The translations under genes and the position numbers were made by a program. Positions 1-64,000 of a stretch of 64,000 nt of DNA are shown here, piece after piece (positions within the stretch are counted from its first letter, which is position 1; every line of letters begins with the position of its first letter). Under the pieces are notes generated by a model. The model was given only the letters and a program-made list of their open reading frames with translations, ran no database searches and was not told the DNA's origin. Source of the DNA: a virus (lineage: Duplodnaviria > Caudoviricetes); the IMG/VR virus record IMGVR_UViG_3300027782_000030, positions 32,001 to 96,000 of that record; one strand, 5' to 3'.

Positions 1-77
1 TCGGTAGCATGAATGCAAGCTAAAATTTTATTAGTAAATGTTTTAGATCCTACACGGTAGTAGCTGTTATTTTTCAT
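1..77 (-). CDS. 5' part of a hypothetical phage protein running off the window (MKNNSYYRVGSKTFTNKILACIHAT...)
   Basis: Hand translation; ATG at 77, TAAATA motif at 84-89 six nt upstream; not in ORF track. Confidence 0.55.
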   Translation of the reverse strand, partial: MKNNSYYRVGSKTFTNKILACIHAT

Positions 78-122
78 ATTATGTATTTATTGAGTAAATA
101 ATAGTAGTTTATATTTCATCGA

Positions 123-1292
123 ATGAATCCAAAAACCTGTATGTTTCCTTTCACTTCATTGAGTGTGTCGCCCCGAGGCGCAATCAGACCATGCTGCATG
201 TATAATAGTCCTGATATGCCCACTTGGGAAAATATCAAAGACTTAACATCGGAAGTACCATGGCCTAGCAAATCTATTAAGATACTTCAAGAAAAAATGT
301 TGAGTGATCGCATAGAAGAATTAACTCCATTGTGCAACTCTTGTTGGGAACCTGAAAATGCAGGACTTGATAGTCATAGATTAAGATACCAAAGATTATT
401 AGCACTTCCAAATGAAGAGTTAATTAAAACCCCTAAACTAACATTTTTAGATTTACAGTTTGGATACTTATGTAATTTAAGTTGTATTATGTGCCATCCC
501 GAAGAAAGTTCACAGGTTCAAAAAACAATTTTCAAATTAATAGACAATACTTCAAATACTAAACAAAAAAAAATTTACCAATCTAAGGTAAATTTATATG
601 ACAACCATGATTGGACTGTAGATGAAAATTCGTATCAAAAAGTTTTGGAATTATGCCAGCCTGTCAAGAATATTAAAATATCAGGGGGAGAGCCATTTTT
701 TAATCCAAAATTTAAACCTTTCTTAGAATTTTTATTATCAAAAAAAGTTCCAATTGAATACTTACATGTGACCACAAATTTAACTATATACGATAAAGAC
801 ATTGTTGAACTGTTAAATAGGTTTACTAATGTTAGATTTAGATTCAGTTTAGAATCAATTGAGAAGGAAGATGATTTCCTCAGATGGCCTAGCAGATGGG
901 AGGACAAACAAGAAAATTTACATGCATATTTAAATCAGTTACACACAAAAAACATTGTTTCTAGTACATGCATTCAAAGTCTAAATTTATTTTCTTTTTT
1001 CAAAACAACCAATTATTTGAAGAATCTAAATTATAATATAACCATTCAACACCAAATCGCTGAAAATTCGTTGGCTGGACTCTATTATTCTGATAAACAA
1101 TATATTCAATATTATTTAAAAAATAATGACACAAATTTTATTTCTAATTACTTAGAAAAAATAATGAATCATAATAATAATTCAGAATTTCAAGTGAATT
1201 ATTTTTTAGATATGGCTAAATTACAAAACAAAAGTATGCAAAATGAATTTCCAATTTGGTATGAATATCATAATAAATACATGTATGAATGA
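123..1292 (+). CDS. Radical SAM protein with N-terminal SPASM/twitch-like Cys cluster
   Basis: CxxxCxxC (CNLSCIMC), ISGGEPF motif, N-terminal CMFPF...RPCC...CNSC. Confidence 0.9.
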   Translation: MNPKTCMFPFTSLSVSPRGAIRPCCMYNSPDMPTWENIKDLTSEVPWPSKSIKILQEKMLSDRIEELTPLCNSCWEPENAGLDSHRLRYQRLLALPNEELIKTPKLTFLDLQFGYLCNLSCIMCHPEESSQVQKTIFKLIDNTSNTKQKKIYQSKVNLYDNHDWTVDENSYQKVLELCQPVKNIKISGGEPFFNPKFKPFLEFLLSKKVPIEYLHVTTNLTIYDKDIVELLNRFTNVRFRFSLESIEKEDDFLRWPSRWEDKQENLHAYLNQLHTKNIVSSTCIQSLNLFSFFKTTNYLKNLNYNITIQHQIAENSLAGLYYSDKQYIQYYLKNNDTNFISNYLEKIMNHNNNSEFQVNYFLDMAKLQNKSMQNEFPIWYEYHNKYMYE

Positions 1293-2016
1293 TATTTATA
1301 GGCCCATAACAGGACGTTACGTCTTTAATTCAGAAATTTTAAAAAAAGAAATAGATGAATTAATAAAGAATCGTGCTGAAGAAAGAACATTACCTTTTAA
1401 AAACGGGAGAAGTATTTACGATCCAAATGGATTATTGTCTATTGCGTCCGAATCAGATTTAAATGACACTACAAGATATTATCTTAACGAAAATCAAGAA
1501 AGAGTACCTATTATAGGAAAATTTAAAACTTATCATGTTTTTAATTTAACCTATTTACCTGAGGAACCGGAATCGTTAATAGACATATATAAAAAAGACG
1601 ATCCAAAAAAAACAATTTTTTGGCACAAATATAAAAAACCTTTCACATGGCGAAATGAGCTATTATCAACTGAAATTAAAAAATCTGTGGAACAATTACC
1701 GCTTGAATACATTCAATGTGTAAGATTAATATACATGAGTCCACCTAGTATTGGTCAAATTCATGTTGACAGTCATTATACTTCTAATGTTAGATATTAT
1801 AAAGAAGGATTTGCTAGCATTAGTTTTAACATAGATCATGGTGAAGGGACGTTAAATTATCTAGATAGAAAAGGTGCTCAACATTCGGTTGACAATAATG
1901 TTAAAATTTTTCATTTTGATGACAGTGCGCCTCACGGAGTAACCCCAATTAAAAAAAATAGATATCAATTAAGAATATGGGGCAAATTAGCGATTCCTTA
2001 TGAGGATCTATTTTGA
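1285..2016 (+). CDS. 2OG-Fe(II) oxygenase/cupin-like protein
   Basis: HxD (IHVDSH) plus distal His (APHGV) and R-x-x-L; start moved from 1243 to ATG 1285, 5 nt after TAAATA 1274-1279. Confidence 0.65.
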   Translation: MNDIYRPITGRYVFNSEILKKEIDELIKNRAEERTLPFKNGRSIYDPNGLLSIASESDLNDTTRYYLNENQERVPIIGKFKTYHVFNLTYLPEEPESLIDIYKKDDPKKTIFWHKYKKPFTWRNELLSTEIKKSVEQLPLEYIQCVRLIYMSPPSIGQIHVDSHYTSNVRYYKEGFASISFNIDHGEGTLNYLDRKGAQHSVDNNVKIFHFDDSAPHGVTPIKKNRYQLRIWGKLAIPYEDLF

Positions 2017-2510
2017 AATATTATTCCCCATTAAAAATTCAATCTAAAATTGTTAAAAATATATTAGATAAGGTTGAGATTTCTAAAGATTCTGATTGGA
2101 TATTTCATTCTACTCAAGATATTTTTTTATTATCAATAGACGATTTTAAATTAGATCCCAAAATAGTGGAAATTATTGAGGAATTTGGGGATAAAAAAAG
2201 AATTGGTGTATATAAATTAGCGCCTAATGTCTGTTATAATTGGCACTTCGATGGAAAACGAAAATCGTCAATAAATATGCTGCTAGACGGGTTTGATAGT
2301 CTTTGTATATTTGGAACTGACATTGGCGATAATAGATTGTCTAATTTAGATGTACTTACATATCATCCAAATACATATTACTTGATGAATGTAAAAGAAC
2401 TGCATACTGTTTTGAATTTTAATAACATGCGATATGTATTAAGTATCAGTTTGCCAAATTACGATTATGAAGACCTTTTAAAAATTTTTGAAATAAAAAA
2501 ATTATTGTAA
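2013..2510 (+). CDS. 2OG-Fe(II) oxygenase/cupin-like protein
   Basis: WHFD...LHTVLN...R facial-triad pattern; ATGA-type overlap with the previous gene. Confidence 0.65.
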   Translation: MKYYSPLKIQSKIVKNILDKVEISKDSDWIFHSTQDIFLLSIDDFKLDPKIVEIIEEFGDKKRIGVYKLAPNVCYNWHFDGKRKSSINMLLDGFDSLCIFGTDIGDNRLSNLDVLTYHPNTYYLMNVKELHTVLNFNNMRYVLSISLPNYDYEDLLKIFEIKKLL

Positions 2511-3221
2511 TTTTAATTCAAAATTTTTATTAATTTTATGAAGATATTCATAAAATTCATCATTTAATCTTGATTTATGCCTATTAGTAAATGTAATTAC
2601 TAATGCAATCCTTTTATCTGTTAAAAATTTAGCACCGTGAACAATGTCAGTTCTAAAGTAATACCAAGTTTTTGGTTTTAAAATTGTATTAGTTATTTCT
2701 TTCCACCCTCTTATATCTCGTATATTTTTCATTGTTTCATGTTTATATAACGAGCTATTTGGATCATGGTACCAACTAGTAACAATGTTTTCACCGCCCA
2801 AATCTATAAAATATATAAGTTCACCGGCTCTTCCCATATCAACATGTGGGGTTTGCCAACCAGTTTTTTCTGTGGATTTGGGCCATGTTGTTTGAAGATG
2901 AACCATCCAATCACCTATTGGATCTTCCACCCCGCCATATTTATATGGAAATTCAGAAAGTAAAGGAAAGGTTTTTTTAGCCCATTCAATCATAGGTTCT
3001 AATTCATTTGGATCTAGCTTATGATGTAAGAAATAAGCGATATTTGAAAATCTTCCATCATCAGTATCAACATATGCTCTTCTATTAGGATCATTTAATT
3101 GATCTAGTTCATTAGCTATTAATCGTTGCGGATCAGGTTTATAGTTTTTAGGAACAGGGGTCTCCAAATTTCTATCCCCTAAGTTCATATCCATATAGCA
3201 AAGAATTTTAGAATAGTCCAT
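2502..3221 (-). CDS. 2OG-Fe(II) oxygenase-like protein
   Basis: PHVD...VHGA...RIAL pattern. Confidence 0.6.
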   Translation of the reverse strand: MDYSKILCYMDMNLGDRNLETPVPKNYKPDPQRLIANELDQLNDPNRRAYVDTDDGRFSNIAYFLHHKLDPNELEPMIEWAKKTFPLLSEFPYKYGGVEDPIGDWMVHLQTTWPKSTEKTGWQTPHVDMGRAGELIYFIDLGGENIVTSWYHDPNSSLYKHETMKNIRDIRGWKEITNTILKPKTWYYFRTDIVHGAKFLTDKRIALVITFTNRHKSRLNDEFYEYLHKINKNFELKLQ

Positions 3222-3260
3222 TTTGTCTCATAAATATCTATTTATAATAAGAGAAGTTAA

Positions 3261-4205
3261 ATGTTTTTTACTGGCCATAATAATTGGTATCAATGGGGGT
3301 ATGACAATAAAAATTGGTTAGGAAGACGAGATTCGATAAATCAAACATTTAGTAGTAGATATGTTATTGATGAAATAAAATCAATGCCATTTGCAGAAGC
3401 TTTGGATTATAACTTAAAGACCTTTGTTAATGACTTTCCAAATGAAAAATATGCATTGTTATTGTCCGGAGGGTCAGAAAGTGAAACAGTGTTCCGAACC
3501 TTTATAAAAAATAAAGTTGACTTTACTCCATATATTTTTCGTTATGAAAACGACATAAACATTTACGATGTATCATACGCTATTACACTGTGTGAATCAC
3601 ATGAGAAAAAATATAGGTTAATTGATCTAAATTTAAAAAAATTTTTTGAACATGATGCCGAAAAAATAAGCGAATATGCTCAAATTGACAACCCCCGTTT
3701 GTTACCACAATTAAAGTTTTTAGATTATATTGATGAAATGCCAATTGGCTGTCACGGTGAACCGAGCTGGCATAGGCTTAATCATAGTTACGAAGAGCCT
3801 GGTATATGGGTTAATTCTGAATTTGAATTTGAAATGGGATGGGACAAATATATTCAACGCACCAATCGAACATCTATAATGTTATGGTTTAAATATACCC
3901 CCGAACTTGCATTAGCATATAACCAAACACCGTGGATTAATACGTTAATAAATGACGGATTTTATGGTAAGCTTGGGCCTAGAAGTACAAAAATTCAAGC
4001 ATATAAACAAGTTTACCCTGAAATGCTTTTTAGAAAAAAACAAACCGGATTTGAAAAAATTGAATTCGTTATTGACGAATTTGAAAAATTTTTATATCAA
4101 AAGTATAATGGATTTTTATACCGAGGAATAGTACAACGATCTAGAGAGGAAGTTTTTAAAATATTATTGAAAAATGTAAATACTTTTATGACGTTACTGC
4201 CGTAA
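3261..4205 (+). CDS. Adenine nucleotide alpha-hydrolase-like (PP-loop) protein
   Basis: ALLLSGGSESE resembles the SGGxDS PP-loop. Confidence 0.55.
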   Translation: MFFTGHNNWYQWGYDNKNWLGRRDSINQTFSSRYVIDEIKSMPFAEALDYNLKTFVNDFPNEKYALLLSGGSESETVFRTFIKNKVDFTPYIFRYENDINIYDVSYAITLCESHEKKYRLIDLNLKKFFEHDAEKISEYAQIDNPRLLPQLKFLDYIDEMPIGCHGEPSWHRLNHSYEEPGIWVNSEFEFEMGWDKYIQRTNRTSIMLWFKYTPELALAYNQTPWINTLINDGFYGKLGPRSTKIQAYKQVYPEMLFRKKQTGFEKIEFVIDEFEKFLYQKYNGFLYRGIVQRSREEVFKILLKNVNTFMTLLP

Positions 4206-4512
4206 CTAATTGATGCGTAATATTATTTTCCAAACAATAAGCGTCTATTAAAGATTCAAATCTTGCCAAACCTAAAGGATCCGATTTAAAGTTTAGATAT
4301 TGCTCTTCACTTTGCCAAATATTATGCATAGTAAGAGTTAGATTATCTTCTGAATATTCAAACTGTGAGGTTAACCAAAACATAGTCTGTACATAATTAT
4401 TACTAAAGTTTATACAGTATTCAATTTCCTCCGGTGAAGAAAATGACCATTGTGGTATATAAAAATTTACTGAAGTGCTAGGTCTTACTTGAGTTCTTGT
4501 CACAGTGTACAT
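4186..4512 (-). CDS. Hypothetical protein
   Basis: 108-aa ORF with RBS (GGGAG) and upstream TAAATA. Confidence 0.6.
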   Translation of the reverse strand: MYTVTRTQVRPSTSVNFYIPQWSFSSPEEIEYCINFSNNYVQTMFWLTSQFEYSEDNLTLTMHNIWQSEEQYLNFKSDPLGLARFESLIDAYCLENNITHQLVTAVTS

Positions 4513-4549
4513 ACTATTCTCCCATTATAATGTATTTATTATAATTAGA

Positions 4550-4578
4550 ATTAAACCTTTGGTTACCAAAGGTTTAAT
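4550..4578. terminator. Perfect 13-bp inverted repeat after the rubredoxin gene, probable terminator
   Basis: attaaacctttgg-tta-ccaaaggtttaat. Confidence 0.55.
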
Positions 4579-4584
4579 AGTCCA

Positions 4585-4722
4585 TCACAGAAGTTCGTAG
4601 TCCTGTTTACCTACTCCACATTCAGGACAAGCAAAATCATCAGGTAAATCTTCCCAATGACCTTCTAGTTCTTCATTGTGGACATGACCACATACGATAC
4701 AAACGTGTTCTTGATTAGCCAT
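4585..4722 (-). CDS. Rubredoxin (45 aa; missing from ORF track)
   Basis: MANQEHVCIVCGHVHNEELEGHWEDLPDDFACPECGVGKQDYELL: two CxxCG motifs and W-E-D-L-P-D-D-F; start overlaps the rubrerythrin stop. Confidence 0.93.
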   Translation of the reverse strand: MANQEHVCIVCGHVHNEELEGHWEDLPDDFACPECGVGKQDYELL

Positions 4723-5173
4723 GAGTTAACTCCTCCAATTTTTGTAGATAGGCGGCCGCATGACGTTCTTCAACTCGCTTAAGAGCGGCAAAACGTTTTT
4801 CTGCCTTAGCTAAAATTTGTGCAAATTGTTCAGCATGCTCTCGGCTTTCTTCAATTTGTTCACCAAATTCTTTGACTGCATGACCATACATTTCATCGGA
4901 TGCTTGTCCTTGGAACGTTGGATACATTTCCATGTATTCGTAAGTTTCCCCTTCAATGGCTTTAGTTAAACATTCTACAGTATTGGGCTTGCCAATAAGT
5001 AATTCAAGATGCCCCCAAGCATGTTTGAGTTCTTGGTCCGCTGTATGCTCAAAATGTTGGGCAATATCTTCATGCCCTTCTTCACGAGCGATCCGAGCAA
5101 AATAGCGATATTTAATATGAGCCATTGATTCGCCTGCCAATGCGCTCTCTAAGTTCTTAAGTGTGTTTGACAT
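4715..5173 (-). CDS. Rubrerythrin (ferritin-like di-iron protein)
   Basis: AGESMA..KY..FA..A..EG, E..HA, EGETYE...MYP, E..H di-iron motifs. Confidence 0.92.
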   Translation of the reverse strand: MSNTLKNLESALAGESMAHIKYRYFARIAREEGHEDIAQHFEHTADQELKHAWGHLELLIGKPNTVECLTKAIEGETYEYMEMYPTFQGQASDEMYGHAVKEFGEQIEESREHAEQFAQILAKAEKRFAALKRVEERHAAAYLQKLEELTHG

Positions 5174-5205
5174 AATGTCTCCTTTGTGTGTGATGTTATT
5201 TAGTC

Positions 5206-5229
5206 AAAAAGGGCCGTACGGCCCTTTTT
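5206..5229. terminator. Bidirectional rho-independent terminator
   Basis: aaaaagggcc-gtac-ggcccttttt. Confidence 0.85.
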
Positions 5230-5245
5230 ATCATTTTAAATTAGT

Positions 5246-5800
5246 TTAAAATGAGTGAGTGTACGCTACGTTATAGCTGTGATTGAAACTGTCACCACGA
5301 ACTAGGTCATAACGAAGACCAACACTATCATGCTTAGTGATAGCATAACTAACACCTGCACGAGCAGTATGAGTTGTGTCAAGATTGCCGTTCGTGCCAA
5401 AACCATTGCGGAAACGATAACCAACTTTAGCGGTTAGCTTGTCAAACATGGTGTATGTAACACCTGGCTCAACACTATAGTAACCAAAATTAGCGCCATT
5501 AGTAAACTTCTCACCTGTAGCAACACGGGTGTAAACACCAACTGGGCCAACTGGCATAGAGCCAGTAACACCAATTTCAATACGGTCGCTAAGTGCTTTA
5601 GTACCAGCCTGTTGATAGGCAGTAAAGCCAATATCACCAGCAAACATTTTGCCAAATGATTCTTTAACGCTGAGTTGATAGTTGCTGCTGTCGCGGGCAC
5701 CACGATCACCCTTTTGGATTTGATCTTCAAGAGTAATGCTGGCTGCATTGGCTAGACCAGTAACAGCCATTAGTGCTGCGATTGCGAAAACTTTCTTCAT
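5246..5800 (-). CDS. Outer-membrane beta-barrel protein (porin/OmpA-like barrel)
   Basis: Signal peptide MKKVFAIAALMAVTGLANA, alternating beta strands, C-terminal YxHxF; RBS AAAGGAG precedes ATG 5800. Confidence 0.8.
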   Translation of the reverse strand: MKKVFAIAALMAVTGLANAASITLEDQIQKGDRGARDSSNYQLSVKESFGKMFAGDIGFTAYQQAGTKALSDRIEIGVTGSMPVGPVGVYTRVATGEKFTNGANFGYYSVEPGVTYTMFDKLTAKVGYRFRNGFGTNGNLDTTHTARAGVSYAITKHDSVGLRYDLVRGDSFNHSYNVAYTHSF

Positions 5801-5829
5801 ATAGATATCTCCTTTAAAAAGTTTCATAC

Positions 5830-5858
5830 AGTATATATTTATTCTAAAGTGGTGTCAA
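5830..5858 (-). promoter_or_regulatory. Near-consensus sigma70 promoter for the OMP gene, with a nested TAAATA
   Basis: Minus strand TTGACA-ccactttagaataaata(17)-TATACT. Confidence 0.85.
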
Positions 5859-5907
5859 TATAATTTTTACCCATAAAAAATGTATAAATATTAAAAAAGG
5901 ACAATAT

Positions 5908-6534
5908 ATGAGTGAGATTGTAATACCTTCAATTCGTGAAACATTGCGTATACAACGTTGGGACGATCATAGATACTATCATCATAGCAGAATTAATCAA
6001 TTCTTACATTTGATTTCGGCTACCAGTTTCTTGGTAGCATATGTATATTTGTTCATTAATCCTGTTATCAGTTCTTACATCGCTTGGTTCATTGCTATGA
6101 CAACACGCCAAATTGGGCATTTCTTTTTTGAACCCGATGGTTACGATGAATATAATAAGGCCACTTTTGAATACAAAGAAAAAATCAAAGTAGGTTTCAA
6201 TCTCAAACGTAAACGAGTGTTACTAGCATGTTGGGCAGCAGTACCTATACTAGCTTACTTTGATGCCGAACTTTTTAACTTTATCATGCCCGATGCTAGC
6301 CCAGATACACTGTTTAATCGTATTGGGTGGGGTTGGTTATGGTTGGGTGTAGCAGGTGTAGTATTTAGAATGATTCAACTTACCGCAATCGATAGTCGCC
6401 GAACTGCTATTACTTGGTGTATTAAGATCATAACAGATCCATTCCATGACGTAATTATCTATCGTAACAGTTGGTTATATTTGTTGCGGGGCCAACTCAT
6501 TGACCCCGACTTAAGACAAGACTACGAAGATTAA
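5908..6534 (+). CDS. Mpo1/DUF962-like integral membrane protein
   Basis: YHHSRINQFLHL and QIGHFFFE His motifs, several TM helices; TATAAATA at 5883-5890 and RBS. Confidence 0.7.
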   Translation: MSEIVIPSIRETLRIQRWDDHRYYHHSRINQFLHLISATSFLVAYVYLFINPVISSYIAWFIAMTTRQIGHFFFEPDGYDEYNKATFEYKEKIKVGFNLKRKRVLLACWAAVPILAYFDAELFNFIMPDASPDTLFNRIGWGWLWLGVAGVVFRMIQLTAIDSRRTAITWCIKIITDPFHDVIIYRNSWLYLLRGQLIDPDLRQDYED

Positions 6535-6538
6535 TTTT
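6517..6538 (+). repeat. 22-bp direct repeat, copy 1
   Basis: caagactacgaagattaatttt, identical to 7148-7169. Confidence 0.95.
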
Positions 6539-6562
6539 CAAGACTTAGATATTAAATAACTG

Positions 6563-7135
6563 ATGTACTATTTAGAATTGCCTAATTTTCCAACAGATGT
6601 ACTGACCGAGCAGTATCAACGTCCAGGCTCGTATGATATTAAAGTTAATTATTGGAATGTTAAAATAGAATTTTTTAAAAAACAGATAATTGATTTTTTT
6701 GTAAGTCATAATCTAGAATTAAAAGATGGAGAAATATTTAAGAAAAGTCCCGGAATAATAGGTATTGTTCATACTGATGTTGTTTGGGATAGTTTTCAAT
6801 CTGCATGGACCCGTTGGCATTGTGCTGTTAATATTAACCTTGACAACACTAATTCATTGATGTATTGGTTTTCAACTACCGATACTGAAGTGTATCCCAT
6901 GCCAGGAGCAACTGGATTAAGAGGAATTCATTATGGCACTAAAAATAATAACAACTTTCATGACCGTGATGAATATACAGTCCTCGATAGTTTTTGCATT
7001 AATGGTCCAACGCTAGTAAGAACCAGTGTTCCTCACTTGGTTAAGAATTTAGATAATAAAGATCGATGGTGCCTTAGTCTAAGATTTAAGGGAAACCCAA
7101 CTTTTGAAGAATGTGCTAAGAAATTGCTCCTTTAA
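6563..7135 (+). CDS. 2OG-Fe(II) oxygenase-like protein
   Basis: VHTD...VPHLV...R pattern; TAAATA 6553-6558 four nt before the ATG. Confidence 0.6.
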   Translation: MYYLELPNFPTDVLTEQYQRPGSYDIKVNYWNVKIEFFKKQIIDFFVSHNLELKDGEIFKKSPGIIGIVHTDVVWDSFQSAWTRWHCAVNINLDNTNSLMYWFSTTDTEVYPMPGATGLRGIHYGTKNNNNFHDRDEYTVLDSFCINGPTLVRTSVPHLVKNLDNKDRWCLSLRFKGNPTFEECAKKLLL

Positions 7136-7147
7136 AGTGATCTACAC

Positions 7148-7169
7148 CAAGACTACGAAGATTAATTTT
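7148..7169 (+). repeat. 22-bp direct repeat, copy 2
   Basis: Identical to 6517-6538. Confidence 0.95.
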
Positions 7170-7515
7170 TAGACATTGACCCAATTTTATTAGGCATATT
7201 CATTCTGTCTTCAATGACGGCAATATGCTGACGATTCTCAGCAATCATGTCACGATTCTTTTGAATCTCTTTCTCTAAGTCTTGTCTTAGTTTCTCTCTC
7301 GCTAACTCTGCACCTGAGTTGGTTGCTTGTTTGTTATCACTAGTAACCACTAGAGAAATCTTACCATTTAATATAGTAACATCGTGGCTGAGATTTTGTA
7401 GGGCACTCATTAGATAAACTACACATGAGAATAATAATGGTAATAGAGCAAAACTAATCTTTTCAATTAATTGGCTTTTGGCGTGTGCTTGGTCAACTTT
7501 TTCCTGCATATCCAT
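7162..7515 (-). CDS. Single-TM, coiled-coil hypothetical protein
   Basis: Hydrophobic ISFALLPLLFSCVVYLM followed by heptad-like region. Confidence 0.65.
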   Translation of the reverse strand: MDMQEKVDQAHAKSQLIEKISFALLPLLFSCVVYLMSALQNLSHDVTILNGKISLVVTSDNKQATNSGAELAREKLRQDLEKEIQKNRDMIAENRQHIAVIEDRMNMPNKIGSMSKN

Positions 7516-7547
7516 AATCTCCTCTTTTAACTATTTATTATAATATA

Positions 7548-8168
7548 CTATTTACCAGCTAGTGGATTATCTATAGCTTTTTGAATCTTTTGGTCAACTT
7601 CTCTTTTTAGTACTTCTACTTCACGGTTTATTTCTCTACGGGCAGTAGTAAACTCTGAATTAATCTCTTTACGAGTTTGTTCCATATCTTTGCGTATGGT
7701 AGCAGCCTCACTACGGGCTCTTTCTAAATCTTCACGCACTGCTTTACGCATATCACGCATTTCTTGTTCAGTTTCACGCTGTGCTTGTTTAACGCTGCGT
7801 TCTACTTGTTCTGTAACACTTTCATTACGACGGATATCATTCTTTAAATCGTTTTTGATATCTCTAGTATAGTCACTAGTCTTGCCTGAATTTTCTTCCA
7901 TTACAGCCAATCGTTTATCAAAGCCCGACAGATCAGGAGCAGTGTATTCAGAAATCTTTTTCTTCATACTTTGATAGTCTTTATATACTTCAAAACAGCC
8001 ATATAAGCCACCCAATGTACTACTAACAATAGTAAATGCTACCATAAGTTTAGCAGGGGTAAATTCATAGCCACCAATACTAATTACAGTATCTTTGCTA
8101 GCATATTTTTTTACTGCGGCTTCGGCGTCATCAATCTTAGCGTCTACGCTTTTAATTTCTTCAGTCAT
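7548..8168 (-). CDS. Membrane-anchored coiled-coil protein
   Basis: TM segment near aa 40-60, then long E/K/R-rich helix. Confidence 0.7.
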   Translation of the reverse strand: MTEEIKSVDAKIDDAEAAVKKYASKDTVISIGGYEFTPAKLMVAFTIVSSTLGGLYGCFEVYKDYQSMKKKISEYTAPDLSGFDKRLAVMEENSGKTSDYTRDIKNDLKNDIRRNESVTEQVERSVKQAQRETEQEMRDMRKAVREDLERARSEAATIRKDMEQTRKEINSEFTTARREINREVEVLKREVDQKIQKAIDNPLAGK

Positions 8169-8169
8169 A

Positions 8170-10548
8170 TCATCTCCTATACTGTTGTTCTATCATCTGT
8201 TGATGCAGGCGGTCTGTTGATAACTGTCTTAACGCTCTAGCATTATCAACTGGTACTTGATTCTTATAGATTTCTTTTGGTTCATACATTTTCCCATCTT
8301 TGAGTACTAAATTAGTATAGTTACTGTAACCAACTGGAGTAGTAGCCATCTTATTAATATCTACATTACCTGCTAGTTCGTTTGCTGCGACATTAGTTTT
8401 TACTTTTTGATTTGACTCTGTAGTAGAATTTGTAGTTACAATCGGTTTTGTTTCAACTACTTCATTAAGTGGGTCTGTGCGATTAGTCACAAATCCTGCT
8501 GTACTGCTAACCTGTTCTACTTCCGCTTGTCTAGTAAAACTCACCTGCTGTGCTGTGGTCTGTTGCTGCTGTTCAACAGGTGCTGCTGCCATAGCATAAA
8601 ACAATGTGTTCTGAGGTTGTACATAGGCAAACGTCATAGAAGATTGTTGATCGGTTGAAGATTGTGAAAATACAGGTGTATTTGGTGTAGTAATTGTTGA
8701 AGTTACTGCGGTCGCCACTGTTGTATTAGCAGATTTGTTAGGTTGCGGGGGTAGACTACTTGTTACTGTAATTTGAACAGGTTGAGTTGATTGTACCCTG
8801 TTAAAATAAGTTTGAGCAGCAGATATCATGCTATATTGTGAATCATTAGCCGTTGATGTAGTAGGTGACACAGCAGCAACTACGGGTGTAGATACTCTCA
8901 ATGGGGCGGTTTGAACAGTTGTTGCCACTGTGACAGATTTATTTTCTGTATTAAGGGATGCTGCATTAATCATTGATGGACCTGATTGCGCTTGGCTAAC
9001 AGGCGCATTCGCAGTAGCAGTATTGGCTTGTCGTTGAGTCTGTACCGATAAGTTGGATAATGTTTGGCTCATTGTCACTGCGGCTGCGGCCACTGACACT
9101 GCCTGTTGTTGAACCTGATCCCCAGTTGCTGCTGCTTCTGTTATAGCCATTTGCACTGCGGAATTTTGTATTGTCTGCTCACGTTGTTGGTTCTTGGCAA
9201 TTGTGCTGAGTGCTGCTGCTACAGTTTTGGATTGAGGACTGCCTTTGGTCGTTGTGGTATTACTTGTTTGCTGTGGGGGCAATGATTGGACAACGTTAAC
9301 AGTGGTACTAGATACAGACGGTTCTATTGTTGGCGTAGATACTGTATTGCTAGCACTAAGTTTAGCAGCCATTGCTTGAGCAAAGCCACTACAGTCGGAA
9401 CTATACAATGGATTCTTAACGCAAGGATCTGGTGTATAGATTAAGCTCATTGAATAATTGCCAATTGAAGACCCTACACCAGATGCTCCTCCTGAAAGTC
9501 TAATATTGCCCAGTGAAGTTTGATTCATACTGCTTGATAGTAGAAGTTGTGAATTTACTGTTCCACTAGTACCTTCACTGTTGAAACTATGATTTCTTGA
9601 AATTAGTGTTTGATTATTACTGTTGGTCATTGAAGCACTAGCACTTACATATGCTGGAGTGTTCATCATCCAACTACATGACCCATCTTGATTCCAAGCA
9701 GTACATCCAAAGAACCCTTGCCCTACTGTATAATCAAATTTATAATTAAAGCCATGTACTGTAGCACCAAACCCAGCACTTTTTAATGCTGTGTTAATAG
9801 CAACTACTTGAGTCATTGAAGTAGATACAGCATCAGGATTTGGGGCAAGATTGCCGGTAGTTATTATGTTACCAAATCCCGAGCAAGTAGAACTGTAAGC
9901 AGGATTTAATTTACAAGGATCTACCGTGTATAGCAAATTGAAACTGTCAACATGAACTCTAGGGCCATAATAGCCTAGCCAAGTATTTTGATCCTTTCCA
10001 GTAAAACTAACTGTTAGGCTACTAGCTGAAGCAATATCATAGCGATTATTAAAAAATTGCGTACCCGAAAATGAAGTAAAGCTTGGCAAGTTTTGATTAT
10101 AGTTGTAGTTGAAACTTTCTATAATATTACCAGTAGCTCCCTTTAGCGATACATTACCGGTCAGTGTTCCCCTATTACCCTCGTAATTGTTGAGGTCATT
10201 ATTGATTTGCCATAGGTATCTGTATCCACTAAGTTGAACTCCTGCTCCAGCATTTGCCAATGCTTGATTAATAGCAACTGTTTGACTAACAGTGCGAGAA
10301 GCATAACTAAAGATGATGTTACCCGTGCCAGGATTATATGCTGGTGTAGGTCCACCACTGGTTCCACCTGCCTCACCAGTAACAGTATTGTTCCATGGTA
10401 GTCCCCCACCTAAATTCAGTATATTATTAGTACTGTTAAGTTGTAGTCCTGTAACTGGATCTAGATTTTGAGCATTAATGGAAGCCGAATAGCTTGAAAG
10501 CAACCATGCCCAACAAACTACCCAACCCAATTTTCTTAAGAGAATCAT
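8170..10548 (-). CDS. Large secreted protein, two Cys-closed domains plus Q/T/S/A-rich stalk
   Basis: Signal-like N-terminus; repeated DPCxxNPxYSxxCSGF; low-complexity C-terminal half. Confidence 0.7.
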   Translation of the reverse strand: MILLRKLGWVVCWAWLLSSYSASINAQNLDPVTGLQLNSTNNILNLGGGLPWNNTVTGEAGGTSGGPTPAYNPGTGNIIFSYASRTVSQTVAINQALANAGAGVQLSGYRYLWQINNDLNNYEGNRGTLTGNVSLKGATGNIIESFNYNYNQNLPSFTSFSGTQFFNNRYDIASASSLTVSFTGKDQNTWLGYYGPRVHVDSFNLLYTVDPCKLNPAYSSTCSGFGNIITTGNLAPNPDAVSTSMTQVVAINTALKSAGFGATVHGFNYKFDYTVGQGFFGCTAWNQDGSCSWMMNTPAYVSASASMTNSNNQTLISRNHSFNSEGTSGTVNSQLLLSSSMNQTSLGNIRLSGGASGVGSSIGNYSMSLIYTPDPCVKNPLYSSDCSGFAQAMAAKLSASNTVSTPTIEPSVSSTTVNVVQSLPPQQTSNTTTTKGSPQSKTVAAALSTIAKNQQREQTIQNSAVQMAITEAAATGDQVQQQAVSVAAAAVTMSQTLSNLSVQTQRQANTATANAPVSQAQSGPSMINAASLNTENKSVTVATTVQTAPLRVSTPVVAAVSPTTSTANDSQYSMISAAQTYFNRVQSTQPVQITVTSSLPPQPNKSANTTVATAVTSTITTPNTPVFSQSSTDQQSSMTFAYVQPQNTLFYAMAAAPVEQQQQTTAQQVSFTRQAEVEQVSSTAGFVTNRTDPLNEVVETKPIVTTNSTTESNQKVKTNVAANELAGNVDINKMATTPVGYSNYTNLVLKDGKMYEPKEIYKNQVPVDNARALRQLSTDRLHQQMIEQQYRR

Positions 10549-12013
10549 CTTCTTTTACCTCTATTGCTACTGGCATTTTTTCAGGATTAGCCTCCCATGC
10601 TGCTCTTGCTGCTTCACCTATCTTACCTTCATACGGGCAAGGTGTGCCTGCGCTCCACATAGCATCAAACACACGGCGATCCTGACACATTGTGGCAACT
10701 GCTGCTACCTTCATACCCATATCGTAAAGTGTTTTGGCTAACTTTAGTCTTTCGCAATTAACATCTCTAATAGTAGAACCACTACTAACACCAAAGATTT
10801 GTGTTTGAACAGCACCACTTACACCAGTGGTACATAGGTCAGCATTACCACCACTCATCATTGTGGGGGCAATGGCTGTGGGAGGAGGTTGAATGACTCG
10901 TTGTGTAATTTCTGATGAGTTAATATTGCGGTTAGTCATGTCACCAGTTTGTACGTTTTGATTGACATTGTTGCTATTATTAACATTATTGCTAGTACTT
11001 GCACTTACACTAGTGTTGACATTATTGTTATTGTTAGTCATTGTACCAGTGTTAATGTTATTATTGGTATTGACATTACTATTTGTGCTGGTACTAGTAT
11101 TAATATTTCTATTGGTCATACTGCCACTAGTAATATTATTATTGGTGTTGACATTTGTGCTTGTGCTTGTGCTGGCATTGTTATTATTGTAAGTCATTGT
11201 GCCAGTGTTCACATTAATGTTTTTATTAGTACTTGTGCTAGTATTGACATTATTATTGTTATTAGTCATTGTACCATAGTTGAAATTGGTACTGGTATTA
11301 ATGTTTTTATTTGTGCTTGTACTGGTATTGATATTTTTATTAACGTTGTTGCTAGTACTGACATTATTATTATTGTATGTCATTGTACCAGTATTGACAT
11401 TGATGTTTTTATTGGTATTAGTGCTGGTACTTGTGCTGGTATTGTTATTATTATATGTCATCGTACCTGAATTAATATTATTATTGGTATTAACACTAGT
11501 ACTAGTACTAGTACTAGTACTAACATTGTTGTTATTATTAGTCATTGTACCACTATTGACATTATTGTTGTTGTATGTCATTGTACCACTATTAACATTG
11601 TTATTAGTATTAACACTGGTACTGACATTGTTATTATTGTTAGTCATTGTACCGGTGTTTACATTGTTATTGTTGTAGGTTACTGTTCCACTATTAACAT
11701 TATTATTGTTATTATTGTAGGTAACCGTACCACTGTTGACATTGTTATTGGTTACAGTGCCACTTTGAATATTATTATTTGTATTGACACTGGTATTGAG
11801 ATTAGTACTATTACTGTTTACTGTACTAGCACTGGTGCTGGTACTATTACTGGTGCTGGTATTATTGGTATTAACCGTACTGGTGCTATTACTTGTACTA
11901 TTGGTGTCTACTAATGTCTTAGAATCGTATCCACCTTGATTAATTAAGGTTTGAGCATTAACCGTAATTGCAGACAACAATATACTGGTATATACCAATA
12001 TTTTTTTAAGCAT
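10475..12013 (-). CDS. Secreted Asn/Thr-repeat protein with Cys-rich C-terminal domain and TM tail
   Basis: Signal peptide; many NNNVN(S/T)GTMTY-like repeats; LC...CERLK...MCQD...TPCP; hydrophobic C-terminus. Confidence 0.75.
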   Translation of the reverse strand: MLKKILVYTSILLSAITVNAQTLINQGGYDSKTLVDTNSTSNSTSTVNTNNTSTSNSTSTSASTVNSNSTNLNTSVNTNNNIQSGTVTNNNVNSGTVTYNNNNNNVNSGTVTYNNNNVNTGTMTNNNNNVSTSVNTNNNVNSGTMTYNNNNVNSGTMTNNNNNVSTSTSTSTSVNTNNNINSGTMTYNNNNTSTSTSTNTNKNINVNTGTMTYNNNNVSTSNNVNKNINTSTSTNKNINTSTNFNYGTMTNNNNNVNTSTSTNKNINVNTGTMTYNNNNASTSTSTNVNTNNNITSGSMTNRNINTSTSTNSNVNTNNNINTGTMTNNNNNVNTSVSASTSNNVNNSNNVNQNVQTGDMTNRNINSSEITQRVIQPPPTAIAPTMMSGGNADLCTTGVSGAVQTQIFGVSSGSTIRDVNCERLKLAKTLYDMGMKVAAVATMCQDRRVFDAMWSAGTPCPYEGKIGEAARAAWEANPEKMPVAIEVKEDDSLKKIGLGSLLGMVAFKLFGFH

Positions 12014-12064
12014 AAACTTTTCCCCTATTGTTAGAGAAGTTACTTAATATTTACTCTATTATCA

Positions 12065-13072
12065 TTAACATTTATCTACTAAGTTATCTCTGAAGATGCG
12101 CCAACATTCTTCCCAACTCCAACGTAGGCTAGCTTCTTCTACACGAATACGATCCAATCTTAAACATTGATCTATGGCTGTTTTTAAATCTTCATCCATA
12201 TAGCCTGTAACACCTTGATCTATAACATCTTTAGGTCCAACAACTGGATATGCTGCTACTGGTGTACCACAGGCCATTGCTTCAATCATTACTATACCAA
12301 ATGTATCCCAACGACTGGGGAATACAAATACATCAGCATCGGCATAATATTTGGCTAGTTCTGCCCCACGCTTCACCCCAACGAATTCAACATCAGGGTA
12401 TTCACGCTCCATACGGCGCCGGCATGGGCCATCACCTACTACTATTTTGGTAGCACCGGGATATGCTAACCTACAAAACTCATCTAAATTCTTTTCTTTA
12501 CTAACACGCCCTACGCTTAACAATATGGGTTGTGACTGTTCTGTAGCTGTTCTAGTGCTACTACCAAATATGCTACGATCAACCCCGCGAGTCCAAGGTT
12601 TAATATCAGTTCTAAATCCACGATTGGCTAGATCATCCACCATGCTTTGTGTAGTAGTTAGTACACGACCGCTGTGTTTATGAAACCAGCGTAAATAGCG
12701 ATAACTCCAACTTGTTGGTATGCCCGCAATCTTTTCTAGTGCTTCGGGGAAACGAGTGTGATAACTGGTATTGTAACACCAACCCCAATAGTCCATCCAA
12801 CAACGAGCAGCGAAGCCTACTGGCCCTTCTGTAGCAATGTGTATGTAGTCAGGATTTACTTTTTCAATAATCCTGCCAATCCCCCAAGTCCAACTAAGTT
12901 TGATCTCATTATAACCAGGGCAGGGAATATTATGGAACTGCCTGGGGTCAAGATAAACAAAATCATACCCATCACGCTCAGCCAAAACTTCCAAGTTATG
13001 AAATGTTGTAACAACGCCATTGATTTGTGCAGGTTCATTGTCGGTTATGATTAATACTGTTTTCATTTTCAC
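12065..13072 (-). CDS. GT4-family glycosyltransferase, Agt-like diacylglycerol glycosyltransferase
   Basis: IHIATEGPVG, SYHTRFPE, GRVSKEKN, FVFPSRWDTFGIVMIEAMACG; overlaps the end of the plcP-like gene. Confidence 0.8.
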   Translation of the reverse strand: MKMKTVLIITDNEPAQINGVVTTFHNLEVLAERDGYDFVYLDPRQFHNIPCPGYNEIKLSWTWGIGRIIEKVNPDYIHIATEGPVGFAARCWMDYWGWCYNTSYHTRFPEALEKIAGIPTSWSYRYLRWFHKHSGRVLTTTQSMVDDLANRGFRTDIKPWTRGVDRSIFGSSTRTATEQSQPILLSVGRVSKEKNLDEFCRLAYPGATKIVVGDGPCRRRMEREYPDVEFVGVKRGAELAKYYADADVFVFPSRWDTFGIVMIEAMACGTPVAAYPVVGPKDVIDQGVTGYMDEDLKTAIDQCLRLDRIRVEEASLRWSWEECWRIFRDNLVDKC

Positions 13073-13820
13073 GCACCTCTGACCAAGTTATAATTTCCCA
13101 ACGACCATCCCAATGTTCAACTAGTGCGGTACAACTTTCACACCAGTCACCATCGTTCATGTAGATTACGCCGTTGATTTCTTTGATTTCAGCCTTATGT
13201 ATATGCCCACAGATCACACCATCGTAGCCCTTCTTTTTGCAATAACCGGCTAGATTTTGTTCAAATTGAAACATAAAGTCTACCGCTTTTTTGACCCGGT
13301 GCTTAAGGTACAAGCTAAGGCTCCAGTAGCCAAAACCCAAACGATGACGAATCCAATTGAGTTTAGTATTGATATTGAGTACGCAGTCATATGCTTTGTC
13401 TCCTAATATGCTGAGCCAAGGGGCCAGCCTAGTAATACCATCAAATAAATCACCATGAACTACAAGATACCTTTTTCCATCTATACCGGTGTGAATAGCC
13501 TGATTACAGATTTTAATACGACCAAAACTAACACCATATGGTATAAGTGGGCGTAAAAATTCATCATGATTGCCTGCTACATAAACTACCTGTGTTCCGT
13601 GTTTAGCATGTCCTAATACACGGCGAATGACATTGGTATGGCTTTGATGCCACTTTAATGTGTTTTGTTTCATTTTCCACGCATCTATTATGTCACCCAC
13701 TAGATACAGTGTTTCACATGTATTATGTTTAAGAAAGTTGTTTAGATAGTCTGCTTTACAGGCTTTGGTACCGAGATGTACATCACTGATAGAGATTGTA
13801 CGATAAGTTTTTTGCGCCAT
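13035..13820 (-). CDS. plcP: PlcP-like phospholipase C (LpxH-like metallophosphoesterase)
   Basis: SDVHLG, LVGDIID, GNHDE, HGD, CGHIH and NDGDWCESCTAL; adjacent GT4 gene is the known plcP-agt arrangement. Confidence 0.75.
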   Translation of the reverse strand: MAQKTYRTISISDVHLGTKACKADYLNNFLKHNTCETLYLVGDIIDAWKMKQNTLKWHQSHTNVIRRVLGHAKHGTQVVYVAGNHDEFLRPLIPYGVSFGRIKICNQAIHTGIDGKRYLVVHGDLFDGITRLAPWLSILGDKAYDCVLNINTKLNWIRHRLGFGYWSLSLYLKHRVKKAVDFMFQFEQNLAGYCKKKGYDGVICGHIHKAEIKEINGVIYMNDGDWCESCTALVEHWDGRWEIITWSEVRENENSINHNRQ

Positions 13821-13838
13821 ACTACTATTTAACAATAG

Positions 13839-13860
13839 TTATATTACAAACCTATTACAT
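13839..13860 (-). promoter_or_regulatory. Pho box upstream of plcP
   Basis: Minus strand ATGTAATAGGT TTGTAATATAA, then 7 nt, then TAAATA (13826-13831). Confidence 0.7.
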
Positions 13861-13887
13861 ATAAAAGCAACAACATAAAGAAATTAA

Positions 13888-14499
13888 TTATGTATGGTAA
13901 GTTACTATTATTTCTTCTTTTTCAAAACTCGGGAATATGAATTCATTATTATGATGCATTCTTTTATTCTTTTCTAAATTTTCAAATCCAATTCCTAACA
14001 TTACTAATGGATTATCTTCTAAATTTAATATTTCTTTTATTACTTGATTATTAAAACAAGAACAAAATCCGGTGTAATACCCTAGAATATGGGATATCAT
14101 ATTTATATATCCAAGAGCGATTCCTATTGAAATATAAGCATCTCTTACATAAGAACTATCGGTAGATTCTCTAATCTGATCAGGATATCTTTTTTTATTA
14201 ATTATTGAATCGCTTGGCGATTTACGTTCAAACACTAATAATAGATTAGCTAAAACTTGAGGATTTGTATAAATGTGACCAAACCCTAAAGTGTTTTCAT
14301 GTATTTTTTCAATAATTTCCCTGTTCGTAATAGCATGAATTTTATAATGTGCAATATTTTGTTTACTTGGACATTGGGTAGCAGCCGTTATAATTACATC
14401 TAAATCTTCTTTTGAAATTTCTTTAGATAGATTCCAATTCCTCTGACAATGCTGGCTTCGATTAATAATATTCTTAAGTTCAGGTTGATCTAATATCAT
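13888..14499 (-). CDS. Nitroreductase-family flavoprotein
   Basis: RSQHCQRNW, AATQCPSKQN, IALG, LGYYTGFCSCF motifs. Confidence 0.8.
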   Translation of the reverse strand: MILDQPELKNIINRSQHCQRNWNLSKEISKEDLDVIITAATQCPSKQNIAHYKIHAITNREIIEKIHENTLGFGHIYTNPQVLANLLLVFERKSPSDSIINKKRYPDQIRESTDSSYVRDAYISIGIALGYINMISHILGYYTGFCSCFNNQVIKEILNLEDNPLVMLGIGFENLEKNKRMHHNNEFIFPSFEKEEIIVTYHT

Positions 14500-14538
14500 T
14501 TACTCATTCTCTTAATCCTAAGTATTTATTCTAACCAT

Positions 14539-14562
14539 AAAAAAAGAGCCTCACGGCCCTTT
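14539..14562 (-). terminator. Rho-independent terminator
   Basis: Minus strand GGGCC-GTGA-GGCTC-TTTTTTT. Confidence 0.7.
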
Positions 14563-14645
14563 AGTGCTGGTTACGAGCTTCCAGCGATCCCTCTATCATG
14601 GGTCCGTTTTAAACAACCTTTTAATCCATATTCTTAATCTAAGTA

Positions 14646-15287
14646 TTACTTTCCCAATAAACTGTCGACCTTTGCTTCAACTGCATCTAACCGATGTTCA
14701 ATTTCATCTAGTGCAGGATCTGCTGGAGCGGAAACTGCTTCAAATATTTGTTGATGGACTTCAGAATTAACTGCTTCTCCTGTTGCTGTTGAAACAATAT
14801 GAGCTACCGCAGCGGCAATTTCTTCTGTACCTGCAGTTGGTGCAGGCATTTCAGCAACTGCTGCTGTAATAGCGGCTGTAATTGCTTCAGGGTCTGTGAC
14901 AACTTCAGGCTCTGCTGTAACAACTGCTAGTACCGCTGCTTTTACAATATCAGCAACTTCAGGGTTAACAATTGCATCTGCTTCGTGTTGAGCAGCTACT
15001 ACATCGCCAACAATGCCTGCGGCTTCTGCATGGTCAGCACTTGGTGAAAGTGCTAGTACATCTTCAACAGAAACTGGTGCTTCATCAGCTACGGAATAAA
15101 CAATGGCGTCAATATGGCTCTCAGTTTTTTCAGCGATCAAATGATCAACTTGAACTTCAACAACTGACAATCTGGTGTCTAGTTCTTCAATGCTTGTGGC
15201 ATAATCTGTGTTAACTTCTGTGCCAGTTAGTGTTGCTAACTTAGCTTCTACTGCTACTAATCTTGCGGCTAAATCTTGTAATCTCAT
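14646..15287 (-). CDS. Acidic Ala/Val-rich hypothetical protein with terminal coiled coils
   Basis: RBS AAGGAG before ATG 15287 (MRLQDLAARL); LxxRLxxVExKV-like heptads at both ends. Confidence 0.75.
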   Translation of the reverse strand: MRLQDLAARLVAVEAKLATLTGTEVNTDYATSIEELDTRLSVVEVQVDHLIAEKTESHIDAIVYSVADEAPVSVEDVLALSPSADHAEAAGIVGDVVAAQHEADAIVNPEVADIVKAAVLAVVTAEPEVVTDPEAITAAITAAVAEMPAPTAGTEEIAAAVAHIVSTATGEAVNSEVHQQIFEAVSAPADPALDEIEHRLDAVEAKVDSLLGK

Positions 15288-15346
15288 GGGTTGCTCCTTT
15301 AGGTTAGGTGAGTGAATCATGTCCACTCACCCTTATTTAACTGCTA

Positions 15347-15368
15347 CTATATTAAAGTAATATTACAA
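15347..15368 (-). promoter_or_regulatory. Pho box upstream of the acidic protein gene
   Basis: Minus strand TTGTAATATTA CTTTAATATAG, then 7 nt, then TAAATA (15334-15339). Confidence 0.6.
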
Positions 15369-15372
15369 AATA

Positions 15373-16947
15373 TCAGAAACTCAATAATAGTAGCTGTCCA
15401 CCTTCAACCAGTTCAGCAGCATTAGTACCAGTGGCTAGTTTATGATTTTGATCAACCAACAAGAAGTAACGCTTGCCATCTGTACGACCTAAGATACTAG
15501 TGATTTCAATGATACCGCTGGTTTCTTCGTCATTGGTCTCAGTTCCAACAACACCTGTGTAATAATCACCAAACAGCTTCTCATCATGTTGAGCAAGTAG
15601 TGTCAATGCCTTAGTAACAGGATTGTATTTCCAAATCTTACCATTGTGATTGTTACCACCAACATCCTCTTGTAGAATGATTGTGCCATCGCTAGCAACA
15701 GTCATGTTGTCAAACATCTGTGTTCCATGAATACGGCCGGCAACTGTAACAGTTTCAGTACCATCGAGCACCATTTCAAGGATGCCACCCGATTCAGGAC
15801 GGGTTAAATCAGTAAATGTCATGCTCCAAAGGCGTGTGCGACCAACTTGAGCAGTATTAGTAATACTGGTATTGATCTTGCCCCCGGTGTTGTCTTTAGC
15901 AGCATCTACTGTGTTGGTTGTTACAAAGTAGTAGCGGTTCTTGTTAACTGTATCCCAAGCACCATCTTCTGGACGCAAGAAACTTGTACCAGCAACACCA
16001 GTTACTGGGACATTAGGAACAAAACTAAATGTAGCAGTCTTATTGACCAGTCCTAGTCCAGCATCAACAGCGGTAGTTTCATTAGCAGCAACACCGCCAA
16101 CATTGACCACAGCACGATATAGCGTACCATTAGTTAGACCTGCTTTATCAACTTCAGTAGCACCAGTCTTGTTTTTAGTGCCAACATACATATAAACACC
16201 ATTGCTGCCACTGTCGCTATTGGCCATAACAATGGTCTTGTCACCGCTGTTGGGATGTGCGATTAGATTTTCCCAGCCTACACCAAATGTGGTAAATCCA
16301 CCAAAGTGTGGGAGAATGTATGCTTTGCCTTTGTCTGCTCCGCTGGCCACGATAGCAAGACCGCGTCCCATTGTAACAGTACCGTTAGCGGTTTCTTCAC
16401 CAGTCATAAACATTTTAACCGAAGAACCATTGCCTGTTGCTGAGTTGAAGAAAGCGCCGGCTGCTGGTAGATCGGCTGAACAGAAACGCTGAAATGCTAC
16501 AGCAGTTTGCTCGGCCCAAGCACCATTGACCTGTGCATAAACTTTTTTCATTAGGTCACTACCGCTCTTGACCTGTAGAGTAGTTTTATCAATAACCCAC
16601 TCACTAACAAAAGCACCAATACCACCATGAGCACGGGCAATACCAACAGTGTTGGCCAGTTCATGAGCCATTAGCACGGTGAATGTGTTGTCACCATTAT
16701 CATAAGCACCCAGTCCATCTGGAATACCCACCATGCGATAAGTGCCAACAGCGTCACCAACGGTTAAGATACTGGCAACTTTAACGCTGCTGTCAATTGG
16801 AACAATGTAGGGATCTACTGAACTGCTAACTGCTTTGCCTGATGTAAAACCAGTAACTTCTTTAGGTGCTGCTACAGTGGTGTCATCGCTACCACATGCT
16901 GTTAATAGAGCCGTTGCTACGGCTACTGCTAGAACGGTATATTTCAT
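15373..16947 (-). CDS. phoX: PhoX/DUF839-like alkaline phosphatase, lipoprotein
   Basis: Lipobox LLTAC; PDG, HEL, RFCSA, TGEE, WEN, RPEDGAWD, FDN, QED, ETSG motifs; directly downstream of pstS. Confidence 0.75.
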   Translation of the reverse strand: MKYTVLAVAVATALLTACGSDDTTVAAPKEVTGFTSGKAVSSSVDPYIVPIDSSVKVASILTVGDAVGTYRMVGIPDGLGAYDNGDNTFTVLMAHELANTVGIARAHGGIGAFVSEWVIDKTTLQVKSGSDLMKKVYAQVNGAWAEQTAVAFQRFCSADLPAAGAFFNSATGNGSSVKMFMTGEETANGTVTMGRGLAIVASGADKGKAYILPHFGGFTTFGVGWENLIAHPNSGDKTIVMANSDSGSNGVYMYVGTKNKTGATEVDKAGLTNGTLYRAVVNVGGVAANETTAVDAGLGLVNKTATFSFVPNVPVTGVAGTSFLRPEDGAWDTVNKNRYYFVTTNTVDAAKDNTGGKINTSITNTAQVGRTRLWSMTFTDLTRPESGGILEMVLDGTETVTVAGRIHGTQMFDNMTVASDGTIILQEDVGGNNHNGKIWKYNPVTKALTLLAQHDEKLFGDYYTGVVGTETNDEETSGIIEITSILGRTDGKRYFLLVDQNHKLATGTNAAELVEGGQLLLLSF

Positions 16948-16972
16948 TTTAAAACTCCTTTTGTATGTTTGT

Positions 16973-17953
16973 TTATTTGACTAACTTTGCCCAATCGGCA
17001 CGAACTTGATCCTTAACCTTTTGGGGTAATGGAACATAATCTAGGTCTGTAGCGTCCTTGTCACCCTTTGTATAGACCCAATCAAAAAATTTGGTAACTT
17101 GTTTTGTTCGCTCTCCAGTAGGATATATGAGAATAAATGTAGCGGCAGTAATAGGCCATCCATCTAAATCATTGAGATTAACTGCCATGTTGGGCACTGA
17201 CCAGTCAGCAGTCTTGGCACTTTCAGCAAATGTTAAGTCATCTGGTTGAACTACAGCACCTTTGCGGTTCTTCATGGCCACATGAGTTAGTTTGCTCTGT
17301 TTAGCAAATGCGTACTCAACATAACCAATTGATCCTGCTAGTTGTTGAACGTTAGCAGCAACACCAGCATTACCTTTACCTGCTGAAAGACTTGTTGGCT
17401 TCCAAGTAACAGTTTTACCTGTACCAGTACCTGTTTTGAACTCAGGACTTACTTTACTCAAGTAATCAGTAAACACAGCAGTTGTACCTGATCCATCAGC
17501 ACGAACCACTACATTGATAGCAGCATCAGGAAGTGCTAGACCTGGGTTAAGTTTAACAATAGCAGCATCGTTCCACTTGCTGATTTTACCTTGATAAATG
17601 TCAGCTAGTGTCTTGCCATCAAGAATCATTTTACCTGGCTCAATACCTTTGATATTGATTACAGCAACAACTCCACCGATAACTGATGGGAATTGATATA
17701 GTCCAACTTCTTTTAATTTAGTATCTGGTGTAGGATCATCACTAGCACCAAAGTCTACGGTTTTAGCAATGATTTGAGCGACACCGCCACCACTTCCGAT
17801 TGGATTGTAGTTAACAGTAGTACCAGTTTCTTTGTTGTAGGCTGCTGCCCATTTTGAATAAATAGGAGCCGGGAAAGTTGCCCCGGCTCCAGTAATCTGT
17901 GCTTGTGCAGCAAATGCGGCTGCGGCTAATAGAATTCCAACAATTTTTTTCAT
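16973..17953 (-). CDS. pstS: Phosphate ABC transporter substrate-binding protein
   Basis: GAGATFP, GSGGG, DFGASD, RADGSGTT, GKGNAGV, GSIGYVEY. Confidence 0.96.
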   Translation of the reverse strand: MKKIVGILLAAAAFAAQAQITGAGATFPAPIYSKWAAAYNKETGTTVNYNPIGSGGGVAQIIAKTVDFGASDDPTPDTKLKEVGLYQFPSVIGGVVAVINIKGIEPGKMILDGKTLADIYQGKISKWNDAAIVKLNPGLALPDAAINVVVRADGSGTTAVFTDYLSKVSPEFKTGTGTGKTVTWKPTSLSAGKGNAGVAANVQQLAGSIGYVEYAFAKQSKLTHVAMKNRKGAVVQPDDLTFAESAKTADWSVPNMAVNLNDLDGWPITAATFILIYPTGERTKQVTKFFDWVYTKGDKDATDLDYVPLPQKVKDQVRADWAKLVK

Positions 17954-18003
17954 CTAATTTCCTTTATAGTATTGTGCATTTGCACAATACTATTTAAACA
18001 TAT

Positions 18004-18025
18004 TAATGTTACAGGAATATTACAA
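18004..18025 (-). promoter_or_regulatory. Pho box upstream of pstS-phoX
   Basis: Minus strand TTGTAATATTC CTGTAACATTA (consensus half-site CTGTCAT, 11-bp period), then 7 nt, then TAAATA (17991-17996). Confidence 0.85.
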
Positions 18026-18061
18026 GGCGCCCAAAATAGGTAATATTTTTAGAAAATTAAA

Positions 18062-18442
18062 TTAGACAGATTGTTTTGATTTATAATCTTCAATAGCCGA
18101 CTTGATTGCGTCTTCTGCTAAGATTGAGCAGTGGATTTTGACTGGCGGGAGGGCGAGTTCTTCTGCAATCTGTGTGTTTCTAATTGTTGCTGCCTCGTCG
18201 AGGGTTTTGCCTTTAACCCACTCTGTGACAAGACTTGAGCTAGCAATCGCTGACCCGCACCCATACGTTTTAAATCTAGCATCTTCTATTACTCCATTTT
18301 CATTTACTTTAATTTGAAGTTTCATCACATCACCGCATGCTGGGGCTCCGACTAGTCCAGTACCTATTGTATTGTCAATTTCAAATTTTCCAACATTGCG
18401 TGGGTTTTCATAATGCGATAATACTTGTGGTGAATAAGCCAT
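18062..18442 (-). CDS. iscU: Fe-S cluster scaffold protein
   Basis: HYENPRNVG, GAPACGDVM, FKTYGCGSAIASSS, LPPVKIHCSILAEDA. Confidence 0.96.
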   Translation of the reverse strand: MAYSPQVLSHYENPRNVGKFEIDNTIGTGLVGAPACGDVMKLQIKVNENGVIEDARFKTYGCGSAIASSSLVTEWVKGKTLDEAATIRNTQIAEELALPPVKIHCSILAEDAIKSAIEDYKSKQSV

Positions 18443-18463
18443 TGAAGTTCTCCTTTGTTGTAT

Positions 18464-18991
18464 TTAGTCATTAGTGGGAGATTCAAAAACTAACCACCCC
18501 AATTTAAATAAGTCATCTTTAATTTCTTCCGTGATTACACTTTCACTAACATAGCCCTTCATACCATCTTCGTCACCATTACCGAGACCACTGCCCATAC
18601 CAGAACAATACCAATCCATGTAGTCACCTTGTTCTCTGATATCCGCTACGATGCCACCGGCATATCTCCAAGAACAACTCCATGTTTTTTCTTCAAGAAT
18701 CGGCCATACTTCATTTTTTATAAACTGATTATTACATAGTGCGGCATAAAGAGTCTGAGCATACCTATCATCTTTACATTTTTCTGCCATCCAATCGGAA
18801 GTCAACAAATCATATTCCATATTGTTTTCTTGCCATGCAGCACTGCGCTCATTAATCAATCGTTCACCTATCATCTTTTCCCAAAAATTTAAGTAGTCTT
18901 GGTTAGGTTCTTGATCCTTTTCTTTACATCTTTCTATGTAACTTTGACGCTGAAAGGTGTACTTATCAGGACTAGAACGAAGTTTAGACAT
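18464..18991 (-). CDS. Hypothetical phage protein
   Basis: 175-aa ORF in a tight operon; no motif recognised. Confidence 0.65.
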   Translation of the reverse strand: MSKLRSSPDKYTFQRQSYIERCKEKDQEPNQDYLNFWEKMIGERLINERSAAWQENNMEYDLLTSDWMAEKCKDDRYAQTLYAALCNNQFIKNEVWPILEEKTWSCSWRYAGGIVADIREQGDYMDWYCSGMGSGLGNGDEDGMKGYVSESVITEEIKDDLFKLGWLVFESPTND

Positions 18992-19306
18992 TTACTTAAA
19001 ATAGATAAGCACCAGTGCCATTGCTTGAAGCATAAATCCTACGCCAATAGTAGCGATATTAAGCAAGTCTTTAAGCAAAATTGCACGGAAAAATAACAAA
19101 CATAGTGCAGACCACAACATCAATACAACATCTACATTAGGGGCTTTGTCAGTTAACCCTGTCATCAGTGCTAACAAAGATGGCAGAGTAGCCGCATGAA
19201 GCGCAATATTTGCTAGCCAACCTAAAGTATCCGCAGAAATTTTGTGTAGTTTAGTGGTAAAAAATTCAATTAAAGATGTATAAAGGTCTACTAACTTAGT
19301 CATCAT
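18992..19306 (-). CDS. Small multi-TM membrane protein
   Basis: Three hydrophobic helices. Confidence 0.65.
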   Translation of the reverse strand: MMTKLVDLYTSLIEFFTTKLHKISADTLGWLANIALHAATLPSLLALMTGLTDKAPNVDVVLMLWSALCLLFFRAILLKDLLNIATIGVGFMLQAMALVLIYFK

Positions 19307-19851
19307 GCTTTGTCCTTGTAAAAAATATGATTGCCGATTTTGTTAATTTTTTGGTATGGCCAAGCTGGGTTTACATACACAGCATGATAATACAGTGCAT
19401 CGTGCAAACTGTCAAGTCTAAATCCTTCTAACAACACTTTTTTGGCTACCGCATAACTTTCTTTATATGCTTCGTCTGTGGGCTTATTTTTATTCTTGCC
19501 TATACAATACCAACTAAATTGGCATACTACCTTTTCCATGATGATGTTCTTTTGGTAAACTACAGCACATACATCTTTGGGAAATCTAGGATCATCTACA
19601 CGATTAAGGGTTACTTGAGCAACTGCTACTTTACCCTCAAACGACTCTTGCGCCGCTTCTTTATAAATATTCATAGCCAAACAATCTAGTGTTCTGTCTA
19701 CATTTTTTGCGGATACATATGACCGAGGTTTTTCTAAAGCCACTTCTTGAACAGAGCCAAACTTAAAAGCGGTTACTGCGTTAATAACTACTGCAAGTAA
19801 TAAAATACCAAAAATACTATTAATCATTCTGATTGAAAATGCCATTTTCAA
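19303..19851 (-). CDS. SleB-like cell wall hydrolase (Hydrolase_2)
   Basis: CLAMNIYKEA, AVAQVTLNRV, QFSW, ALYYHA, IGNHIFY. Confidence 0.9.
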   Translation of the reverse strand: MKMAFSIRMINSIFGILLLAVVINAVTAFKFGSVQEVALEKPRSYVSAKNVDRTLDCLAMNIYKEAAQESFEGKVAVAQVTLNRVDDPRFPKDVCAVVYQKNIIMEKVVCQFSWYCIGKNKNKPTDEAYKESYAVAKKVLLEGFRLDSLHDALYYHAVYVNPAWPYQKINKIGNHIFYKDKA

Positions 19852-19924
19852 CTCCTTTTAGTAAAAGTAACTCGTCGGATGAGTATATCATCCTTTCCAA
19901 TTCCACTCAATAGAAACGGGTTAC

Positions 19925-21676
19925 TTAATTTATCCAACAGTCACAATTGCACTTGATGACTTCTTCAATTGCATCTGCTACATTGTAAACTGATGGCGAC
20001 AAAACTGCTGCGGTCAGAGCCGCATTTAGATTTGGTGGAATAAGGTTGCTCACCGGTGATCCGGCTAAACTACCTGGGAACGCAGGTCCTCCTATATCTA
20101 ATGGAGTACCTTGTGAATTTGGACCTCCTGCTATAACAGCAATAGGTTCTAACCCAGCTGATCCAGCTTCTAAAATTGCAGAAACTAAACCTGATCTGGG
20201 GTTAACTGATGGTTTGGAAATACCACCTGCAATAGGACTAGTAGCCGATATGATAGGTTGAGCGGGCCCTGTTCCATTTTTAGCAGGTCCTAATAAATTT
20301 TTATTATTAGGATTATTTCGTGCTGTATTTAAAATTTGTTTAATAGGTGATATAGGCTGAGTTGTTGCTAACTTAAATTGAGTAGTATTAGGGTCATAAT
20401 ACCCAATTGGCTGAGCAACAGAATTGCTAGGTAAAGTAAAGGTAGTATTTGGGTTATCAAAGTCTCCGTTAATACCTGTAACTGTAATTCCCTCTATGCC
20501 TGTAGGTAGTGTGCCATTAGAAATCAAAATTTCTATTTCTTGTTGATCCAATTCACCTGGTATATTATTGTCTAACTCTATACCGATCTCTTGTAATCTA
20601 GCACCATTTCTTTCTTGTCGCATCATTGCTACGATGCTTTGACCACCAACTGTAGTTAAATCACTAATAGCCTCTAGCGTTTGAGCATACATATGAGGTA
20701 GAGTGCTTTTTGCAATAGTAGGTATTGAGTCAACAAATACATATAGAGAAGTTGGATACAAGTTTAGCCAAATATCTCTTGTAGGGCTAGGAACTGGAGC
20801 TATACCTGTGTACCTAGTTCTTTGTTCTATAGTAAGTTGCGTACCAAATGCATCATATATCGTGTTTAAATCTACACTGAGTATAGGATTAACTGTCCGT
20901 ATAACTGCTATCTCTGCATTAGCAGCATCAATATAGTATTGTACCGCTGTATTCATTCCTGGCCATCCTGCACTACCATAAGTAGTTGGAGGATTGGCTA
21001 CTGTTCCTGTAGGTACTATCACCGTAACTGGCCCTGCTGAAGTTAGCGCAACTGAAAGTATTCTACCATAAGTAGATAAATCATTAGGATCAGTGCCGAT
21101 AGTAGTACTACCCGTCCCGCCGTTACTTAAAGTAATGCTAGGCGCAGCAGCACCTTCTCTACCATACCCGCCACCTGAATCAGTTAATGTTATTCCTGTA
21201 ACAGTATAGTTTCCAAACCCATCATCAGTATATTGAACAGAAACAGTACCAACTTCCCATATAACTGCTAGATATAAATTTTGATATATGTTTACTAATG
21301 TAGTTGTTTGTAGCGACTGAATACTTGATTGAATGTCAGTCCAAGCATATGGTAAACCACTCATACAACCTAAAAAATCACTCATGGTATAGGTGCCATA
21401 TGGACCGCTCCCCAAAGCAATACGATCATATGCTGCTGAAGCTAAATTAGTACTAGTTGGCACATCTGTACCATTAACTTGATCTAATCCTTTAGTTGTT
21501 TCAATGTTAAAAACTACTTGAGAAAATTTCTCAAAGTCAACGTTGCGGATATTTCTAATCTGCTGCATAGTAGCAGAGAAGGCTCCTGCTGTAACCGCTA
21601 TTTCATCAGGTAGTATCCCTGATAAATATGAACCAAAGCCTTCTTTTGCTACTTGAAAATTTAATGTATCTGCCAT
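19925..21676 (-). CDS. Probable virion structural protein
   Basis: T/G/S-rich 583-aa ORF co-transcribed with PAAR; ends CNCDCW. Confidence 0.55.
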   Translation of the reverse strand: MADTLNFQVAKEGFGSYLSGILPDEIAVTAGAFSATMQQIRNIRNVDFEKFSQVVFNIETTKGLDQVNGTDVPTSTNLASAAYDRIALGSGPYGTYTMSDFLGCMSGLPYAWTDIQSSIQSLQTTTLVNIYQNLYLAVIWEVGTVSVQYTDDGFGNYTVTGITLTDSGGGYGREGAAAPSITLSNGGTGSTTIGTDPNDLSTYGRILSVALTSAGPVTVIVPTGTVANPPTTYGSAGWPGMNTAVQYYIDAANAEIAVIRTVNPILSVDLNTIYDAFGTQLTIEQRTRYTGIAPVPSPTRDIWLNLYPTSLYVFVDSIPTIAKSTLPHMYAQTLEAISDLTTVGGQSIVAMMRQERNGARLQEIGIELDNNIPGELDQQEIEILISNGTLPTGIEGITVTGINGDFDNPNTTFTLPSNSVAQPIGYYDPNTTQFKLATTQPISPIKQILNTARNNPNNKNLLGPAKNGTGPAQPIISATSPIAGGISKPSVNPRSGLVSAILEAGSAGLEPIAVIAGGPNSQGTPLDIGGPAFPGSLAGSPVSNLIPPNLNAALTAAVLSPSVYNVADAIEEVIKCNCDCWIN

Positions 21677-21678
21677 AA

Positions 21679-23373
21679 TTAGTTTAGAACCTCATTAGTA
21701 CCTATCACCTGTTTGACATTATGAGATACTAACCCTTCTGTCAAATAAGTATGAGCATCTGCTACAGTAATCTTTACTACTTCCCCAAAAGAATGTGGTT
21801 TAGTATATTTTACTACTGCTAACTTATTATGGGATGTGATAATATCCCCTGGCATTAATCTTTCAATTTCTATCCAACCTTCTTCTGTTAACATCCTATG
21901 ATTGGCCGAACCTACAAATATAGTATCGTCAACTACTACTTGCCATCTATTAGCATTTTCAAATGATACTGCGGTTACGGGGTACTCACCCCATTCTTTA
22001 GTAGTTTCATGCTGAGTATAAACTAACATACCCTCTTTAACATCTTTGGCATGTATTGAAGTTTTGTCTGCCAACATAATATTGATCCACGGTGCAGGAC
22101 ATCCACCACCTCTATATCGTTCAAGAGGAACTGCGGTTGGGGCTACTTCAGGTGGAATCGGAGCAGGTGGTTCTACTATAGCAGGTGGGCCAGGTGGGAT
22201 AATTACACCTATTTGTTCAACTATTGCAGGTGCTTCTAGCCTAGAACTCACTGAAGTATTGTCAAATATAGGATAGTATGTTTTAGAATTAGTTGGTCCT
22301 GGATTAGCATTATAGATAGGCACAGTCAATGATTGATAACTGTTAGGAAACAATTTCTTAATGTTTAACAAATCAGCAAGAGACTCTAATCCTTGGGTTT
22401 TACAATTTAATGGTATTAATATGTCATCTAAATCTTGACCTATAATAATTAAAAATGCCCCGTATATCTGTTGCTCTTGTAATTTAGTAGGGGTTAACAA
22501 TCTTCCACTAGCAATATCATCAATATCTTGTGATGCCAATCCTGCTGACAATAGCGACAATGCTAATGACTGTGTTATTGTATTATACTTTTTAATAGTT
22601 TGTAGTAGTACTGAGGGTAAACCAAACTTTAGTATCTTTGATAAGTCTATTACCTTACCTGCGGTAATACAGTCTTGACCAAACGCTTGAGTTGCTAGAC
22701 TAACACCAGTTACATCAGCACTGATGAGGTCATTCATATTACTATAAGTGCCTTTAAGGAACTTGCTAGATCCTTGTATTGCATTGATTGTAGTATTAGA
22801 ATAATCTATAAAATTTTGAGCATTTAGAAAACTTGATACAAAATCTTTATACTCAGGCATGCCTGAACCTGCTACAATGCCATTCCAATTAAATTCATTC
22901 CAAGCTTGAAGAGCATATAATCTCAAAAATCCCCATTGGGTAACACTTTTGTTATTATTAGTAGTATCATAAGGAATCCAAGTTGCACTTTGTCCATCGC
23001 CAGTATCACCAGCTGTTGAATAACCAGTCGTTGCCTCTCCTTGCCATTGACCAGTAGGGTCACTAGTAGTGTATCCTGGGCTTTTTGCATTACCTAATGC
23101 AGGGATAATATCTTCACCTATAGCAATTAAATTGTCATAGGTCGAAGTTCCTGTAGGAGTTTTAGCAACATTGCCATTATACGCAGCATATATGGCATAG
23201 GTCAAAGGTTTTAAACATGTGTTGTTAACTAGACTACCCGGAGTGTAAGTAGTATTTGTCTTACTGGTTCCTATGTACCCTTGATTAGTAGGGTTAATAC
23301 ATAGCCCTATATTTTGTAATAAGGAACTATTTACATTTACACCTAATGGACTTTGTTTACCTGTAATACTCAT
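21679..23373 (-). CDS. Probable virion structural protein with C-terminal Hint domain
   Basis: Pro-rich linker then GGG|CPAPW...SANHRMLT...HTY...VSHN. Confidence 0.75.
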   Translation of the reverse strand: MSITGKQSPLGVNVNSSLLQNIGLCINPTNQGYIGTSKTNTTYTPGSLVNNTCLKPLTYAIYAAYNGNVAKTPTGTSTYDNLIAIGEDIIPALGNAKSPGYTTSDPTGQWQGEATTGYSTAGDTGDGQSATWIPYDTTNNNKSVTQWGFLRLYALQAWNEFNWNGIVAGSGMPEYKDFVSSFLNAQNFIDYSNTTINAIQGSSKFLKGTYSNMNDLISADVTGVSLATQAFGQDCITAGKVIDLSKILKFGLPSVLLQTIKKYNTITQSLALSLLSAGLASQDIDDIASGRLLTPTKLQEQQIYGAFLIIIGQDLDDILIPLNCKTQGLESLADLLNIKKLFPNSYQSLTVPIYNANPGPTNSKTYYPIFDNTSVSSRLEAPAIVEQIGVIIPPGPPAIVEPPAPIPPEVAPTAVPLERYRGGGCPAPWINIMLADKTSIHAKDVKEGMLVYTQHETTKEWGEYPVTAVSFENANRWQVVVDDTIFVGSANHRMLTEEGWIEIERLMPGDIITSHNKLAVVKYTKPHSFGEVVKITVADAHTYLTEGLVSHNVKQVIGTNEVLN

Positions 23374-23651
23374 GGGCAGTATACGTCCGGGCTACCATCT
23401 ACGATAGGATGACCGCATGTATTACCTGAACCAGTTCTTAATACAGGTTCTCCTTCAGCAAAAACAGTAGGACTACCTGATGTAGTTCTAGCAGCACTAT
23501 GCGGAGGATGGGGTTTTCCAAACGGAGCATGGGGAGTCATTACACTTACATGTAATCCCACAGGTATACCATTAGCGAATACCGTGCCGGCTCCCCGCAT
23601 AATTTTTCCACCTGCGGAATTTGCATCACCCTGTCTGCTCAATTGCGCCAT
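23370..23651 (-). CDS. PAAR-domain spike tip protein (gp5.4-like)
   Basis: SRQGD, TVFANGIP, PH, TVFAEGEP, CGH. Confidence 0.9.
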   Translation of the reverse strand: MAQLSRQGDANSAGGKIMRGAGTVFANGIPVGLHVSVMTPHAPFGKPHPPHSAARTTSGSPTVFAEGEPVLRTGSGNTCGHPIVDGSPDVYCP

Positions 23652-23652
23652 A

Positions 23653-23949
23653 TTATCCTAAGATTAATTTTTTATTAGGTACTGCTATTCCAGTTGTTGC
23701 TTGAGTATATTTTGCTTGTATACTCTCATCCGTTATTCCATAAATTGCAATACTATTAGTATTTAGCTTTATTTCACCCTCGGGATTTGCGGTAAACAGA
23801 CTAGGAACTAGTCCTAACCCCTGTGGTCCGGGTGCTACTGATACTGGATCAAAAATAGTAATAAAATCTGTTTCTACTTTAATTACTTTAGCGATCAATT
23901 CTTCTCCACTGTTTAATTTAAACGTGTAAATTTCATCTTTATTAAGCAT
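23653..23949 (-). CDS. Conserved T4-like hypothetical (Sm-like beta fold)
   Basis: TFKLNSGEELIAK...YTQATTGI motif typical of T4-like phages. Confidence 0.6.
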   Translation of the reverse strand: MLNKDEIYTFKLNSGEELIAKVIKVETDFITIFDPVSVAPGPQGLGLVPSLFTANPEGEIKLNTNSIAIYGITDESIQAKYTQATTGIAVPNKKLILG

Positions 23950-23957
23950 TATATTCC

Positions 23958-24182
23958 TTAGGCTGCTAATTTTTGTTTGAGTTCTGGAAACCCACCCACA
24001 TACTCTTCACCGAGAAAAATTTGTGGCACTGATCGGGCAGTTGGTACTGCCTCTAATAATTCTTCTTTTGTCCAACCTTCACCAATTTTCTTTTCTTCAA
24101 ATTGAATTCCTTTGCTTGTTAGCAATGCTTTTGCTTGGTCACAATAAGAACAATTGTTTTTACTCCATACTGTAGCTTTCAT
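23958..24182 (-). CDS. Glutaredoxin
   Basis: CSYC, RSVPQIF, YVGGF. Confidence 0.93.
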   Translation of the reverse strand: MKATVWSKNNCSYCDQAKALLTSKGIQFEEKKIGEGWTKEELLEAVPTARSVPQIFLGEEYVGGFPELKQKLAA

Positions 24183-24196
24183 TTTCTTTCTCCTTT

Positions 24197-25300
24197 TTAT
24201 ACCTTAGGTAATTGGTCATAATCAAGTGATTCACTCATTACGCCCAATACATAGTTAGTTGATTCATTTTCCTGTAATGCTGTTTGTTTTTTACTTGTGT
24301 CACTGTGTTTATTAAACCAAGGGATCGGAGTAGTTTTTGGAACATTAGTATTGGTGTATTTGATTCCAATATCTTTTAATGCATGTAATGCGGTATAATC
24401 TACAAAATCTCGTAGAATGTTAGGATTAAGTCCAATTACAGGACCCATTTTAAACAAATAAGTAGCCCAATCTTTTTCTTCTCTAATAACATCCATATAC
24501 ATACTGTATACTTCTTGCTCACACTCTTGTTTTGCTTGAGCAAATCTAGGATCTTCTTTTACTACTTGATTAATCATCCAAGCAGTCCATTCTTTATGTA
24601 AAAGTTCATCCTGTAAAATTAGACTAATAATGTTACCATTGCCAATAAAGATTTTATTCTCGACCATAGCAAGACTAGTAGCAAAGCTAACCATAAAACG
24701 AAATGCTTCAAGCGCATAACTAGCATTAAGTGCTAGCCAAATAGCTCTTACATGTACCTTTTCACTGATTGCCTCGCCAAGTTCTTTATGGCAATTAATC
24801 ATATGCAATTGATCATAATAGTTACCCACACTGCTTGCCATGTCCACAATCTCTTTAGTGTCATGAATGGTGTTAAACACATCCTTTGGCACATTATAGA
24901 TATTACGAATGATATGACTATAACTGCGACTATGTATGTTAGTTTCAAAGAAGCTCCAATTATACATTAGTGCTTCTAGTTCAGGTAGACTAACAACAGG
25001 TGTAAAAACCTGTGCTGGCCCACGACCTTGAATACTATCAAGTGCGGTTTGTCTTAATAAGTTACTAGTAAAGATATGCTTAACTGCATCACTGGCATCT
25101 TTAAAATCATTAGCATCTTTAGATAGAGAAATTTCTTCGGGTACCCAAAAGAATCCCCTAGCTGTTTGTTCTATCTTTTGTAATTTATTATACTTGACTT
25201 CTTCAAAGCGTTGAATTGTAACAGGACCTTCAGGGTCTAGAAACATTTTACGATTTATATAGTCTGTTTTAGTGTTTAGGTTGTATTGGTGTTTTGACAT
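24197..25300 (-). CDS. nrdB: Ribonucleotide reductase class Ia beta subunit
   Basis: FFWVPEEISL, ETNIHSRSY, LEAFRFMVSF, QDELLH, QENESTNY. Confidence 0.95.
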   Translation of the reverse strand: MSKHQYNLNTKTDYINRKMFLDPEGPVTIQRFEEVKYNKLQKIEQTARGFFWVPEEISLSKDANDFKDASDAVKHIFTSNLLRQTALDSIQGRGPAQVFTPVVSLPELEALMYNWSFFETNIHSRSYSHIIRNIYNVPKDVFNTIHDTKEIVDMASSVGNYYDQLHMINCHKELGEAISEKVHVRAIWLALNASYALEAFRFMVSFATSLAMVENKIFIGNGNIISLILQDELLHKEWTAWMINQVVKEDPRFAQAKQECEQEVYSMYMDVIREEKDWATYLFKMGPVIGLNPNILRDFVDYTALHALKDIGIKYTNTNVPKTTPIPWFNKHSDTSKKQTALQENESTNYVLGVMSESLDYDQLPKV

Positions 25301-25311
25301 AGTTTTCTATT

Positions 25312-25797
25312 TTAGTTATAATTATCGTCTTTGTCAAGCTCTATCCACGTATAGTCGCCTAACCATTTCACCTTGCATATGTACTCATAATGACTTGGTG
25401 GTCCGCTACTCCAATCATCAGGTCCATTATGTGTCAATATTGTGCATTTATCTACATGATTAAATGCTAGCCAATATATCTGCCCATGATATATTTGAAA
25501 GTTATATTTAGCACTATGCACTGATTCGGTAATATCTAGTCTACGTTTAATACTGGCTGCTTGTTTCTGTAGTACATTAACCAAATCCATAATACGATTA
25601 TATTCTTGTTGGGCGTGCATTTTGGCTACATTGACCATAATGTCTTTTTGTTTTTCAACAGGAATCAAATCAAATTTAGGCCCACTAGATTCTGTAGGAT
25701 AAGGAGTAATATTTCTATTGAAAAATTCAACCAAGCCTGTACTTAATTCAGCATCATAGCTCTCTCTGCCTTGTGCTAAATTACTTCTAGCGGTCAT
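25312..25797 (-). CDS. Hypothetical protein, DUF2452-like
   Basis: Helix then AKYNFQIYHGQIYWL...P..W pattern recalled from that family. Confidence 0.45.
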   Translation of the reverse strand: MTARSNLAQGRESYDAELSTGLVEFFNRNITPYPTESSGPKFDLIPVEKQKDIMVNVAKMHAQQEYNRIMDLVNVLQKQAASIKRRLDITESVHSAKYNFQIYHGQIYWLAFNHVDKCTILTHNGPDDWSSGPPSHYEYICKVKWLGDYTWIELDKDDNYN

Positions 25798-25809
25798 TGA
25801 TATGTCCTG

Positions 25810-26445
25810 TTATTCATTTTTTTCGTCAATAGTGTAAAACCAATCATCTCCGGCAATCCATTTGCGTGTGCCATCCACTGTGAAAATAGTCTGCGCGGCT
25901 TTGAAGTCTGGGAATTTTACTTTGCCTGAAATCAAACTTTGATCATACCACAAACATCGATTGTTAGGCTGACAAGCAAACTGACCGTTTTCTAGACGAA
26001 TAAAATTAAATGACTTATGTTCTTCAGCAACCTCAGTAAAGCCAGTATCAACATCCATTCCGTCAGCACAAAAGTCTACTGTAAATAAATATATTCCGTG
26101 ATGCCATGCACGATCTTTTCCTAAAAACTTAACACCTAGATTACGCAGACCTATTTTTTCAATAATAGTAAAGCGATATCCCATGCAATCCCAAAGCTGT
26201 AAAGTATCTATAGGTAAATTTCCCGTATAGTTTTCTTGCCATACATAAGCGTGGATAGGTAGTTTATCATATAGTGCTCCGTAATTAGGTAATAATGATT
26301 CAATACGAAACACTTGCCCTCGTAGGGCTTTGAGGCTAACCCATATTGCAGGTTCTAACTCACCGTGACCTTTTTCAAAGTTATAAAGAAATTCTCTTTT
26401 AACAAAACATTTGATTGGTGGCAACGATCCGATAATATAACTCAT
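25810..26445 (-). CDS. Conserved phage hypothetical protein
   Basis: ORF between nrdA and nrdB; likely start MSYIIGSLPP. Confidence 0.65.
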   Translation of the reverse strand: MSYIIGSLPPIKCFVKREFLYNFEKGHGELEPAIWVSLKALRGQVFRIESLLPNYGALYDKLPIHAYVWQENYTGNLPIDTLQLWDCMGYRFTIIEKIGLRNLGVKFLGKDRAWHHGIYLFTVDFCADGMDVDTGFTEVAEEHKSFNFIRLENGQFACQPNNRCLWYDQSLISGKVKFPDFKAAQTIFTVDGTRKWIAGDDWFYTIDEKNE

Positions 26446-26459
26446 ATTGTATGTTGTCC

Positions 26460-28778
26460 TTATAATTTGCAAGCTTCACAGTCAGACTCATCATCAAAAT
26501 CGATAGGGACAAGAGGCGCTTCTTCGGTAACTGATTTACTTCCTGCTTTATTAATCAAACTATAATAAAAAGTTTTTAGGCCCCAAATATGAGCTTGCAT
26601 CAGATTTTTAGCTATAAGTGTTGTAGGAACTTTACGATCAGGGAAAAATGCCGGATTGTAGAAAGTGTTAGTACTAATGCTTTGGTCTATATAAGCAGCC
26701 AATACAGCGGCGGTTTTGATGTAACCATCACAGTCTCGCTGATCCCACATTAGTTGATATTTGTTTTTTAGTTTTTGATATTCAGGTACTACTTGAACGA
26801 AAGAACCAGCTTTGCTTTCTTTTACAGAGATTAAACTCATTGGCATCTCAATACCATTTGTAGAGTTAATAACTACTGAGGAAGATTCAACTGGTGCTAT
26901 AGCCATTAATGTAGCATTACGAACACCGTGTTTCATCATGTTTTCTCTGAGAGTTTCCCAATCAAGTTCAGGACTAAATTCTGCCAAATCGTTAACTGCT
27001 TCGGCTCGTAACTCCCACGGAAAGATACCTTGTCCATATCGTGTTCTAGCACTTTCTCTGCAAGGTCCACGTTCTTTGGCTAATTCTACAGTGGCTTCTG
27101 TTAGATAATATGCTTGATGCTCAACCCAAGTTTTAACATCTTGAAGTGCATCCTTTTCACCGTACTTGTAACCACGTTTGGCATGCCAGTAGGCCAAGTT
27201 AGTTACTCCAATGCCAAGTGGTTGAATTTCTTCATTACTTAGTTTAGATTGGATACTAAGGTAGTCCTGATAATCAAGGATATTGCACAGGCTGCGCTGG
27301 AGAATGCGACAAGCACGACGCATATCCTCAGGATTTCTGAACGCACCCCAGTTAATCGATCCCAAGGTACAAAGAGCGATACGGCCATCGCTGTCATCCA
27401 AACGCTTAAAAGGACGGGTAGGGAGTAGAATTTCACAGCAAAGATTACTTTGGTAAATTGTATGGTACTCGGGATCAAATGGACCCTGCTTCATAACATT
27501 GTCAATGAACACTAAGTAGATACGTCCTGTATCTGTGCGTTCTTTTAATATGCCACTCTTAAATACTTCTTCAGCACTGATAGTTTTTTTACGAAGACCA
27601 TCTTGGTGTTCGTATTTTACATAGAGTTTTTCAAAGAGTTCGGTGTTTTTGTAGAAGGCTTCGTAGAGGTCCGGTACTTGGTTTGGGTCGAAGAACGTAA
27701 TATTTTCTTTGTTCTTAAACCTACGCCAGAAGAATGCTGAGAGTACGACACCATAGTCCATATGTCTGACTCGGGTTTCTTCTGTTCCTTGATTATTTTT
27801 GAGCACAATAAGGTCATCAAATTGGTGATGCCAAATCGGATAGAACACAGTCGCAGAAGCATTTCTAATCCCTCCTTGTGAACAGGAACGTAAGTCCCCA
27901 AACCATTTCTTTAAGAACGGAATCATGCCAGTATGCATGATCTCGCCTCCCCTAATTGGACTACCCAATGGGCGTAGCCTACCAATCTCTAAACCTATGC
28001 CAGCACGTTTACTAGCATATTTAGCCATCATTTCTCCACTAGCAAATATGGAGTCAAGATCATCATCACTGCGTATGAGAACACAACTAGAAAACTGCTT
28101 TGTAGGAGTCCCAAGCCCAGCAAGAACAGGAGTAGCGAGAGTAAATAAACCGTCAGAGGCTGCATTGTAATATTCCTTAATATATTTTAATCTTGCTGAA
28201 AGTGGTTCTTCTTTATGAAATATTGTCGCGGCAGCGATCATATAACGAATTTGTGGCGTTTCATAAATTTCTTTTGAACTACGATTTCGTACCAAATACT
28301 TTTCAATTAACTGTTCAATAGCCGCATAACTATATTGTTCATCCCTTCCATGATCAATAAAGGCTTCCATTTTATTCCAATCATCTTCGCTATACCATTC
28401 TAATAATTCGGGGGTATATAAACCCACTTTTATATTTCGTACAACAACATCATAGAGTTTAGGAACAGTGTAGCTTCCATAAACATCTTTGCGTAGCATA
28501 CTTAGTCGCTGTTTACCTGCAACATACTGATAATTAGTATGACCTACATCAGGATTGGTCTCAACGTCAATCAAGTCAACAATAGCCCTTAATGTAATTT
28601 CATCAATTTCTTTAGTCGTTATGCCATCATAAAAATGTGGTTGCGCTTTGATTTCTATCATACTTTGGCTTACATCGGCAATTCCTGTACATATATTTGC
28701 TATCTGTGCCTGCCATTTTTCTATTGTAAGGGGCTCTTTTAAGCCTGAACGCTTAACGACATTTATTCTCATGTTCAA
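26460..28778 (-). CDS. nrdA: Ribonucleotide reductase class Ia alpha subunit with ATP cone
   Basis: VVKRSG ATP cone, FSSCV, SNLCCEI, IAPVESSS, KTFYY, C-terminal CEAC. Confidence 0.96.
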   Translation of the reverse strand: MNMRINVVKRSGLKEPLTIEKWQAQIANICTGIADVSQSMIEIKAQPHFYDGITTKEIDEITLRAIVDLIDVETNPDVGHTNYQYVAGKQRLSMLRKDVYGSYTVPKLYDVVVRNIKVGLYTPELLEWYSEDDWNKMEAFIDHGRDEQYSYAAIEQLIEKYLVRNRSSKEIYETPQIRYMIAAATIFHKEEPLSARLKYIKEYYNAASDGLFTLATPVLAGLGTPTKQFSSCVLIRSDDDLDSIFASGEMMAKYASKRAGIGLEIGRLRPLGSPIRGGEIMHTGMIPFLKKWFGDLRSCSQGGIRNASATVFYPIWHHQFDDLIVLKNNQGTEETRVRHMDYGVVLSAFFWRRFKNKENITFFDPNQVPDLYEAFYKNTELFEKLYVKYEHQDGLRKKTISAEEVFKSGILKERTDTGRIYLVFIDNVMKQGPFDPEYHTIYQSNLCCEILLPTRPFKRLDDSDGRIALCTLGSINWGAFRNPEDMRRACRILQRSLCNILDYQDYLSIQSKLSNEEIQPLGIGVTNLAYWHAKRGYKYGEKDALQDVKTWVEHQAYYLTEATVELAKERGPCRESARTRYGQGIFPWELRAEAVNDLAEFSPELDWETLRENMMKHGVRNATLMAIAPVESSSVVINSTNGIEMPMSLISVKESKAGSFVQVVPEYQKLKNKYQLMWDQRDCDGYIKTAAVLAAYIDQSISTNTFYNPAFFPDRKVPTTLIAKNLMQAHIWGLKTFYYSLINKAGSKSVTEEAPLVPIDFDDESDCEACKL

Positions 28779-29215
28779 CCTATTTTTTTAATTATTTTAG
28801 AAATATCTATTAATTTAGAAATTTTAAAATCTTGTAGACAACTATTTACTACCATATTGGGCCAGTAATTAAGTATATATTTTGCATCATCTACCAAAAC
28901 CAACACAACATCTTCATTATTGTAGTCTTTAGCGTGGGCAAAGTCAACACGATCCACACCCAATAGTAATAGAGTGTACACCATACCCAAACCACGAGCA
29001 ATAGTACAGTAGTTATTTTCTGCTAATAATTCCCATGGATTGGGCCAATCATTAATAAAATCAGTATGAAGGTAGTGATTCACTAGTGGTGCATGTTGCC
29101 ACCACCGATCAATTTCTACACAGGTAGTTTTTAACTCTGTATCTTCTAACGACTGTCGTAGACGATACCAACTCTTTAATCTAGTATCATATGCTGATTG
29201 AAATACATTGGACAT
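28775..29215 (-). CDS. Hypothetical phage protein
   Basis: 146-aa ORF in operon with nrdA. Confidence 0.65.
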   Translation of the reverse strand: MSNVFQSAYDTRLKSWYRLRQSLEDTELKTTCVEIDRWWQHAPLVNHYLHTDFINDWPNPWELLAENNYCTIARGLGMVYTLLLLGVDRVDFAHAKDYNNEDVVLVLVDDAKYILNYWPNMVVNSCLQDFKISKLIDISKIIKKIG

Positions 29216-29668
29216 TTATTTGAGTTCAACGCCAAATGACTCAAGTGCTTCTAATACTACATCATGAGTAACAAATGCTTCAGCGTTGAATTCACATTGT
29301 TCCCATAACCAAAATTGTTTTTCTCTTAGGTATTTTCTATCTTTAAGTAAATTAACATTTTCAGGGTGACCAAATATTACAGGATCGCTTTGGCCCCAAA
29401 GTACTATACCTGGTTTACCCTGATCCCAACAATAATGTTGGAAAAAACTATCAATACCCATCCAAGTCTTACATTCTTTAATCAATTCAGCGAGGTCTTC
29501 TAACGATAAATTTTGTCTAAAATCAGCCACTAGCGGTACTTCACCTTCTACCCCAACTTGAACGATATGCTCTTTGACTTGAGCAATTACTTCTTCCCAA
29601 TATGGATAATTTTTAGGATGTTGTTTTCCATTACGCATTGTCTTTGCGTAGGGTGATAAAATAATCAT
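29216..29668 (-). CDS. GT9 (heptosyltransferase-like) C-terminal domain
   Basis: KNYPYW, GIDSFFQH, IVLWG motifs. Confidence 0.65.
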   Translation of the reverse strand: MIILSPYAKTMRNGKQHPKNYPYWEEVIAQVKEHIVQVGVEGEVPLVADFRQNLSLEDLAELIKECKTWMGIDSFFQHYCWDQGKPGIVLWGQSDPVIFGHPENVNLLKDRKYLREKQFWLWEQCEFNAEAFVTHDVVLEALESFGVELK

Positions 29669-30156
29669 TTAAATGCTTCCACAGTTAAAAATAAATGAGC
29701 AGGATAATGCTCTAGGTACTTGCTAGCAGCAGGTAATCTATTTACAGTATTAAACCCTGTCCACATTAGATGAGTACGGAGTTGGTCTTCGGTAAATAAA
29801 AACAAATGTTCCTGACCCTTTATCCATGGCATTGAGAAAAAATGTCCATATAAATGTACTCTATAGTCAGGTGATCCGTTAACGAAATCTCTACAACTTG
29901 CTAAGAAATCAGGTGTTTCTAAATATAATCTACCGTTTGGTTTTAAAACCCTATGCCATTCTTTAAGTACATCTTTACCCTTATGCCAATCAAAATGTTC
30001 AATTATATGAAACGCTTTTATTTCATCTACTGAATTATCTTCATATGGAATTGTACTTACATCAAATCTAGCATCAACTTTTCCATCATGGTATAAGTCT
30101 ACATTGGTATACCCATCTAGGTAATCATCTCCGCAGGCTAAATTTAATTTAATCAT
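29665..30156 (-). CDS. SAM-dependent methyltransferase (type 11)
   Basis: LNLACG, NVD, HIIEH, RVLKPNG..ETPD. Confidence 0.85.
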   Translation of the reverse strand: MIKLNLACGDDYLDGYTNVDLYHDGKVDARFDVSTIPYEDNSVDEIKAFHIIEHFDWHKGKDVLKEWHRVLKPNGRLYLETPDFLASCRDFVNGSPDYRVHLYGHFFSMPWIKGQEHLFLFTEDQLRTHLMWTGFNTVNRLPAASKYLEHYPAHLFLTVEAFK

Positions 30157-31136
30157 GATTTATCCACATATAGTTTTCTAAATCCATCTTCTAAACTGCC
30201 CGTCCAATTCCATTGATCCATCTTCTGATATACATTGAAATGTTCAATTGCGCCAAATAACTGTTTAGCTTCGGCAATACTTCTACCAGGAACAATGTCA
30301 GGATAGCAAGTAAAAATGATAGGATTTTTAATATCAGGTAATACTTTCTTAAACACTATATGATCACCCATACCACAGTCTAATACAACTATAGTACTAT
30401 CTCCAAGATTCATTATGTTTTTAAATATCTGCTCATCATGCATGAACATTTCATAGTGACCATCTCTGATACCACCATCTTTGTTTTTTAAATGCCAAGT
30501 AACTGCATTTGGTACTATAAGATTTTTATAGCCCCGCTGTTTTAGTGCATAGGTAAATAGTGTTTCTTCTCTATGTGCTATTCTACTTAAGCCCAAATGA
30601 TAATCTGCTATTCCTGCTCTATATAAAAATGAACAATGTAAATGGTCTACTTCTTGTTTTTCTTTAATATAATACCACTGTAAATTGCCTTCATTATAAA
30701 TGTCTTCAATTTTACCAGTAGCCTGTATTTCTCCACCTAATGGAGGTGTTAATACACTACCACCTACTCCACCAACATCGTCGGCTATATGAGAGTATAA
30801 TACTTCTAAAGTATTGGCTTCGGCAACTGTATCGTCATCCATGCGCCAAACCCATTTATATCCCATTCTATTTGCTTTGTCATGATTAAAATGTTGACCT
30901 TTCTTTTCAGCAAATAACCATTCCCATTGAATGCCTTTTTGATCTAGCATTTGAAAAATGTATAGATAATGCTGATGTTCTCTTACATCAATAGGTTCTA
31001 CATTATCATCAAATACAATGAGTTTATCGGGCTTCATTGTTTGATTAACTACACTCATCATTGCTAATGGCAATGTAGTATCGTATCTACCTCTAGTAGA
31101 TATAGAACATAATATATTTTTACTCATCTTTTCCAA
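30153..31136 (-). CDS. GT2-like glycosyltransferase with GT9-like N-domain appended
   Basis: RMDDD DxD motif, HREET; C-terminal VVLDCGMGDHIV. Confidence 0.7.
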   Translation of the reverse strand: MEKMSKNILCSISTRGRYDTTLPLAMMSVVNQTMKPDKLIVFDDNVEPIDVREHQHYLYIFQMLDQKGIQWEWLFAEKKGQHFNHDKANRMGYKWVWRMDDDTVAEANTLEVLYSHIADDVGGVGGSVLTPPLGGEIQATGKIEDIYNEGNLQWYYIKEKQEVDHLHCSFLYRAGIADYHLGLSRIAHREETLFTYALKQRGYKNLIVPNAVTWHLKNKDGGIRDGHYEMFMHDEQIFKNIMNLGDSTIVVLDCGMGDHIVFKKVLPDIKNPIIFTCYPDIVPGRSIAEAKQLFGAIEHFNVYQKMDQWNWTGSLEDGFRKLYVDKS

Positions 31137-33109
31137 CGTTGGTTACAATAAGGAAGTTCTTTCCAATTAAATTTATTACCCAAATGATCTACTTCATACC
31201 AATATATTTGATCCGATCTTACATTAGTAAATCCAAATTCTTTTAATTTGTTTTCTATTATTTCTTTACCTTTAAATGTAGGATGTAAATCAGTATGAAT
31301 TTCTAATACTATTTCGTTAATCCTATCCATTTCTTCTTGGGTAGCATTTAATAATACATCGTACTCAGCACCCTCACAATCAAGCTTTAATAATATGTTA
31401 TTACCTTCTATCATTTTTAAAATAGTAGTTAATGATAGGCTACGGACCATTTCACTATTTTCAGCAACATTATACATACTATTAGCACCAGCATTATCAT
31501 TATCGTTGCTAATCTGAAAATACTTTCCATGCTCTGCGGATACTACGTTTTTCAATGCTATAATAGAAGATAATCCTGATCGTTTTACATTAGATTGAAA
31601 AATATTAAAAGTTTTAGTGACAGGTTCTATTCCTATTACTTTTTTAGCTCCAAGTGATGCTGCTAATAATGAAAACGCTCCAATATTTGCACCTACATCA
31701 ATCACTGATCTACCTATCAATTCTTCTTTAGTAAGATTATATTGATTTGACTCAATGACTTCACGATGCATATTGGCATCTTGCTCTTTCAACCAACTTA
31801 AATCTATTTGTTCATCTTTATCCCAAATACATAGCATCAGATTTATATTATCAGGATCACCTCTTACTAAAGGTGCGTCTAATAATGCACCATCAGGCGC
31901 TATATATTTGAATTTAAAACTAGGAAAATACGATTCATCTAACATATGTAGTTTATGATGCGGACCCCATTTGCCCGGTGGCTCAAGCATAGGAACAGTT
32001 ATCATTAACCTGTTACAATGTTTTTTTAGTTTTTCAACAATTTCTAATCCGTTTTCTAAATGTTCAATTACTTCAAAAGCAACTATAGTATCATACTGAT
32101 CTAATTCAAAATTATTAATGTCAGAATGAATAAACTGTGAGTTATATCCCCAATCTTGTTCTTTAGCTGCTTTGATTATATATTTGTCGTAATCTAAGCC
32201 AGTGTATTCAATAGTTTTGGGAAAGAACTGAATTCCATATCCACTAGTACATCCTAATTCAAAAACCTTAGTTCCTAATAGATTATCTGCTGCCCATCGA
32301 TACCTAGTTACTTCACGGTCATAAACAGGGTCGCCCTTGAAAAATACAGCCCGCTCCCAATAATTTGAAAGACGCCATTTATACCAATCAGGGTTATATT
32401 TTCTTGCTAAAGTCAACGAATTTTCTAAAAATACATCATTATAATCATTTACTAGTTTAGAATCATGCATTGTACCTTCACCTTTATGATATATTGGAAA
32501 TTCTCCTATATGTAGATTAGTAACAGTATCCCAAGATTTATTAAGAACTTCACAGACTTCAAATCCTGCATTTTCTGCTTCAATACAAAATTCTGTATCT
32601 TCTCCGCCACCTACACCATAATCCATGCTTAGTAGACCAATACTGTCAAATACTTTTTTATGTATCATTACACAAAAGAATACAGCAAAATCTCTACCTG
32701 CCGGTTCACTATGACCTTTAATAATACAACTAATGCCGCATTTTGGATTACTAATAAAAGGACTTTCTAGTAATTTTAGCCAACCATTTACTTCATGAGG
32801 CAATAATATTGCATCATTGTTTAACAGTATTATTAAGTCCGTCGTTGCTAATTTAATAGCAGGATTACATGCGCCTGAATACCCTAATGGTTCATTTGCC
32901 CATGCAATTTTAAAATGTTTCTTTAACCCCAAGTATGTAAACTTCTCGGACAGCGCACCTAAATACTCTAGAGTATTATCAGTACAACCGTTAGCACTAA
33001 TAATTAACTCAATGTCTTCTATATTAGAATATGCCAGTACAGATTCAATACAAGGTTTTAATAAATCATCACAATGATTATAAGTGGGAATTACTATACT
33101 ATATTTCAT
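31124..33109 (-). CDS. GT2 glycosyltransferase + methyltransferase + FkbM methyltransferase fusion
   Basis: SIVIPTYN, LLNND, GGEDTEF; FELGCTSG, FEVIEH; DVGANIG, KLDCEGAE. Confidence 0.88.
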   Translation of the reverse strand: MKYSIVIPTYNHCDDLLKPCIESVLAYSNIEDIELIISANGCTDNTLEYLGALSEKFTYLGLKKHFKIAWANEPLGYSGACNPAIKLATTDLIILLNNDAILLPHEVNGWLKLLESPFISNPKCGISCIIKGHSEPAGRDFAVFFCVMIHKKVFDSIGLLSMDYGVGGGEDTEFCIEAENAGFEVCEVLNKSWDTVTNLHIGEFPIYHKGEGTMHDSKLVNDYNDVFLENSLTLARKYNPDWYKWRLSNYWERAVFFKGDPVYDREVTRYRWAADNLLGTKVFELGCTSGYGIQFFPKTIEYTGLDYDKYIIKAAKEQDWGYNSQFIHSDINNFELDQYDTIVAFEVIEHLENGLEIVEKLKKHCNRLMITVPMLEPPGKWGPHHKLHMLDESYFPSFKFKYIAPDGALLDAPLVRGDPDNINLMLCIWDKDEQIDLSWLKEQDANMHREVIESNQYNLTKEELIGRSVIDVGANIGAFSLLAASLGAKKVIGIEPVTKTFNIFQSNVKRSGLSSIIALKNVVSAEHGKYFQISNDNDNAGANSMYNVAENSEMVRSLSLTTILKMIEGNNILLKLDCEGAEYDVLLNATQEEMDRINEIVLEIHTDLHPTFKGKEIIENKLKEFGFTNVRSDQIYWYEVDHLGNKFNWKELPYCNQRWKR

Positions 33110-33861
33110 ATTGTACCTGTGTGTTTATTTGCTTCATACCACTCTAGATTATATTTTTTGGCTAATCTTAGTTCATTGTTTCTAAATGTTTGATTCCAAT
33201 TTTGTACTAGATTAGTATCATGTACTGTACCCTCACCACGATGATATATGGGGAAAGTACCTACATGCAACATAGCTTCATTAGACCATACCATTTGAAC
33301 AGGTTGAATAATTGAAAATCCTGCTAATTCTGCTTCCATACAAAATTCAATATCTTCTCCACTACCCGTACCATAATCTTCGTTTAGTAATCCAATCTTA
33401 TCAAATACTTTACGATGAATCATAACACAGAAAAATATTCCAAAATTTCTTTTTATTATTTCGCTATATTTTAGTAGCACTGCGGTAATTCCGCAATTAC
33501 TATCATCGAACCCATTATTAAGTAAAGTTAACCAATCCTGTTTATTTTGGGGTAATAATACAGCATCATTGTTTAGTAATACTATTCTGTCAGTTGTTGC
33601 CACTTTAATACCAGCATTTGTTGCTTTAGGGTAGCCTAAAGGATTGTTATCCCAAACTATCTTAAGATGATTTTCTAATCTTAAATAGTTAAATTTTTCT
33701 TTTAGATTACCCAAGTACTCTAGTGTATTATCAGTACATCCATTAGCGCTGATAATAAGTTCTATGTCTGTTATATTTGAGTATTCAAATATAGATTCTA
33801 TACAAGGTTTTAATAAATCATTGCAATGATTGTAGGTAGGGATTACTATACTGTATTTCAT
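33106..33861 (-). CDS. GT2 glycosyltransferase (paralog of the N-terminus of the next gene)
   Basis: MKYSIVIPTYNHCxDLLKPCIES shared; LLNND; GEDIEF. Confidence 0.88.
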   Translation of the reverse strand: MKYSIVIPTYNHCNDLLKPCIESIFEYSNITDIELIISANGCTDNTLEYLGNLKEKFNYLRLENHLKIVWDNNPLGYPKATNAGIKVATTDRIVLLNNDAVLLPQNKQDWLTLLNNGFDDSNCGITAVLLKYSEIIKRNFGIFFCVMIHRKVFDKIGLLNEDYGTGSGEDIEFCMEAELAGFSIIQPVQMVWSNEAMLHVGTFPIYHRGEGTVHDTNLVQNWNQTFRNNELRLAKKYNLEWYEANKHTGTI

Positions 33862-33921
33862 TTACTTTCCTCTGTTCTACTTATGACAGTAGATTTTGGT
33901 CAGTAAATTTATATTAGCCAC

Positions 33922-33945
33922 AAAAAAGCGCACCGAAGTGCGCTT
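33922..33945 (-). terminator. UUCG-loop terminator
   Basis: Minus strand AAGCGCAC-TTCG-GTGCGCTT-TTTT. Confidence 0.88.
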
Positions 33946-34036
33946 CCCTGTAACTTCCCATCCCGTTGAGATATTGTATTTATGCTGTATATGAGTTATA
34001 TGCTTTAGCCAACGTTCTTTAATACGCATCTATTAT

Positions 34037-34453
34037 TTAATTTCGGTGGAAAAAATCAAGTAAGGCTTGATCACTATTAAAACTCGTAATAATTACTTCA
34101 CTTGCAGTATCCTCGTTCCAATCAAATCCGTATTCATCTGCTTTTTCTTTGTAGTCAAGGTCAGTCGGGTCTAACATGCCCCATGACTCTATTTCATCTA
34201 AATGTTTTGGTTTAGCATCTGCATCCCAATAATTTCCGTTGTACAGCACAGCAACGTGTCCAATTGGGTCCTGTCCGTATTCTAGAAATGCTCGGTTGAA
34301 TGCCCCTACTATTTTTCCCCTGTTTTGAAATATATTTTTGTTTATAAAAATAGCAGCTTCGGGGCAGTCTCCGCCAAACCCTTGTAGATTAGCTTGCCGA
34401 ATTTTGTTTGCTATAGTATTTAGATTTTCGACAACAATTTCAGTTATTTTCAT
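34037..34453 (-). CDS. Hypothetical protein with possible papain-like Cys-His-Asp triad
   Basis: GGDC...GHVAVLYNGNYWDA; TAAATA four nt before the ATG. Confidence 0.55.
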   Translation of the reverse strand: MKITEIVVENLNTIANKIRQANLQGFGGDCPEAAIFINKNIFQNRGKIVGAFNRAFLEYGQDPIGHVAVLYNGNYWDADAKPKHLDEIESWGMLDPTDLDYKEKADEYGFDWNEDTASEVIITSFNSDQALLDFFHRN

Positions 34454-34460
34454 TTAGTAT

Positions 34461-35204
34461 TTATGCTGATTTACGTTTTTTACCCCCTAATTGCCATCCT
34501 TGATTTAACCAAGTCTGAAGTTCAGGTTGTTTTACTTTCTTTTCTACACCGTCTTTGTTTATAGATATATTACCTAATACTGCATTTGCTACATTGGTTG
34601 CATGAGACATTGTTTTCTTTATACCTTTGCCACCTAGACTAATAGCAAGTTTATGTTCTGCTGATTGAGGACCTTTAGATTTACCTTTAGCTGCCAAACT
34701 TTTATTAATGCGTGTTTGTAGTGAATCTTTTTTTCCAATCCTAGCGTTTCGCCATTTCTCTTTTGTTTCTTCTGTTTTAGGAGGTCGATTTAATGCTGCT
34801 TTTCTATTTTTCTCTCGGTGTTCTTCCGATTGAGAGATACCTTTATTCCAAGCAGGACGACCTTTCATTCTTTTACTGTGGTTCTCTGCGTGTTCTATTC
34901 TATACTTCTCATATACTCTTGCCGTGATTTTTGTATGATATCGTTGTTGATATCTATTTTCTGCTTTCATTCCGTTGAGTGCATACAACATCTTACTTCT
35001 ATCTTCACCTTCTGTCATTTTAATCAGTAACCAATGACAAATAAAATGTTCTCTCGCTGTTAGGTATACTAGATTTTCTTTATCATTGCTACCGCCCAGT
35101 GATTGAGGAATGATATGATGTAGTTCTGTGTAGCCCTCAGTAATGCGTTGCTTTGCTTTATCTGTTATCTTGGTATAGAGTTTGGAATATTTGTTTGTAA
35201 GCAT
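34461..35204 (-). mobile_element. Free-standing HNH homing endonuclease with NUMOD3-like tail
   Basis: ELHHIIP.SLGGSN...NLV.LT.REHFICH; basic repeats SEEHREK, SAEHKLAIS. Confidence 0.88.
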
Positions 35205-35247
35205 AATAGTATTTAGTCCAACATTTAACTTTCCACTATTTTAGTAT

Positions 35248-35302
35248 AAAAAAAGAGCACCGAAGTGCTCTTTTGAGTGTAGATTATCCCGAAAGACAAT
35301 CT
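35248..35302 (-). terminator. Tandem UUCG hairpins and U-tract after gp23
   Basis: Minus strand AGATTGTCT-TTCG-GGATAATCT then AAAAGAGCAC-TTCG-GTGCTCTTTTTTT. Confidence 0.88.
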
Positions 35303-35315
35303 GCATTGTCCAATT

Positions 35316-36512
35316 TCACTGAAAAGTGAGATTTGAGACAGCAATTTCCCCAACATAGTCAGCCGCATTACCGAAAGAACTTGCGGTATTGGTTAATTCT
35401 ATGTATCCGTAACGAGTCATAAATGACACGACTGGTTCGAATGTTGACGGATCAAGGACAACACCAGAACTCATCAAAGGAATATATGGGCAATAGAACG
35501 CGGCTGCGTCTGTCTCGCTTGAACCTTTGTAACCAACTAGAACAGGAATGTTGTCAGCAGCATAACTGTCAACGAACACACGCATTGCACCGTTCAATGT
35601 ACCAACGAACTTGGTGTTTGTTGGGGCTTCGAATGTGCCTTCTGTTGTGCGAGCAAAAGCAGAAGTTGTAGCAGACTGAAGAACTGTCAAGCTAGCAGAA
35701 CTAACAACGGCCCAGTTACCGGCACCACGACGGGTACGCTGTGCAATCAAGTTAGCAACACGATTGATAAGAACAGCAAGAGCAGCGTGTTCGTCACCAA
35801 CGTATGTGGCTGTACCAGATACTGTAGCTTGGTTGTATGTATACTCTGTAGAAGCAAGAGTGCGGAGTGACAAGAGGATCTCTTGGTCGATCTCAGCAGT
35901 GATCTCTTGTGCTAGAGCAGCCATGATTTCTGCTTCAACGTCAATACCATGTTGTGATTGAGCGTCTTGTGCAGCTTCGAATGTCCAACGTGCTTGTAAC
36001 TTGCGTGACTTAGCTTCAACAGCCTGTCTTAAGATTTGCACGGAGATTTGCTTACCGCCATTACCTTCTAGAGTTGCTGTATCAGCACCTGTGTAGTAGT
36101 TAGTAGAAGTAGCATCACCTTTAACTCTTGAGTAAGCCTGTGCAATTAAGAATGGGCTTAATGCTTCCTGACCAGCTGTTACGCTTGTCTGAGCAGCAGA
36201 GTTGTCAGTTAATGACTGAGCATAACGGACACGTAGTGTATGAATCTGTCCAACTGGACCAGTCATTGGCTGAACACCAACCAACTCATTAGCGATAACA
36301 GTTGGCATAACACGACGAATAACTGGAAGAATCACACGGTTTAGAGTAGCGATATTACCAGCTGTAGTTGTACCTGCTGTAGATTCAGCAAGTAGTTGCT
36401 TTTTGGTGTTTTCTAAGATAACACCCATTGTTGAGCGGCGAGTGCCTTTTAAGCCTTCTAACAGAGCTTCCTTGGTCTCATCCCAACGGCTTTCTAATAG
36501 AACTTTTGACAT
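35316..36512 (-). CDS. gp23: Major capsid protein
   Basis: GVQPMTGPVGQI, VEAKSRKLQARWT.E.AQD, EIDQEI, FYCPYIPL, FMTRYG. Confidence 0.97.
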   Translation of the reverse strand: MSKVLLESRWDETKEALLEGLKGTRRSTMGVILENTKKQLLAESTAGTTTAGNIATLNRVILPVIRRVMPTVIANELVGVQPMTGPVGQIHTLRVRYAQSLTDNSAAQTSVTAGQEALSPFLIAQAYSRVKGDATSTNYYTGADTATLEGNGGKQISVQILRQAVEAKSRKLQARWTFEAAQDAQSQHGIDVEAEIMAALAQEITAEIDQEILLSLRTLASTEYTYNQATVSGTATYVGDEHAALAVLINRVANLIAQRTRRGAGNWAVVSSASLTVLQSATTSAFARTTEGTFEAPTNTKFVGTLNGAMRVFVDSYAADNIPVLVGYKGSSETDAAAFYCPYIPLMSSGVVLDPSTFEPVVSFMTRYGYIELTNTASSFGNAADYVGEIAVSNLTFQ

Positions 36513-36541
36513 TTGTATTTTCTCCTAATCTATGTCTTAAA

Positions 36542-37648
36542 TTAAAGCCCTGCCAGACGCTTGATATCAATCACGTTATCACGCTCTTGGGTATCAATAA
36601 TATCTTTCTTGGCAGATTTATCACCTGTCACTTCACTAATCATTCTTGATTCTGTAATTGTCTGCTTGGTAGCTTTCTTTTCAGAACCACTGTTTAGTAC
36701 AGCCGGTAGATATTTTTCAAAAGCATTCTGTAACCTTGGGGTTTGAACACTTTCTAATAAAGATTGCATTACCTTAGCCTTTTCCTCGTTCAATGGTGCA
36801 AGTAATTCGCTCATTGTTTTTTCACGAAGATTAGATTCTTTGATAATACGCACTTCTTTTTCTTTGCTCTCAACTAACTGTTTAGCCTGTGAGATTAAAC
36901 TCATAGACTCAGATAGTTTTTGATCTTTCTCTTTTAACGCAGCCATTAACTTGCGTGTTTCAGCCTTCTCATTTAAATGAGTAACTGAGAATTCGCTAGC
37001 AAAAGATTCAAATATTCTGCGACCGAAATTGTTTTCACGGGCGGCTTGAATATCTTCTTTAAGTTGGCTTAGTTCGCCTTTAAGATGCTTAGTAACAGCA
37101 GCATTCATTCTCTTAGCACTTTCAGCAACAAATCTTGCCTTAAGTTTTTCAAGTTGACTACGACCTTCTGCAACTAACTTAACCTTGGCTTCAACAACTG
37201 CCTGCTTGTCCTGTGAGAATTCTTTGATTTCACGGGCTAAAGCGTGAACAATAAATTGCTCTAGCTTTTGTTGGCTTTCTTTTTGAATCTTACGATCGGA
37301 ACGCAATTCTTTAATTTCTTCGGCTAGTTTAGTAACCATGAAATCATTGAATTTTGATGCGCTTTCACGAAGTTTCATTTGGCCTTTTACACGGTCTTCG
37401 TTCATTGCTTTTCTTTCATTGTGAAATTCTTGAATTTCTTCTGAAAGATTATCTGTTACCATACGATCAAGGGCTTCAACCATAACGCTTCTGTCATGCA
37501 CATACTTTTGTGCAAACTCTTCTCTGAGTTCTGCACGAACTTGTTCACGAGCCTCATTTAATTTAGATTCCCAGGCTTCATTAATCTGTTGCCCTACGTC
37601 TTCATTAATAAGTCCGCTCTCAAGTAATGGTTTGATAGCATCAAACAT
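36542..37648 (-). CDS. gp22: Prohead core scaffold protein
   Basis: Coiled coil, E/K rich, between protease and capsid genes; FGRRIFESF. Confidence 0.85.
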   Translation of the reverse strand: MFDAIKPLLESGLINEDVGQQINEAWESKLNEAREQVRAELREEFAQKYVHDRSVMVEALDRMVTDNLSEEIQEFHNERKAMNEDRVKGQMKLRESASKFNDFMVTKLAEEIKELRSDRKIQKESQQKLEQFIVHALAREIKEFSQDKQAVVEAKVKLVAEGRSQLEKLKARFVAESAKRMNAAVTKHLKGELSQLKEDIQAARENNFGRRIFESFASEFSVTHLNEKAETRKLMAALKEKDQKLSESMSLISQAKQLVESKEKEVRIIKESNLREKTMSELLAPLNEEKAKVMQSLLESVQTPRLQNAFEKYLPAVLNSGSEKKATKQTITESRMISEVTGDKSAKKDIIDTQERDNVIDIKRLAGL

Positions 37649-37660
37649 TGCTTATTCCCC

Positions 37661-38293
37661 TTATTTAATTTTGAGATCCTTGATGAGGCGTATGACTTCC
37701 TCTTTCAAGAATTTCTCTACTTTTTTGTCGCCTTTAGCGTCTTTTGCAATACTTAACAATGTATGGCCATGCTTCATGTTCATCATGCCTTCATAAATTG
37801 CTTTTGGATACGCATTAGGTGCGCTTGGTTGAGCAACAATATCTACAGTGACTATTTCAAAGTCACTAACTTTGCCGTCCATGTCGTTTACATTACCTGA
37901 TCCACGACTGGATACGCCTAGTTTCACTCCCGACTCCAACATAGTCTTTACTAACTGACCCATTGGAGTTGGTAATATTTTTAGTTTTCCGAATCCATTA
38001 GCACCATCCATCCACATACTAGTAATCATATGTGATACACGGTCTAAATTAATTTTGAGGTCATCAGGGTGATCTACTTCACCTAACACTGAATGACCAT
38101 CAGAAATTTGTTCGTTAAGAGTTTGAACAGCATTTTCAATTTCAGCTACGGGGTAAATGCGTTCATTAGCATTTTTAACCCCGCCCTGAATGAAAATTCC
38201 CTTCATGTATAGGGACTTTCCGTTAGCATCATCTAACGATTCGACCACCATATTAGCGCGGTCAAATGTTAAATGTTCTTTGAGATAAGCCAT
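37661..38293 (-). CDS. gp21: Prohead protease
   Basis: NANERIYP, GEVDHP, GVSSRGSG, DIVAQPSAP. Confidence 0.95.
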   Translation of the reverse strand: MAYLKEHLTFDRANMVVESLDDANGKSLYMKGIFIQGGVKNANERIYPVAEIENAVQTLNEQISDGHSVLGEVDHPDDLKINLDRVSHMITSMWMDGANGFGKLKILPTPMGQLVKTMLESGVKLGVSSRGSGNVNDMDGKVSDFEIVTVDIVAQPSAPNAYPKAIYEGMMNMKHGHTLLSIAKDAKGDKKVEKFLKEEVIRLIKDLKIK

Positions 38294-38308
38294 TTCTCTC
38301 AGATTCTC

Positions 38309-39193
38309 TTAGATTCTTCTTTTAGCAGTTGTTCTGCTTTCCACAACGCTCTTGTCGTTCTGTTTAACAGTACCACCTGCACCAGCTTCTTTACCTTGTG
38401 GGGTCTTGTGACCAAAACCACCTGGGACTTTTTCTTTAAATGAAGTCTTACCTGCATCTTGTCCTGGGGTGTTTTTAAACTGACCAGCACCCTTTACAGT
38501 TGTCTCACCCTTAGAACCGTAGTTGCTAGGAGCTTTAGGACTTGTTGGAACTGTCTCAGAAGCACCAGAGAATTTTACTGGCTTACTGTCCATTCCTGCT
38601 TGTCCACTGTTTTGTAGACCTGGGCTCTTTGTCTGTGCGCCGTTGTCGCCGCCGATTTTAGAACCATAAAGACCTGGAACATTCTTTAACTGAATGGCTT
38701 CCATCATTTCTTCACTACCTTCTTCTTCATCGTCAACTTCTTCTTCGCCTTCTTCGCTACCCATCATTTCTTCTTCGTCGCCGAAATCCTCTTCGTCGCC
38801 CATGCCATCGTCATCACCGCCCATGATCTTTTCAAAATCAGCCATTAACTGGTCTAACTTGTCTTCAATACGGATAACCGCATCTTCAACTTCACCGTCG
38901 GCTGCTTCATCATGCATTTGGTCAGAATCAATATCAATGATTTCTTCTTCGTCATCATCGAATCCAATGTCATCATCTTCTGTCATACCACCAGCTTCTT
39001 CTGCGCTGATTTCGTCCATTAGATCGCCGACTTGACCTCCCATGCCTTCTTCACCCATCATTTCTTCGTCCATGATAGATTCATAAATCTCGCGGGATTT
39101 TTCTACTACGATATCGTGAAATAATTCACGGGCTTGTTCTTCATTCTCATTGATAATCAAATCAATAAGTTGTTCAAATTTTCTGTTATCCAT
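38309..39193 (-). CDS. Highly acidic prohead core-like protein (gp67/68 position)
   Basis: D/E-rich; located between portal and protease genes. Confidence 0.6.
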   Translation of the reverse strand: MDNRKFEQLIDLIINENEEQARELFHDIVVEKSREIYESIMDEEMMGEEGMGGQVGDLMDEISAEEAGGMTEDDDIGFDDDEEEIIDIDSDQMHDEAADGEVEDAVIRIEDKLDQLMADFEKIMGGDDDGMGDEEDFGDEEEMMGSEEGEEEVDDEEEGSEEMMEAIQLKNVPGLYGSKIGGDNGAQTKSPGLQNSGQAGMDSKPVKFSGASETVPTSPKAPSNYGSKGETTVKGAGQFKNTPGQDAGKTSFKEKVPGGFGHKTPQGKEAGAGGTVKQNDKSVVESRTTAKRRI

Positions 39194-39246
39194 TATTGTT
39201 CTCCTGAAGTGAAATGGCTTTGTAATAATTATTTAGTGGGTATACC

Positions 39247-39276
39247 AAAAAACAGCTTATTAACTACTGTTTTTTT
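39247..39276. terminator. Probable bidirectional terminator
   Basis: aaaaaacag-N11-ctgttttttt. Confidence 0.6.
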
Positions 39277-39301
39277 GCGTTTTTGTAAAATATATACAAA
39301 A

Positions 39302-39529
39302 TTATAGGGTAGGAGCTGCTGCTTCTGCCTTAGGTCCGTATTGATCGTGGACTTTTTTTAGATGTTGTTTCTTTTCATAGTTTCTTACATCAAGCATTTT
39401 TCTTAATTTTCTTATTTGCTTTAATGTAAGTTTGGTTTTTCTAGATTGTTTCCAAATAGGTTTGCTGTTATCTTGATTAACATCTTGATAACCTTCAACC
39501 GGTGGATCAAACATTTCTAGTAACTTCAT
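39302..39529 (-). CDS. Small conserved head-cluster protein
   Basis: RKTKLTLKQIRKLRK; TAAATA six nt before the ATG. Confidence 0.7.
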   Translation of the reverse strand: MKLLEMFDPPVEGYQDVNQDNSKPIWKQSRKTKLTLKQIRKLRKMLDVRNYEKKQHLKKVHDQYGPKAEAAAPTL

Positions 39530-39543
39530 AGTAAGTATTTATC

Positions 39544-41331
39544 TTATGCTGTTAATCCGCCACCTGCTCCACCTGGAGGCATTGCGCCAGGAGTTGATTG
39601 TACGGGACCTGCTACTTCGGGTCCTTCAGGCATTTCGCCCTCAGCCGGTGCTTGTTCAATGTCAACCGCTGTTTGCTCATCGGATTCTATATCACCTATG
39701 CTTACTCCGATGTTTCTCAAATCACCACCTTCAGGAGTATTATCTTCATCTTTATTATTTTCTTCACGCCATAATTTTTCATTCTTAGTAATCTCTTCTT
39801 CAGTAAGACCTAAGAATCTTTCTAATGCAAATCTTTTTGATATGTAGGGGAATGCTTCCATTGCTTGGAATGTAGAGACTCTAGCAGTATCTAACTCGCT
39901 TTGGCGATATGCAGCAAAATTTTGCGGTGGATTAAATTTCAATGTGAACAATCCACTATCAATATTCAAGCCTCTCCAACGCAAGAATAATTTAAATTCT
40001 TCGTCTAATTTCAATGCAATATAGTTTTGTAAACGCTCACAATATTGATTAAATCTAAACTCTTGAATCATTGCTGTACCAACACGACCATCACTTAACG
40101 GAGTAGTATTGTCATCAGGTCCAGTTGGTAAATATGAACTTGGTACACGTAGACCACGAGCCAATCTATTATTAAAATAGCGCAAGTCATCAATCTCACC
40201 TAAGTTTTGTCCACCTGGTAATAATTCTACACTTGATCCTCTTCCATCAGCGGTGACAGGGAAGAAATAATCTTCGTTCATACTTAACGGATTGTATGTT
40301 GCATCAACAATTGCTTGTCCACCATATACTGAGGGGATGCGTCTTTGATGAATTTCATTTTTAATTCGCTCAACGAAAGCCATAGCCATATGACTTGGCA
40401 TATTACCAACATCAATCTTAAACATTCTACGCTCAGGTGCTCGTTGCACACGGTAGATTAGAACCGCATCTTCTAATAATTCTTTTTGTTTATAAACTTT
40501 AAAAACATTTTCTAAAATACTTTGACCAAACGGCCAAAATCTATCTAATCCTTCAGTTAAACTTAGATGTACCACATGTTTAGCATCTACTGAACTTTCG
40601 CTTTGACCTAATGTAAATCTACTACCGCTAGTATTATAAGGCATTGCTGGAACCGTATAAGGCGTATTAGTGCCACCACCTGTACCACCTAACCCTGTTG
40701 CAGGGTTAGCCGCAAAGTCTGTATTGGTTTTTTGTGCTACTGATAAGTTCTGTAAGTTAATGTTTAAGTCTTTAATAACATATTGTTCAGGCTTCTTACC
40801 TTCACTTTCATTCACAATGACCTTAATAATTTTAACCATATCGATCCAATATAGTTTAAAGTTTTCAGGGTCACGCAAAAAGACTTGATCGCCGTACTTA
40901 ATAACATTTCTGAATATTTTAAATACTCTAGTATCAAATTCGTTTAACTTACACCATTGCTGTAATTGAGTTTTTAATAAATCTACCTCATGTGGAGTAG
41001 GCTCTTCTTTAAACTCAAACGCAAATGGAGTTTTATTTTGTTCATTTTTTTGAGTACTGAATTCTGATATAATGTCTAAACATGCATTGATTTCAGCATC
41101 AACGTCCATCATTTCATATTGATTATATCTTTCAATACGGTTTGGGTGACCTGTGTAGACTTCGGGAAGTCTACTCATATAATTTTTGTAACCCCAATCT
41201 AGATTGTTCCAACCACCTGTAGAACTACCATTTTGTCCCGGGCTGCCGTTCCAAGCACCGGTATTACTGTTTACACCGGATATAGGGCTAGAAACTCCGC
41301 TCTTATTTATAAATCGTTTTTTGTAGGTCAT
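39544..41331 (-). CDS. gp20: Portal protein
   Basis: IYRVQRAPERR.FKIDVGNM, EDYFFP, LPGGQNL, LRVPSS. Confidence 0.95.
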   Translation of the reverse strand: MTYKKRFINKSGVSSPISGVNSNTGAWNGSPGQNGSSTGGWNNLDWGYKNYMSRLPEVYTGHPNRIERYNQYEMMDVDAEINACLDIISEFSTQKNEQNKTPFAFEFKEEPTPHEVDLLKTQLQQWCKLNEFDTRVFKIFRNVIKYGDQVFLRDPENFKLYWIDMVKIIKVIVNESEGKKPEQYVIKDLNINLQNLSVAQKTNTDFAANPATGLGGTGGGTNTPYTVPAMPYNTSGSRFTLGQSESSVDAKHVVHLSLTEGLDRFWPFGQSILENVFKVYKQKELLEDAVLIYRVQRAPERRMFKIDVGNMPSHMAMAFVERIKNEIHQRRIPSVYGGQAIVDATYNPLSMNEDYFFPVTADGRGSSVELLPGGQNLGEIDDLRYFNNRLARGLRVPSSYLPTGPDDNTTPLSDGRVGTAMIQEFRFNQYCERLQNYIALKLDEEFKLFLRWRGLNIDSGLFTLKFNPPQNFAAYRQSELDTARVSTFQAMEAFPYISKRFALERFLGLTEEEITKNEKLWREENNKDEDNTPEGGDLRNIGVSIGDIESDEQTAVDIEQAPAEGEMPEGPEVAGPVQSTPGAMPPGGAGGGLTA

Positions 41332-41341
41332 AGTGTATTTA

Positions 41342-44300
41342 TTAAATTTTGCTGTACTTCAATAAATCACTTTGAGTATTATTGCTCTCGGATAATTCAC
41401 TAATCATATCGTCTAATTTAGCAATCATTACATCAAATTTATCAGTAAGCATTTCAATTATTCTATCATTAATATCAGTTTCAGTAATAGTAGAAGTTGT
41501 AGTTGTTGCATTTTCTACTGTCTGAGTAGCAGGAGTGGTTGCCAATTTTTCTAATATAGAATTAGCGTCCAATGGGGCAGTAATTTCTCTCCCATGATGT
41601 TCTACAGGATAGCCTGTCATAGGTCCATCAAAGATACCGCCCATTGCAGCTTGGGGGATTTCACCTGACTGTAATTTACTTGAATAGGCTTGAGCAAGTT
41701 GCGCTCTTTTTTGAGTTTCGGCTCGTCCTCCGGCATAGCCAACAGACTTACCAACTTGTTCAATATTACCAAGATCAACCCCGCGAGATTGTTTTTCTTT
41801 GAAATATACAGCAGCAAGTTTAGCTGCAATGTCTGGATCATTTGCTAAATCCGGATCTTTTACTAAATCAACACCAATGAGCTTTCCATATTTTTCGTAA
41901 TTATCTTTACCGGTGAGTTGTATTAACCCTCTTCCTCTATATTTGTAGCCTTCATCCGCAGCATTGCCCATTCTGCCGCCATATATAAGATTACCAACTG
42001 CTTCAGGACCCTGTTGTACAACACTCTGTGCTTCTTCCATTGATCTGAAACGAACTTTATTTCCGCTGCCCGGGCCATACAACCTAAATAATGTTTGTGC
42101 GCTATACTTACCAACATCTTCTGATCTTGACCTAAAACCCGATTCAGATTGAACCTGTGACATAAGATTAGCAACAGAACCAGTATCAGTTATGCCTTGG
42201 TTTTTTAACTCTGCTAAAAATTTAGTTTGCTGTTCTCCCGTAGTTGCAGTTGGTTGAGCTCCTGATGACAACCTAGCACCCATATTACTGAATGCCCCTC
42301 CACCAGTAGATCCTCCACCAGTAGATCCTCCACCGGCGCTAGTACTACTACCACTACCAATCTGTCCTGTTGCTACTTTTAATTGTTTAGTAAAATTAGT
42401 TAAATCAAAGAATGCATTTTTAAATCCACCGGTAACTCCGCTTGTACCTTCGACAAAATCTTCAAGCTTTTCAGTTTCTTCTTCTTTAAGTTCTAGTTGA
42501 TCTTCAATTTCCTTGTTCCATTTACTAAATGTTCCTGTTAATTTTTTCAATATTGCATCAGAATCTTTTAAACTCTTACTAAATGCTTCAGCATTTTCTT
42601 TTTCTTCTTTACTATCTGTTAAATCCTCATCATTGGATGTACTTTCAAATATGTCAGGTAGGGCTGTTTTAGATGATAGGGGTATAACTGCTTCATTGCC
42701 GTGTAATTCAACAGGATAGCCCGATTTAGGACCACTGAATACACCGCCTTCGGCAGCTTTTGGCATTGCTTCTAAATTTTTCTTTTCTTCAGCAATTTTC
42801 ATATCAATGGTTTTCAACATCTCTTCATGAGATTCTTTGCTTTGTTGATTCCGTGTCCTAGGACCCTGTTCTTCAAGTTTTTTCCTTTGTCTTTCAAGGT
42901 CTTCTATTTTTTCTTTACCCTTTAACTCCCTTTCATTTTGTTTAAGTGTAGGAGTGGTAGTATCTTTTTTCCCCGTATTACTAGCTAATTGTGTATTATA
43001 CTGGGCCATTATTTCAGAAGGATAAGTATTTCCTGAATTTATGGACATCTTCATTACTGCAAGTTGTTTGTCTGATAGTGGCTTACCAGAAACCACTCGT
43101 TCCCCTGCAATTTTTGTATACTCTTCGGATGTCTTCGTTTGTTTAGCTGATCCAGTTGGTGATTTTGTTTCTTCAGCTGGCTTCTGTTCAAAGGATGATG
43201 CCGGTCTATTTGACATTTTACCCAATTCTCTTTTAGCGTTAACTAACTCATCTATTGCTTTTTTCTGATCAGCCTCTCGTCCAAATCCCATTTTTTGAGC
43301 AAAGGATGCAGTTTCCATAGACTTTGCATACTTGGCTTCAGCTTCTACAATTTTTTCTTTTGCCTTTTGAATCGCCTCTTCTTTTTTAGCTTGAGCCTCT
43401 TTATTTTTTTCCTCTTTCTTTTGAAGTTCCTCTTCTTTATTTTTAATTTTTTCTTTTGCTGCTTTGTCTACTTCCAATTCTTTAAGTTTTTCTGCCCAAT
43501 ATTTTACACCTCTATCCGCTGCGGTTTTTTCTTCAGCAGTAGTAGCTGTTTTTTGAGCAGCAAGAGCCTCATCTTGTTTGGCCTTAGCATCTACTATTTC
43601 TTTTTCTTTTTCTGCAAGATCACTTTTTGCATTATCTAGAGTAGATACTTTTTCACCAAGTTTTTCTCCTACTAATTGTCCACCTTTACCTCCCAACCAT
43701 CCACCTAATGCACCACCGATAGCAGTACCTATACCAGGTAATATCGCAGTTCCAATTGCTGCACCTATTAGTGTTCCGGAGGCAGTTCCTGCACCTTCAC
43801 CTAATGCGCCGCCTTTCTTTTTGTTAGCTTCTTCTTCGGTAATTTTTCCTTCTTTTAATTCTTTAGCAGCATCTTGATATCCACTATAGGCTTGATATCC
43901 TCCCACAACTGCGCCTAATCCCGCTGTACCGGCAGTAGACCCTAATACTTTACCAACCGATCCCAATGTTTTAGTTAATGCTGACATGCTTGATGACAAC
44001 GACGATGCCGCAGCCGTTGCTGCAGGTGCTGCCGCTGCAGGGGCAGCAGCACTAGCAGGAACTAACAGCCCACTTGCCGATTTTACAAAGCCAGGTGCAG
44101 CAGATGCAGCAGCACTTGTTGCTGCTGGCACTGCCCCTGCTGCTGCCCCTATACCTCCGATTCCCGCCATCCTGCCTAAAGCGCCTGCCCCTGCTTTTAA
44201 TATTTGCGCCCCTGCAAAAGCAGCAAGTGCCATTGCGGCACCCACTGCCGCAGTTTCTAGTAATCCTACGGCTACAGTGGTAGCATCAAAGCCTTTAACT

Positions 44301-45835
44301 AGCGGATTTCCCGCAAGAACTAATTCATCTAACTTTTTAGCGGTCTCTATTTCCGCAGTGGTCATCTTAGCCCTATTGTCCTGCGCAGGATCTTTACCAG
44401 GTTTTTCGGCTTCTTTAATTCGTTTGCGTGTAGATTCTAACTCATTTTCTATACTCCTATCACGTTTTTTAGTTGCATTATCAAGAGATTCTTCATTAAT
44501 GTTATATGCTTTTGCTACTTCAGTTGCTCTTGAAGCTGAAAAACCTACTTGTTCAACTGCTCCTATTAGAGCTTTGTTATATTTGTCTTGAAATTGAGCA
44601 GTTAGTTTCTGTGCATCACCACCATCAGCAATACCCGCTTTTAATTTTTTTAACTCTTCTACTAACCCTAAACGACCTAACGCTTGTCCTTCTTCACTTA
44701 CTATTGTACCGGTACTTAAAAATTCACGAACCCCTTTCATGAGTCCTTGATCACCAGAATCTGCTAGCATATTAATTGACTCTCTGCGACCTTCTGCTTC
44801 TTTGCGAATCCTTGCAGCTGCCACACGGTCTGCCTCACGGTCGGATGCCTCTAGCCTTCTAGCTTTACTTTCTAATTGAATTTGAGCAACTTGTGCTTCA
44901 ACGGCACGTGCCGCGTCTTGCTGTTTTTTCTTAATTGTCTCGGCATCTTGACCTGAAAGATTTGACAATACTAAAAGATTTTCAGTATATTCTAAACTGG
45001 CTCTCTGTAAAGCTGCCTTATCTTTCATTTCATTTGTCAAACTTCTACCGGACATTGCCTGAAGTTTTATGTAGTCTGCTTGATTCTGTATTAATTCTCC
45101 TTGACTTACTCCTAAACGTTGGAACCCTTCACGTTGTTGGTTAGTAATTTTAGTCAATGCAGCAAAAGATTTAATACCATCAGAGGCGGTTCCACCTAAG
45201 CTGGTAATAGAGGTGCCCATATTTTGTAAGGGCTTTACTAATAAATCTAAATTCTTGCTGGTAATGCCAGATTGATGTGCTGTTTTTAGCAACTCTTCGG
45301 CAGTCATTGCGCCGGCATTGCCAATTTTAGATAATTGATCAGAGGCTTTTAATACGTTATCCGCTTGTTCTAGATATGCATTGGCTACTTTAGAAATGCC
45401 TAGGGCTAATATCCCTAGAGTTTTTCCAAGATAACCAGCATCTTTAGTAAGATTAACAGTAGCATCTGCTACACTCTTTAATGTACCTTCGTATTTTGAG
45501 TATGAACGTTCACCGCTATAAATTTTAGATGTAAATGACTCTACGGCGGCTTGACCATGATCAAGTCCAGCCTTAAAGTTGTTCATAGCCTGTTGATATT
45601 TTAAAGCGCTATCGTATGCGTCTTTTTGCACACGGGTATATCCTCGTGTAGCATTTCCTAAACCATCAAAAGCTTGAGCTTGACCCTTGATATTATTTTC
45701 AAGGTTCATTTTTGCTAATTGGTCTTTGGGCACCATAGCCATGTTGAAGGCTAATAGTGAACTTAACATTTCTGTATTACGATTTAAGGCCTCAGTGATT
45801 TGGGCCATATTGTCGCTTAAATTATTTTCGTCCAT
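41342..45835 (-). CDS. Tape-measure-like protein with C-terminal GH19 lysozyme/chitinase domain
   Basis: Long helical protein with Gly/Ala TM-like segments; ESGF, YGGRMGN, YRGRGLIQLTGKDNY. Confidence 0.8.
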   Translation of the reverse strand: MDENNLSDNMAQITEALNRNTEMLSSLLAFNMAMVPKDQLAKMNLENNIKGQAQAFDGLGNATRGYTRVQKDAYDSALKYQQAMNNFKAGLDHGQAAVESFTSKIYSGERSYSKYEGTLKSVADATVNLTKDAGYLGKTLGILALGISKVANAYLEQADNVLKASDQLSKIGNAGAMTAEELLKTAHQSGITSKNLDLLVKPLQNMGTSITSLGGTASDGIKSFAALTKITNQQREGFQRLGVSQGELIQNQADYIKLQAMSGRSLTNEMKDKAALQRASLEYTENLLVLSNLSGQDAETIKKKQQDAARAVEAQVAQIQLESKARRLEASDREADRVAAARIRKEAEGRRESINMLADSGDQGLMKGVREFLSTGTIVSEEGQALGRLGLVEELKKLKAGIADGGDAQKLTAQFQDKYNKALIGAVEQVGFSASRATEVAKAYNINEESLDNATKKRDRSIENELESTRKRIKEAEKPGKDPAQDNRAKMTTAEIETAKKLDELVLAGNPLVKGFDATTVAVGLLETAAVGAAMALAAFAGAQILKAGAGALGRMAGIGGIGAAAGAVPAATSAAASAAPGFVKSASGLLVPASAAAPAAAAPAATAAASSLSSSMSALTKTLGSVGKVLGSTAGTAGLGAVVGGYQAYSGYQDAAKELKEGKITEEEANKKKGGALGEGAGTASGTLIGAAIGTAILPGIGTAIGGALGGWLGGKGGQLVGEKLGEKVSTLDNAKSDLAEKEKEIVDAKAKQDEALAAQKTATTAEEKTAADRGVKYWAEKLKELEVDKAAKEKIKNKEEELQKKEEKNKEAQAKKEEAIQKAKEKIVEAEAKYAKSMETASFAQKMGFGREADQKKAIDELVNAKRELGKMSNRPASSFEQKPAEETKSPTGSAKQTKTSEEYTKIAGERVVSGKPLSDKQLAVMKMSINSGNTYPSEIMAQYNTQLASNTGKKDTTTPTLKQNERELKGKEKIEDLERQRKKLEEQGPRTRNQQSKESHEEMLKTIDMKIAEEKKNLEAMPKAAEGGVFSGPKSGYPVELHGNEAVIPLSSKTALPDIFESTSNDEDLTDSKEEKENAEAFSKSLKDSDAILKKLTGTFSKWNKEIEDQLELKEEETEKLEDFVEGTSGVTGGFKNAFFDLTNFTKQLKVATGQIGSGSSTSAGGGSTGGGSTGGGAFSNMGARLSSGAQPTATTGEQQTKFLAELKNQGITDTGSVANLMSQVQSESGFRSRSEDVGKYSAQTLFRLYGPGSGNKVRFRSMEEAQSVVQQGPEAVGNLIYGGRMGNAADEGYKYRGRGLIQLTGKDNYEKYGKLIGVDLVKDPDLANDPDIAAKLAAVYFKEKQSRGVDLGNIEQVGKSVGYAGGRAETQKRAQLAQAYSSKLQSGEIPQAAMGGIFDGPMTGYPVEHHGREITAPLDANSILEKLATTPATQTVENATTTTSTITETDINDRIIEMLTDKFDVMIAKLDDMISELSESNNTQSDLLKYSKI

Positions 45836-45908
45836 GGGTTTTTTACCAATAAATATATAGAGTATTTATTGTTGGGTAAAGCCCAATTTTTAACACAAAG
45901 GAATATAA

Positions 45909-46739
45909 ATGTCACTTGATAACAACCCACTTAAACAATATTTTCGTCGTCCAGCGGTATATATTAAACTACCCAGTGGTGGCAGTTACTATCCGCCTGG
46001 TGTAGTAAATATACCTGAATCAGGTGAATTACCTGTATATCCAATGACGGCTATTGACGAAATTACTACCAAAACACCTGATGCCTTGTTCAACGGCACT
46101 GCAATGTGTGAGTTAATTAAAAGTTGTATACCTGATATTAAAGACCCGTGGCAAGTTAATAGTGTTGACTTTGATGCGATTCTTATTGGTATTCGTGCAG
46201 CAGGTGGCGGTAATGATATGGAAATTGAATCCAAATGTACTAAATGCGAAGAAATTAGTACTTACGGAATAAATTTAACAGGATTGTTAACATCTCTTTC
46301 CTCGGGAAATTATCAAGACGAACTACAAATCAATGATTTGGCAATTAAATTTAGACCATTAACATATAAGCAAATGAATGATGCCGCTTTAGGGCAGTTT
46401 GAGGTACAGCGGTTATTTATCCAATTAGAAACTGAAACTGATAATGACGAACGTACTAGAAAAAGTAAGGAAGCATTAGAATCTGTTACTAATTTAACAA
46501 TGGAACTTCTTACAGAAGCCATAGAATATATTCAGACGCCAGCCGTACAGGTTACTGAGAAAGAATATATCTTTGATTTCTTAAGAAATTGTGATAAGAA
46601 AATGTATGTCACTATCCGTGATTACAATGCTGAACTAAAAAGCCAAACTGAAATTAAGCCATTAAAGATGAGATGCATCCATTGTCAGCATCAGTACGAG
46701 CAACCCTTTACATTGAATACATCCGATTTTTTCGAATGA
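45909..46739 (+). CDS. gp26: Baseplate hub assembly protein
   Basis: NPLKQYFRRP..YI.LPS, MTA.DE...KTPDAL.NG, D.DAIL..IR. Confidence 0.85.
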   Translation: MSLDNNPLKQYFRRPAVYIKLPSGGSYYPPGVVNIPESGELPVYPMTAIDEITTKTPDALFNGTAMCELIKSCIPDIKDPWQVNSVDFDAILIGIRAAGGGNDMEIESKCTKCEEISTYGINLTGLLTSLSSGNYQDELQINDLAIKFRPLTYKQMNDAALGQFEVQRLFIQLETETDNDERTRKSKEALESVTNLTMELLTEAIEYIQTPAVQVTEKEYIFDFLRNCDKKMYVTIRDYNAELKSQTEIKPLKMRCIHCQHQYEQPFTLNTSDFFE

Positions 46740-46963
46740 TGCTTCTGCGCCTTCCCCCTGAAGGCATACAGAAGCTTATAGAAAACTACGAAAAAGCAGT
46801 TGATGAGATTAAAAAATCAGCCATAACAATGGCTTGGTATATGAGGGGCGGTGTGTCCTATGTGGACATACTGAATATGTCTACTGTGGAAAGACAACAA
46901 ATAAATGAATTGATTGAGAGCAACTTAGAGACTACCAAGAAGTCTCAGATGCCTTTTTTCTGA
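46736..46963 (+). CDS. Small baseplate/tail assembly protein (gp51-like)
   Basis: ATGA overlap with gp26; WYMRGG.SY..ILNMS..ER pattern. Confidence 0.65.
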   Translation: MMLLRLPPEGIQKLIENYEKAVDEIKKSAITMAWYMRGGVSYVDILNMSTVERQQINELIESNLETTKKSQMPFF

Positions 46964-47469
46964 CCATACCTATTCATTTATCTTTCTTATATTATCCTTT
47001 ATTTGAAGATGAGCTAACGCTCATCTAAGACCTCACTTCGTTCGGTCTTATTCTTACTCTTAAAAATTCTTTTTAATCACTTAAGTAAGGAGATTACATT
47101 GCCGATTAGAGAGCCATGGTAGTGCTGTTCAGCACTACCAATGATTGGGACATTGCCACGACCGTCATCCATTGTCATCTTTTCCCCGTATAATCAGCTA
47201 TTTGGGCTATTATACGCTACCGGTTGCTCTGTAAAGTTTATCGGGACTGTAGTGAGACTAATCATAATATGACTGCCTCCGCAACGCACATTCTATAACG
47301 CAAAGATGAAGTTGTTATAGACTTGTTCAGGGTTCGCACACATAACGAGAGCCCTGTCGGTATTCCACAAGTACACTAGGTACTTGTGCTTACTCCAGAT
47401 CCATCGGCTACGAGCCTTACCTCGGCTGATTCAAGGAGGGTCGAGGAACCTCAACCAAACAAATTGTTA
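46964..47469. ncRNA. Candidate large structured non-coding RNA (or origin-like element)
   Basis: ~500 nt without a credible ORF; at least 7 hairpins (see findings). Confidence 0.5.
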
Positions 47470-48036
47470 TTATGTATTAAGAGGGAGAAGTGATTTAGTT
47501 TGAAGATTTGTAATTGACGTGGTGTCTGTTGTGCCTGAATATGTTTTTACTAAATCTTTATTGAGTTTAAAAAAATGATCAAATTCTATGATAAGCCAAT
47601 CGCCAAGTTTAGGACTAGTATAGTATAAAAATTGATCTGTGATCCACGTTAATTTGGATTGTACCGCGACAAATTTCCCCTTTCTGTTAAATTTCATAAA
47701 CAGTAAATTAAGATCATCGTCTTCGGCTACATCCATTAATTGAGCCAACCAACTATTTAGTTGCTTGCAATCACCAGTAAGTACTAAGTGAAAAGGGAAA
47801 TCAGCGTATGATTTACATTCTATGTTCATTCTACCGAAGTTTTGTCCAGGTACTACGTCGCCCTTAAAACTGCGAACCTGTCCTTCATGTAAAAAATCTT
47901 TACGCCGTTGATTACTGCCACCGATATATGCCCCTGAACCAGGAGCCCTAATAAAACTCTCGCCATACAAATTAGATAGAAATTTAGCAATTTCTCTTTC
48001 AAATGATGAGCCTTTGTTTTTGCTAGGTGATGACAT
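47470..48036 (-). CDS. PD-(D/E)XK Holliday junction resolvase-like nuclease
   Basis: KGSSFERE, GSGA, GDVV, IECK. Confidence 0.8.
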   Translation of the reverse strand: MSSPSKNKGSSFEREIAKFLSNLYGESFIRAPGSGAYIGGSNQRRKDFLHEGQVRSFKGDVVPGQNFGRMNIECKSYADFPFHLVLTGDCKQLNSWLAQLMDVAEDDDLNLLFMKFNRKGKFVAVQSKLTWITDQFLYYTSPKLGDWLIIEFDHFFKLNKDLVKTYSGTTDTTSITNLQTKSLLPLNT

Positions 48037-48070
48037 GTGTTTACTTATGATGATTTTAACGTATCAAAAT

Positions 48071-49825
48071 TTATTCTATCTCAGTGGCTGTACTATAACT
48101 AGTAAAACCTTTTTCCTTAATAACTTTCAATACATTGGGTACCCTACCAGCCAATTCTTCGCGGTGACTGACAAGCCAAATAGATTTTTGTCTACGGCGT
48201 GACATATCTTTAAGAATTGCTATAGCGTTTTCAACACCCATTGTATCCAACCCTGAATCAATTAATTCATCAATGAATAGAGTATTGATGGGTGAATATA
48301 AGTTCTCCCATACATCTCTAAAAGCAAAACTTAATCCTAAGATTAAACGATTGCGTTCTCCACGTGATAAATTATCAAAGTCAAGGTCTCTACCAAGTTC
48401 TGTAATTTCAACCTGAAGATCATTTTGAAATACAACTTGATGAGGTAGTCCTATCTTGTCCAAATAATGAGTAAGCCTGCTGTTAAGATAAGATAGATTT
48501 TGGTCTATAATCTTTTTACGAACAAATGAATCTTTACTACTTAATAGGTCAAGTAAGAATTTTTGATGTTCTAATGTTTTAGTTAATCGGTTAATATTTT
48601 CAAAATCAATTTCTTGTAGAGCCTGACTCTCCATTTCATTAATCTGTTCATCATACGGATCAACTTCTGCGGCTTTGTTTTCTATAGAAACTAAAGTATT
48701 AGCAATCTGACTAGAATGTTTAACTGCTTCCGCTTCGGTTTTATAATGTGTAGTGGGTTTAGTACTTACAAACACTGGATTAACTTCAAGACCTTGTATC
48801 GTGGCATGAAGTTCATCCAAATGCTTTTTACTTTCGGTTAACGCTTCAATCTTTTTATTTAAAACATCAGAATGAGATTCATCATGGAACTCTTGCCCAC
48901 ACGCATAGCACTTATGCTCTTTAAGAGTTTGAACCTCAGTATCTAACTTAGCCCAAGTTTTCTTTTCTTTGGCTAGATCGGCTTTTGCTCTACTAAGATT
49001 GTTTCCGTGTTCAGTTTGTAAACGAACCTGATCGTTATAGATAACCAAATCTTTGTGTGCTTGTAGTTCTTTCTCTATATCAATAGCACTTAACTTGGTA
49101 TACTCGGTAGCAAGTTTTTTCAAGTCTTCGTCATGTTTAGTTTTCCAAAGTTTTTGCCTACGCTTTAACGCTTCAATTTGTTCTTTAACACGCTTGTTGG
49201 CTTCTTCAATGGCTTTGACTTTGAATTCTTCAGATTGGATAGAGTCTTTGCTTTCTTTAATTAGATTTTTAATTACCTCAGATTTTTCTGAGAGAATTGT
49301 AATTCCTAAAAGTTGTTCAATAATGTTTCGTTGTTCGTTAGTTTTAAGAGCAAGGAATGGTTCGCTGTAAGTATTCAACGCAACAATATGCTTGAACATA
49401 TCCGCGGACATACATATAATTTTTTCTATGGCTTGTTGAGTTTCTTTGTTCTCACCTTGGGCATCATCAATGCCTTTTTGTAAGTCATTGTTAACATAGA
49501 ACCGAAGTATATTGGGTTTACGACCACGCTCAATCTTGTAGTCAATGCCATTAACACTAAACTCAAGTGTAACCATCATACCCCTACCATTGGTACGGTT
49601 GACTAAATTATCTTTTCTAATGCTATTAATGGGCACGCCAAACAGAGCATATGACAGCCCTTGAATCAGAGTAGTTTTACCAGTACCATTTCTAGCACCG
49701 TCACCGCCCAAGTCTAAGTTTTCACCTAGAATTAGAGTAAGTTCTTTCTTGTTAAAATCAACTGCTTGCGTTACTTGTCCAATAGACAAGAAATTACGCA
49801 AGGTAATATTACGAAATACAATCAT
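48071..49825 (-). CDS. gp46: SbcC/Rad50-like recombination ATPase
   Basis: NGTGKTT Walker A, CYAC zinc hook, LSRGE signature, FIDE Walker B. Confidence 0.95.
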   Translation of the reverse strand: MIVFRNITLRNFLSIGQVTQAVDFNKKELTLILGENLDLGGDGARNGTGKTTLIQGLSYALFGVPINSIRKDNLVNRTNGRGMMVTLEFSVNGIDYKIERGRKPNILRFYVNNDLQKGIDDAQGENKETQQAIEKIICMSADMFKHIVALNTYSEPFLALKTNEQRNIIEQLLGITILSEKSEVIKNLIKESKDSIQSEEFKVKAIEEANKRVKEQIEALKRRQKLWKTKHDEDLKKLATEYTKLSAIDIEKELQAHKDLVIYNDQVRLQTEHGNNLSRAKADLAKEKKTWAKLDTEVQTLKEHKCYACGQEFHDESHSDVLNKKIEALTESKKHLDELHATIQGLEVNPVFVSTKPTTHYKTEAEAVKHSSQIANTLVSIENKAAEVDPYDEQINEMESQALQEIDFENINRLTKTLEHQKFLLDLLSSKDSFVRKKIIDQNLSYLNSRLTHYLDKIGLPHQVVFQNDLQVEITELGRDLDFDNLSRGERNRLILGLSFAFRDVWENLYSPINTLFIDELIDSGLDTMGVENAIAILKDMSRRRQKSIWLVSHREELAGRVPNVLKVIKEKGFTSYSTATEIE

Positions 49826-50832
49826 AGATTATTATAAATGTCCAGCAAAAGCCTTTTGTCAAAACTATTGCTTTCTATCGCATTGATTTGGTCAATGATA
49901 ATTTGATCAACGGATTCAAATTTGAGTCCATCTGAATTGTATTGCTCAATGGCTTCTACCTTCATAGGTATAAGCGTCATTTCACGCAACTTATATTCAG
50001 GAATCATAGTTTCACGGATAAAATTGGCTTCTTCATAACTGATATCAATATCAAGATGTACTCTAACATAACTATCAATCAATAACAAACTTTCTGGGGT
50101 TTCTAGTATATCACTTAATTTATAAACACGGAATATAGGTTGTCTAGGCCAACTACGAAATACTGGATCACTTCCCCATTCTAGAATCATCATTCCCCTA
50201 GCATCATCACCCACATCAGCGTAATTGTGAGGGAAGGCATTGCCCATATACCAAATATTCTTTCGGTGTTGTCGTTTATGAAAATGTCCACTAAAAGCTG
50301 TTTCAAAACCTTGAACATGATTCTCATTTAGTTCTCCGTGATCGGGCATTTGAACCATGGCATTCATGTAGAAATGAGGTAGTTCAAGATGTCCAAATAG
50401 ATACTTACCAGACAATTTACCTAATTTTTTATAATCATCCTGAACCAACCAAGGGATAATAGATACATCACCTTGCTTGAAAAAATCATTAATGATAACA
50501 ACATTGGGTAAATGTTTTGCCCATTCAACGCTATGAATATCTCTACGGTCTCGGTAATATAAATCATGATTACCTGGGATAAAATACACAACATCAAATG
50601 CGGCACTTAGTTTTTCAAGTGCCTGTAATCCAAACTGAAGTGTGTGAATATTGATACTTGCTCTATGGTGATTATAGTCACCCAAAAAGAAACAAGTTTC
50701 ACAGTTTTCTTTTTTGGCTTCGGCGATAAACCAATCTACAAAATTAGCACAGTCTTGATTGTGTTGTAGACTGTTCGACTTAAGGCCAAAGTGTAGGTCT
50801 GTAAAAGCAGCCGCTTTCTTAAATAAATTCAT
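49822..50832 (-). CDS. gp47: SbcD/Mre11-like nuclease
   Basis: TDLHFG, LGD, GNHD, GHLE, SGHFH. Confidence 0.94.
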   Translation of the reverse strand: MNLFKKAAAFTDLHFGLKSNSLQHNQDCANFVDWFIAEAKKENCETCFFLGDYNHHRASINIHTLQFGLQALEKLSAAFDVVYFIPGNHDLYYRDRRDIHSVEWAKHLPNVVIINDFFKQGDVSIIPWLVQDDYKKLGKLSGKYLFGHLELPHFYMNAMVQMPDHGELNENHVQGFETAFSGHFHKRQHRKNIWYMGNAFPHNYADVGDDARGMMILEWGSDPVFRSWPRQPIFRVYKLSDILETPESLLLIDSYVRVHLDIDISYEEANFIRETMIPEYKLREMTLIPMKVEAIEQYNSDGLKFESVDQIIIDQINAIESNSFDKRLLLDIYNNL

Positions 50833-50847
50833 TTAAAATCCTTACGA

Positions 50848-51747
50848 TTATTCTTCAAATATTGGTGTATTAGAACCTACGCCCTGTCTTGACCAACTTG
50901 GGTTTAGTCCATTCATTTCTAAAATATCGTCACGAATATTTTGATTTCGTTTTTCGGTATTCAATACTCTACAAAAACTATTGGTAATAGCCGCGGTATA
51001 GTATGCGAATGGGTTAGCACTCTTTGCTTCATTGAATCTCAATCCAACATATGTTAACTGAAGAATAGCACTATTACGCATTTCATCATTATAAGTATAC
51101 CCACGCCAATTGTACTTCATAGCATATTTTTCACATAGCATGATATACATTTTGGCTAACTTATTAGTCAGAGTGCCATGATCCTTACTGAAAATTCCCG
51201 TACTCATATCGCCCTTCCAATGACTTTTTCCTACGCAATAAAATTTATTATCTTCATCAATTTTAAAATGTTGGAAAGGTGGAAAGTTTACTTTAACATG
51301 AACCATATCGTCTACTTCACCTTTAGTAGTAGTATCTTCCAAATCAGCAAAAATTGCGTCAGGGTCTGAATCTTCAAATTCAAAAATATCTATAGCAGTT
51401 TTTTTCTTAACAGTTTTTCTAGGTTGTTTGGCAGCAATAGGAACATGATCCCAAGTCATTACTCTAAATACTAGATCGCTAATTGGAATTGTTTCAGGGG
51501 CTATTTTAACGGGGGAATCTACACTTAATTTATTAGCCCTAGTTTCCCTAGCCTGTTGAATATTTTCAGGGGTTAAAGCAAATTCAAAGCATTCTTCTAA
51601 AGGGGAATGAGGCATATCAATGATTAGATCATAACTGCTGTATTCCGATTTAGTAAAGTAGCAGTAAGTTGTTTTGCTTTCATGAATTTCTTTTAAAATA
51701 TCTTTATTATTTAGGTAGTTAACGGGTTTTTTTGAAGGTAGAGACAT
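50848..51747 (-). CDS. gp55: Late transcription sigma factor
   Basis: NYLNNKDIL.EI; NWRGYTYNDEM...F...KS.NPFAYYT...NSF.R.L..EK. Confidence 0.88.
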   Translation of the reverse strand: MSLPSKKPVNYLNNKDILKEIHESKTTYCYFTKSEYSSYDLIIDMPHSPLEECFEFALTPENIQQARETRANKLSVDSPVKIAPETIPISDLVFRVMTWDHVPIAAKQPRKTVKKKTAIDIFEFEDSDPDAIFADLEDTTTKGEVDDMVHVKVNFPPFQHFKIDEDNKFYCVGKSHWKGDMSTGIFSKDHGTLTNKLAKMYIMLCEKYAMKYNWRGYTYNDEMRNSAILQLTYVGLRFNEAKSANPFAYYTAAITNSFCRVLNTEKRNQNIRDDILEMNGLNPSWSRQGVGSNTPIFEE

Positions 51748-51773
51748 AGGTTCCTTAAAATTATGCTGCCATT

Positions 51774-51802
51774 AGTATAGCAGAATGGTTGCTGTATAGC
51801 AA
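51774..51802 (-). promoter_or_regulatory. sigma70-type promoter for gp55-gp47-gp46 (extended -10)
   Basis: Minus strand TTGCTA-N17-TATACT with TGn before the -10. Confidence 0.7.
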
Positions 51803-51873
51803 TGTGGATTGGGAGAAAAGGGAAAATTAGCTACTTTTATTTATGCTAAATACAACTAAGGATTACCACAATT

Positions 51874-53544
51874 ATGGCTCAGTATACAAGTTCAGACACA
51901 ACCGAAGGAGGAGTAGTTGTAAATGCAATTCTTGATTCGGCTTCAAACACTATTACATATACAGTAACTACCGCTAAAGGTTTATCCACCTCTGTAACTA
52001 TACCATCAACACAAAACCCTCAACAAGGGGTTGCCACATTAAATGCTATAAGAAACCAATTAGCGGCAGCAAACGGGGGAAGTGCGCTTGGATTGGGGCT
52101 TACGGGAATTGGCCAACGGCTAAACGCAACTTGGGGAGATGTAAATCGTCAAGCAGAAAAAGCTCAAGCGACCGCAACGGCAACAGACACCCCAGTCCCA
52201 CAAGAATCACAACCTATACCAACAAACAATGCTGAAAATCCTCAAGTACCACCGGCAGCGCAGTCAGCACCAATACAGAATACCGTCCCTGAAGCACAGA
52301 CAACTGTACAAACAGCCCAAGTTCAAACTCCTGTAGCCCAAATACAAGTAACCACATTAGCAGAACCTACTCAAACTCCTGTACCTGAAAATGTTACACC
52401 GGCACCTATTCAGCAATATTCAAACAGACCTCCACAGCCGGCAGAAGAAATACCTTATACACAGCGTACAGTAGATGCAGATCCCACATCTACTATTCAA
52501 GCACAGGTAGCAGTAGAACAACAACAAAAACAAATTGCTATAAACACAGCAGGGCTACCGGTAGTAGCAGAAGATAACAGTGTAGCCACCGGTGTACTTA
52601 AAAATCCTGAAACAGGACAAACTTATTTTACTACTCCTCCTAATGAAATATCACAAAATCCTTCAGCAACAGGGTCATCAAGAGGCTTACAGGGAGCAAA
52701 AAGAAGAACACGGGCACAGGCTACATCACAAGATGCTGCTTATTTGGCTAGATTGCCTGATTGGAGAGTTAAATTACAGTTAGCACCAGGTGCAACATAT
52801 TTATATAAATCAACAACGGACGCTGGAATTTTGCAACCTCTACAAGAAACAGAAGGGGTATTATTTCCGTATACCCCTCAAATTCAGATTCAATATGGCG
52901 CACATTATGATCCTACGGATTTGACGCATAGTAATTATAAAATATATCAATACAAAAATAGCAGTGTAGATAATATATCAATAACCGCTGATTTTACTGC
53001 CCAAGATACTTATGAAGCTAGATACTTATTAGCGGTAATACATTTTTTCAGAAGTGTTACTAAAATGTTTTATGGAAGAGATGAGAATCCTAGAAACGGT
53101 ACTCCTCCTCCTTTATGTTACATAACAGGATTGGGGGAATTTAATTTTAATCAGCATCCGTTAGCAATAACTAATTTTACATATACTTTACCTAACGATG
53201 TGGATTATATAAGGGCCAACACTGAAGCAAATTCTCCACCTGGGGTTAATCAAAGTGCAGCCAATGTACCTAATAATACCGGTAACCCTGTAACAGCCAG
53301 AACAACTAGTTCTGGTATACAACCTGGAGGTAAATCATTGGGACCTAAATTTAATATCGATCCTTCAAAATATAAAACAGGAGCCAAAGATCCTACATAT
53401 GTGCCAACTAAAATGCAAATACAATTAACAGCAGTACCAATAGTGTCTAGAAATGTTATCAGTAATGTGTTTAGCTTGAGAGAATATGGATCAGGTAAAC
53501 TATTACAGGGGTCAAAGCACGCCGGCGTTAAGGGAGTTTGGTAA
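51874..53544 (+). CDS. Baseplate/tail-tube initiator (gp48/54-like) with P/Q/T-rich N-terminal extension
   Basis: GVLFPYTP, THSNY...Y.NS.V..I.ITADF, NG.PPP, N.HP. Confidence 0.7.
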   Translation: MAQYTSSDTTEGGVVVNAILDSASNTITYTVTTAKGLSTSVTIPSTQNPQQGVATLNAIRNQLAAANGGSALGLGLTGIGQRLNATWGDVNRQAEKAQATATATDTPVPQESQPIPTNNAENPQVPPAAQSAPIQNTVPEAQTTVQTAQVQTPVAQIQVTTLAEPTQTPVPENVTPAPIQQYSNRPPQPAEEIPYTQRTVDADPTSTIQAQVAVEQQQKQIAINTAGLPVVAEDNSVATGVLKNPETGQTYFTTPPNEISQNPSATGSSRGLQGAKRRTRAQATSQDAAYLARLPDWRVKLQLAPGATYLYKSTTDAGILQPLQETEGVLFPYTPQIQIQYGAHYDPTDLTHSNYKIYQYKNSSVDNISITADFTAQDTYEARYLLAVIHFFRSVTKMFYGRDENPRNGTPPPLCYITGLGEFNFNQHPLAITNFTYTLPNDVDYIRANTEANSPPGVNQSAANVPNNTGNPVTARTTSSGIQPGGKSLGPKFNIDPSKYKTGAKDPTYVPTKMQIQLTAVPIVSRNVISNVFSLREYGSGKLLQGSKHAGVKGVW

Positions 53545-53856
53545 ATGGCAACTAATACTATATATGGAGCAACTAGTCCATACCAGTTAACCGACATTGT
53601 TAATCAAAAATTTCTAGACATTATGGTAAACAGACCCATACCTGCATTAGCATCAGATGTATTTTGGTCTATAACAAAAGTATATGAATATAGGCCTGAT
53701 TTATTAGCATATGACTTGTACGCAGATTCTAGGTTATGGTGGGTTTTTGCACAGCGCAATCCTAACAGATTAAAAGATCCTTATTTTGATTTTATAACAG
53801 GTGTTCAAATATATTTACCAACATCCACTACATTAATAACAGCTTTGGGCAATTAA
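53545..53856 (+). CDS. Baseplate wedge protein (gp53/LysM-like)
   Basis: YEYRPDLLAYDLYADSRLWWVFA. Confidence 0.8.
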   Translation: MATNTIYGATSPYQLTDIVNQKFLDIMVNRPIPALASDVFWSITKVYEYRPDLLAYDLYADSRLWWVFAQRNPNRLKDPYFDFITGVQIYLPTSTTLITALGN

Positions 53857-53857
53857 T

Positions 53858-56128
53858 ATGGATGATTACTTAGTAAATTCTGCAGGGTTAGCTGTTAATG
53901 AGGATGAAACACCGGTTACCGCTGTTCCCCCTACGGTAAATACTACAACTTCTAATACTGGTACTACCCAAGCAGGAGATTCAGGAGTACCAGGAATTCC
54001 CAATCCAACTAGGCGTCCTAAAAATCCATTGGCAGATTTTGCTAGTTATACCTATCAAATATCTTTGTATATGATTACTCCTGATGCGTATGACGCATTT
54101 GTTAATAATGGTAGAAGAAATATAGATTTATTAAATCAGACTGGTACAGGGGCAGGGGCATATTTAATATGTCAAAGCGGTGGTATTAATTCAACTGAAA
54201 AAAGAGCAGCTGGATTTGAATTTGATTACTATATTGATAATTTGCAAATTAAAGGGGCAGTTTCATCAAACGCTACCGGGTCCCCAACAATAGAATACAA
54301 AATGTCATTTCAGATTGTTGAACCATATGGATTTTCTTTTATAACTAATTTAAAACTTGCCTCAGAACAAATTGCACAATACTCTCAAACTAAAAATATA
54401 AAAGATTTGAGAAATTCTAGCCGACAATTTTTTGTTTTAGGACTTAAATTTTTAGGATATGATATAGCTGGAAACTTAATGTCTACTAGTGGGCAAACAT
54501 TTGATCGTTATTTTGATATATTATTTAAAACAGTTAACTTTAAATTAGACGGACGTGCCACTGTCTACAGCATAGAGGCTGCTTCTATACCTTCATCAGT
54601 GGCAATGGGAACTAAAAGAGGTGTGGTTGATAAAGGCGCCCCATTAACGGGAAATAAAGTAGGTGAACTATTAAAATCATTGATGGGTAAATTAAATAAT
54701 GACCAACAGGCATTAGAAAATTCAGGTGCGATTAGTAAAGGATGCCAAACACTATATGAGGTTGAGTTTAGAGGCCCTAGTGTAGACGCAATAGAAAATG
54801 CTACTATAGTTAGTAAAGCCGATTTAGACAAATCAAAATGGCCCATGACTCAGGGTAAAAAAACAACTAATCAAGTTAATGAAAAATCGGCAGTGACCGC
54901 AAAACCTAATAGCAATGATAGGCAAGTAAATATTGAAAAAGCTACTCCTATTATACAAGCGATAGGTCAAATTATTTCTCAAAGTAGCTATCTATCTGAT
55001 GGATTAAAATCAGTTTATACCACTGACATTCAACCCGATCCAAACACAGATTCAGTAGACGCTATAGATAATGCGTCAAATAAAACATTGCGTTGGTATA
55101 ATATATCATCGGTTGTAAGCAATGCTAGATGGGATCCGTTGTTAAAAGATTTTGCGTATAATATTAAGTATATTATTGTGCCATATGAAATACCTATATT
55201 ACTTTCTGCATATGCTAATAGAACTACCCCATATTATGGTCCAGTAAAACGATATGATTATTGGTATACCGGAGAAAATTCTGAAGTAATAAAATATGAA
55301 CAAACGATGAATAATGCTTACTTTACTGTAAGCTTAGGCGCAAGTGATATTACTTCAAAATCTACAGGTGGGGGAGCCGATGTTCCTATTAATACTTCAG
55401 GCAAGCGTCAATCCGCTCCTAGGCAAGGCAAATTGGATGTAGGCTATGAAGCACAAAATAGTGTCACTACTAGTTTGTATGAACCAGGTGCTTGGGCAAC
55501 TGCTAAAATTGAAATATTAGGAGATCCAGATTGGTTGAGTGGGGAAGCTCCAGGAAGCGCTGATTTATATAAACCGTTTCAAGGTACAGATTTTGTAGTT
55601 GATGTTACTAGTGGACAAGTGTTCATTGAGATAGATTTTAAAGAAGCATTAGACTATGTACATAGTACCGGTACAATGAGGATTAATGAAGATTTATTAT
55701 TATGGGACTACCCACCTGAAATTAAAAAGAAAGTTAAAGGTGTTAGTTTTAGAGTTATAGAGGTAACTCATAACTTTAAAAATGGTAAATTTACCCAAGA
55801 ATTAAATTGTGCAATTAACACTTTTGGATTTGATCAAGGTTATGAAAATTCTGCTCGTGAAAAAGATGACAGAGCCAGATCACAAGAAAATCAAACCGAT
55901 GCAGAAACAAGAAGATTAGCATCAAAAACTCCAGTTGGGTTAATGCAAGATTCGCCTCCACCAAATAATGATACAAATGGAAATTTATCAAATCCTACAA
56001 GAAACACTACTGTAAACAATCAAGAAACAGTTAATACTAATAATGGTCCGGTAGCAAATGATGATAGTGGTTTAGATAGAACCACTATAGGTGCTACTAA
56101 CTTAGCAGGAGCTGGCAGGGAGACATAA
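53858..56128 (+). CDS. Baseplate hub protein (gp27-like)
   Basis: Lies between gp53- and gp5-like genes; I.GDP, V.H.F..G.FTQ.L. Confidence 0.6.
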   Translation: MDDYLVNSAGLAVNEDETPVTAVPPTVNTTTSNTGTTQAGDSGVPGIPNPTRRPKNPLADFASYTYQISLYMITPDAYDAFVNNGRRNIDLLNQTGTGAGAYLICQSGGINSTEKRAAGFEFDYYIDNLQIKGAVSSNATGSPTIEYKMSFQIVEPYGFSFITNLKLASEQIAQYSQTKNIKDLRNSSRQFFVLGLKFLGYDIAGNLMSTSGQTFDRYFDILFKTVNFKLDGRATVYSIEAASIPSSVAMGTKRGVVDKGAPLTGNKVGELLKSLMGKLNNDQQALENSGAISKGCQTLYEVEFRGPSVDAIENATIVSKADLDKSKWPMTQGKKTTNQVNEKSAVTAKPNSNDRQVNIEKATPIIQAIGQIISQSSYLSDGLKSVYTTDIQPDPNTDSVDAIDNASNKTLRWYNISSVVSNARWDPLLKDFAYNIKYIIVPYEIPILLSAYANRTTPYYGPVKRYDYWYTGENSEVIKYEQTMNNAYFTVSLGASDITSKSTGGGADVPINTSGKRQSAPRQGKLDVGYEAQNSVTTSLYEPGAWATAKIEILGDPDWLSGEAPGSADLYKPFQGTDFVVDVTSGQVFIEIDFKEALDYVHSTGTMRINEDLLLWDYPPEIKKKVKGVSFRVIEVTHNFKNGKFTQELNCAINTFGFDQGYENSAREKDDRARSQENQTDAETRRLASKTPVGLMQDSPPPNNDTNGNLSNPTRNTTVNNQETVNTNNGPVANDDSGLDRTTIGATNLAGAGRET

Positions 56129-56129
56129 T

Positions 56130-59100
56130 ATGGAAGACGGATTTAAGCCACAAGGACCAACTAAAGCAAGTAAACCAGACTCTGGTGGAGGTGTAACCAG
56201 AGAAGTCCCTGTACTTGGCGTAGTTAAAAATAATATTGATCCTACTAGGTCCGGTAGACTTCAAGTTTATATCAGTGATTTGGGAGATGACAATCCTGAT
56301 GAATCAGAAAGTTGGGTAACTGTATCTTACATGACTCCATTTTATGGGTTTGTAACACCAAAGGCTGCTACTAAAGGGTTTGGAGATTATACTGCTAATC
56401 CAAGTTCTTATGGAATGTGGTACAGTCCTCCTGATTTAGGAACAACTGTAATTTGTATTTTTATTAATGGTGACCCTAACTATGGGTATTGGATAGGATG
56501 TGTTCCCAAGCCTGAAGCATTGCATATGGTGCCTGCAATTGGTGCAAGCACTAATATTATTGCTAATACAGAAGGTGAAGCAGAAGGGTATGGCGGCGCA
56601 ACTAGATTGCCTGTTACTAATATCAATACCAATAATGAATCAATTTCAGATACCGCAGACTTTTTAACTCAGCCTAAACCAGTACATAGTTACAGTGCTA
56701 TGATTTTAAATCAACAAGGATTGATTAGAGATCCAGTGCGCGGAACTATTAGTAGTAGCGCACAACGGGAAAGTCCAAGTAGAGTTGGTTGGGGAATTAG
56801 TACTCCGGGACGACCTATATATGATGGTGGATATGATGATGCTACTATCGTAGATGCAGCGGTTGGCGAAGTTCCGGATGAGGGATTGGCTGTAATAGCA
56901 AGAAGAGGCGGGCATTCTATTGTATTAGACGATGGTGATATTCTAGGGCAAGATCAACTTGTAAGAATTCGTAGTGCGGCTGGTCATCAAATACTAATGA
57001 GCGATGACGGCCAGACACTTTTTATAATTCATAGTAATGGTCAAAGTTATATTGAGTTAGGCAAAGAGGGTACAATTGATATGTACTCTACTAATAGTGT
57101 CAATATTAGAACTCAGGGCGATCTAAATTTACACGCAGATAACAATATCAACATTAATGCTAAGAAAAAACTAAACATTAAAGCAGAAGATATCAATATT
57201 GAATCTGAGAAGACCACCTCTCAAAAAATAGGCACGAATAATAGTGTCTACACTATGGGCACCTTTACCCATAAAGTAGATGGTGCAATGAGTATGGCAG
57301 CAGGTGGTGAAGGATCATATGCCAGTGGTGGTGTAATGTACGTCAACGGTAGTAAGGTGAATTTAAACACAGGCGCTACATCAACCACACCGCAAGTTGT
57401 TCCTGCAATTTCCGTCTTAGCCCATACTGATACACTATACGATTCATCAAAAGGTTATGCTGCCGCACCAGGTAAATTACAAAGTATTACATCTAGAGCA
57501 CCTGCTCATGCTCCGTGGGCAAATGCAGGACAAGGTGTTGATGTTAAAACTAGCAGTAGCGCAAGTTCAGAATTGCCTCCTGCACCTAGTCCAGCAGTAG
57601 CATCAACTAACGAAGCAGCCTCGGCTGCAACGACTGAAGCACCAGCAACACCGGCAACAATTGCTACAGTGCCACCGGTCGCCGCAGCCAGTGGAGCATT
57701 AGATCCAAATACTACTGGAGCAATGGTTAGTGCTGTAGCAACTACCGTTGCTGCTGGTCCAGCTAGTCGTGCAATACAAGCAGGCGCAGGTGTTGTGTCA
57801 TCTTCACAGGGTCCGGTAGCAGTAGTAGGTTCATTAGCGCAAACTCCGGCACAATTAGAGTCTGCGGGAATACTAAAACCAGGATCGGCAACTTTAGTTA
57901 ATAGTTTAGTACAAGGCGGATCTAATGTACAAGCAGCAATGACTGATAACTTGTTTACCGGTGTGCCTGGCGCAGTAAACTTAAAGTCATTAGTTAATAG
58001 TATTCCAGCTCAGGTAAGTGCTCAGGTTTCTACTTTCCAACAATCACAAACTGCATTAACTAATGCGGGTGTAATTACAGGCAAAGAAAGCCCAGTATCT
58101 ACAGCAGGGTTAATAATGGCCGGCGCTACAGCAGGTGTAGGTGCTACTCTCAATTCAATGAGTTCTTTAGTCAGTACTAGCACAGTAAATTCTATAGGGA
58201 AAACTCTAGGGGCAAGTGCTAATTTATCAAAGGCATTAGGAGCAACAGGTGCCGCAAAATCAATACTTAGCACCTCTAGTGCTATTACTAGTACTCTAAA
58301 AGCAGGTAATTTAGCTGCCGGATTGGCACAAACTGTTTCAGGAGGACTGGGATCAATTTCTCAAGCAACTAAAGCATTAAATCAATTGCAAGGATTAAAC
58401 AGTGCAATACTAGGTGCATCTAGAGGTCCTGCTGCACAAGCGTTTGGCGCAATATTGGGGACGTTCAAACCACTAAAAGCAGGCATTCCACAAAACTTGT
58501 TTAGCATAGCAAGAAATGCATTAAGAACTGCTGACGCAGTTTCTAAAGGTGACATAATTAAATCTGCTACAGGTGCATTGTCAACTATTGGTGCAATCGG
58601 TGGTCCAGGCACTAGTAAAATAACGGGCGCATTGTCTGGTACAGTTAATGCTATTGGTAGACTAACATCCGCTACTACCCCAGCAGCAGCATTCCGAGGT
58701 CTAACAGGGCTTATTGGTGGTATAGGTAGTGTAGGAGCCGCAGTTGGGAACAAAAACGTTTCTCAAATTTCAAAACAAGTTAACTCTGCACTCACCGGCG
58801 CTAATAAGATATTGCAAGCAGGAACACAACTATCAAAGGCTACCGATATAGCCGGTTCTCTTAATGCAACTGCAAATGCGGTGCGTGGTGCAAATCAATT
58901 GACAGCAGCACTAGGTGGAGTATCTGCATTGGCAAGTGGTATATCAAATCTACCCGGTGGGCAAAAAGCTATTTCAAATGTAATAAACAAGTCTCCCAAT
59001 TCAATGACTTCTGCATTGCCGGCAGTCTTGGCGGTTGGAGCATTAGTATCTACTACACTATCTGCTGCAAAAAATAATATTTCCCCCCAGCTAAGTTTAC

Positions 59101-59798
59101 AAGGTGCTACCGCCGGAATACAAGGAATAGCTGGTAGTATAACAGGGGCAATGTCATCTAGCCCAATGGGACAACTAGCCTCTGCGGTAAGCGGATCAGG
59201 AATAACTAGTTTAACAGGTGGAGTTAATAGCATTGCAAGTGCTGCAGGATTATCATTAACTAATGTCTTACCAGGTGGATTAACTGGTGGAATACCTGAT
59301 GTTGCTGGTCAAATTGGCGGGGCATTAAATAAACTCAAATCGGGTACTAGTAGTCTTTCATCATTGGCTCTAAATGGATTGCCTCCTGGCGCTTCGGCTG
59401 AAATAAGCGCAGCAATGTCATCATTAACTTCAATGGGATCTTCTCCTGTTAAACTCCCAACTGTAGCGGCTAATACTTTTGACAGAAGTGAAATTACAGC
59501 ACAAATTAGTTCCTTATTAGGCAATCCAAAAATACCTAAACCAAACTTCACAGGAGAAGTTCCAAGTGCAGCAAAAGCGGCTCTACAAGCAGCGCAAGAA
59601 AAAGTTACAAAATCTACTATAGTAAGTTCGGAAGTAGCTACTCTTTCAATAGATTTAAAATACGCACAATCACAACTTGAAGGAGCCGAACAATCATATC
59701 CTCCAGGTGATCCTGAAATAGAAACTGCTAAAGAAAAGGTATTAGAATTAGTTGCTAAACTTGAAGCTAAGAGCCAAGAGCTATCTTCTCTAACATAA
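56130..59798 (+). CDS. gp5: Baseplate spike protein (gp5/VgrG-like OB fold and beta-helix) with long Ala/Gly/Ser-rich extension
   Basis: DPTRSGRLQV, SYGMW..PPD.G, GHQ.LM.D, HAPW. Confidence 0.8.
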   Translation: MEDGFKPQGPTKASKPDSGGGVTREVPVLGVVKNNIDPTRSGRLQVYISDLGDDNPDESESWVTVSYMTPFYGFVTPKAATKGFGDYTANPSSYGMWYSPPDLGTTVICIFINGDPNYGYWIGCVPKPEALHMVPAIGASTNIIANTEGEAEGYGGATRLPVTNINTNNESISDTADFLTQPKPVHSYSAMILNQQGLIRDPVRGTISSSAQRESPSRVGWGISTPGRPIYDGGYDDATIVDAAVGEVPDEGLAVIARRGGHSIVLDDGDILGQDQLVRIRSAAGHQILMSDDGQTLFIIHSNGQSYIELGKEGTIDMYSTNSVNIRTQGDLNLHADNNININAKKKLNIKAEDINIESEKTTSQKIGTNNSVYTMGTFTHKVDGAMSMAAGGEGSYASGGVMYVNGSKVNLNTGATSTTPQVVPAISVLAHTDTLYDSSKGYAAAPGKLQSITSRAPAHAPWANAGQGVDVKTSSSASSELPPAPSPAVASTNEAASAATTEAPATPATIATVPPVAAASGALDPNTTGAMVSAVATTVAAGPASRAIQAGAGVVSSSQGPVAVVGSLAQTPAQLESAGILKPGSATLVNSLVQGGSNVQAAMTDNLFTGVPGAVNLKSLVNSIPAQVSAQVSTFQQSQTALTNAGVITGKESPVSTAGLIMAGATAGVGATLNSMSSLVSTSTVNSIGKTLGASANLSKALGATGAAKSILSTSSAITSTLKAGNLAAGLAQTVSGGLGSISQATKALNQLQGLNSAILGASRGPAAQAFGAILGTFKPLKAGIPQNLFSIARNALRTADAVSKGDIIKSATGALSTIGAIGGPGTSKITGALSGTVNAIGRLTSATTPAAAFRGLTGLIGGIGSVGAAVGNKNVSQISKQVNSALTGANKILQAGTQLSKATDIAGSLNATANAVRGANQLTAALGGVSALASGISNLPGGQKAISNVINKSPNSMTSALPAVLAVGALVSTTLSAAKNNISPQLSLQGATAGIQGIAGSITGAMSSSPMGQLASAVSGSGITSLTGGVNSIASAAGLSLTNVLPGGLTGGIPDVAGQIGGALNKLKSGTSSLSSLALNGLPPGASAEISAAMSSLTSMGSSPVKLPTVAANTFDRSEITAQISSLLGNPKIPKPNFTGEVPSAAKAALQAAQEKVTKSTIVSSEVATLSIDLKYAQSQLEGAEQSYPPGDPEIETAKEKVLELVAKLEAKSQELSSLT

Positions 59799-59805
59799 AT
59801 ACATT

Positions 59806-60255
59806 ATGCCACAATATATAGGATTCAGCACTCTAGGGGCTAACTTGCCTAAAACTACTAATGCACCAACCGGCAACGATGGTGGTACAGGTAACATCGT
59901 GCGTCAAAATAATGTAGGTAAAAAGTTTAGGTTAGTAGATCAGCCATTAGTAATACAAGACTTTGTAAATGCATTGAATATTAGACAAGGACAAAAAGTA
60001 GGTCAACCCGGGTATGGAACTACTCTTTGGTCATTTATTTTTGAACCTAATACCACTGACACTCAATACCAATTACAAACTGAAGTACAACGGGTAGCCA
60101 GTTTAGATCCTAGATTAATAGTTAACAGTGTTGTGGCATTCCCACAAGAACTTGGTATTCTTATTGAAGTAGAAATAGCCGTAGCCCCATTCAATCAGGC
60201 TCAAGTTCTTAGTTTATTCGTAGATACTAATCTTTCACAGATTTTAGTTCAATAA
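59806..60255 (+). CDS. gp25: Baseplate wedge protein (gp25-like)
   Basis: I.QG.K...P.YGT.LW..IFEP, DPR. Confidence 0.88.
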   Translation: MPQYIGFSTLGANLPKTTNAPTGNDGGTGNIVRQNNVGKKFRLVDQPLVIQDFVNALNIRQGQKVGQPGYGTTLWSFIFEPNTTDTQYQLQTEVQRVASLDPRLIVNSVVAFPQELGILIEVEIAVAPFNQAQVLSLFVDTNLSQILVQ

Positions 60256-60307
60256 TTCTTAAAAACCCAAGGTTTTAGGTATGATAAATACTTAAAAGAG
60301 AAAACAT

Positions 60308-63300
60308 ATGGCTACTAGCTCAAGACAATCAGCATTATTTGGAGTAAATGATTGGCAAGCAATTTACCAAACATTTAGGGAAGCAGACTTTCGTAGCTAT
60401 GACTATGAAACTTTGCGTAAAAGCTTCATTGATTATTTGCGTCTTTACTATCCTGAAACATTCAATGATTACATTGAAAGTTCAGAATTCATTGCTTTAT
60501 TAGATGTTATTGCTTTTATGGGGCAGGGTCTAGCCTTTCGCAACGACTTAAATACCCGCGAAAACTTTATTGATACAGCAGAACGCAGAGATAGCGTCAT
60601 CAAGTTAGCAAACTTAGTTAGCTATAATCCAAAGCGTAATTTAGCTGGACAGGGTTTTCTAAAAGTTATAAGCATACAAACTACACAGAATATTAATGAC
60701 CTTAATGGAATCAATCTAGGAAATCTTCCTATATTATGGAATGACCCTGCTAACCCAAACTGGTTAGAGCAGTTCAATACAATTATAAATGCAGCACTAG
60801 TTAATACTCAAAAAATAGGTCGTCCTGGAAATGTAGCAGACTTGTTAGGTGTTATTACTAGCGAATATGCACTAAAAATTCCTGCCGACACCCTACCAAT
60901 AGTACCGTTCACCAGTACGATTGACGGCATCACTATGAATTTTGAATTGGTAAGCGTTACTAGTGTTGATGAAGATTATGTTTACGAGATACCTCCCGCC
61001 CCTAGTGGTACATTTAACATGGTATATCGTAATGACAAGTTAGGATACGGCAGCCCTAATACAGGGTATTTCTTTTATTTTAAGCAAGGCACCTTGCAAA
61101 ATTATGATTTTGTATTACAACAACAAATCGCTAATCAAGTGGTTAACATTGGCGATATTCAGGGTGTTAATAATACAGACACTTGGTTATACCAATTAAA
61201 TGAAAATAATGGAACAAGATTAGCTTGGAAAAAGGTAGACAATGTATACGCAGATGCATACCTTCAAACTGAAACAAGCCAGAGAAAAATATTTGCGGTA
61301 GCCTCTAGATTTAATGACCAAGTTAGTTATACATTTGGTGATGGTGTATTCAGTCAAATTCCTGTGGGAACTTACAGAGCATATGTTCGTGCAGGCAATG
61401 CCCTAACATATACTATTGATCCAAATGAAATGCAGGGCATTTCAGTTTCACTTAATTATGTTGATAGATTTGGTAAAACACAGATATTAACTGTAGCATT
61501 ATCTTTACCATTGCCGATATCAAACGCTCAGGTTCGTGAGCCAATCGCTCAAATTAAACAACGGGCGCCTAGCCGTTATTATACACAAAACCGTATGGTA
61601 AACGGAGAAGATTATAACAACTTCCCGTATACCTTATATAGTTCTATTATAAAATCTAAGGCTATCAACAGAAGTTCAATTGGTGTAAGTAAAAACTTAG
61701 ACTTGCTTGATCCTACAGGAAAGTATTCTAGTGTTAATTCATTTGCTACAGATGGTGCAATGTGGCAAGATAATACTAATGGATACTTAGCGTTAACAAT
61801 CAATAATACTGGTAATATTATTACCTTCTTAACAGATGCACTTGGCTCAGTGTTGTCAAGTAATAGAACAGTTCAATACTATACACAGAATTATCCACAA
61901 TATAGTATTAATCAAGCATCAGGAGATGGAACTGTATATTGGCAAACTAGTTCAGTAGATGCTAATTCGTTAACTGGATACTTTTATAATATAGTTTCTA
62001 ATACGGATACCCCAATTCCAATTGGTACTTACTCTACTAACAATGTAAAATATGTTACCCCAGGTGCTCTAATTAAATTTGTTGCGCCTGCTGGATATTA
62101 TTTTGATCAAAATAATCGTTTAGTAGCAGGTATCCCAGGACCCAGTGAACAAACTTTTGTATGGACAACTGTACTAAGTGTTATCGGTGATGGATATAAT
62201 AATGGGCAAGGTTCTTTTAGTAATGGATCAGGGCCAGTGACATTGAATGGTTATATTCCAATTGGTGCACAAATAACTACTGTACTACCTGCATTTGACA
62301 ATTCATTATCTAATGCCATTATTCAAGAATGTATTATCAGAATGGAGTTACAACAAAATTTTAGTTTGGTATTTAATAATGCATTAACAATTGCAGAAGA
62401 TCGTTGGAGCATCAGACAATATGATGATGCTAATTATTTTGTGAATTTTTTAAGTTTAGGTAACAATCGTTATACGATAAGCTATAGGTCATTGAAATAT
62501 TATTTTGGTAGTGTGCAAGATACTAGATTTACTTTTGAGCGTGACAAATTAGTTTACGATCCTTTTAGTGGAAAAATCTTACAAGATTACATAAAAGTTT
62601 TAGCAACTAATACTCAGCCAACTAATAATTATCCATTAGCAACAGATATTCAGGTAAGTATTATTGGTCAAACAGTTGAAAGTGATGGATATATAAACGA
62701 TTTTGAAGTTGAAGTTGCTAGCACAGATATTAATAATCGTGGATTAATAATCAATCCTACATTTTTCCAAACAGTCACTGGTTATACTACCGGTGGAGCA
62801 AATACAGGAATTTATGTATTTTTTGAATTAGTAGAAGATGCAATTAATCTTTCTCGTTATCAACTTGTACCTAGCTCAGATGTAGTTCAATATCAAACTA
62901 AAACTCAGATTGAAGTTGTCAAATACGATTATCCATTAGGACAATTGTTCTATGCATACGGAGACAATTTATTCTATACTTCAGTACAAGATACTACAGT
63001 AACAACGCCATACTATATATTAGTTGAACAACCTCAATACTCTATTAAACCAGGTAGACAGGGATTACAATTCCAATACCGTCATAATAGTAATAATACA
63101 ACTCGCATAGATCCTGCTACTACAAACATAATTGATTTGTATGTAGTGCCGCAATCATATTATACTAATTATCAAAAGTATATACAGGATACAACAAATA
63201 CTGTACCTATGCCACCTAAACCAACTATTGGTGAATTGACACAAGATTATGGTCAGGTAAATGATTATAAGATGTTAAGTGATAGTGTAATATTGAATAG

Positions 63301-63679
63301 TGTTATATTTAAACCATTATTTGGGCCCAAAGCGGCTGCAAATCTTAGAGGTACTATTAAAGTTATAAAAAATAATAATGTAAATGCCAGTAATAGTGAA
63401 ATTCGTACGGCAGTTCTTGCTGCTATGAATGTTTATTTTAATATTAATAATTGGAATTTTGGAGATACCTTTTACTTCTCTGAATTAAGTGCATATTTGC
63501 ATGACCAGGTTGGAGAATTAATTAGTTCTGCTGTTCTAGTTCCTAACGATCCTACAATGTCATTTGGCGACCTATATGAAATAAAATGTGCGCCATATGA
63601 GATTTTCGTCAATGCTGCTACCGCTGATGATGTATTGGTAATTGCAGCGCTTACTCCCGCCGAGTTACAAATTAGATAA
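60308..63679 (+). CDS. gp6: Baseplate wedge protein
   Basis: DF.SYD...LR, ENF.DTA.RR.S...LA..V.Y.P, FGDG, QNR.V..EDY. Confidence 0.9.
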   Translation: MATSSRQSALFGVNDWQAIYQTFREADFRSYDYETLRKSFIDYLRLYYPETFNDYIESSEFIALLDVIAFMGQGLAFRNDLNTRENFIDTAERRDSVIKLANLVSYNPKRNLAGQGFLKVISIQTTQNINDLNGINLGNLPILWNDPANPNWLEQFNTIINAALVNTQKIGRPGNVADLLGVITSEYALKIPADTLPIVPFTSTIDGITMNFELVSVTSVDEDYVYEIPPAPSGTFNMVYRNDKLGYGSPNTGYFFYFKQGTLQNYDFVLQQQIANQVVNIGDIQGVNNTDTWLYQLNENNGTRLAWKKVDNVYADAYLQTETSQRKIFAVASRFNDQVSYTFGDGVFSQIPVGTYRAYVRAGNALTYTIDPNEMQGISVSLNYVDRFGKTQILTVALSLPLPISNAQVREPIAQIKQRAPSRYYTQNRMVNGEDYNNFPYTLYSSIIKSKAINRSSIGVSKNLDLLDPTGKYSSVNSFATDGAMWQDNTNGYLALTINNTGNIITFLTDALGSVLSSNRTVQYYTQNYPQYSINQASGDGTVYWQTSSVDANSLTGYFYNIVSNTDTPIPIGTYSTNNVKYVTPGALIKFVAPAGYYFDQNNRLVAGIPGPSEQTFVWTTVLSVIGDGYNNGQGSFSNGSGPVTLNGYIPIGAQITTVLPAFDNSLSNAIIQECIIRMELQQNFSLVFNNALTIAEDRWSIRQYDDANYFVNFLSLGNNRYTISYRSLKYYFGSVQDTRFTFERDKLVYDPFSGKILQDYIKVLATNTQPTNNYPLATDIQVSIIGQTVESDGYINDFEVEVASTDINNRGLIINPTFFQTVTGYTTGGANTGIYVFFELVEDAINLSRYQLVPSSDVVQYQTKTQIEVVKYDYPLGQLFYAYGDNLFYTSVQDTTVTTPYYILVEQPQYSIKPGRQGLQFQYRHNSNNTTRIDPATTNIIDLYVVPQSYYTNYQKYIQDTTNTVPMPPKPTIGELTQDYGQVNDYKMLSDSVILNSVIFKPLFGPKAAANLRGTIKVIKNNNVNASNSEIRTAVLAAMNVYFNINNWNFGDTFYFSELSAYLHDQVGELISSAVLVPNDPTMSFGDLYEIKCAPYEIFVNAATADDVLVIAALTPAELQIR

Positions 63680-63687
63680 GTACTAAT

Positions 63688-64000
63688 ATGGCAACTAGAA
63701 TCCGCACCCTAAATTTTCTACCAGAGATATTTCAAACTCCGACTAACGCTCAATTTTTAGCGGCTAGTTTGGATCAACTAGTAGCACAGCCACTGACTAA
63801 AACAATTCAAGGGTATGTGGGTAGTAGGTTTGGTTACGGGGTTAATGCTAAAGATTATTATGTAACTGAACCAACTAAAGTAAGAACAGATTATCAATTA
63901 GATCCCGGAGTAGTATTTACCAAAACTAATCTATCTACTGCACAAGATTTCATTAGTTACCCAGGTATATTAGATGCTCTTAAACTTGAAGGGGCACTAA
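63688..64000 (+). CDS. 5' part of the next baseplate protein (gp7-like), truncated by the window
   Basis: MATRIRTLNFLPEIFQT... open to window end; TAAGTA 63677-63682 five nt upstream. Confidence 0.7.
   Translation, partial: MATRIRTLNFLPEIFQTPTNAQFLAASLDQLVAQPLTKTIQGYVGSRFGYGVNAKDYYVTEPTKVRTDYQLDPGVVFTKTNLSTAQDFISYPGILDALKLEGAL

Follow-up and report, generated by a model that had tools for sequence, protein, structure and literature searches.

Control of phage genes by the PhoB of the host is established in cyanophages (PMC10976474), the described cases being pstS of P-SSM2 and genes of S-PM2d to which the PhoB of Synechococcus binds; the Pho boxes there follow the cyanobacterial pattern PyTTAAPyPy(T/A). 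In proteobacterial Pho promoters (pstS, phoA), direct repeats replace the -35 element at a fixed short gap from an element of the -10 type, ahead of Pho-regulon genes. T4 late promoters carry TATAAATA at -13..-6, are recognised by gp55 together with gp33 and the clamp gp45, and have no upstream element (PMC2988020); gp55 of T4 places adenine -12 in a deep pocket (PMC7892883). The only precedent found for a hybrid reading, i.e., PhoB needed with a non-sigma70 factor, is that of the VreI promoters of Pseudomonas aeruginosa (PMC4971064), which have a pho box at about -40 to -56, a separate -35 element and a factor with region 4.

The three sites described here belong to a freshwater jumbo phage related to T4 (record of 200.6 kb, 58% complete); the window is the whole stretch of 64,000 nucleotides analysed. 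As in cyanophages, a control of the host-PhoBR type is predicted for phosphate-acquisition genes. On the other hand, the boxes here follow the proteobacterial CTGTCAT pattern, the PstS of this freshwater jumbo phage is closest to that of Burkholderiales, and three promoters of one geometry, predicted from sequence, would serve a regulon to which phoX and a plcP/GT4 pair for lipid remodelling also belong. The sites share with proteobacterial Pho promoters the repeats in place of -35, the fixed short gap and the type of genes; they differ in having TAAATA at 11 nt instead of TAnnnT at 10 nt, in being virus-borne, in an element invariant over many phage contigs and in one predicted leaderless mRNA. 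As in T4, the phage has a gp55, and ATAAATA is found upstream of many genes. The Pho sites share TAAATA with these late promoters, as well as the position -11..-6 (by the inferred start), but have T instead of the -12 adenine and a predicted upstream activator site. Compared with VreI promoters, the box lies at -35 and no region 4 is detected in gp55.

With a probability slightly better than even, the three sites are PhoB-dependent Pho-box promoters of classical proteobacterial design, read by the host sigma70 holoenzyme with PhoB. The sequences with their statistics and conservation, the gene content and the bacterial rule for Pho-box promoters are observed; that PhoB binds, which sigma factor reads the sites and where transcription starts are deduced from them. 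Most likely, TAAATA is a plain -10 element of the host type, which does no more than resemble the late-gene signal: the likeness of TAAATA to ATAAATA is partial, both being AT-rich elements of the -10 type.

Table 1. Coordinates in the window of the three composite sites and of the associated genes and signals.
Feature	Position	Strand	Description
P1 site	18025-17991	-	TTGTAATATTC CTGTAACATTA atatgtt TAAATA; upstream of pstS-phoX
P1 Pho box	18004..18025	-	two 11-bp units; core TGTAATATTCCTGTAAC at 18008-18024
P1 TAAATA (-10-type element)	17991..17996	-	11 nt past core box; predicted start ~17985 (inferred)
P1 inverted repeat	17966..17993	-	12 bp, perfect; -16.2 kcal/mol, z -5.4
P2 site	15368-15334	-	TTGTAATATTA CTTTAATATAG tagcagt TAAATA; upstream of 213-aa gene
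P2 Pho box	15347..15368	-	repeat pattern match
P2 TAAATA	15334..15339	-	predicted start ~15328
P2 5' hairpin	15306..15332	-	11 bp; -17.1 kcal/mol, z -3.1
P3 site	13860-13826	-	ATGTAATAGGT TTGTAATATAA ctattgt TAAATA; upstream of plcP-like/GT4 pair
P3 Pho box	13839..13860	-	retained in L126 and L127
P3 TAAATA	13826..13831	-	5 nt ahead of ATG at 13820-13818; leaderless geometry
pstS	16973..17953	-	periplasmic phosphate-binding protein, proteobacterial type; Pfam PBP_like_2, E 6e-34
phoX-family alkaline phosphatase gene	15373..16947	-	50% identity, full length, to Dechloromonas PhoX
213-aa gene	14646..15287	-	function not assigned; downstream of P2
Terminator-like hairpin and T run	14543..14562	-	would close the P1/P2 transcription unit
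plcP-like metallophosphoesterase gene	13035..13820	-	Pfam Metallophos; NCBIfam LpxH match weak, below cut-off
GT4 glycosyltransferase gene (agt-like partner)	12065..13072	-	Pfam Glyco_trans_1_4 and Glycos_transf_1; overlaps plcP-like gene
gp55-type late sigma factor, 299 aa	50848..51747	-	PHROG 12791, E 4e-72; match to T4 gp55 chain 7d7c_F
Strong sigma70-type early promoter	19387..19415	-	TTGACA-17-TATTAT; upstream of iscU/pstS gene block

The sequences and coordinates of the three sites, first noted in a sequence-only reading, agreed exactly on re-reading. The three sites share one layout, i.e., two TGTAAY repeats in 11-bp phase, 11 nt and TAAATA. The composite TKTAAY-N5-TKTAAY-N11-TAAATA has 3 matches in the window versus 0.00 expected (100 shuffles). 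Without TAAATA, 3 matches are obtained versus 1.0 expected, thus the box is not significant by itself. A stricter 18-nt box, TKTAAYA-N4-TKTAAYA, has 4 copies in the whole 200.6-kb record, the fourth one having no TAAATA behind it and appearing intragenic. The three sites are all intergenic, and the box starts 39-71 nt upstream of co-oriented genes.

The genes behind the sites are of the Pho-regulon type, i.e., pstS, phoX and the plcP-like/GT4 pair (PMC4796936), the P2 gene being unassigned. The phage PstS is 57-60% identical to PstS of Burkholderiales. The phoX-family gene follows pstS after a gap of 25 nt and is probably co-transcribed with it from P1; PF05787 is found in relatives. For the 213-aa gene, Pfam, NCBIfam and PHROG searches gave marginal matches only, none of them significant; an AAGGAG ribosome site and homologues beginning with MRL both speak for its start at 15287. 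The family of the metallophosphoesterase and its GT4 partner suggest that it is PlcP, together with the corresponding role (PMC4796936). The genes occur in RNA libraries, namely assembled metatranscriptome contigs, which carry no 5'-end information. It must be noticed that in the 200-kb record no winged-helix DNA-binding domain of the OmpR/PhoB type was detected, which is consistent with a host regulator acting at the sites.

The repeats had been proposed as Pho boxes located where PhoB normally sits; both points hold, the boxes being of the proteobacterial type. The 7-bp direct repeats (CTGTCAT-like) with their 11-bp period are those found at 39 bacterial pstS genes, the P1 core matches, at 16 of 17 positions, the Pho box upstream of pstS in a Burkholderiales MAG (L110), and the boxes occupy the place where PhoB substitutes for -35. 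In the bacterial pstS promoters, TA is found exactly 10 nt past the box in 35 cases out of 39 and T at hexamer position 6 in 34/39; the full TAnnnT, 10 nt past the 18-bp box, is present in 32/39. The phage sites correspond to this layout moved by one base, and one of the bacterial rules is always broken: (i) with TAAATA at 11 nt, the 10-nt gap and the T at hexamer position 6 (T at -7) are lost; (ii) with TTAAAT at 10 nt, the hexamer becomes xTAAAT, i.e., the first base is variable and T replaces the near-invariant A at position 2. A sigma70 consensus scan recovered none of the three sites and no -35 consensus at them. The early promoters of the phage are close to the consensus TTGACA-N17-TATAAT, thus canonical signals would be read by host sigma70. 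A search of 401 sampled Burkholderiales genomes did not yield the composite at gap 11, which thus looks phage-specific rather than copied from the host.

In a phosphate-starved host, a dimer of phosphorylated host PhoB would occupy the two 11-bp-phased TGTAAY repeats, replacing the -35 element, and would then bring in the host sigma70 holoenzyme. TAAATA, 11 nt past the 18-bp core box, would be a deliberately weak -10 element, with T-12 and A-11 but no T-7. The start would lie about 23 nt past the box; it would be the G opening a 5'-terminal hairpin in the case of pstS and of the 213-aa gene, and the A of the ATG in the case of plcP, leading to a leaderless mRNA. The P1 inverted repeat covers the last bases of TAAATA together with the 5' end predicted for the pstS mRNA, and its core TGTGC..GCACA is retained in relatives. 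At the place equivalent to P2, L206 and L208 have hairpins of a different sequence. In plcP homologues, the ATG lies 4-6 nt past TAAATA in 12 promoters out of 13, and the other promoter families have a conserved G and a hairpin start 5 nt past TAAATA. From these positions, TAAATA appears to behave as a start-defining element.

This geometry, which links TAAATA to a start site, also speaks against the improbable case in which another regulator (of the OmpR family, or a phage protein whose gene lies in the 42% of the genome that the record lacks) is at work, or in which the conservation is unrelated to promoters. The 58% completeness of the record leaves room for such a protein, and the prediction of phage Pho boxes was unreliable in one tested cyanophage (PMC10976474). 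However, the box hardly differs from bacterial pstS boxes, the three downstream units are all phosphate-stress genes (the P2 gene itself being unassigned) and, as stated above, the record contains no such winged-helix domain.

The fixed spacing noted in the three sites is conserved in related phages. Among the matches listed for an IMG/VR sample, TAAATA shows a sharp peak at gap 11 past the box (35 matches versus 3-17 at other gaps) and TATAAT has no favoured gap. All six bases of TAAATA are retained in the 48 distinct composite promoters collected; the preceding base is other than A in 40 of them, A (8/48) being underrepresented. The P1 TAAATA is retained in L005, L007, L008 and L012 and is TAAGTA in L014. 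Promoters homologous to P2 have TTAAATA in L126 and L208, and ATAAATA with equal spacing in L206, L207 and L354. Three relatives follow the bacterial 10-nt TAnnnT rule: plcP of L574 (78% amino acid identity) has TATAAT 10 nt past the box, a PstS-family gene of L375 has a nearly identical box and then TATAAT at 10 nt, and in the sister jumbo phage G006, which is complete, pstS has TAAATT 10 nt past the box. The presence of canonical sigma70 hexamers behind the same boxes points to sigma70 as the ancestral partner of these boxes. The pstS promoter of the T4-like phage G008 has TATATA, likewise at 10 nt, though the late motif of this phage is TATAAATA.

The late signal of the genome itself is ATAAATA, of which 43 copies out of 78 lie at most 60 nt upstream of a start, versus a median background of 4.7% for AT-only 7-mers upstream of starts; it is often found 4-6 nt before an ATG. 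The value is 10/45 for CTAAATA and 12/108 for TTAAATA, these 12 including the 3 Pho sites and 8 copies of ATTAAATA. When TTAAATA is not preceded by A, 4/71 copies are upstream of genes, 3 of them being the Pho sites, and when ATTAAATA and the three Pho sites are removed, a single copy out of 68 is left upstream of a gene. At other places of the genome, TTAAATA does not serve as a late promoter. The contrast previously drawn between T before TAAATA at the Pho sites and A or C in late motifs is thus confirmed by the counts, and the -12 of the (T)ATAAATA box is T instead of adenine in the three Pho sites. On the other hand, TAAATA does not have to be "the late motif", given the unused TTAAATA, the T at -12 and the TATAAT or TAAATT found at 10 nt in relatives. 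The bacterial design, these hexamers of relatives, the ATAAATA late motif and the T at -12 together make sigma70 with PhoB the likeliest reader.

The gap of 11 nt puts TAAATA exactly at the place of a T4-type late box for the same start. TAAATA at 11 nt breaks the bacterial rules and fits the late-box place, thus some probability, clearly lower than that of the sigma70 reading, is left to a dual use in which PhoB-sigma70 and the gp55 holoenzyme share one start, a -12 base other than A weakening but not abolishing the use by gp55. Phosphate-dependent expression early and low basal expression late would then be the consequence. By the inferred start, TAAATA at -11..-6 corresponds to the last six bases of the T4-type late box (-13..-6), and a gap of 11 instead of 10 is expected if a late box is superimposed on a PhoB promoter so that both share one start (PMC2988020). 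The retention of the six bases in the 48 promoters and the gap-11 peak of TAAATA, with none for TATAAT (among the matches listed), go in the same direction, as does the full late motif ATAAATA with the same spacing in L206/L207, L354, L208 and L260. In G006, whose gp55 is 68% identical to that of this phage in its C-terminal part, TTAAATA (23/70), GTAAATA and CTAAATA are enriched upstream of genes (33-67% versus a background of 6.7%). Moreover, the composite is seen on jumbo-phage fragments, the two largest of which encode a gp55 of 299-303 aa. However, TTAAATA is not enriched upstream of genes here, Pho sites and ATTAAATA apart, the adenine missing at -12 is the one flipped into the deep pocket of T4 gp55 (PMC7892883), and A is rare before TAAATA in the composite promoters. 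A PhoB dimer at -40..-23 would also be expected to cover the DNA contacts that gp33 and the sliding clamp make in the activated late complex of T4 (from PMC2988020, PMC7892883).

The gp55 gene was correctly located by the sequence-only reading, as confirmed by its PHROG and T4 chain matches. Neither a Pfam family nor sigma region 4 is matched by its product; in this clade, gp55 exceeds the T4 protein by about 115 aa and contains an insert to which no function is assigned. The same reading had proposed two possibilities, i.e., PhoB activating a weakened gp55 promoter or a start shared with PhoB-sigma70; the Pho boxes, their place at -35 and the fixed spacing stand. Activation of the gp55-polymerase by PhoB, with weakened late promoters that work only when PhoB~P is bound upstream and give phosphate-dependent late transcription without sigma70, is the least likely of all and highly improbable, since TAAATA need not be the late motif, TTAAATA is unused elsewhere and T is found at -12. 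It shares with dual use the points of geometry and conservation, the long gp55 with its insert is compatible with it, and the ECF sigma VreI of P. aeruginosa needs PhoB on a pho box upstream of -35 (PMC4971064). Nevertheless, the VreI case includes a separate -35 element and a sigma region 4, the pho box being located farther upstream, and region 4 is not detected in this gp55. Activation by PhoB from a box that replaces -35 goes with sigma70 promoters (cited in PMC4971064), gp33 sits on the flap site and the clamp occupies the upstream DNA in T4 (PMC2988020, PMC7892883), and relatives have canonical sigma70 hexamers behind the same boxes.

Finally, a point against the sigma70-PhoB reading is that the plcP homologues of L128 and L130 retain xTAAATA at 5 nt from the ATG although no box stands at the right place; in these two cases the element appears to work, or to be retained, without PhoB.

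The three minus-strand sites that lie before pstS (P1), the gene of a 213-aa protein (P2) and a plcP-like gene (P3) share one design. Each is composed of two 11-bp units with the core TGTAAY (TTTAAT in one of them), 7 nt and TAAATA, i.e., the gap between the end of the 18-bp core box and the hexamer is 11 nt at all three sites. Their sequences, as transcribed in the sequence-only reading, match the window exactly. The composite pattern has 3 matches in the window vs. 0.00 in 100 shuffles; the box alone (3 matches vs. 1.0 expected in the window) is not significant. A stricter 18-nt form of the box has 4 copies in the whole 200.6-kb record, the fourth of which appears intragenic and has no TAAATA after it; P1, P2 and P3 are all intergenic and directed at minus-strand genes. 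The three-site observation is real, non-random and conserved. A third phased half-site within the spacer is ruled out by the sequence of the three sites. A cyanobacterial-type Pho box is also ruled out on sequence, and PstS is likewise of the proteobacterial type.

Features of the Pho-type promoters, their genes and their surroundings (window numbering; an empty cell means that no value is given)
Feature	Position	Strand	Remarks
P1, box; TAAATA	18004-18025; 17991-17996	minus	predicted start near 17985
P2, box; TAAATA	15347-15368; 15334-15339	minus	predicted start near 15328
P3, box; TAAATA	13839-13860; 13826-13831	minus	predicted start near 13820, on ATG
pstS		minus	behind P1; Pfam PBP_like_2; protein 57-60% identical to freshwater Burkholderiales PstS
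PhoX-family alkaline phosphatase gene, 524 aa	15373-16947	minus	25 nt after pstS; relatives carry PF05787
Terminator-like hairpin with T run	14543-14562	minus	after the 213-aa gene
Late box ATAAATA	14523-14529	minus	directly after the hairpin; 24 nt upstream of the nitroreductase-family gene
Nitroreductase-family gene	13888-14499	minus	
Metallophosphoesterase gene, LpxH/PlcP kind		minus	behind P3; overlaps GT4 glycosyltransferase gene
plcP-like + GT4 glycosyltransferase pair, overlapping	12065-13820	minus	
NifU_N/IscU-like iron-sulfur scaffold gene	18062-18442	minus	E 6e-52; directly upstream of the pstS promoter
Early sigma70 promoter	19387-19415		upstream of the pstS gene block; serves the block of the NifU_N/IscU-like gene
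Inverted repeat, perfect, 12 bp	17966-17993	minus	over the last three bases of TAAATA and the predicted pstS mRNA 5' end
gp55-type late sigma factor gene	50848-51747	minus	299 aa
ORF of ~6346 codons	63688-82728	plus	begins at the window end and runs beyond it

The 524-aa protein is 50% identical to Dechloromonas PhoX over its full length. Its PhoX assignment is based on homologues, its own Pfam scan being blank even at E 10. Family searches with the 213-aa gene behind P2 gave no significant match. The plcP + GT4 gene pair is known for phosphate-sparing lipid remodelling, often with a Pho box in bacteria (PMC4796936). A phage carries here the pair by which bacteria remodel phospholipids to glycolipids under phosphate stress, and plcP homologues are common in IMG/VR (>80 loci in one scan). 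With the ATAAATA that follows the terminator-like hairpin and the nitroreductase-family gene behind it, a late-type unit is inserted between P2 and P3.

A box of this kind stands before 39 bacterial pstS genes, with a hexamer exactly 10 nt behind it; 35 of these hexamers begin with TA, 34 have T as their last base and 32 read TAnnnT. The P1 core TGTAATATTCCTGTAAC and its counterpart in a Burkholderiales MAG, TGTCATATTCCTGTAAC, are the same but for one base. This comparison indicates that the repeats are Pho boxes of the host's type. The box takes the place of the -35 element, as its position had suggested at first sight, and the overall design is the classical one of bacterial pstS promoters. 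No phage-encoded OmpR/PhoB-type DNA-binding domain (PF00486) was found in the record (58% complete), which is consistent with the host regulator acting at the sites. It is improbable that a different regulator acts there, or that the sites have no promoter function.

The arrangement box + 11 nt + TAAATA is not seen among the 39 bacterial pstS promoters. A scan of 401 sampled Burkholderiales genomes gave 9 matches, vs. 7 for the reversed control, and none of the 9 had a gap of 11 nt. The -10 element could also be read as TTAAAT, at the canonical 10 nt. This reading was dropped: the first base of the hexamer is variable over the 48 composite promoters (T in 25, G in 8, C in 7 and A in 8), and it has T where 37 of the 39 bacterial promoters have A.

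The fixed spacing, proposed from the window alone, is conserved: the same layout recurs in close relatives before members of each of the three gene families. For pstS, the viral loci L005, L007, L008 and L012 have TTAAATA and L014 has TTAAGTA. For plcP, L126 and L127 have TTAAATA, 5 nt and ATG. For the 213-aa gene, TTAAATA is found in L126 and L208, and ATAAATA at the same spacing in L206, L207 and L354. IMG/VR was also scanned for the box followed by TAAATA or TATAAT at 6-16 nt. Among the matches listed, TAAATA has a sharp peak at 11 nt (35 vs. 3-17 at other gaps) and TATAAT is flat. At least 48 distinct composite promoters were collected, on fragments of ~350-kb phages. The two largest of these fragments encode a gp55 of 299-303 aa. 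The presence of gp55 on composite-bearing contigs is uninformative as a discriminator, since almost all contigs are small fragments of ~350-kb genomes.

The phage is a jumbo phage whose record is estimated to be 58% complete. Its capsid protein shares ~66% identity with the capsid proteins of PA5oct-like and Vibrio jumbo phages; a near-identity DNA search against phage genomes gave no match, hence no annotated close relative. It does encode the gp55-type late sigma factor previously recognized. This protein is longer than that of T4 (299 vs. 185 aa; 283-303 aa in relatives): an N-terminal helix and a sigma-2-like part align with T4 gp55 (7d7c_F), with ~150 aa unmatched between them. The gp45 clamp domain PF09116 has no match in the record (58% complete).

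Early promoters are near-consensus sigma70 promoters, TTGACA(AT)-N17-TATAAT. The late signal is ATAAATA, of which 43 of 78 copies lie ≤60 nt upstream of a co-oriented start (background for AT-only 7-mers upstream of starts: median 4.7%, maximum 20%). CTAAATA is weakly used (10/45 copies upstream of a gene). TTAAATA lies upstream of a gene in 12/108 copies, 3 being the Pho sites and 8 being ATTAAATA; outside these it is at or below background. These counts bear out the remark in the sequence-only reading that the base before TAAATA differs between the Pho sites (T) and the structural-gene motifs, and they indicate that the difference matters.

Over the whole record, ATG follows 20 of the 44 late sites with ATAAATA by 4-8 nt (e.g., 34464, 41342 (-), 59795 (+)), and the distance is 5-6 nt for several consensus early promoters. 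Many mRNAs of the phage seem to be leaderless, early and late ones alike. Leaderless geometry was dropped as a discriminator between sigma70 and gp55, since early and late promoters both often end 4-6 nt before ATG.

The best reading, favoured by a little over even chances, is that P1-P3 would be phage promoters that host PhoB controls and the sigma70 holoenzyme reads, TAAATA being a weak -10 element. It is based on the following points: (i) Pho promoters of the host itself are built in this way; (ii) standard sigma70 hexamers stand 10 nt after the box in homologous promoters of relatives; (iii) TTAAATA is no late promoter elsewhere in the genome, and the Pho-site TAAATA is not necessarily the late motif named in the sequence-only reading; (iv) the base at -12, T in P1, P2 and P3 and non-A in 40/48 composite promoters, is not the adenine that gp55 inserts into a deep pocket in the T4 open-complex structure (PMC7892883); (v) TAAATA retains T-12 and A-11 of the sigma70 hexamer, and a weak -10 element suits an activator-dependent promoter.

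Concerning point (ii), L574 has TATAAT 10 nt after the box, before a plcP 78% identical, and L375 has TATAAT 10 nt after an almost identical box, before a PstS-family gene. Both come from a box-only scan of IMG/VR (TTGTAAT-N5-TGTAATA), which gives mostly chance matches in coding DNA and is unfit for an unbiased -10 census. The pstS of G006, a complete sister jumbo phage, has TAAATT 10 nt after the box. The pstS promoter of the T4-like phage G008 has TATATA at this distance, while the late motif of that phage is TATAAATA.

A shared start, weakly usable by gp55 as well, is a doubtful possibility. TAAATA at 11 nt violates two rules that bacterial promoters keep almost without exception, and both deviations are expected if a late box overlies a PhoB promoter with the same start: the T4-type late box spans -13 to -6 (PMC2988020), and TAAATA would be at -11 to -6. 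Moreover, the six bases are unusually faithful, whereas bacterial Pho promoters use many different hexamers, and in some relatives ATAAATA is complete, with the spacing unchanged. In G006, enrichment upstream of genes is seen for TTAAATA, GTAAATA and CTAAATA alike. In the plcP homologues L128 and L130, xTAAATA is retained 5 nt before ATG with no box at the proper place.

The sequence-only reading had offered this shared start as one of two options; the other, PhoB acting directly on the gp55 polymerase itself, is unlikely, to the point of being very improbable. Region 4 is not seen in this gp55 and, in T4, the flap tip is taken by gp33 and the DNA upstream by the clamp. VreI (PMC4971064) was the one precedent found in which PhoB works with another sigma factor; it has its own -35 element, with the box further upstream.

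ATG stands 4-6 nt after TAAATA in 12 of 13 plcP-type promoters of the collected set, and several pstS promoters and the promoters of the 213-aa gene family have a G 5 nt after TAAATA, opening a hairpin. By either feature the predicted start is ~23 nt from the box, the canonical distance. This is good, if indirect, evidence that it is TAAATA which defines the start. The core TGTGC..GCACA of the inverted repeat at pstS is kept in L005, L008, L012, L014, L277 and L291; the repeat may act as a hairpin that stabilises the 5' end, or as an operator to which a protein binds.

Contigs assembled from lake metatranscriptomes (4 runs, 4 studies) span pstS, phoX and the 213-aa gene (14654-17966). One bridges P2 and one ends ~12-19 nt downstream of the predicted pstS start; being assembled, such contigs carry no starts, strands or levels. 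The DNA upstream of P1 and plcP lies outside them, which counts neither for nor against transcription there.

Marine cyanophages are already known to have phosphate genes under the control of host PhoB (PMC10976474). The new elements are: (i) the proteobacterial box type; (ii) a three-promoter mini-regulon including phoX and plcP/GT4; (iii) the phage-specific box + 11 nt + TAAATA. The sites would extend such control to freshwater jumbo phages of proteobacteria. The gene set is also larger than in cyanophages, i.e., a phosphate-binding protein, a PhoX phosphatase and a lipid-remodelling pair behind three promoters of identical geometry. Found in at least 48 viral sequences and in none of the 401 Burkholderiales genomes or 39 bacterial pstS promoters, box + 11 nt + TAAATA is a recognisable viral signature, which could help to find phosphate-responsive phage genes in metagenomes.

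It is tentatively suggested, with well below even confidence, that a hybrid promoter class may have evolved in this jumbo-phage clade. A PhoB box and a late-box core at one register would give one start for sigma70 (with PhoB, early) and gp55 (late), the -12 base being a tuning knob for phosphate-independent late expression; at the extreme, PhoB would act on a polymerase whose sigma lacks region 4. If gp55 also reads TAAATA, the virus would have a compact means of keeping a host-regulated gene on after replacement of the host sigma, and the sites would allow a direct test of whether a PhoB-family activator works with a sigma without region 4.

The viral pstS loci L020-L022, L030, L034-L037 and L040-L042 represent another phage group, characterized by box + 10 nt + TATATAA. 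A GC-rich hairpin with a T run comes immediately after this promoter, between the -10 element and the ribosome site, and the predicted start is within its 5' arm. Speculatively, read-through transcripts would thus terminate and Pho-initiated ones would not.

Follow-up and report, generated by a model that had tools for sequence, protein, structure and literature searches.

A structured minus-strand RNA with two matched boxes behind a nuclease gene in uncultured T4-like jumbo phages

Large and intricate RNAs with no known job are rare. RNase P, tmRNA and the group I and II introns opened new biochemistry, and the assemblies of GOLLD, ROOL and OLE have lately done likewise. GOLLD and ROOL are large phage RNAs that often lie near tRNA genes. 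They share with OLE and raiA a length of several hundred nucleotides, many helices and pseudoknots, and long invariant unpaired runs, and all were found through comparative genomics. Cryo-EM structures are available for GOLLD, ROOL and OLE (PMC12286853). A catalogue of phage RNAs holds 10,000 candidates (PMC10690425), and the Polynucleobacter-1 RNA motif (RF01718) was described as a freshwater motif (Weinberg et al. 2010, PMC2864571).

The RNA reported here, designated the twin-box RNA, belongs to the same general and already known kind, the large ornate phage or bacterial non-coding RNAs of unknown function. It occurs clade-wide in abundant uncultured freshwater jumbo phages, and its covariation record is among the cleaner ones obtained from sequence alone. 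It shares the size class, the fold complexity and the comparative route of discovery with GOLLD, ROOL, OLE and raiA, and it is phage-borne like the first two. It differs from all four, whose Rfam models it does not match in sequence or structure, in being fixed behind a nuclease gene and in carrying two matched boxes. It is also smaller than GOLLD and ROOL, and lies away from tRNA genes.

Two further likenesses lie in its position. Like 3'-UTR-derived sRNAs and the omega RNAs of TnpB, the twin-box RNA begins at or just past a stop codon, with no terminator between. However, it far exceeds 3'-UTR sRNAs in size and knotting, and it lacks the transposon context and the long guide segment of omega RNAs.

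The locus and its relatives

The window, the whole stretch of 64 kb that was analysed, starts at position 32001 of a 200,570-bp IMG/VR virus record with a CheckV completeness of 58%. The record is that of a T4-like jumbo phage. Recognisable T4-like genes included the gp20 portal, a gp46/gp47-like SbcCD (48071-50832, minus strand) and a gp55-like late sigma factor.

An ORF-free gap at 46964-47469, pointed out in a preliminary description of this DNA, was confirmed and is flanked by two convergent genes (Table 1). Its G+C content was 0.44-0.45, compared with about 0.31-0.36 in adjoining windows, and it folded better than dinucleotide shuffles on either strand (z -3.95 and -4.10).

The preliminary description regarded the gap as one candidate large ncRNA. 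This held for about 370 nt, with heavy covariation, but not for the whole 506 nt as one RNA. The conserved blocks are parted by a poorly conserved, indel-rich and AT-rich spacer (about 47051-47094), and the gap was therefore divided into two separate elements: the RNA of about 370 nt, and about 50 nt of terminator-like hairpins on the plus strand.

To the latter belong two stems proposed earlier as parts of the large RNA (47007-47026 and 47026-47050), which thus fell outside its core. The first hairpin covaries, and in most homologs its loop on the plus strand is C(UUCG)G; the T-rich run comes after the second. The gp26/gp51-like operon probably has its 3' end or terminator in these two hairpins. 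A simple terminator scan of the gap did not call them, and the terminator reading is therefore one that we infer.

Homologs were collected with the two flanking proteins as IMG/VR queries, which gave 107 loci. By blastn, 88 of them retain the gap at 68-79% nucleotide identity, compared with only 49-76% identity for the flanking proteins in related loci. A 22-base pattern taken from the invariant blocks added at least 120 further viral stretches. Among the matches listed, nhmmer matched the RNA in 208 of 234 fetched related loci, all from uncultured phages, and 196 full-length copies (130 distinct) were cut out. Their alignment contains invariant base runs. The two ends of the RNA were placed by conservation, the 3' end being where conservation stops.

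The same pattern gave seven matches in 185,579 prokaryote genomes. These were taken as chance matches, because nhmmer confirmed none. GenBank phages contained no DNA match to the 1.2-kb region, and the invariant hairpin gave only chance matches there. A covariance model of the central domain, R1, scored 144.5 bits in the window, the sole copy in the 200-kb record.

No match to Rfam 15 was obtained in the 64-kb window at gathering thresholds. The families covered included GOLLD, ROOL, OLE, raiA, HEARO, RNase P, group I and II introns, 6S, SRP and T-box. With E values up to 10, the region 46600-47800 gave only SNORD46 and JPX at chance level (E 2.7 and 6). The earlier reader had recognised no tRNA, tmRNA or group I core, and this agreed with our searches: ARAGORN found no tRNA or tmRNA gene in the window, the flanking genes are convergent and complete, and no Rfam intron matched. 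All 21 tRNA genes of the record are found between its positions 9 and 24 kb, ahead of the window. By the Rfam and GenBank-phage searches the RNA is a new family, which may be among the uncharacterised candidates of the phage RNA catalogue (PMC10690425).

Table 1. Features at the nuclease locus, in order along the plus strand (positions in the window; H, helix; PK, pseudoknot)
Feature	Position	Strand	Remarks
gp26/gp51-type baseplate-hub gene	45909-46739	+	
ORF left of the gap	46673-46963	+	converges on the nuclease gene
Two hairpins, then T-rich run	47003-47050	+	outside the core RNA; spacer 47051-47094 between
Twin-box RNA, structured, non-coding, ~370 nt	47095-47466	-	5' end just past the nuclease stop codon
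Twin box X	47098-47105	-	ATTGCCGA on +, UCGGCAAU on RNA; 3' end of RNA
H1, sequence-invariant hairpin	47114-47144	-	GGUAGUGC...GCACUACC, CCAU/AUGG extension; between the twin boxes
Twin box Y	47152-47161	-	ATTGCCACGA on +; word of box X plus 2-nt insert; other side of H1
PK1	3' strand 47175-47179 with H7 loop 47305-47309	-	5/5 pairs covary; 97.5% paired
PK2	3' strand 47183-47186 with 47243-47246	-	in large central-domain junction; 4/4 covary; 93.8% paired; mutual information
H2, hairpin	47188-47215	-	9/9 pairs covary; 95.1% of cells paired
Central multi-branch (four-way) domain	47218-47362	-	H3 to H8
H3	47218-47222 with 47358-47362	-	
H4	47223-47228 with 47280-47285	-	
H5, variable hairpin	47256-47277	-	
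H6	47288-47290 with 47324-47326	-	
H7	47292-47299 with 47314-47321	-	
H8	47328-47336 with 47346-47356	-	
H9, variable-sequence hairpin	47366-47388	-	7/7 pairs covary
H10, invariant 4-bp helix	47393-47396 with 47435-47438	-	encloses H11
H11, hairpin	47403-47409 with 47424-47430	-	one pair CG:37/UG:36 on minus
H12, 5'-terminal hairpin	47440-47455	-	directly after the leader motif; 6/6 pairs covary, many G-U on minus
A-rich leader	47456-47469	-	consensus ATAAAAATTnGTTG in RNA sense, from anchored homolog comparison; between nuclease stop and H12
PD-(D/E)XK nuclease gene	47470-48036	-	Pfam PDDEXK_15; PHROG 'RusA-like Holliday junction resolvase'; immediately 5' of the RNA, same sense

The surroundings of the RNA were also conserved. 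In the loci fetched by the RNA pattern alone, among the matches listed, 91 of the 95 with room for the nuclease gene had it immediately before the RNA and in the same sense, and the convergent hub gene was present in 99 of 102. The RNA started about 5-15 nt from the stop codon in nearly every locus. As a sign of a partnership with the nuclease this adjacency carries little weight, since the synteny is conserved across the whole clade.

Outside this clade the slot behind the nuclease is filled differently. R1 gave no matches in more distant phages (nuclease at most 57% identical), and found no RNA in the closest cultured phages by nuclease, Salicola SCTP-2 (43% identity) and Pseudomonas PA5oct (40%). 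One relative, L049, has a convergent gene after the nuclease without the RNA, and some others have an extra ORF and an AT-rich gap there.

In two of the distant relatives, L047 and L058, a 480-nt gap follows the nuclease and opens with a strong match to RF01718. Membership was assigned with its 141-position covariance model at 37 bits or more, and the scores at the slot were 92.7 (L047) and 114.9 bits (L058). In these and in a third locus, L243, the motif starts right after the stop codon of the PDDEXK_15 nuclease, in the same slot and sense as the twin-box RNA. The copy in L058 likewise holds two identical 8-nt words, 63 nt apart.

The two RNAs did not match each other: the window RNA had no match to RF01718 even at E up to 10, and R1 does not match the RF01718 loci. 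No RF01718 copy was found in the 200-kb record, in a scan whose controls also gave no signal. A sequence pattern derived from RF01718 fetched 18 more viral loci as pattern matches, with the nuclease nearby in only one (L243). A general link between RF01718 and the nuclease was rejected on this count. As both RNAs occupy it, the slot is used by at least two unrelated structured RNAs. We regard RF01718 as an analogous tenant, and do not claim homology.

Coding strand and fold

The strand of the RNA was read from the wobble pairs. When the minus strand was read as RNA over 81 pairs in 80 sequences, 332 cells were G-U and 68 were A-C. Pair columns with at least three G-U cells numbered 32, and those with at least three A-C cells numbered 7. 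On the plus strand the balance in the covarying helices was heavily towards A-C; for H2 read in this way, the A-C cells (152) outnumbered the G-U cells (14). These counts place the RNA on the minus strand, in the sense of the nuclease gene. The preliminary description took G-U pairs on the plus strand and A-C pairs on the minus strand as a hint of a plus-strand RNA; for the conserved core the balance is the reverse. The corrected strand and boundaries are needed for synthesis, probing and imaging of the RNA.

To obtain the fold, sequence-only MAFFT alignments were used. Mutual information with average-product correction, computed on 131 sequences, recovered the nested helices and also two long-range pairings that RNAalifold had missed. 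The pairs of PK1 were the top mutual-information pairs. Covariation among syntenic homologs, proposed earlier as a check, revealed strong compensatory pairing.

The full-length fold consists of 12 nested helices and two pseudoknots, with 81 pairs. In alignment A3 (80 sequences, less than 90% identical, both pseudoknots written in), 93.6% of the cells were paired and 62 of the 81 pairs had compensatory changes. None of 500 shuffles was as good, and doubly changed cells numbered 988 versus 296 +/- 14 in the shuffles, statistics that overstate independence because the counted cells come from related sequences. Controls with slid partners paired at 30-42%.

The central domain, with 30 pairs, was examined separately in alignment A2 (73 sequences). 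Here 97.8% of the cells were paired and 24 of the 30 pairs were compensatory, which 0 of 500 shuffles matched. With the partners slid by 1-3 columns, 29-37% of the cells paired.

The order along the RNA from the 5' end is leader, H12, H10 enclosing H11, H9, the H3-H8 core and H2, then the two pseudoknot strands, an invariant GGAUGACGG, box Y, H1 and box X. Both pseudoknots tie the 3' third of the RNA back onto the core.

The local stems that had been read directly from the sequence were all present at their positions. Five of them turned out to be helices of the conserved, covarying fold: 47117-47140 (H1), 47187-47216 (H2), 47292-47321 (H7), 47328-47356 (H8) and 47366-47388 (H9). On the other hand, a long-range pair suggested with them, ATGATTGG/CTAATCAT, was paired in only 46% of the homolog cells, which is the chance level.

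Several helices have features of their own. H12 in the window is perfect on the minus strand only, with a U-G pair there and C-A on the plus strand. No U-run comes after H12, which is thus not an intrinsic terminator. H10 on the RNA is CUCC...GGAG, inside the near-invariant CCUCCUUGA and CUGGAGU. H1 does not covary, and 12 of its bases in a row are invariant.

At the base of H1 there is an invariant palindromic CCAUGG. This was the sole hint of RNA multimers.

Taken with the conservation across the clade of uncultured T4-like jumbo phages, in which the RNA is non-coding, the pairing leaves us highly confident that a structured minus-strand ncRNA is really encoded at 47095-47466.

The twin boxes

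The two boxes on either side of H1 vary between lineages yet stay alike. Their pairs on the plus strand included ATTGCCGC/TTGCCATGC, ATTACC/ATTACC, ACTTGC/ACTTGC, ATTGCT/ATTGCT and TTCAAC/TTCAAC. All four bases occur at positions 47105 and 47161, and in 86% of 131 sequences the two boxes agreed there. This was the strongest non-Watson-Crick covariation in the whole RNA. Over the boxes as a whole, a box was identical to its own partner at 6.25 of 8 positions, versus 5.16 +/- 0.07 when boxes were shuffled among sequences.

Such matching would be expected if both boxes read one co-evolving partner. No word complementary to them was found in cis, the variant lineages included. In the genome the box word showed a modest enrichment, with 8 and 13 copies where about 3 per strand would be expected, and the copies formed no telling pattern. 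Since the boxes are kept identical, they offer a direct experimental handle: one can be mutated and the pair then re-matched.

Being direct and not inverted repeats, the boxes cannot be two-fold symmetric cleavage sites of a resolvase. A cruciform acting as a symmetric resolvase substrate was rejected by this reasoning.

A micro-ORF, or a gene-60-like translational hop across the boxes, was also considered. The candidate micro-ORF ending in an invariant UAG lacked a start motif or ATG in 45 of 114 sequences, and in the other 69 its frame was split 36/22/11. It was rejected, as the reading frame is not conserved.

Three proteins were not found in the 200-kb record, which is 58% complete: a reverse transcriptase (for template switching between direct repeats), bS21 (sought for the anti-Shine-Dalgarno-like CCUCCUU) and RegB.

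Probable expression and possible function

Many genes here have a late box of the ATAAATA type in front of them, in many cases at a distance of just 12-13 nt from the ATG. In front of the nuclease gene a late-promoter-like CATAAGTAA starts 13 nt before the ATG. This box, and the lack of anything terminator-like between the nuclease and the RNA, suggest that the RNA is likely transcribed late, at least as a 3' continuation of the nuclease mRNA.

A transcription start of its own is possible. Homologs keep a ATAAAAATT motif at the 5' edge of the RNA, and matches to TATAAATA with at most one mismatch cluster in the leader; the leader of the window itself has no exact ATAAATA. The leader may be either a weak late-promoter-like box or a single-stranded 5' leader. 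If the former, it may add to transcription of the RNA. A scan of the gap for sigma-70 promoters and terminators gave nothing useful.

We propose an RNA that would be made late with the nuclease mRNA and then act in trans. It would work by means of its tertiary fold, either in a particle with protein or as a particle of RNA alone. The twin boxes, as single strands, would each bind one copy of the same partner, and this partner would co-evolve with each phage lineage. The likeliest mode of recognition, which is a guess, is base pairing to a nucleic acid. This reading was ranked first because the unpaired runs are so invariant in sequence, because there are two pseudoknots and because the boxes match. 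As a whole it is tentative, and we would not call it probable.

Ranked second was a cis-acting element in the 3' UTR of the late nuclease mRNA, with no role in trans. Its compact, knotted fold might block 3'-to-5' exonucleases, end or insulate transcription where the two convergent late operons meet, or tune nuclease expression. The start of the RNA just past the stop codon in the same sense (the 91 of 95 loci among the matches listed), at a distance of about 5-15 nt, fits this equally well. The late-promoter-like box of the nuclease and the lack of a terminator before the RNA also argue for it, and so does the occupation of the same slot by a different structured RNA, RF01718, in more distant relatives. 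However, some 370 nt with two pseudoknots, long invariant single-stranded runs and twin boxes far exceed the needs of known bacterial 3' stabilisers, and PA5oct, SCTP-2 and L049 have homologous nuclease genes with no such element behind them. We consider it unlikely, though worth keeping in view beside the trans-acting reading.

In its size, its pseudoknotted core and the number of invariant nucleotides left unpaired, the RNA resembles a typical catalytic RNA. It might be a ribozyme, for example one that frees itself from the nuclease mRNA by self-processing, or one with tRNA or mRNA as its substrate. There is also a faint likeness of GGAAUACCG...ACAGAGCAACCGGUA to P4 and J2/4 in RNase P RNA. 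This resemblance was rejected, because the topology of the helices is different and none of the models matched. No Rfam ribozyme family matched at E up to 10, the helix order is unlike that of RNase P or group I introns, and the convergent flanking genes leave no exons to join. A ribozyme is therefore improbable.

The boxes themselves led to a less probable reading, in which each of them is a codon-like specifier and pairs with a tRNA, mostly tRNA-Gly(GCC), at its anticodon loop. The RNA would then be a double tRNA dock, similar to a T-box, that senses, sequesters or shields two tRNAs in late infection. In more general terms, if this reading is true, two matched single-stranded reader boxes would set the specificity of a new class of large phage RNA. 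On the RNA the boxes read GGCAA, that is GGC then A, and we take this arrangement of a codon followed by A to resemble a T-box specifier loop. The A in fourth place, opposite U33, hardly varies (T on the plus strand in 125 and 114 of 131 sequences), and the 'codon' shifts in step in both boxes to GGU, AGC, GCA or UUG. The record includes a tRNA-Gly(GCC) among its 21 tRNA genes, with the anticodon loop UUGCCAA. The frequent proximity of GOLLD and ROOL to tRNA genes is also in line with a tRNA ligand.

On the other hand, the complementarity to the phage tRNA-Gly stops at 5 bp, and the RNA is about 55 kb away from the tRNA cluster. There was no match to T-box or any other tRNA-binding family, and unlike T-box leaders the RNA has no downstream regulated gene and has two boxes instead of one. 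The pattern was also read after the fact, from a short and mostly conserved word.

The preliminary description suggested that the RNA might partner the adjacent PD-(D/E)XK nuclease. It would then be a guide or scaffold, in a layout like that of the TnpB omega RNA. This would fit the strict adjacency in the same sense (again 91/95, among the matches listed), and would be consistent with lineage-specific boxes at the 3' end of the RNA and with a nuclease (47470-48036) that extends about 60 residues past the Pfam core. But nuclease homologs occur without the RNA in PA5oct, SCTP-2 and L049, the variable boxes are only 8-10 nt long, the family is annotated as a structure-specific junction resolvase, and the synteny is kept across the whole clade. 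We regard such a partnership as quite doubtful, more so than tRNA binding.

A replication origin or cruciform substrate was the other suggestion made earlier. As an element of the DNA, the locus could be an origin, a cruciform or a set of protein-binding iterons, with the boxes as direct repeats round an inverted repeat. H1 is a perfect and invariant inverted repeat between direct repeats, and its sequence holds almost no information on RNA versus DNA. However, its extension is U-G in 11 sequences, on the minus strand only. In the other 11 helices and both pseudoknots pairing is kept by strand-specific G-U wobbles, and such selection would be expected of an RNA but not of duplex DNA. The genes around the locus are also convergent, not divergent. 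These observations disfavour an origin or cruciform, and an element of this kind is very improbable.

A decayed or very short protein-coding gene has next to no chance of being right: there are short ORFs, such as one of 33 aa on the minus strand (47077-47178), but none is kept in position or frame among 58 homologs, the micro-ORF fails in the same way, and the substitutions in the helices are compensatory, not codon-periodic.

Polynucleobacter-1 behind the nuclease gene

In three of the more distant phages that carry a homologous PDDEXK_15 nuclease (loci L058, L047 and L243), the stop codon of the nuclease was followed immediately on the 3' side by the Rfam motif Polynucleobacter-1 (RF01718). 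The conserved gap in these relatives is free of ORFs and spans about 390-480 nt, of which RF01718 covers only the first 140 nt. A larger phage RNA may thus be present, with RF01718 as its 5' domain.

Coordinates of RF01718 and of late-promoter-like boxes
Feature	Locus	Coordinates	Position
RF01718	L058	4499-4640	directly 3' of nuclease stop
RF01718	L047	4526-4660	directly 3' of nuclease stop
RF01718	L243	about 4640-4760	directly 3' of nuclease stop
Late-promoter-like box	window	41332-41346	among several in window
Late-promoter-like box	window	48041-48049	among several in window
Late-promoter-like box	window	59794-59805	among several in window

In Pseudomonas phage PA5oct, about 1.5 kb of sequence (record 75704-77180) on the upstream side of the nuclease homolog is annotated only with hypothetical ORFs of 39-50 aa. 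The covariance model of the RNA central domain (R1) gave no match in this stretch.

Tertiary contacts and the adjacent spacer

Mutual information linked columns 47218/47235/47362 and columns 47236/47336/47346 as triplets. This suggested that the GUAAAGU junction may form base triples or alternative pairings with helices H3 and H8 of the central domain.

The AT-rich spacer next to the RNA (47051-47094 in the window) contains, in many homologs, a TACGG repeated once at a distance of about 30-38 nt, and also a TTTACG-N16-TAYTNT arrangement. The latter looks like a plus-strand sigma-70-type promoter directed into the RNA gene in the antisense orientation. Neither the TACGG pair nor TTTACG-N16-TAYTNT was seen in the window itself.

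Signals at other genes

Late-promoter-like boxes (ATAAATA/ATAAGTA) start merely 12-13 nt upstream of the ATG in several genes (portal, nuclease and the 59806 gene). This spacing implies that their late mRNAs would be leaderless or nearly so.

A slippery T TTT TTC lies at 46727-46739, at the 3' end of the hub gene (45909-46739), and the ORF that follows is open in the -1 frame; a G/GT-style frameshift is possible at this site.

Outside the window, the phage record contains 21 tRNA genes in a single minus-strand cluster (G000:C1:9257-24110), including Gly(GCC), Gly(UCC), two Trp(CCA) and two Asn(GUU).
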